This document shows positions 1-20,000 of a stretch of DNA of 20,000 bases, piece by piece. The stretch lies in the IMG/VR virus record IMGVR_UViG_3300042356_002208; one strand, written 5' to 3'. The position numbers and the translations under genes were made by a program. A model generated the notes under the pieces. That model did not search any database and was not told the DNA's origin. It saw only the letters and a list, made by a program, of their open reading frames with translations. Positions within the stretch are counted from its first letter, which is position 1. Each line of letters opens with the position of its first letter. The stretch comes from an uncultured virus (IMG/VR IMGVR_UViG_3300042356_002208) (lineage: Duplodnaviria > Heunggongvirae > Uroviricota > Caudoviricetes).

Positions 1-229
1 ATTGTACTGGACCGAGAGAGGCATGAGTCAGAGAAACCTCGCAAAACTATTTAAGGTTTCCAGAAGACTAATTACATTTATCCAAGATCCCAAGAAGAAG
101 GAGATAGATCTACAGAGAAGAGCCGAAAGAGGAGGAAGTAAGATCTACTATAAAGGCGGAGTCGAGTGGGCAGAGACACAGCGAAGACACAGATCTAGAA
201 AGCATGAACTTCTGAAGCATCTAGTTTAG
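1..229 (+). CDS. Helix-turn-helix DNA-binding protein, probably 5'-truncated by the window edge
   Basis: Open frame from the left edge; SQRNLAKLFKVSRRLI fits an HTH pattern; basic C-terminus. Confidence 0.6.
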   Translation, partial: LYWTERGMSQRNLAKLFKVSRRLITFIQDPKKKEIDLQRRAERGGSKIYYKGGVEWAETQRRHRSRKHELLKHLV

Positions 230-264
230 ATCCGGATCTCTTTCCAATTTATCCGTTCCATTGG

Positions 265-273
265 AATATATAC
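265..273 (+). promoter_or_regulatory. RATATATA late-promoter-like motif
   Basis: AATATATAC about 20 nt upstream of ATG 294; same motif recurs before many other genes. Confidence 0.55.
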
Positions 274-293
274 AGAAAGAGATATAGAGTTCA

Positions 294-746
294 ATGGAAA
301 ACATTAAGGGATATCAAGATTTCGTAAACGAATCTTTAAATCAACCAATTTTAGAATCAGTAGAGTGGAAGGGGGTAGAGATAGTTTCTGCCAGAACACA
401 CGGGGGTAAGGATCCCAAAACTGGTAAGCCAAAGGATTTGACCGGTAGAATAGTTTTCATCTATAACAACACAGAACTTTATTATAAGGTAAATGTCAAA
501 GTTAAAAAACTCCTTGTAACTTGGTATGAAGGACCTATAGCTGTTGAAGTGGTTTGGAAAAGCAAGGAGACCGGAGACATCTACGTTAAGGACAACACAG
601 ATAAGGTATTTAAATTGGACGATGCAACTCTAAACACTCTTGCATCCAAGGTTAAGACAAAAGCATCAAGTATAGCTTTTAGTGGGACCGGAGAGATTAA
701 AGGAGTCGAGGGAGACTATGATGCAACACTTACTAAAGTAGCATAA
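294..746 (+). CDS. Hypothetical protein with capsid-targeting-like N-terminal tag
   Basis: 150 aa ORF starting MENIKGYQDFVNE; beta-rich body with no recognisable family. Confidence 0.75.
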   Translation: MENIKGYQDFVNESLNQPILESVEWKGVEIVSARTHGGKDPKTGKPKDLTGRIVFIYNNTELYYKVNVKVKKLLVTWYEGPIAVEVVWKSKETGDIYVKDNTDKVFKLDDATLNTLASKVKTKASSIAFSGTGEIKGVEGDYDATLTKVA

Positions 747-762
747 AATAAATTTTTAATAA

Positions 763-2166
763 ATGAGTTCTGTTAATAAATCGAAAGCTCTTGAGCTATC
801 CAGCGAGATTAGAAGATTCTATCCTGAATATGAAAAACTTAGAACTAAGATAGAATCTAAGGGGGAGAAAGAATTGAGCGAACAAGAGGTTCAAAAATAC
901 TCGGACTTAAAGGATAAGTTAATGAAGTCGGTTGAAAATACCACTAAGGATGCTTATAAGTTTGTGGATGCTCCAACTCTAGTTAAAGTCCAATCGATTG
1001 TAGGGACTAAGGATGATAAGAGAACAGTTTTTACTTATCAGCCAAAAACATCCGCATCGGATCTGATTGTTGTTACCTCTACTGAAATAAACCAGGCAAC
1101 CATTAATGGTGCTAATAAAAAATTTAAGGGATTACCTGATGATCTATTTGCATTTGGTCATCAACCAACTTTACAAATATTGGGTAGAAATGAACTTTCG
1201 GAGGATAACTGGAAACCGATATATGATTCTACTGATAATAAGATGACTAGCGAATATACGATTAGCTGTTCATTTAGATTAAATAGATTTCCAACTAGAA
1301 CATTTTACAGATCGATAGATTCTATCTATAAAACCAATACAACTAGACGTACGGAGATAATGAGATTTCAGTATTCACGAGAAAACGGTGAAAATGAAAA
1401 GGGTACTAAGCTTTATACTGATCCTCCTCATAACTTTATCTCGATAGGAGCAGTTGCCCCTTACTCTATCATACCTGTCGAGACGGAAGGCAATAAATAT
1501 AGATACAAAGAATCCTATAAAGAGAAAAGAAGTCCATTTTCGATAGGGGTTGCCTTTCCATTAGCCTCCGGATCCCAAACAGTCTACACAGATTATAAGT
1601 TTGAATTGAAGAAATGGTATAATCTGAGGATAGAATTAAGAAAAGAGGACGGTACAACGGATAATACATATAAAGTCCATTTGTATGTTAATGATTTGCT
1701 CCAAGAAGTTGCTCTGGTTCCAAGAATTCTGTGGAATAAAAACTGTGAAAAATTACGCAGAAAAAATCTTTTTGACAGCTTTGATAAAGCTCAAGAGATG
1801 TTGGGGGATCTGGATAAACGGACCAAGTATAATGAAAAATTCTTAATAGCTTCGCTACCTGGATTTAATCATAATAGTAATCGCGAGGAGATTCGTGAAA
1901 AAATATTAAAAGGTGTTGATGAATCTCAAGCAATAAAGTCTTATACCGGAGATATTTCATCGATTAGAGAAGAATTTATTGATTTCCGATTTAACATTCT
2001 CTCTAAGATAGTGACTCCACCATATTATAATGGATTTCTTCATACAAATTTATCTTTGCTCAAGGAACAAACCCAATTCACCAATCACGAAAAATATTGG
2101 GTTCACCATAAGAAGAAAATGAATACGAGTATCGATTATGGGGATATTAGCATTTCACTAAAATAA
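763..2166 (+). CDS. Hypothetical protein, possible central LamG/concanavalin-like beta-sandwich
   Basis: 467 aa ORF; YTISCSFRLN ... FELKKWYNLRIEL ... VHLYVND resembles LamG strand pattern; charged helical N-terminus. Confidence 0.65.
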   Translation: MSSVNKSKALELSSEIRRFYPEYEKLRTKIESKGEKELSEQEVQKYSDLKDKLMKSVENTTKDAYKFVDAPTLVKVQSIVGTKDDKRTVFTYQPKTSASDLIVVTSTEINQATINGANKKFKGLPDDLFAFGHQPTLQILGRNELSEDNWKPIYDSTDNKMTSEYTISCSFRLNRFPTRTFYRSIDSIYKTNTTRRTEIMRFQYSRENGENEKGTKLYTDPPHNFISIGAVAPYSIIPVETEGNKYRYKESYKEKRSPFSIGVAFPLASGSQTVYTDYKFELKKWYNLRIELRKEDGTTDNTYKVHLYVNDLLQEVALVPRILWNKNCEKLRRKNLFDSFDKAQEMLGDLDKRTKYNEKFLIASLPGFNHNSNREEIREKILKGVDESQAIKSYTGDISSIREEFIDFRFNILSKIVTPPYYNGFLHTNLSLLKEQTQFTNHEKYWVHHKKKMNTSIDYGDISISLK

Positions 2167-2191
2167 TTCACATATTTTTATCCTCAACTGT

Positions 2192-2200
2192 AATATATAG
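2192..2200 (+). promoter_or_regulatory. RATATATA late-promoter-like motif with no downstream ORF
   Basis: AATATATAG immediately upstream of the structured non-coding block. Confidence 0.55.
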
Positions 2201-2204
2201 ACGA

Positions 2205-2404
2205 AAGAGAAGGTATTTAAGAAATTCGGACCTCGTGTCAGAATCATCTCCCTCCAATGGCACTCTTAGCGGGGTGCCATTGGCAGTAGGGCTAATACCT
2301 CGAATAAATTATCATAAAGATATCCGGCGGGTTTAATCCCCCATTTTAGGACCGGAGTAGTTACGACTACTAAGGATCGGAATTCGCTACTCCGATCCTT
2401 TTTT
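2205..2404 (+). ncRNA. Candidate structured non-coding RNA (~200 nt)
   Basis: GC-richer block with no credible ORF; stems 2211-2217/2294-2300, 2224-2231/2237-2244, 2254-2263/2274-2283, 2323-2327/2352-2356, 2356-2361/2366-2371; flanked by promoter motif and terminator. Confidence 0.6.
2372..2404 (+). terminator. Intrinsic terminator
   Basis: AAGGATCGGA-ATTCGCTAC-TCCGATCCTT followed by TTTT on + strand. Confidence 0.75.
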
Positions 2405-2406
2405 AT

Positions 2407-2976
2407 TTAAGCCTTCTCCCATTTAAAATAAACGGTCTTGTCATTCTGAACCTCTATATAGCCATTCGGTTTATATTGATCCCTGTTTAATCTGCAAGAA
2501 AACCTAGTTCCCATATAGATTGTAGATAGACCAGGAAAAGAATTCGATTCCCTAGACTCATTAAATTTGGAAACCTCTTTTATCTGGTCTGGTGATATCG
2601 TTATGTTTAATTCTTCCTTTATTCCTCGGATGATCCCTTCCAGGGGTATTTCATTCGGTCCAATCTTTTCTGATAGAGAAGTGTTTAAAGATCTTGTTTT
2701 TGTTCTGCCTCCTTTGAAAACCTGTTTGTCCTCTTTTAGAATAAACATTCCGAATGTGTCCTCATAGTAGATATTAGCAGAGACCACGTGGATTACTCGG
2801 ATTAATCCATCTTCCGTTTCTGTTAATTCGCATTCCCCAGATCGTATCTCCTGTAAGAGATGATCTACCGTTTTAGCAGCTCCTCTGCCCCATAGATTTA
2901 CTTCTATTCCATTATCTGCTAGATATGATCCCAACTCATGGAGAGTAACCGATATAGGGTTAATTGACGATGCCAT
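2407..2976 (-). CDS. Nudix-hydrolase-like protein (degenerate Nudix box)
   Basis: 189 aa; SEKIGPNEIPLEGIIRGIKEELNI resembles GX5EX7REUXEEXGU with substitutions. Confidence 0.55.
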   Translation of the reverse strand: MASSINPISVTLHELGSYLADNGIEVNLWGRGAAKTVDHLLQEIRSGECELTETEDGLIRVIHVVSANIYYEDTFGMFILKEDKQVFKGGRTKTRSLNTSLSEKIGPNEIPLEGIIRGIKEELNITISPDQIKEVSKFNESRESNSFPGLSTIYMGTRFSCRLNRDQYKPNGYIEVQNDKTVYFKWEKA

Positions 2977-2997
2977 TATTTTAATTCTATTTGTGAT

Positions 2998-3022
2998 CTA
3001 TATATTTATTTAGAATATATAA
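2998..3022. promoter_or_regulatory. Back-to-back divergent RATATATA motifs
   Basis: AATATATAG on - strand (3006-2998) facing ORF 2976, and AATATATAA on + strand (3014-3022) facing ORF 3027. Confidence 0.55.
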
Positions 3023-3026
3023 AGAG

Positions 3027-4724
3027 ATGCCAACAGCAAGACCATTCGCATATAACACAGGAGCTTCTATTGCAGGAACCGAACAGGTTGGTAACCTGGC
3101 TGTCGGATACCCATCATCTGGGTTTGGATCTACTGGGGTTAGCTGGTGGAATGGTCCGGATGAGGATCTAGGATATGTTATAGCGGCATCAGTTCCCGGG
3201 GGGAATCAACCCACACCAGATGGATTGGGAGCATCAGTTGGATTTTGGAGAAGCGGATCATTAACGGAGCAATCTTTTGTTGATCTAACAAACAGTATAT
3301 TTGGCCAATCTTTTTCGGACGGATCTTCCGCAAAGACATATTTAAATAATAATGGATATTGGACTTCTTTCCCCCTAATTACACCTTTACTTGATCTATA
3401 CCCAAATGCAGCATTAGCTTATTCGTTGCGTAAACTCAGAACAGCTTACTCTGGAAGTGCCATAAGGGTAAGAAGATCGTTGGATGACGCTGAACAAGAT
3501 ATAGGATTTTCTTCCAATGATCTGGACACGGTAGGTTTACTCGATTTCATAGGTTATAATATAACAACATATTCGGAAGATATAAGTCAGACGTCCACCT
3601 ACTCGTATGCCTCTTTAAATGTAACTGGGACTCCTCCCTATTTAAATGTTATAACAGCTCCAGACAATACCCTATCCGGTGATAAACTTATCGAAGGTAC
3701 ATCAGATGCAACCCATATATTGAACAAAACTGGAGGAGTTACTGCTGTAATTGGAGCGGATTATAATTTATCTCTATATCTAAAACAAGGAGAAAGAACA
3801 AGCGTAAGATTTGAATCACTCCTACCCGGAACTACACAAGCTTGCGTCATAAATTTAATAGATGGAACTATATCGGGTAGCAATTTTACGAATTCGCCCG
3901 TAATATCAGCAGAATCTAACGGGTGGTATAGATTTTCAGTTAAAATTACTGCTGGGCAAACTTCTACTTCAAATTGTTTTAGAATTTATTTAAGAGCTGC
4001 GAATGGAGAGTTAGCCTATGCGGGGGACGGTACTTCTGGTGCTTATGTTTGGGGCTTTCAATTAAGTAAAACAGCAGATCTTAGGGCATATCAAAAAACG
4101 TTAGCTTCAGCAGGTGGTGGTTTTGTAACAACCTGGTATGACCAAAGTACAAACTCGAATAATTCAACACAAGCAGCAACAGCAGATCAAGCTCAAATTG
4201 TTTCAGGTGGTTCAATTATAACAGACCCAAATACAGGTAAAATAACCACTACTTGGGTAAATGATAGTTATTCATTAGCATCTGGGATAAGTCCAAATAC
4301 ACGATATTTATCGGTAGGTGTTGTCAATAGAACTTCGAATACTATTAATATCGGTTCAATTGGTAATAGTACTATTGGCGGCATACAGGGTCAGCAACCT
4401 TTATATTGGCAAGCTACAACGGGAAGATTGAGGAGCGACATGAGTTCTCTGGTAAGCCATGGGTTCGATGTTAATGTAGGTGCGTTTATAATTACTTCGG
4501 AAAAAAATTCAAGTGATTTAAAAACTGCTTATGTTAACGGTAGCGCTTCGGCTACGACAGCCACCCAAATTCCAGCAACTGGTGCTAATTTTATTTACTT
4601 TGGCCGAACCGGATCGGGCACAACTTCGGGTAGATATGCTGAATACATATATTGGGATTCTGATCAGAGTGCAAATAGAACAGGAATAGAATCAAACATA
4701 AATACTTACTGGGATGTTTATTGA
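3027..4724 (+). CDS. Virion fibre/spike-like mosaic protein (lectin/arabinofuranosidase-B-like domain with inserted beta-sandwich)
   Basis: 565 aa, G/S/T/N-rich; N-terminal RPFAYN..WWNGPDE module; AYSLRKLR..AIRVRRS..EQDIGF and GFVTTWYDQS motifs; NGWYR..VWGFQL module between them. Confidence 0.7.
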   Translation: MPTARPFAYNTGASIAGTEQVGNLAVGYPSSGFGSTGVSWWNGPDEDLGYVIAASVPGGNQPTPDGLGASVGFWRSGSLTEQSFVDLTNSIFGQSFSDGSSAKTYLNNNGYWTSFPLITPLLDLYPNAALAYSLRKLRTAYSGSAIRVRRSLDDAEQDIGFSSNDLDTVGLLDFIGYNITTYSEDISQTSTYSYASLNVTGTPPYLNVITAPDNTLSGDKLIEGTSDATHILNKTGGVTAVIGADYNLSLYLKQGERTSVRFESLLPGTTQACVINLIDGTISGSNFTNSPVISAESNGWYRFSVKITAGQTSTSNCFRIYLRAANGELAYAGDGTSGAYVWGFQLSKTADLRAYQKTLASAGGGFVTTWYDQSTNSNNSTQAATADQAQIVSGGSIITDPNTGKITTTWVNDSYSLASGISPNTRYLSVGVVNRTSNTINIGSIGNSTIGGIQGQQPLYWQATTGRLRSDMSSLVSHGFDVNVGAFIITSEKNSSDLKTAYVNGSASATTATQIPATGANFIYFGRTGSGTTSGRYAEYIYWDSDQSANRTGIESNINTYWDVY

Positions 4725-4944
4725 TGGATATAAATATACAACTGAACAAGAGGCTATAGATGCAAGGAAATCGTGTGCTGATTACTACGGACTTCCTAAA
4801 ACAGCTGAAGACGTAACTAAATATTACGTCGACTACAAGGAAGCAAGTTTGGATAATCCAGTGTTTTGGTATATCGAATATTACGAGGGGACAGAGCCCA
4901 TCCTCGGGGAACCCTACCAATTTGAGGTTTCTGCTGAGGAATAG
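4714..4944 (+). CDS. Small acidic/Tyr-rich protein coupled to the fibre gene
   Basis: 76 aa ORF overlapping the fibre gene's 3' end by 11 nt. Confidence 0.7.
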   Translation: MFIDGYKYTTEQEAIDARKSCADYYGLPKTAEDVTKYYVDYKEASLDNPVFWYIEYYEGTEPILGEPYQFEVSAEE

Positions 4945-5004
4945 AAAAATTTATGGATACACGGTAAATATAATTGGAATGAAATATATTAATATTTTTT
5001 ATCC

Positions 5005-5027
5005 ATCGTAATGATTTAATAAATTGC
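5005..5027 (+). promoter_or_regulatory. Bipartite promoter-like motif (CGTAA-N8-TAWATT)
   Basis: ATCGTAA-tgatttaa-TAAATTGC; same spacing as the copies at 10063-10085, 13075-13097 and 15167-15189. Confidence 0.4.
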
Positions 5028-5045
5028 AAAAAATTAATTTTATAT

Positions 5046-6140
5046 ATGAAAAATATAAAGGGGTTCAAGGAGTTTAATTCTGGTTATATCTACGAGAATT
5101 CAAATCTATCTGATATAGAAAAAGAACATTGGCCTTCTAACTGGAAAGAAATGGGAATATGGAAGTCTTTAGAGGATATCGGATTTGTAGAAGTCACAAC
5201 CCCACTTCAAGCCAAGAACTCTACCATCATGTTAAAAACCAATAATCCATCAATTTCTTATATGTACCCAGACGGAATCGTTTTACAGAAATCCGGTTAT
5301 ATAAGAGATAAAGCGGCAACCTCTGGATTTATTAAAAGATACCAGAGTGATTTCACCCTGTATGATATGCTTCTTAATCTACTTGATAGATTTTCCGGAG
5401 AAATAAAAAGGAATGAGCCAAATGAAAATACTGGTCCTTTGACGGCTAATCAGATTATCGAGATAAACAAGGGGACTAAATCTAAATGGAAATGGAATAG
5501 AGTAAGTCAAGCAGTGGATATTTCGGGAACATTCTCACAGGATCCTCAAACATCTGATCCAGATATACTAGCATCTATAAATTTTGGTACAGTGAAGGGT
5601 AAATTTGTGATCATTCGGTTGAATGATCTGGAGTCATTGGAATTTCTCCCCGAAAAAGTTGGCGGAGAAATGCTACTATACTCTCTGGGAGGAATCAAAG
5701 ATCTAATGACATTTCCTACTATAGAGGTTTCGGAACCTCTTAGAATTTTATCGGTAAACCATGAAAGAAGAACCATGTCAGAATCACCTGCATTAAATTC
5801 TCTAGCTGGATATTTCGATAGGGAAAGAAAAATAGTTGCTTTCCAGTGTGATTACTTTTACGCTTCTCCTTTCGATATAGAGGTACTTCCTATGATAATG
5901 GATAAGGGTCCTGGCTCATATATAGACCATCACTATCAAATTTCGCATTATATGGCATTTAGTAAGGATGATGATAAATTTAAGGAATTTATTGCAACGG
6001 CTTTGCCAGATAGTCATTTCCAAAAAAATCCGTTGGACCTACAGTACCTTAAAAATCATCCAGATATTAAGGATGGTATATTGAAAAGAACAGGTATGAG
6101 GGATTTTTCGGATTTAGGATTCGCATTAAAACAAATCTAG
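5046..6140 (+). CDS. Tagged hypothetical protein with degenerate LRR-like (LxSLExxPxxVGG) repeats
   Basis: 364 aa; starts MKNIKGFKEFN; INFGTVKGKF..LESLEFLPEKVGGEM..IKDLMTFPTIEV. Confidence 0.75.
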   Translation: MKNIKGFKEFNSGYIYENSNLSDIEKEHWPSNWKEMGIWKSLEDIGFVEVTTPLQAKNSTIMLKTNNPSISYMYPDGIVLQKSGYIRDKAATSGFIKRYQSDFTLYDMLLNLLDRFSGEIKRNEPNENTGPLTANQIIEINKGTKSKWKWNRVSQAVDISGTFSQDPQTSDPDILASINFGTVKGKFVIIRLNDLESLEFLPEKVGGEMLLYSLGGIKDLMTFPTIEVSEPLRILSVNHERRTMSESPALNSLAGYFDRERKIVAFQCDYFYASPFDIEVLPMIMDKGPGSYIDHHYQISHYMAFSKDDDKFKEFIATALPDSHFQKNPLDLQYLKNHPDIKDGILKRTGMRDFSDLGFALKQI

Positions 6141-6145
6141 GGTTG

Positions 6146-6154
6146 AATATATAG
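6146..6154 (+). promoter_or_regulatory. RATATATA late-promoter-like motif
   Basis: AATATATAG 22 nt upstream of ATG 6177. Confidence 0.55.
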
Positions 6155-6176
6155 GGTAAATATAAATCCAATCAAA

Positions 6177-6833
6177 ATGAAATATATTAATCTTTTTGAA
6201 GCTTTTACTCAACAAGCCGAGCAATCTGCTGTAAATTATCTGGAAACTAATAAGTTAATGAAGGGAACTTCTGTTCGTAAAGCAGTGGAAGCAAAGTCTA
6301 GAGGAATGCTTAAACCTCAAACTGATGTCCTAACTAGATACACTAAGGATATTAAGGATTTAATCACCTCAGATTTAACAGGTAAGGTTTACAAGGTTCC
6401 TGGATATGGTGTGATAAAGCCGGCATCATTTAAATTTGGAAATTACGAGGACATTTACTGGGGATGTGTAGGAGAAAAAAGTGGAGCAGGTCTAGTTGTT
6501 GAAGCAACAAGAACCGAAAAATCTAAGGTAGATGCAGGGTTTCCTAAATGCTCATTCTTTATTGACGTATTTTATGATATCGAGAATCTTAGATTTAATT
6601 TCTATAACCCATTCATAGATAAATCACCGGAGGACGTCAGAAATATGATAAAATTAGGCCCGGAAAACTTTGGTGGATATTCTTTCCTTTACAAGAAGGT
6701 TGGTAACGAAATAGATTTTGAGAATTCACCAACAAGATACACTATGCAGCAATTGGGAGAGACTGACCCTAAATGGTTAATCCTATTCGGTAAACTTGCT
6801 GATATAGCAGCGAAATATTCAACTAAAAAATAA
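6177..6833 (+). CDS. Tagged hypothetical protein
   Basis: 218 aa; starts MKYINLFEAF. Confidence 0.75.
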   Translation: MKYINLFEAFTQQAEQSAVNYLETNKLMKGTSVRKAVEAKSRGMLKPQTDVLTRYTKDIKDLITSDLTGKVYKVPGYGVIKPASFKFGNYEDIYWGCVGEKSGAGLVVEATRTEKSKVDAGFPKCSFFIDVFYDIENLRFNFYNPFIDKSPEDVRNMIKLGPENFGGYSFLYKKVGNEIDFENSPTRYTMQQLGETDPKWLILFGKLADIAAKYSTKK

Positions 6834-6840
6834 TTAATAA

Positions 6841-7296
6841 ATGGAAAATATAGTACACTTCAGAAAAATGTTCGAATCTCAGGAAGCTGGGGTAGAAGCA
6901 GCTCCACCTATTTTTGGTGAGATCGACTTCACAGTATCCGGTGTTTCGGATGAGGCTATGAAGCTTATCGCTGGTTTAATGGCTAAATCAGTTTTAGTAT
7001 CGGGTGAGGCTGAGAGAATTGCAAAAATGGCGGATACCAATCCCGCAAGTGCAGCATCTTATCTTCAGCAAAGAATTGAAGGCATTCTAAATGATGTTCC
7101 CGGTATAGATCCTGGATTTATCAATCAGATAAAATCACAGGCACCTAAGCTTGCTAAATCTATGGTTGAGGCTATACCTACTGTTCTTGGTAGCATCTCC
7201 CAAACTGATATAGATACCTCTAAAGAACTTAGACCAGATCCCTCGAAGGTTTCTTTCTTTTCTAAATTAGGAGGTCTATTTAATCAAGCACAATAA
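6841..7296 (+). CDS. Tagged hypothetical alpha-helical protein
   Basis: 151 aa; starts MENIVHFRKMFE; Ala-rich helical body, amphipathic C-terminus FFSKLGGLF. Confidence 0.75.
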   Translation: MENIVHFRKMFESQEAGVEAAPPIFGEIDFTVSGVSDEAMKLIAGLMAKSVLVSGEAERIAKMADTNPASAASYLQQRIEGILNDVPGIDPGFINQIKSQAPKLAKSMVEAIPTVLGSISQTDIDTSKELRPDPSKVSFFSKLGGLFNQAQ

Positions 7297-7315
7297 GACT
7301 ATCAAAATAAATAAT

Positions 7316-7342
7316 AAAAGGAGCTTTTTAGCTCCTTTTTTT
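7316..7342 (+). terminator. Intrinsic terminator between convergent units (possibly bidirectional)
   Basis: AAAAGGAGCT-TTTT-AGCTCCTTTT-TTT. Confidence 0.8.
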
Positions 7343-7429
7343 GTGTTATAAGACATTATTTAGATAAATCTATCGGATAACTTAGCTTCTCTAATAAAGC
7401 TCTTTAAAGTGCTTTAAAATTAATAAATA

Positions 7430-8245
7430 CTAAGCCTCGTCGGAGTCTCTCGCTCCCTTGATATTAAATAGAGCCAAGTTAGTAACCTCTCTAGGACCAA
7501 AGGGTAAAACTAGATCCCTCATCTGTCTTTTAGTTGTTCCGTCTGTAACAAAGTCATCAACGATTAAGACTCTTTTACCTCTGACATCCTCTTGAGCTAT
7601 CGGGCTTATATCCATGAATCTGGCTACAAATTTTCTATGTGGCGGATATTGTAAATGATCGGATAATCTAAAGGGCTCAGTTCTTCCCCTTACTTTTTCT
7701 ATAATCCTCAGTACTTGATTTCTCGTGTCCTGAGAGTTTACCCTATTCAATTTATCCATATCCCACTCTACCTCGTTACAGTTTCTTTTACTAAAAGCTC
7801 TGCTTATTACATTTGGCTTCCATTCCTTTTTATGTGATGAATATGATGGAGCTATGTCTAAAAGAGCATCAACCATTTCAACCAATAACCTAGATCTGCT
7901 ATCCGGTATAAGAACAACATCATAATTCTCCAGCTCCATTTTACTAGGGAGCAAAGAAATCCCATAATCAACCAATTCAGCAACATCTTTTCTTGTTATT
8001 CCTCCTGAGATGTATTTGATATTTTCTAAAAGGGTTCCGTCATTCGGGAATGTAAACATGGTTCTACTAGAATACGGTATTCCGTCCATCGTTCCTTTCT
8101 TATAGACTTTTCTATTGGGTTCTATGCCCTTTCCTTTCCATACCCCAATGTCCAGAGGATTTAGTCTTCTCGTAGACCACGCTAGAGTGATATCCGATGT
8201 CTGTCTGGTTTTTTGAAAATATTCAAATAATTTAATGTATCTCAC
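7430..8245 (-). CDS. Tagged type I phosphoribosyltransferase-family protein
   Basis: 271 aa; PRPP-binding loop GKRVLIVDDFVTDGTT; VLIPDSRS motif; GTG start overlapping upstream TGA; starts MRYIKLFEYF. Confidence 0.8.
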   Translation of the reverse strand: MRYIKLFEYFQKTRQTSDITLAWSTRRLNPLDIGVWKGKGIEPNRKVYKKGTMDGIPYSSRTMFTFPNDGTLLENIKYISGGITRKDVAELVDYGISLLPSKMELENYDVVLIPDSRSRLLVEMVDALLDIAPSYSSHKKEWKPNVISRAFSKRNCNEVEWDMDKLNRVNSQDTRNQVLRIIEKVRGRTEPFRLSDHLQYPPHRKFVARFMDISPIAQEDVRGKRVLIVDDFVTDGTTKRQMRDLVLPFGPREVTNLALFNIKGARDSDEA

Positions 8246-9060
8246 TGTTCAAATTTTATTTTAGCCTCTTTTGCAATTTGCTCTATCGACTTTTGATTTC
8301 CTTTACTGTCTCTTGTGTTAATAATCACGTCATATTCACCCTGAGGCTGTGGTTTAGGGTAAATCCAATATTCTCTATTCTCATCCGATATACCGAGATC
8401 CGTTAGAAATACTTCTACCCATTCTTCTTTCGGTAGTAAAGATCTTATCTCATCGGCAGTCCATGACTTATCTGGGTCAACACCACCTCGAATAGGTTTT
8501 GCATAATACTTAAAACAGTAGGAATTCTTAAGAACACCATCCAAAGGTCTGTCTCCCCTTCTCTGAACATTCTTAATAGTGTGATCTATGGGAGCATGAA
8601 TAAGTAACCATTTTGGTTTATCCGCCTTATTAAACATATCGATCACCCTCCCCTCAACATCATCATATATCACCTTATTCTTATCGTGTGGCTTACCGAA
8701 TAGATTTCCCGAAGCATCTTTTAGACCTGTTTCAAAAATCTTACCATACATAGCTTCTTGTGCCATATACCATCTAGCAGCCTTATCGTAATTAGGATAA
8801 TCCTCTGGACTAGTATACTTATATGGACATCCTGGATAGATCTCTGAAATAGTTGGCTTTCCCCTATTACCAAAATCTTCCATTCCCAATTCTTCAAACA
8901 TAACATTGTAAAAAGAGTCTACCGCTAATACACACCAAGATGAATCTAGATTAACCAAAGCTGAGCTTTTACCTGCGGAAGATGCACCATCCAATATAAA
9001 ATGCTTTAGCTTATTGCCATCTCCAGGAGAGAAATATTCAAATAGCTTAATGTACCTCAT
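8242..9060 (-). CDS. Tagged P-loop kinase (chloramphenicol phosphotransferase/nucleotide kinase-like)
   Basis: 272 aa; Walker A ILDGASSAGKS, VIYDD Walker B-like, lid RRGDR; starts MRYIKLFEYF. Confidence 0.75.
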   Translation of the reverse strand: MRYIKLFEYFSPGDGNKLKHFILDGASSAGKSSALVNLDSSWCVLAVDSFYNVMFEELGMEDFGNRGKPTISEIYPGCPYKYTSPEDYPNYDKAARWYMAQEAMYGKIFETGLKDASGNLFGKPHDKNKVIYDDVEGRVIDMFNKADKPKWLLIHAPIDHTIKNVQRRGDRPLDGVLKNSYCFKYYAKPIRGGVDPDKSWTADEIRSLLPKEEWVEVFLTDLGISDENREYWIYPKPQPQGEYDVIINTRDSKGNQKSIEQIAKEAKIKFEQ

Positions 9061-9532
9061 CTTCCTTTTTTTTCAAACTATATATCGTCTCTATCCAATT
9101 AGGGAATTCCTCGTAGATGTTTTCTGGACTAAGAACATACCCTAACTTTTCATAATCCTCTGGCTTACCAACTCTAAAAGATTGTTTGGAGTTATCGGAG
9201 AATTGCTTATATGTAAAATCTATAACCCATCCTTCCAAATAAGGAGCTATATGAGCCTCCTTGTTCTTCTTTGTTTCGTCGAAGTAGATAAGTTTAATCG
9301 GCAGTCTCTGATTCTCACACCACTCGAAGAACTTCTTGGAGTACCATGCACAGTTCCCTATCTTTGGATCGAATTTCTCTCCCTTTCTAAGATCATAATC
9401 CTTTCCCAAATCTCTGAGAAATGCCTCAGCTAATTTTTCAAAATCCTCCTTGAAATTAGGAACGTTGAATACCATAGCACTATAGTCGGCATTAGTTGCT
9501 GTGTATGATTCGAATAGCTGGATATACCTCAT
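9047..9532 (-). CDS. Tagged papain/transglutaminase-fold protein
   Basis: Start re-assigned to ATG 9532 (MRYIQLFESY); putative triad GNC(AW)...AH(IAP)...IDFTYKQF. Confidence 0.65.
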   Translation of the reverse strand: MRYIQLFESYTATNADYSAMVFNVPNFKEDFEKLAEAFLRDLGKDYDLRKGEKFDPKIGNCAWYSKKFFEWCENQRLPIKLIYFDETKKNKEAHIAPYLEGWVIDFTYKQFSDNSKQSFRVGKPEDYEKLGYVLSPENIYEEFPNWIETIYSLKKKEDEVH

Positions 9533-9536
9533 GAAT

Positions 9537-9545
9537 CTATATATC
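9537..9545 (-). promoter_or_regulatory. RATATATA late-promoter-like motif, 5 nt before ATG
   Basis: GATATATA-GATTC-ATG on - strand. Confidence 0.6.
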
Positions 9546-9547
9546 AC

Positions 9548-9580
9548 AAAAAATCCCTGCCTATTAGAGACAGGGATTTT
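9548..9580 (-). terminator. Intrinsic terminator after the HTH gene
   Basis: Minus strand AAAATCCCTG-loop-CAGGGATTTTTT. Confidence 0.75.
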
Positions 9581-9600
9581 ATTTCGGTATAAGAGTTTAA

Positions 9601-10038
9601 TTACTCCAGTGTGATGACAATTTTAGCTCCGGTTACCTTAGCTAACTTCTTAAGATCCATTAGACCTTGAACTGCGTTAGCATATACAGTGGTCTGTGGT
9701 GCTGGATTTGCCTTAGGGAGACTCATCTTAGTTTCATTTTTCTGAGTTTCCATTTTAGGAGTTTCGATTTTTAATTTCTTTTTACCTCCTCGCATCTTGG
9801 TGCTAACTGTAGTCGGAGCAACGATTCCCTTCCCTTTAGAGGAAGCCAATCTTCTATCAATGCCCATGGAGCTTTTTCTGCACCATATAGAAGCTTTAGT
9901 TCTTCCTAAGATCTTAGCGATCTCTACGGTTGAAGCACCCTTTGCAGCCAAAGACTGTAGGATGTTTAGATCATCTTTTGTCCACGCCTTATTGTTAGAA
10001 GGAGCGGCTGTGTTAACTGGTTTTTTTTCGTAAGCCAT
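9601..10038 (-). CDS. Basic Myb/GcrA-like HTH protein
   Basis: 145 aa; WTKDDLNILQSLAAKGASTVEIAKILGRTKASIWCRKS; Lys-rich low-complexity linker. Confidence 0.7.
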   Translation of the reverse strand: MAYEKKPVNTAAPSNNKAWTKDDLNILQSLAAKGASTVEIAKILGRTKASIWCRKSSMGIDRRLASSKGKGIVAPTTVSTKMRGGKKKLKIETPKMETQKNETKMSLPKANPAPQTTVYANAVQGLMDLKKLAKVTGAKIVITLE

Positions 10039-10062
10039 AAATAATGTTTTTTAAATTATACT

Positions 10063-10085
10063 CAAATATATTAAAGGATTACGGG
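10063..10085 (-). promoter_or_regulatory. Bipartite promoter-like motif with a perfect Bacteroidota -7 box
   Basis: Minus strand CCCGTAA-tcctttaa-TATATTTG (TAnnTTTG consensus). Confidence 0.55.
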
Positions 10086-10107
10086 GGAAAAAAATAATTT
10101 GAAAAAT

Positions 10108-10515
10108 TTATTTTGATAAATCAGCGATAAGATCGTTGATTCTATTTTTCCCCTTCTCACCGATAGGTATCGGATGTCCCTCCTCATCTATATGAACAAA
10201 TTTAATGTGTGTTCTAAGAACTAATATTTGCTTACCAGTATAAACATTATGAGCTCTAGCCTCCATAATTAAAGTAATAGAACTGTTACCAACTCCTGTC
10301 GGATAACCATATATTTTAAGTAGCTGTCCTTCTCTTGCTGGTTTTTCAAAATTGCACTTGTCTATCTGTACAGTTACCATTCTTGGCGTATCACATAGCT
10401 GCATCGAATAACCAGCTGCAGCTGCATCGATCCAAGCCAATAGTTTTCCTCCAAATAGATTCCCATGGAAACCCAAATCAGACTTCTTAATTGGATGTGT
10501 GTTTAGTAACTCCAT
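10108..10515 (-). CDS. Acyl-CoA thioesterase (HotDog fold, YciA-like)
   Basis: DLGFHGNLFGGKLLAWIDAAA, RMVTV, FVHIDEEGHPIP; start taken at ATG 10515. Confidence 0.9.
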   Translation of the reverse strand: MELLNTHPIKKSDLGFHGNLFGGKLLAWIDAAAAGYSMQLCDTPRMVTVQIDKCNFEKPAREGQLLKIYGYPTGVGNSSITLIMEARAHNVYTGKQILVLRTHIKFVHIDEEGHPIPIGEKGKNRINDLIADLSK

Positions 10516-10516
10516 T

Positions 10517-10825
10517 TTATTTGTATAACTTAGCAATCTCGTTTATCTGGTCGATCTTTTCCTTGGATAAACTATAATAAGCTCCCTGTAGAGCAACAAG
10601 AGACTTCTCAAAATCTATCTGATCATAAGAGGCATCCGAGCTAAATATTAATGCGGCTTTTCCTTTAGAATATTCGCTTAAGTTTTCTTTTAGTGAATCC
10701 ATGAGATCATTATCTTCTGATGCCTCTTCCACAAGTATACCGATCATTTCCTTCTTTTCCCTTTTAGACATTTCTCTCCAGTAATCATCTGGATCAACAT
10801 CTACCCATGCTTCAAAATTTGCCAT
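10517..10825 (-). CDS. Hypothetical acidic protein
   Basis: 102 aa ORF abutting the thioesterase gene. Confidence 0.7.
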   Translation of the reverse strand: MANFEAWVDVDPDDYWREMSKREKKEMIGILVEEASEDNDLMDSLKENLSEYSKGKAALIFSSDASYDQIDFEKSLVALQGAYYSLSKEKIDQINEIAKLYK

Positions 10826-10924
10826 AATTATTATTTTTAATTTATATGAGTGTCATTCAAAATATTTCGGCAAAATTAAAAATTTTCCAATATATACAAT
10901 CGGATAACTCGAATCCCTCAATTT

Positions 10925-10967
10925 TTTTCCACTATGAATAAAAATTGTGCAAAAATTTTCCACTATG
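10925..10967. repeat. 12-bp direct repeat pair
   Basis: TTTTCCACTATG at 10925-10936 and 10956-10967; partial copy AAAAATTTTCCA at 10878-10889. Confidence 0.6.
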
Positions 10968-10986
10968 GACCCTGAGCATAAGGATA

Positions 10987-11202
10987 ATGAATCACAGAAA
11001 AAAGATCCAGACAGTTGCCCTGATCCTAGCAACGTTTTTCAATCCACTAGGATTCGACGCTTTATTCGCTCTTGTGATGAAGTGGACAGGGTCATATTGG
11101 GCAACCGATTTAATCTTCTATTTCACATCTCTCCTATTTTTTGGATTATATTTTTTTATGGGTATCAATGTAAAAAATAACACCCCTAATAAAGATATCT
11201 AA
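10987..11202 (+). CDS. Small membrane protein
   Basis: Start re-assigned to ATG 10987 (MNHRKK); hydrophobic segments VALILATFFNPLGFDALFALV and LIFYFTSLLFFGLYFFM. Confidence 0.7.
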   Translation: MNHRKKIQTVALILATFFNPLGFDALFALVMKWTGSYWATDLIFYFTSLLFFGLYFFMGINVKNNTPNKDI

Positions 11203-11516
11203 ATGGAGAATTAGTTAGCATTAATAAATGCAGGAAGTTTACAGAAGAGCATAAGAAAAAAATATCATGGTTAGGAAAATCTCATACTCAAGAATCTAGG
11301 GAAAAAATGAGTAAATCACAGAAGGGAAAGGAAAGAAACCACAGAACTAGAGCAAAAATCCTAATCCAGATGGATTTAAATATGAATTTTATTAGAGAAT
11401 GGAACAGTTTATCAGAGGCTGCCAAATTCTATAATGCTAGTTGTGGCAGCTTATTTACAGGTATCAATCATCCAGAAAAAACGAGATTAGGATGTAAATG
11501 GAAATGGAAGGAGTAA
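11193..11516 (+). pseudogene. Homing-endonuclease remnant (NUMOD3 + NUMOD1/IENR1-like DNA-binding modules, no nuclease domain)
   Basis: Frame of ORF 11307 is open back to 11193 with no ATG: RYLNGELVSINKCRKFTEEHKKKIS..HTQESREKMSKSQKGK..IQMDLNMNFIREWNSLSEAAK..CKWKWKE. Confidence 0.7.
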
Positions 11517-11565
11517 TTTCCATTACTTTTTTCTGGCTTATATTTTTGGCTTTCGGATAAACCTA

Positions 11566-11772
11566 TTAGGATACCAGGGATAGGGAATAAAAAGAGGATT
11601 CCTTAATGTCCATTTCCCTTATGAGTCTAACTAATGCTGAGAGGTAAGCATCACAGGGATGAGCATGTACACCCTTATCTATTTCTATTTTAGCCTCATT
11701 CATTAATGGATCTATAATTCCCAATTTGTGGCCTTCAAAAAGGATTTCTTCTAGAAATTCGGAGTTGCTCAT
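11566..11772 (-). CDS. Small hypothetical protein
   Basis: 68 aa; AATATATA motif (11787-11780) 7 nt before the ATG. Confidence 0.6.
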   Translation of the reverse strand: MSNSEFLEEILFEGHKLGIIDPLMNEAKIEIDKGVHAHPCDAYLSALVRLIREMDIKESSFYSLSLVS

Positions 11773-11797
11773 AGTCCGTTATATATTTACTTAGAAG

Positions 11798-11826
11798 TAA
11801 AAATCAGGGAACCGTGTTCCCTGATT
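11798..11826 (-). terminator. Intrinsic terminator
   Basis: Minus strand AATCAGGGAAC-ACG-GTTCCCTGATT-TTT. Confidence 0.7.
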
Positions 11827-11900
11827 CTAAACCAAAACAAACATTTTTAGAGAACCTCCTAAATGTTGCTAGTGTTCTATATCAGAAAGAATAAATGGTT

Positions 11901-12101
11901 TCACCTATTAATCAGCATTTCGCTAAAAATATATCGTAAACAGTCGGAATGCTTAGATTTATTCTCGTTTTTTAGAATTTCTAGAGCTTCATTTGGCTTA
12001 ACCTTTCGAGTAATGGAGAAAACATCATTCAATATGGATTCCCCCCAAACCTCTTTAGCCTCCTTAATGGTCTGGGATTTAATAACAAAAGCTTTAATCA
12101 T
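11901..12101 (-). CDS. Small hypothetical protein
   Basis: Start re-assigned to ATG 12101 (MIKAFVIK), 2 nt after the stop of ORF 12104-12286. Confidence 0.55.
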   Translation of the reverse strand: MIKAFVIKSQTIKEAKEVWGESILNDVFSITRKVKPNEALEILKNENKSKHSDCLRYIFSEMLINR

Positions 12102-12103
12102 AA

Positions 12104-12286
12104 TTAGTAAAGTAAATTTGATGGCATCTCTGGCCCTAGATACCCTCCACCATAATCCTGACAGGAACACTCTCTAATTTTCTGTCCACATTCATTGCAA
12201 TTTGTGGACTTCTTCGATTTGGATTTTGTGATTTTTTTGTCCTCTTTTTTGGACTCGGTGATAAATTCTTGGAATTTAAGTATCAT
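12104..12286 (-). CDS. Tagged basic micro-protein with CxxC-x6-CxC motif
   Basis: 60 aa; MILKFQEFITE tag; CNECGQKIRECSC; GATATATA-AGTAC-ATG upstream. Confidence 0.7.
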   Translation of the reverse strand: MILKFQEFITESKKEDKKITKSKSKKSTNCNECGQKIRECSCQDYGGGYLGPEMPSNLLY

Positions 12287-12304
12287 GTACTTATATATCC
12301 AACC

Positions 12305-13057
12305 TTATCTATGTGTTACGATCGGATATAGAACTTCAGTCACGAATTCGTTCATATCCTTAAGAGAGATTTTATCCAATGAATCACCTTTGCTATGACA
12401 TAAATACCAAGAAGAATTATCTAGGAAAGAATCTCCTTGCTTAATACCAGACTCTCCTTCTAATAGCATCGGAAGAGGATTGATGACATTGGTATCGATT
12501 CCATACCTGGAAATAGCATAACAGTCACTGGGAGGAGTTTGAACTACAGGTGCATCGAATATACCAAGAATGTGCTCTGTTAGTTTCCCTGAATGTGCCC
12601 CGATCATAAAGTTCTTACCCCCCTTACCACTTAGCTCTATATTAAGAACCCATTCAATATCACCAAAATCCCCACAGAGGATTTGTTTAGCTAAATGATT
12701 AGCACCAATAAATCCAACTTCCTCACCATCTGTAAGAACAACATTAAGATCAGGGACTAAGGATTTTAAGTAGATTGCATTTATTACAGATGCTGAGTTA
12801 TCGTTAGCATTATCCGAATCTGGGTTCACTATATCATGATGAGCTATTACCATTCTATTACTAGTTCCACGAAGAATGATATTATGGTATGTTGTTTCTC
12901 TAGCTAGGAAACTATCTAACTCGTAGGGAATCTCAAGTCCATCTAACAAAGACAATAGAAACTTTACTCGTGGAGTTGGCTCTTCAGTATTTAATGTAGC
13001 ATTTCCTGCGTTTTTTTCTTGGCAGAATGGTGCTAATGATTCTAATATCTTGTTCAT
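12305..13057 (-). CDS. Peptidase M28-family metallohydrolase
   Basis: 250 aa; IAHHD, NANDNSASV, TDGEEVG, LNIEL, SD, terminal CHS-x-GD. Confidence 0.85.
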   Translation of the reverse strand: MNKILESLAPFCQEKNAGNATLNTEEPTPRVKFLLSLLDGLEIPYELDSFLARETTYHNIILRGTSNRMVIAHHDIVNPDSDNANDNSASVINAIYLKSLVPDLNVVLTDGEEVGFIGANHLAKQILCGDFGDIEWVLNIELSGKGGKNFMIGAHSGKLTEHILGIFDAPVVQTPPSDCYAISRYGIDTNVINPLPMLLEGESGIKQGDSFLDNSSWYLCHSKGDSLDKISLKDMNEFVTEVLYPIVTHR

Positions 13058-13074
13058 GTCCTTATATTTAAGAG

Positions 13075-13097
13075 CTAATTTACAACAACGTTACGGG
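13075..13097 (-). promoter_or_regulatory. Bipartite promoter-like motif
   Basis: Minus strand CCCGTAA-cgttgttg-TAAATTAG. Confidence 0.5.
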
Positions 13098-13184
13098 ATA
13101 AAAAAGATAAATCAGATTATTATATTTTTTAAATGATCTGAAATAATAGATGTCTTTTACGATATAAAAATTAAATTTGAGGTA

Positions 13185-13763
13185 ATGAAAGGTGAGATAA
13201 AGTCTAAATTGGTTTCTATAATAGGAGCTCCATCATCAGGGAAAAGCACACTGGCAGCTTCTGTGCATCATGGATTAAAAATAAGAAAACAGAATTCGAT
13301 CTTTGTCGGAGAAGCAGCTACTGATTATATAGCCGAGTGGGGAATTCCGGATACCCCTGTTGACCAAATAGTTATCTTTTATAAGCAGCTAGGAAGAGAA
13401 AGAATGTACGATGGTAGTAAAGATTGGATCATATGCGACTCGAGCTCAATCCTAAACTATTTCTATTTTAGATCCAGATTCAATTCAACTCTATCGCAGA
13501 AAGACATAGCAACGATAAATCATATCCAGAAGGAGATTCTGAAATCTCTCAATCAGTGGCACAAGATATACTACGTACCACCCTTTCTTGAAGAGGATGA
13601 GCAGGATGGTATCAGATATCACAATAAGGCAGAGATCATAAAACTTGATTCGATTATCAAGAATTATCTAGAACTTGAAAAGATTCCATATGTCGATTTA
13701 AGTCATATCCCTATACAGGATAGGGATGCTTATGTGATGAAGGATCTTTTAGTAAAGCTCTAG
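13185..13763 (+). CDS. NadR/Ttd14-type (AAA_28) P-loop kinase/ATPase
   Basis: 192 aa; SIIGAPSSGKSTLA, EAA, IICDSS, DGIR, LE..KIPY. Confidence 0.8.
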   Translation: MKGEIKSKLVSIIGAPSSGKSTLAASVHHGLKIRKQNSIFVGEAATDYIAEWGIPDTPVDQIVIFYKQLGRERMYDGSKDWIICDSSSILNYFYFRSRFNSTLSQKDIATINHIQKEILKSLNQWHKIYYVPPFLEEDEQDGIRYHNKAEIIKLDSIIKNYLELEKIPYVDLSHIPIQDRDAYVMKDLLVKL

Positions 13764-13774
13764 GATAATCTATC

Positions 13775-13783
13775 GATATATAG
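13775..13783 (+). promoter_or_regulatory. RATATATA late-promoter-like motif
   Basis: GATATATAG 15 nt upstream of GTG 13799. Confidence 0.55.
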
Positions 13784-13798
13784 AGAAAAAATCTACAA

Positions 13799-14350
13799 GT
13801 GAGGCACATAAGAAGTTTTAAAAAACTTAACGAGTCCGATGATGAATATTTCAATATCATGGACATTAAAGAAGGATTAGAGTCTCTGAAGAGTCAAGCT
13901 GAATCATATTTCATAATAAACATGGATGATCATAGTCCGGAATTAGATTATTCGGAGGATGATACAGAACTAAAAATCACTGCGGAACTAAGCGATCATC
14001 CAAGCGACTACTATATAGAGATGGACAATGAACAGATATCGAATGACCTTTTCGCCTATATAAATCCTTCTGAAGAAACCCCTCTATTTACGGCGAGCGA
14101 GATAGAAAAAGCGATATATGATGCGATAGGCAACAATGATGACGGGAGAGATTTTGTTGAATCGATATACACAGGGGATTGCACTATAAGCTGGACCGTA
14201 GAAAGAGGAAAATTTACCTATAACGAATTTAGGGTAACTGCAGAAATAAATGGAACCCCGGAGGTATCCTATGTAAATTGGGAAGATTTCGTAGATAGTG
14301 TTTTAAAAGAACTTGGTAGCAGGGCTGCTGGGAGAATCACATACTCCTAA
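13799..14350 (+). CDS. Tagged highly acidic protein
   Basis: 183 aa; starts MRHIRSFKKLNE; about 41 D/E vs about 15 K/R by hand count. Confidence 0.75.
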   Translation: MRHIRSFKKLNESDDEYFNIMDIKEGLESLKSQAESYFIINMDDHSPELDYSEDDTELKITAELSDHPSDYYIEMDNEQISNDLFAYINPSEETPLFTASEIEKAIYDAIGNNDDGRDFVESIYTGDCTISWTVERGKFTYNEFRVTAEINGTPEVSYVNWEDFVDSVLKELGSRAAGRITYS

Positions 14351-14592
14351 AAAGGCAGATCTAAGCTCAGAGAAGTTAGATGTTTTTCCGGAGCCTTCCA
14401 TTCTAAAAGTACCTCAGCAAAATCGTTTCGCGATAGCCGATTCAGAAAATAACATTTTTCCTCTATCAGATATCCAGGCTCATCTTCATTTTTAGACGAA
14501 TCGGTAATGTCATAGAAGTACCCAAGAGCGTGATCCCATCCATATGTCAATGTTCTATTGGTCTCCTGGTTTTTTATAACGTATCTACTCAT
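14347..14592 (-). CDS. Hypothetical protein
   Basis: 81 aa; TYGWDHALGYFYD; overlaps upstream ORF stop. Confidence 0.7.
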   Translation of the reverse strand: MSRYVIKNQETNRTLTYGWDHALGYFYDITDSSKNEDEPGYLIEEKCYFLNRLSRNDFAEVLLEWKAPEKHLTSLSLDLPF

Positions 14593-14803
14593 TTCCTGGT
14601 TTATTATAGGTGGTAAAATATTTCTTAGTCTCTGAAAGTTTTATAATTTCTTCGGGGGTTTCCTTTACCTCCCAAGCATATTCTACCCCCATGCAATAGA
14701 CCTCAGTTCTATCATCTAATCTATTCATTGCAGATATAAAAATAGGATTAATCCTAAGATCTCCTTGTACGTCGGAGTGTGTTAATTTAATAAATGTGCT
14801 CAT
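14585..14803 (-). CDS. FlbD-family-like small protein
   Basis: 72 aa; FIKLT..INP..I..T....VKETPEEII pattern; ATGA overlap with upstream gene. Confidence 0.65.
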   Translation of the reverse strand: MSTFIKLTHSDVQGDLRINPIFISAMNRLDDRTEVYCMGVEYAWEVKETPEEIIKLSETKKYFTTYNKPGNE

Positions 14804-15150
14804 GTGTATTTTATTACGTGTACTTCTAATTTATTTGCCGTTGCTAGATCTATCATGTGCTTAGTTCCTTTGCTCTCACCATTCCAGAAAGCAACTAGAA
14901 CGTCACCATAGTCTGCCATTTCCTTGTTTCTACGGTAACCTGCTGATTTACCATACTTATCCCATTCTGCAGGAAATTTTTTAATCGGTATCTTGTTGAA
15001 TTCAGCGTATTTTTCTCCAACCCTATCAGCCCCTTTAGCGCATCCACTAACAATTTCTCTTATTTCACGATTTTCAAAGATTCTTCTGCATGATTCATAT
15101 AGAAGTTCATATTCCATAAAGTCTCTACCTCCGGCTATGATTACTTTCAT
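14800..15150 (-). CDS. SLOG superfamily protein (DUF2493/YspA-like)
   Basis: 116 aa; MKVIIAGGRDF, IVSGCAKGAD, AEWDKYGKSAGYRRNKEM, FWNGESKGTKHMI. Confidence 0.85.
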   Translation of the reverse strand: MKVIIAGGRDFMEYELLYESCRRIFENREIREIVSGCAKGADRVGEKYAEFNKIPIKKFPAEWDKYGKSAGYRRNKEMADYGDVLVAFWNGESKGTKHMIDLATANKLEVHVIKYT

Positions 15151-15166
15151 TGTTTTAAAATTTAGG

Positions 15167-15189
15167 TAAATATAATAACAAATCCCGGA
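15167..15189 (-). promoter_or_regulatory. Bipartite promoter-like motif
   Basis: Minus strand TCCGGGA-tttgttat-TATATTTA. Confidence 0.45.
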
Positions 15190-15197
15190 AATAAAAA

Positions 15198-15581
15198 TTA
15201 TGTGAACTTTAAAGCCTTTTTAACCTTAAGTATTTTGTCCGTGACAGACCCAGTTTCTATAGGAGAATCCAGAACAAAGATAAGTCTTTGACAGTTCCCG
15301 TTTGGTGCAAATCTCCACGATATACCTGTACCCATTTCTTTCTCCAGAATGGTTTTTAAATCGTCTACTATATAGGAAATTCTGTTAGGTACAGATCCAT
15401 CCATGCTGGTTGGCCAATATTCAATTGCGAATTCTTCCTCGTCAATCCAAACGTAATCACTCTCCAATCCCGCTGACTCCAGGTACTTTTCTATATCCGG
15501 CCATATCTCTTTTATAAAATCATTTAAAAGTTCCTTTGGATCTTCTTCCTCAAAAGATTCGTATAGTTCTATATTTTTCAT
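15198..15581 (-). CDS. Tagged acidic hypothetical protein
   Basis: 127 aa; starts MKNIELYESF; basic C-terminal tail. Confidence 0.75.
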   Translation of the reverse strand: MKNIELYESFEEEDPKELLNDFIKEIWPDIEKYLESAGLESDYVWIDEEEFAIEYWPTSMDGSVPNRISYIVDDLKTILEKEMGTGISWRFAPNGNCQRLIFVLDSPIETGSVTDKILKVKKALKFT

Positions 15582-15584
15582 CGA

Positions 15585-15839
15585 TCAATAATTAGACGGT
15601 AGAATTCCTGCTTCGTATTGCGATTTGCCATTCTTAAGAAGATATTCTAGCTGGGTCCATTGTTTTTTCGTTAGGTACTTTTTATCCTTAACCTGATTCC
15701 ATAACTTAGAGAAAAAAGGATTGAATCTATACTTCTGGGGTAACCAGTCCCAGAGCTTCTGGTAGTACTGGATCTCTGCATCAGTAAACTCTTTTTTTTC
15801 AGGCTTACTGAAATTCTCGTACAGTTCTATATGTTCCAT
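15585..15839 (-). CDS. Tagged small hypothetical protein
   Basis: 84 aa; starts MEHIELYENF; LTKKQW motif. Confidence 0.75.
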   Translation of the reverse strand: MEHIELYENFSKPEKKEFTDAEIQYYQKLWDWLPQKYRFNPFFSKLWNQVKDKKYLTKKQWTQLEYLLKNGKSQYEAGILPSNY

Positions 15840-15883
15840 CTTACCTATTATCTAATTTTTGTCCTTATCCATGTTCAAACCCC

Positions 15884-16720
15884 CTAAATAAAATCCCAGG
15901 ATTTTTTTACGCTAATGTATTTCTTAAGAGCTTCTATTTTTCTAAGAGATATCGTTAGATCGTCGCTTTTAAGTATTTGGCTCCACCCGGAGAGAAGGGA
16001 TTTTCTCGCTTCTTCGGGTAGAGAATTAAATTTTTCGATCTCGTCTTGATTTTTTTCTAAAGCATCACCGAGGAGAATAGCATGTAAGCTTTCGTCTATG
16101 TCGTCTCCTTCTATCCTACCATTTTCCAAAAATTGATCAAGCAGATTACAGTAAATCTCTTTCACCTCTTTTTTTATATGCGAAGATATCGATGGGAGTC
16201 TTTTCAAATTCCAATTGACAAAAATTCTAACCTTTTTGAAGTCCTGAAAGATCTCAGTAATCGATTCGTTAATAATCCTTGTGATATCTTCGAATGTTTC
16301 AAAATTAATGTCTACCCTTATAGTTTGAGCTCCGTACTGGGAGAAGTTATAATTATTCAATTTATAACTACCCGAAGCTAGAGAAGGATCTAAAAAATAT
16401 TGGAATTGCATATTATTTTCGGAGATAGGATATTTTGGGATTATATCGCTATCCGAATATTTTTCAAGCTTATCTATATTTTCTGATATACCTAATTCTT
16501 TTAAACCTATTGAAATAGATATGGAGTTTTGCCCCCATTTTTTATTTGATATGCATGGAAGCCCACCGTTTTTCTTAAGATTTTTATTTACCTTCACCAC
16601 AAGATCTACTCCTTCGCTGTTTAGATAGTCAATCTGGTCATCGGTTAAAGTTATTCCACCGGATTTCAAAGCATCTTCGGATTCGTTTATGGAGTATTTC
16701 TTTATGTGTTTTAGGTTCAT
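15884..16720 (-). CDS. Tagged hypothetical protein
   Basis: 278 aa; starts MNLKHIKKYSINE; GATATATA-CCTAC-ATG upstream (16733-16718). Confidence 0.75.
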   Translation of the reverse strand: MNLKHIKKYSINESEDALKSGGITLTDDQIDYLNSEGVDLVVKVNKNLKKNGGLPCISNKKWGQNSISISIGLKELGISENIDKLEKYSDSDIIPKYPISENNMQFQYFLDPSLASGSYKLNNYNFSQYGAQTIRVDINFETFEDITRIINESITEIFQDFKKVRIFVNWNLKRLPSISSHIKKEVKEIYCNLLDQFLENGRIEGDDIDESLHAILLGDALEKNQDEIEKFNSLPEEARKSLLSGWSQILKSDDLTISLRKIEALKKYISVKKSWDFI

Positions 16721-16732
16721 GTAGGTATATAT

Positions 16733-17140
16733 CTAGGATTCAACATCCTTAATATCGGTTATCTCTACACTTATTAAATCCGGATCCTTTTTTGGACACA
16801 TTTTTACTATTAGTTTATTGTAGAGACACTCTATTTCATCCAAACTTAAATTGCTTTTCTTCCCGTTTATATCAACGGTACAAGCTACAACATTTCCCTC
16901 GATGTAACCCTTTGCTGAATCTATTCTATCAAAGCTTCTTGCGAGTAATCCCTCTTCCTCGAATTTTTTACCAGTGTAATAACATGTCTGGTAAGCTAAA
17001 AGTTTCTTTACTGATTCGAATGAAAGATCGAATTCTAATTTTCTGTCTTGTGCGCTCTGGTGTATTTTTAGCATTTTTTTGGCTACTTCTAGATCCGTAA
17101 CCTCCGTCTCCTTAGGCTTGTTTTGTTTACCTTTCCTCAT
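16733..17140 (-). CDS. HNH-like / T4 Srd-like protein
   Basis: 135 aa; SAQDRKLEFDLS, CYYTG, SFDRIDSAKGYIEGNVVAC..IN..K. Confidence 0.65.
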   Translation of the reverse strand: MRKGKQNKPKETEVTDLEVAKKMLKIHQSAQDRKLEFDLSFESVKKLLAYQTCYYTGKKFEEEGLLARSFDRIDSAKGYIEGNVVACTVDINGKKSNLSLDEIECLYNKLIVKMCPKKDPDLISVEITDIKDVES

Positions 17141-17156
17141 ATTTAGAATGTTTTAT

Positions 17157-17348
17157 CTAATCACACCTAGACCTGAATAATTTGTGGTATAGAAAATAAC
17201 CGACAAAAGGCCAAAAGTGGAAAATGATGACCCTCTCAATAAAGCTGTCCATTCTATATTCCTCATCCTTAGAAAAAAGAGACAATAGCTCCATAGTTAT
17301 CCAGATGGGAACTCCAGGAGCAAAAAATATTAGACAGTAGATCATCAT
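17157..17348 (-). CDS. Small membrane protein
   Basis: 63 aa with two hydrophobic segments, FWP motif. Confidence 0.6.
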   Translation of the reverse strand: MMIYCLIFFAPGVPIWITMELLSLFSKDEEYRMDSFIERVIIFHFWPFVGYFLYHKLFRSRCD

Positions 17349-17387
17349 ATTAGATATTTTATCTATATATGGATCTTATGTTTCCTT

Positions 17388-18431
17388 TTAGTGATAAATA
17401 TTATCAGTATCTTCCCAACGAATTTTCTTTTCCCACTCCCATGCGCTATTTAAAATATCCTTCACACCGAATTTAGACTCCCATCCCAGAATAGAATTAG
17501 CCTTGGTACTGTCGCACCAAACTTCAGCAGGATCTCCTGGCCTTCTTGGTCCTCTTTCGCAAACTAAAAGATCCGGCTCAACGCAGAAGACAAATGTTTC
17601 CGCCATTTCATAAACTGATGTCCCCTTTCCTGTTCCTATGTTGAAGTAATCGAAAGTCCCGATATTCTGAGATTCCAGCCAAGATAAAGCTTTTAGATGA
17701 GCGATTGCGAGATCTGTCACGTGTATATAATCCCTAATAGCTGTACCATCAGGAGTTGGAAAATCCGACCCTGTTATAGTCATCGGTCCATATACTCCTG
17801 CAGCAGATTGTGTTATGATGGGGACAAGGTTGCTCGGTTTCCCTTTTGGTAGTTCCCCTATTAATAAGCTGTTATCAGCTCCTGCTGGATTAAAATATCT
17901 CAGAGCAACTGATCTAATGTTCTGTGATTTTGTCGTGTCCTCAACTATCCACTCACCCATAACCTTAGAAGATCCGTAGGGAGTAGTGCCCTTCCCGATT
18001 GGATGTTCCTCTGTAATTGGTAAAAATTGGGGATCGCCATAAACAGTAGCGGAACTTGAGAATATAAAATTTTTAACATTCCGAATCTTGCAGAATTTCA
18101 GAATATTAAGAAGTGATTTCAGATTGTTATCATAATATTCTATTGGATTGGAAACCGATTCTGGAGAAGATTTTAATGCTGCAAAGTGTATCACCGAATC
18201 AAAATTAGGATCAAGAGAGTCTAATTTTTCAAAAACCATGTGCATAGGTAAGCTGAGATCACATTCTACTAGATCTACTTTCTTTCCGCTGGCTTTTTCT
18301 ATATTCTCTACAGCAGATCTATCTGAATTTATGAATGAGTCCAAGATTACAACATCGTGTCCCTCCCTTAAAGCTTCTACTGCGGTGTGAGATCCAATGT
18401 ACCCCGCACCTCCGGTTATTAAAATTCTCAT
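17388..18431 (-). CDS. galE: UDP-glucose 4-epimerase
   Basis: 347 aa; ILITGGAGYIGSH, VIHFAA, FSSSATVYG, YGSSK, LRYFNP, PTPDGTAIRDYIHV, RRPGD. Confidence 0.95.
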   Translation of the reverse strand: MRILITGGAGYIGSHTAVEALREGHDVVILDSFINSDRSAVENIEKASGKKVDLVECDLSLPMHMVFEKLDSLDPNFDSVIHFAALKSSPESVSNPIEYYDNNLKSLLNILKFCKIRNVKNFIFSSSATVYGDPQFLPITEEHPIGKGTTPYGSSKVMGEWIVEDTTKSQNIRSVALRYFNPAGADNSLLIGELPKGKPSNLVPIITQSAAGVYGPMTITGSDFPTPDGTAIRDYIHVTDLAIAHLKALSWLESQNIGTFDYFNIGTGKGTSVYEMAETFVFCVEPDLLVCERGPRRPGDPAEVWCDSTKANSILGWESKFGVKDILNSAWEWEKKIRWEDTDNIYH

Positions 18432-18865
18432 TTGTGCTTAGGTGATTTAAATCCTTTAAGCTTTTCTCCTATTTTATATTTCCTATTGGTTAAAAATGCA
18501 ATCCCGCATTCAGTGTAAACCCAATACTTATATTTTTCATTCTCCTCCTCCATTATTTCTTCAACATAACAATCAAAATGCTTTTCCCGATAAATAGAGG
18601 AATCATAAGGGAAAGAATTTTTGTCCTCTGATTTATTGTGAATTGGATTTTTACAATCGCCTCTATGTGATCCCCATCTGTTATTCCCTGAACCGTATAC
18701 AATGTACTCGCAGTTATTTAAACGATATACGCTATAATTCTGATCCGAAAATTCTGCGGTAGTATCTAAAGAAATCTTATCCTTATCAGAAGCCTTCTTG
18801 ATATTTACATCCTCACAAGAAACGAGGATAATGGATATTGCTATTAACAAGATTGTTTTATTCAT
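18428..18865 (-). CDS. Lipoprotein
   Basis: 145 aa; signal peptide MNKTILLIAISIILVS-C; CEYIV..HRGDCKNPIH. Confidence 0.75.
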   Translation of the reverse strand: MNKTILLIAISIILVSCEDVNIKKASDKDKISLDTTAEFSDQNYSVYRLNNCEYIVYGSGNNRWGSHRGDCKNPIHNKSEDKNSFPYDSSIYREKHFDCYVEEIMEEENEKYKYWVYTECGIAFLTNRKYKIGEKLKGFKSPKHK

Positions 18866-18872
18866 GCGTTTT

Positions 18873-20000
18873 TTATTTTTCTTTAAGTAGAAAATTATTA
18901 GAGATAGCTTTGAAAGAAACTGTCTTGTTACGGTTTCTAATAACTATACCCTCTCTTTCCGTTTGATTATTTAAGATCGACTTTCCTTCCGCCTGATTTA
19001 GAATCTCATCTATAGTTTCAGGAAGTTGATAGTCTTCTGATATAATTGGAACTAATTCAAGGGGGTTTCCGTCTACGTTGATTTTATCTAAAAAGTCTCT
19101 CATCTCATCAAGACCAAGGTACTCCTGTTCGTCTATGTTGAAAACGTTGAAGATCATAACCTTATGTCCTTTAATTCTGTATGGATTTCCTTGAATGCCC
19201 TCACCTATCAATTCTCCCTGGATTGCGTAGTTTTGATTCTGGGTTCCGAGTTTTTCTGCGATGAAAAATTCCCTAGCAATCTTCCAGAAAGTATTCTCCT
19301 TCTTAGGTCTTTCCACTCCATCTTCACATAAGACCGTTCCTGGTTGGAACTCCCCGGGATCTGCCAATTCTAGATTCCTTGAACAGACACCAAAAACACC
19401 GTCTCTGAAGTAGTATGTTGCAGAAGAACCGTCAAGTTTCTCTGTGACGTAATACTTCTGGGATTTCATATTATCAAACTCCTTGGTCATATTTTGGATT
19501 CTCTCCTCATCAGTCTTTCTGATAAATCCAGGAAAAAATCCTTTAACCTTACCCGATAACTCTGCAGGTATCGGTGGCTCATATTTAACCACTCCAAGAA
19601 TTCCAGTTACGTCGGTTCCTTCCTCTATCACTAAGGCATTATCATATGGACCCAATTGGAGCTGATCTCCCCAGGGCTGTTTGCTAGTTCCGATCTTCAT
19701 TTCACCATCATCTTCCAAGACATGTAGCGGCAAAATGAGTCCTTGACTAATCTGTCCTCTGAGACGGATTGTTTTTAATCTGAATCCCTCTAGATCTCCC
19801 ATTTTCTTGTAGGATGATTTTCTTAGAAATTCAAGATCATCTCTTACTGGGAGGAAAGAGTCTATTTCACAGTAGATGCAAAGATCACCAGGACTATATT
19901 CTCCTTTCTTAGTTACTACTTTCCAAGAATTAATTACTGCTATCTCAATAGCATCAGCTCCTTCTATATGAAGGATTTCCTTTACTCTCTGTATGGAGGC
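18873..20000 (-). CDS. ATP-dependent RNA ligase (Rnl2 / DRB0094 family), start lies beyond the window
   Basis: Frame open to the right edge (ASIQRVKEILHIEGADAIE..YCEIDSFLP..LRGQISQGL); KTDEERIQN, TEKLDGSS, QGELIG, REGIV, FKAISNNFLL. Confidence 0.92.
   Translation of the reverse strand, partial: ASIQRVKEILHIEGADAIEIAVINSWKVVTKKGEYSPGDLCIYCEIDSFLPVRDDLEFLRKSSYKKMGDLEGFRLKTIRLRGQISQGLILPLHVLEDDGEMKIGTSKQPWGDQLQLGPYDNALVIEEGTDVTGILGVVKYEPPIPAELSGKVKGFFPGFIRKTDEERIQNMTKEFDNMKSQKYYVTEKLDGSSATYYFRDGVFGVCSRNLELADPGEFQPGTVLCEDGVERPKKENTFWKIAREFFIAEKLGTQNQNYAIQGELIGEGIQGNPYRIKGHKVMIFNVFNIDEQEYLGLDEMRDFLDKINVDGNPLELVPIISEDYQLPETIDEILNQAEGKSILNNQTEREGIVIRNRNKTVSFKAISNNFLLKEK

Follow-up and report, generated by a model that had tools for sequence, protein, structure and literature searches.

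A candidate phage small-RNA family with complementarity to helix 69 of 23S rRNA within a two-module non-coding locus

The question raised by this locus is what occupies positions 2192-2405 of the window (the whole stretch of 20,000 nucleotides that was analysed), where the plus strand holds the gene-start motif AATATATAG, a series of helices and a U-tailed hairpin, and where a credible open reading frame (ORF) is absent, the only ORFs of at least 20 aa being overlapping frames of 29-33 aa. The original prediction had placed here one stand-alone structured non-coding RNA with a promoter and a terminator of its own, and all elements which it listed were found in place, from AATATATAG at 2192-2200 through to the terminator hairpin at 2372-2400 and its T run. 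The minimum free energy (MFE) fold of the gap RNA as obtained with RNAfold amounts to -65.4 kcal/mol (z -2.96, equalled by 2 of 200 shuffles) and reproduces the structure drawn before; as the minus strand folds at least equally well (z -4.16, no worse than plus), the strand is not assignable from folding energy alone. Two relatives share approximately 78% identity with the gap, as against just 54-62% in the flanking 467-aa protein, and the covariation expected in related phages was identified as compensatory changes in both hairpins of the first domain and in the second domain, hence the element is more than chance. Rfam 15 gave no match at the gathering threshold for the gap and likewise none in 20 family loci, the best sub-threshold scores (LhrC with 18.6 versus 110 bits, ncr1241 with 17.7 versus 60 bits) concerning the terminator only, and a search up to E 10, packaging RNAs and ribozymes included, returned five chance-level matches and nothing else. 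ARAGORN predicted no tRNA or tmRNA gene in the window and none in the 20 family loci, which together with the absence of a match to any Rfam family agrees with the earlier statement that the RNA is neither tRNA nor tmRNA. Judged from its sequence, the gap is an RNA gene which encodes a folded non-coding RNA and has an intrinsic terminator as well as a promoter-like motif; the postulated stand-alone RNA is thus supported by the lack of a credible ORF, the MFE fold and its conservation. The features to which the following refers are:

763..2166, plus strand: 467-aa ORF, the upstream neighbour, with which module 1 travels
2192..2200, plus strand: promoter-like motif AATATATAG, present in three copies in the window
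2205..2300, plus strand: module 1, predicted three-way junction (MFE fold, RNAalifold, model R2)
2211-2217/2294-2300, plus strand: closing helix of module 1, AGGTATT/AATACCT (sequence, MFE fold)
2224-2244, plus strand: hairpin of module 1 (MFE fold)
2250-2291, plus strand: long hairpin of module 1, whose loop is CUUAGCGGG and whose 3' AGU bulge is conserved (MFE fold)
2301..2321, plus strand: AU-rich spacer between the modules, without terminator in the window phage (sequence)
2322..2405, plus strand: module 2, member of a putative phage anti-23S RNA family of approximately 85 nt (model R1)
2323-2327/2352-2356, plus strand: P1, TCCGG/CCGGA, enclosing GGG-TTTAAT-CCC
2329-2340, plus strand: P2, the GGG-TTTAAT-CCC hairpin
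2344..2365, plus strand: segment A, UUUUAGGACCG-GA-GUAGUUACG, set against 23S 1930-1909 (helix 69 and 3' flank)
2356-2371, plus strand: P3, AGTAGT-TACG-ACTACT (MFE fold)
2372-2400, plus strand: intrinsic terminator P4, 10-bp stem 2372-2381/2391-2400, then TTTTTT
2379..2391, plus strand: segment B, GGAAUUCGCUACU, comprising the P4 loop 2382-2390 and closing pairs
2399..2405, plus strand: U tract and predicted transcript end (sequence)
2407..2976, minus strand: 189-aa ORF, convergent, found here only in the window phage

With regard to the transcription unit, the motif ATATATAG was followed genome-wide by the start of an ORF of at least 80 aa no more than 60 nt downstream at 23 of 37 sites, as compared to 0-7 of 11-35 sites for seven scrambled 8-mer controls, and is therefore gene-start associated in the window genome. 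The relative L020 carries the same motif AATATATAG at the same place, and L003 possesses GAATATATAC instead. At the other end P4 combines a G+C-rich hairpin with a directly following U tract, as identifies an intrinsic terminator, and most of the aligned family members likewise have a T run behind P4; a consensus terminator scan did not list the 2372-2400 hairpin, as its 9-nt loop exceeds the 3-8 nt limit of the tool. We infer from this arrangement that the gap is transcribed, and the primary transcript would comprise approximately 200 nt, running from the promoter-like motif at 2192-2200 to the sole terminator at 2372-2405 and including both modules. UUUUCU directly follows the long module 1 hairpin of L003, hence termination or processing between the modules may occur.

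Neither the 467-aa ORF nor the 189-aa ORF gave a Pfam or PHROG match, and single-sequence searches of viral contigs with both proteins found no relatives, which were recovered by an alignment-based protein search of viral contigs. The same search in genome contigs yielded nothing, and blastn of the 2-kb region against phages gave no match. A 17-mer search returned 13 loci, of which only L034 (same contig as L020) and L037 are homologues, the matches in the other 11 (L029-L033, L035, L036, L038-L041) and in L042 being attributed to chance; a further search gave known loci only. For the 467-aa protein eight homologues with 29-97% identity were identified, and in L003 it is 62% identical, though the flanking genes are 94-98% identical. 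Its AlphaFold model (mean pLDDT 56) gave weak matches to lectin/LamG-like jelly rolls (best E 4e-3) and in Foldseek nothing at E 0.001 or better, thus a lectin-like resemblance is no more than hinted at. The 189-aa ORF shows a weak MutT/Nudix match (E 0.11). That the next gene is convergent, as had been stated, holds for the window phage but not for L003, L020 and L037, where this ORF is missing at the same place and a same-strand gene comes next. The genes near the gap include one for a tail protein.

The two domains had been regarded as one unit of about 200 nt, a view which had to be given up, as their distributions are separate: the phage G001 carries the second domain without the first, and matches of the first-domain model in L021 and L006 are located away from any second domain. 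The locus is accordingly described here as two modules which, by this distribution, appear to evolve independently. Within module 1, RNAalifold (window, L003 and L020) assigned 26 pairs, 8 of which show compensatory double changes, and the closing helix varies in sequence and can form in all three. The covariance model R2 scored 110 bits on module 1 of the window and matched L021:4457-4575 (31 bits, E 0.006) and L006:3244-3358 (28 bits, E 0.03), both matches being placed directly 3' of distant homologues of the 467-aa gene. In total, module 1 was found after homologues of this gene in five phages and is thus predicted to be a structured element in its own right, conserved and linked to the upstream gene family. 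A 12-mer in a hairpin arm of the window's module 1 matches E. coli 23S 2701-2712 exactly (E 0.03); complementarity of module 1 to rRNA was nevertheless rejected, as the match was judged to be probably chance and is absent from the relatives, with L003 showing chance-level 9-mers nearby only and L020, L021 and L006 none.

Module 2 is of wider distribution. A strict pattern search identified 61 loci in IMG/VR and also matched the megaphages LR756502.1 and LR745206.1 (635-642 kb), which after addition of the window, L003 and these two megaphages resulted in 53 distinct sequences. The window shows all features of the family, namely a P1 helix that surrounds both a variable hairpin and the unpaired UUUAGGA, a variable P3 and the terminator P4 with the loop (A/G)UUCGCUAC followed by a U tract. 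The covariance model R1 scored 93 bits (E 1e-20) on 2322-2405, a value owed in part to construction, as the window is one of the 22 training rows. When loci were chosen by the nrdA gene alone, R1 found the RNA in 22 of 80, and 17 of these, which neither belong to the training set nor fit the search pattern, scored 29-51 bits; R1 hence picks up members departing from the seed pattern. Module 2 is near-invariant in L003, L020 and L037, although the proteins which L020 and L037 share with the window phage are only 34-70% identical. The search patterns partly fixed UUUAGGACCGG and AAUUCGCUAC, so that block invariance is overstated in the pattern-derived set, a bias which the nrdA-based set corrects for one clade only. 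The stems are paired in 88.7% of cells versus 67.2% in shuffles (0 of 500 reach this value), and the covariation score amounts to 0.566 versus 0.180 in shuffles (0 of 500) and 0.08-0.16 in slid controls. Of 22 sequences, 13 have A-U and 9 have U-A as the outer P1 pair, P4 shows double changes in 8 of 9 pairs with no pair broken (52 sequences), and the P4 loop is invariant while its stem covaries at 10 of 11 pairs. A switch between P3 and the P4 loop (GAGUAG/CUACUC) was ruled out, as a megaphage copy has a different P3, and a T-loop reading of P2 was dropped, as P2 varies freely. Taken together, module 2 is predicted to belong to a small-RNA family that is widespread in phages and uncatalogued in Rfam, which explains why it is unannotated in phage genomes; full-text literature searches returned no description of it. 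The neighbours of the RNA belong to many unrelated protein clusters, and in L068 and L094 a homing-endonuclease-like gene adjoins it.

Together, the invariant exposed blocks of module 2 were found to complement a single uninterrupted 34-nt region of 23S rRNA, 1909-1942, which comprises the helix 69 loop (1909/1912-1916), the 3' strand of the helix with its flank (1920-1931) and the strand after it (1929-1942). Here, complementarity was scored on E. coli rrlH as a stand-in, which may differ from the 23S rRNA of the phage host. Segment A, whose UUUUAGGA forms an unpaired internal loop in the MFE fold of the window, matches 23S 1930-1909 with 17 Watson-Crick and 3 G.U pairs in 22 positions, and segment B matches 1942-1929 with 12 Watson-Crick pairs and 1 G.U pair in 13 positions, A1938 being bulged. 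Positions 1920-1928 are paired by 44-45 of 45 members, with 7 of these 9 positions fixed by the selecting pattern. With RNAduplex, 38 of 45 members had their best segment A site on the rrn operon at 1906-1931, and 29 of 45 had their best segment B site at 1927-1944 (0 of 225 shuffles in either case), the remaining 7 and 16 pieces, respectively, having a better site elsewhere on the operon. Gapped complementarity scores average 35.3 in the family (minimum 27) versus 15.5 in 900 shuffles (maximum 30). For the window, cofolding gave a ddG of -17.2 kcal/mol versus -6.6 +/- 2.8 in shuffles (0 of 200 reach it), and 1901-1951 was the best among 57 tiled 23S windows. With blastn-short, L070, L103 and L106 were found to be antisense to 23S 1907-1928 with 21 of 22 matches, and the pattern-independent members L157 and L170 share a 19-nt stretch that is 100% identical to records annotated as 23S rRNA of Salmonella, Acinetobacter and Dickeya and to unannotated records named Listeria, Staphylococcus and others. 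Where members deviate from perfect complementarity, it is mostly by a U facing a G (G1929 in 41 of 45, G1930 in 29 of 45, after the P4 loop in 45 of 45), and the diverged member L021:654-723 keeps the complementarity with shifted borders. The complementarity of module 2 to 23S rRNA is thus non-random. Short rRNA matches can also arise by more than one route, as AGGACCGGAGU(A/G)G of the window clade has the same sense sequence as the 3' side of the sarcin-ricin loop. A mimic of this loop, whose universal motif we take to be AGUACGAGAGGA with a GAGA tetraloop, was rejected, since only AGGACCGGAGU (11 nt) occurs in sense and the window RNA, when compared with 23S 2640-2790, lacks the 5' half; in most family members the match does not extend past AGGACCGG.

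These data make it slightly more probable than its opposite that module 2 is an antisense RNA pairing with host 23S rRNA, and four further explanations of the family as well as those first offered were weighed against it. Unlikely, though of some appeal, is a protein-binding or scaffold RNA whose invariant blocks serve as binding site for a protein of the phage or host, the 23S match being a relic, e.g., a captured antisense piece of rDNA, or a coincidence. Invariant loops on variable stems are typical of protein-binding RNAs too, the permuted order of the blocks would suit a three-dimensional motif better than a linear antisense RNA, and UUUAGGA holds an A(N)GGA-like element within a loop, reminiscent of the CsrA-type motif. 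However, no protein gene is consistently adjacent to the RNA, all three invariant blocks fall within the one 34-nt stretch of 23S rRNA, and substitutions lean to G.U pairs or better complements; a relic, moreover, would not remain invariant in phages with 30-50% identical proteins.

The genomic contexts bear on a second explanation, to which a small chance is assigned, namely that module 2 acts in cis as an elaborate terminator and mRNA-stabilising structure for the upstream gene and is devoid of a trans function. A hairpin with a U tract always forms its end, 26 of 56 copies directly follow the nrdA stop codon, and those of L037, L050, L064 and L070 lie directly 3' of a same-strand gene, but in 12 of 56 the upstream neighbour is on the opposite strand, and in 14 of 23 type-A members promoter-like motifs of the type [AT]ATATA[TAG] finish 3-10 nt upstream of the RNA. 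Furthermore, termination requires neither an invariant loop nor an invariant upstream internal loop, the RNA is single-copy in each of 5 large phage genomes, unlike generic terminators, and 58 of the 80 related nrdA genes, which lack the family RNA, have ordinary terminators or none.

Base-pairing small RNAs are well known, and an ordinary one that regulates host or phage mRNAs by the same exposed blocks, the rRNA match being incidental, was also considered and found improbable. Exposed conserved seeds and a 3' Rho-independent terminator are shared with the classical bacterial small RNAs RybB, OmrA/B, CpxQ and SdhX, and the nrdA subclass, in which the copies form the mRNA 3' end, resembles the 3'UTR-derived types. 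Yet the known targets of these small RNAs are mRNAs, whereas the phage RNA places one block within the terminator loop and all of its blocks match rRNA. As mRNA targets are host-specific, invariance across megaphages, jumbo and T4-like phages would be unexpected, while a universally conserved target accounts for it, and a search of the phage genome for a second rRNA-like or target-like stretch gave chance-level matches only.

The options first put forward, a phi29-like packaging RNA, a protein sponge, a self-cleaving ribozyme or an anti-defence decoy, turned out to be unsupported, the conserved parts of module 2 pointing to pairing with 23S rRNA instead, and for packaging RNA, ribozyme and decoy we consider the chance very slight. 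In their favour are the three-way junction of module 1, as in the phage-encoded phi29 pRNA of 120-170 nt, a possibly late promoter and the nearby tail protein gene; unlike phi29 pRNA, the gap is not beside packaging genes (its neighbours are the 467-aa ORF and the Nudix-like ORF), no Rfam family, pRNA included, was matched up to E 10 beyond the chance-level hits, no paralogue or repeat of the element was found, and module 2 occurs in phage groups and contexts that are unrelated to one another. Least credible of all is a DNA-level element, i.e., an rDNA-identical site for recombination, integration or homing-endonuclease recognition, for although identity with the 23S gene reaches 19-22 bp and L068 and L094 have the endonuclease-like neighbour, the rDNA-like sequence is split into two separated halves in permuted order, the covariation of the stems is that of an RNA, with 39 G.U cells that would be A.C if read from the opposite strand, the preferred departure is T opposite G, which would be a mismatch in DNA but a wobble pair in RNA, and promoter motifs and a U-tailed terminator are present.

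Returning to antisense pairing with 23S rRNA, the proposed mechanism assumes that the covarying, variable helices P1-P4 display the three near-invariant blocks, that the internal loop UUUUAGGA and the 9-nt loop of P4, AUUCGCUAC, would make the first contacts and that pairing would then extend into P3. Full pairing requires unfolding, since UAGU and CCGG are paired in P3 and P1. Segment A lies 5' of segment B and so does its target relative to that of B, an order which is permuted as compared to a plain antisense RNA, and simultaneous pairing of both segments would therefore call for an unusual, clamp-like geometry. The same 5'-to-3' order is adopted by the EBS2/EBS1-IBS2/IBS1 guides of group II introns, where guides in separate loops, one of them a terminal hairpin loop like that of P4, pair with adjacent targets; the likeness is one of geometry only, as the phage RNA comprises 85 nt, ends with a terminator and has no intron domains. 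The short structured antisense RNAs of the CopA/CopT (R1), RNA I/RNA II (ColE1) and Sok/hok systems likewise possess a promoter and terminator of their own, and as in CopA/CopT-type antisense the complementary bases of the phage RNA are found in loops, could nucleate on a target hairpin loop and then extend, helix 69 itself being a hairpin. Those RNAs, however, are encoded in cis, and their complementarity to an mRNA or primer is complete, whereas the phage RNA would be trans-encoded by a virus against rRNA in three permuted blocks.

Helix 69 of the 50S subunit forms the B2a bridge to the 30S subunit, and the target region of 23S rRNA is buried or structured in mature 70S ribosomes. Free 50S subunits or nascent 23S rRNA were proposed as the target, and subunit joining or 50S maturation would be expected to be disturbed. 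Pairing in vivo and every physiological consequence of module 2 are what we infer from the sequence, on which basis the phage probably acts directly on host ribosomes through RNA; the more specific proposition that T4-like phages, jumbo phages and megaphages encode a dedicated small RNA which binds host 23S rRNA at helix 69 and the strand next to it falls just short of an even chance. A blanket inhibition of ribosomes is hard to rationalise, as the phage itself needs working ribosomes. The RNA could stall or sequester 50S subunits, block the assembly of new ribosomes or shield the site from a ribosome-targeting host defence. An assembly block would suit the nrdA clade, where the RNA would be expressed together with ribonucleotide reductase and nucleotides would be diverted from rRNA to DNA, and module 2 of the window phage would under this reading be fused behind a second structured RNA and share one promoter with it.

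If the pairing is real, the near-invariance of an 85-nt RNA across otherwise dissimilar phages would follow from the universal conservation of its target, an RNA-based route would be added to the phage takeover of translation, and the RNA would constitute a natural viral antisense agent against a ribosomal intersubunit bridge. To our knowledge no phage or cellular small RNA has been shown to act on bacterial rRNA, and full-text literature searches returned no description of one; nor do we know of bacteria using rRNA guides of the C/D or H/ACA type. The function of those guides in archaea and eukaryotes rests on rRNA complementarity, as is proposed here, but the phage RNA shows neither box C/D nor H/ACA architecture, no partner enzyme gene is linked to it, and its Rfam snoRNA matches are at chance level (17 bits versus a gathering score of 39-60). 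That helix 69 can be reached by a complementary oligomer is indicated by a synthetic PNA, which stops translation and growth of E. coli (Kulik et al. 2017, Biochimie, as described in PMC12828698). This PNA is artificial and short, whereas the phage RNA is a natural 85-nt fold which also covers 1925-1942 and would, if it pairs, provide a natural precedent for antisense antibacterials against helix 69. Among the sequencing runs listed, none of which is an RNA run, the stretch was present in 24 DNA runs from lake water.

The putative RNA resides in a 240-nt gap between the 467-aa ORF and the 189-aa ORF of a virus record of 289,651 bp (37% G+C, complete according to CheckV). The features concerned are as follows, in window coordinates unless prefixed with G000, the genome of the window phage:

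763-2166, plus strand, 467-aa ORF, upstream border of the RNA gap
2205-2300, module 1, three-way junction
2322-2405, module 2, RNA family member with segments A (2344-2365) and B (2379-2391)
2407-2976, minus strand, convergent 189-aa ORF, downstream border of the RNA gap
3027-4724, 565-aa tail protein (phrog_5939)
17388-19802, minus strand, nucleotide-sugar epimerase-like ORF (phrog_540) adjoining an RNA ligase ORF (phrog_968)
G000:C1:146574-147063, outside the window, tmRNA-like gene (tag EEVELAVAA; ARAGORN)
G000:C1:168811-168882, outside the window, tRNA-Lys(UUU) (ARAGORN)

The original prediction had proposed a stand-alone, two-domain RNA of about 200 nt, and its motifs and helices were all found at their positions, the drawn structure being reproduced by RNAfold (-65.4 kcal/mol, z -2.96, 2 of 200 shuffles equally good). 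As predicted, the gap lacks a credible ORF, holding overlapping frames of 29-33 aa only, and neither a tRNA nor a tmRNA was detected in the window; Rfam gave no match at gathering level, and five chance-level matches at E up to 10, for the window. A paralogue of the gap RNA was not found in the phage genome. The sequencing runs listed for the stretch were exclusively DNA runs. As the minus strand of the gap folds equally well or better (z -4.16), the strand was assigned by the upstream motif, by the T run that comes after the final hairpin and by the G.U pairs of the family, whose alignment holds 39 G.U cells.

Module 2 was recognised as a family by a blastn match to a 642-kb uncultured megaphage, which shares the architecture with different stems, a second megaphage being found later. 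The family pattern, TTTAGGACCGG-N18-48-AATTCGCTAC, fits 61 loci in IMG/VR, whose contigs measure 5-597 kb, and with the window, its relative L003 and the two megaphages added, 53 distinct sequences were obtained; among 20 pattern-found loci there was no Rfam or ARAGORN match. Helix P1 (N-CCGG/CCGG-N) encloses hairpin P2, which is variable, and the sequence UUUAGGA, which is unpaired. On its 3' side come P3, another variable hairpin, a linker rich in A, and P4, a terminator hairpin whose loop is invariant. Covariation, proposed earlier as a check of the RNA, was found in P4 as double changes in 8 of 9 pairs with none broken; in P1, 13 sequences have A-U and 9 have U-A as the outermost pair. In an alignment of 55 distinct rows, which was fitted to the model and hence leans towards it, 88.7% of cells pair, compared with 67.2% after shuffling. 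Covariation scores 0.566 (0.180 in shuffles, 0.08-0.16 in slid controls), and neither value is reached by any of 500 shuffles. The covariance model built from module 2, R1, scores the window with 93 bits, identifies one significant copy per genome in five of five large phage genomes and does not match the E. coli rrn operon. On contig IMGVR_UViG_3300033067_001732 (L057/L058/L124), two family members lie on the same strand 783 nt apart.

Complementarity was assessed against the E. coli rrn operon, a stand-in which may differ from the host's rRNA. Here, blastn-short aligned family members antisense to 23S 1907-1928 with 21/22 (L070, L103, L106) or 19/20 (L064) matching positions, further members reaching 20/22 (L086, L090) and 16/17 (L054, L068, L078). 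Forty-five distinct members, chosen by the relaxed pattern AGGACCG ... TTCGCTAC plus the P4 stem, pair with 23S 1920-1928 in 44-45 cases, of which 1920-1926 are fixed by the pattern; after a variable 2-4 nt the members carry U(A/G)GU(U/C), which is complementary to the loop of helix 69 (1912-1916). In the P4 loop, the core forms pairs with 1930-1937, likewise pattern-fixed, the next U lies opposite G1929 in 45 of 45 members, and 1939-1942 are paired in 45, 45, 39 and 32 members with A1938 bulged. The best RNAduplex site within the whole 5.6-kb operon was 23S 1906-1931 for segment A (38/45) and 1927-1944 for segment B (29/45), sites obtained with 0 of 225 shuffles each, and gapped alignment scores averaged 35.3 (range 27-45) versus 15.5 (maximum 30) in 900 shuffles. 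For the window itself, 2344-2365 forms 17 Watson-Crick and 3 G.U pairs over 22 positions with 23S 1930-1909, and 2379-2391 forms 12 and 1 over 13 positions with 1942-1929. Cofolding with 23S 1900-1950 yielded a ddG of -17.2 kcal/mol versus -6.6 +/- 2.8 (0 of 200 dinucleotide shuffles reach it), and among 57 windows tiling the 23S rRNA, 1901-1951 was the best partner. The diverged member L021:654-723 keeps the complementarity with shifted borders. The invariance of the blocks is partly fixed by the search patterns, segment A is partly paired inside the RNA's own fold, and the block order of the two segments is permuted versus a plain antisense. In the window clade, AGGACCGGAGU(A/G)G additionally matches, in sense orientation and without mismatch, the 3' side of the sarcin-ricin loop, a warning that short rRNA matches can be ambiguous.

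The variable parts of module 2 are its helices and the invariant parts are exposed, and all of the latter map to a single stretch of 34 nt in the most conserved rRNA. Given variable helices, fixed exposed blocks, a single conserved target stretch and the preference for U opposite G, module 2 is, on balance, suggested to act in trans as an antisense RNA whose target is helix 69 of 23S rRNA together with the strand after it. A universally conserved target accounts for blocks that stay constant among phages with hardly anything else in common. A protein-binding RNA, for which invariant loops on variable stems would be typical too, is considered rather unlikely next to these rRNA-matching blocks. 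An ordinary mRNA-targeting sRNA is a doubtful reading, as its targets would differ between hosts. It is similarly improbable that module 2 acts in cis as a terminator module; P4 is a terminator hairpin, yet termination would require neither its invariant loop nor the invariant internal loop further upstream. A DNA site is hardly tenable, as U favoured opposite G fits RNA-RNA pairing better than DNA identity: among the 45 members, G1929 faces 4 Watson-Crick and 41 G.U partners, and G1930 13 and 29. For U1931, the corresponding counts are 27 and 3.

On free 50S subunits, helix 69, the element that makes up bridge B2a, lies exposed. When it is targeted by a synthetic PNA, translation and the growth of E. 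coli are blocked (Kulik 2017, as summarised in PMC12828698). An antisense RNA of this kind could sequester or stall 50S subunits, could shield the 23S site from a host defence, or could block new ribosome assembly, the latter fitting the linkage to nrdA if nucleotides were diverted from rRNA to DNA. Rfam 15 holds no family corresponding to module 2, and in those parts of the full-text literature covered, outside subscription journals, no phage or bacterial RNA was described to pair with 23S rRNA. The window contributes the fusion of a family member to the 3' side of another conserved module, with a single promoter-like motif for both, an nrdA 3'-end subclass, a pattern-free sample drifting around the perfect 23S complement, and the wobble argument together with a working covariance model.

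Within 56 distinct contexts, the RNA directly follows the stop codon of the ribonucleotide reductase large-subunit gene (nrdA) in 26 and has an opposite-strand upstream neighbour in 12, and no protein family regularly adjoins it. Eighty loci picked by nrdA similarity alone yielded 22 R1 matches after nrdA, the other 58 carrying a plain terminator, the next gene or a cut (2 loci). Of these members, 17 lie outside the pattern, with deviations going towards the 23S complement: a 19-nt stretch of L157 and L170 is 100% identical to annotated 23S rRNA of Salmonella, Acinetobacter and Dickeya, and also to unannotated records named Listeria, Staphylococcus and others. Just downstream of the RNA, nrdB is located in L054, L078 and L082, and a 490-aa homing-endonuclease/HNH-like gene (phrog_3339, DUF7487; minus strand) adjoins it in L068 (1-1476) and L094.

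The upstream motif ATATATAG is a gene-start, promoter-like motif: 23 of its 37 genome copies have a same-strand ORF of at least 80 aa starting within 60 nt downstream, versus 0-7 of 11-35 for seven scrambled 8-mers, by which association the predicted promoter of the RNA is borne out as promoter-like; GATATATA gave 42/58 in the same test. In type-A members, [AT]ATATA[TAG] occurs within 40 nt upstream in 15 of 23, ending 3-10 nt before the RNA in 14, and the eight motif-less members comprise five copies directly behind a gene and three module-1 carriers, in which the motif is positioned upstream of module 1 instead. Outside the window, at G000:C1:261464 (+) and G000:C1:39663 (+), a short hairpin and T run begin no more than about 10 nt after ATATATAG, which could represent a very short transcript or promoter and terminator back to back.

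The proposed unity of the two domains was not upheld, as a 270-kb genome (99% complete) carrying locus L037 possesses module 2 without module 1: only the 3' half is present, 13 nt downstream of an unrelated gene of 150 aa, and both the 467-aa gene and the RNA 5' half are absent. Module 1 is conserved between the window and both L003 and L020; double changes occur in 8 of 26 pairs, and the closing helix has three different sequences, pairing being possible in each. A model trained on these three (R2) and searched in 53 sources gave further weak matches at L021:4457-4575 (31 bits, E 0.006) and L006:3244-3358 (28 bits, E 0.03); a long hairpin bearing an AGU bulge on its 3' strand is common to both copies, and a U run ends the L021 copy. 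Since each directly follows a distant (29-31%) homologue of the 467-aa gene, module 1 travels with that gene. In the long-hairpin arm (2254-2285), a 12-mer matches E. coli 23S 2701-2712 exactly (E 0.03); L003 has chance-level 9-mers nearby only and L020, L021 and L006 have none, and the match is probably due to chance, but the host rRNA may differ from the E. coli reference.

The 467-aa protein has eight homologues. Alignment-based searches yielded L003, L020 and other loci, among them L002, which belongs to the window phage itself. Across the gap, identity amounts to about 78% for L003 and L020, and protein identity to the window phage is 54-86% for L020 and 34-53% for L037. L003 is closely related and has exchanged a cassette: flanking proteins are 94-98% identical, versus 62% for the 467-aa protein and 52% for the 565-aa tail protein. 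The convergent next gene holds for the window phage only, where the 189-aa ORF (weak MutT/Nudix match, E 0.11) is present; L003, L020 and L037 lack it and have GATATATA(G) directly after the terminator, then a same-strand gene. This ORF resembles a recent insertion adjoining the RNA terminator. The 467-aa protein matched no family, and its low-confidence model (pLDDT 56) gave weak lectin/LamG-like beta-sandwich matches only. Together with the 565-aa tail protein it forms divergent cassettes, both of which look like exchangeable host-recognition parts.
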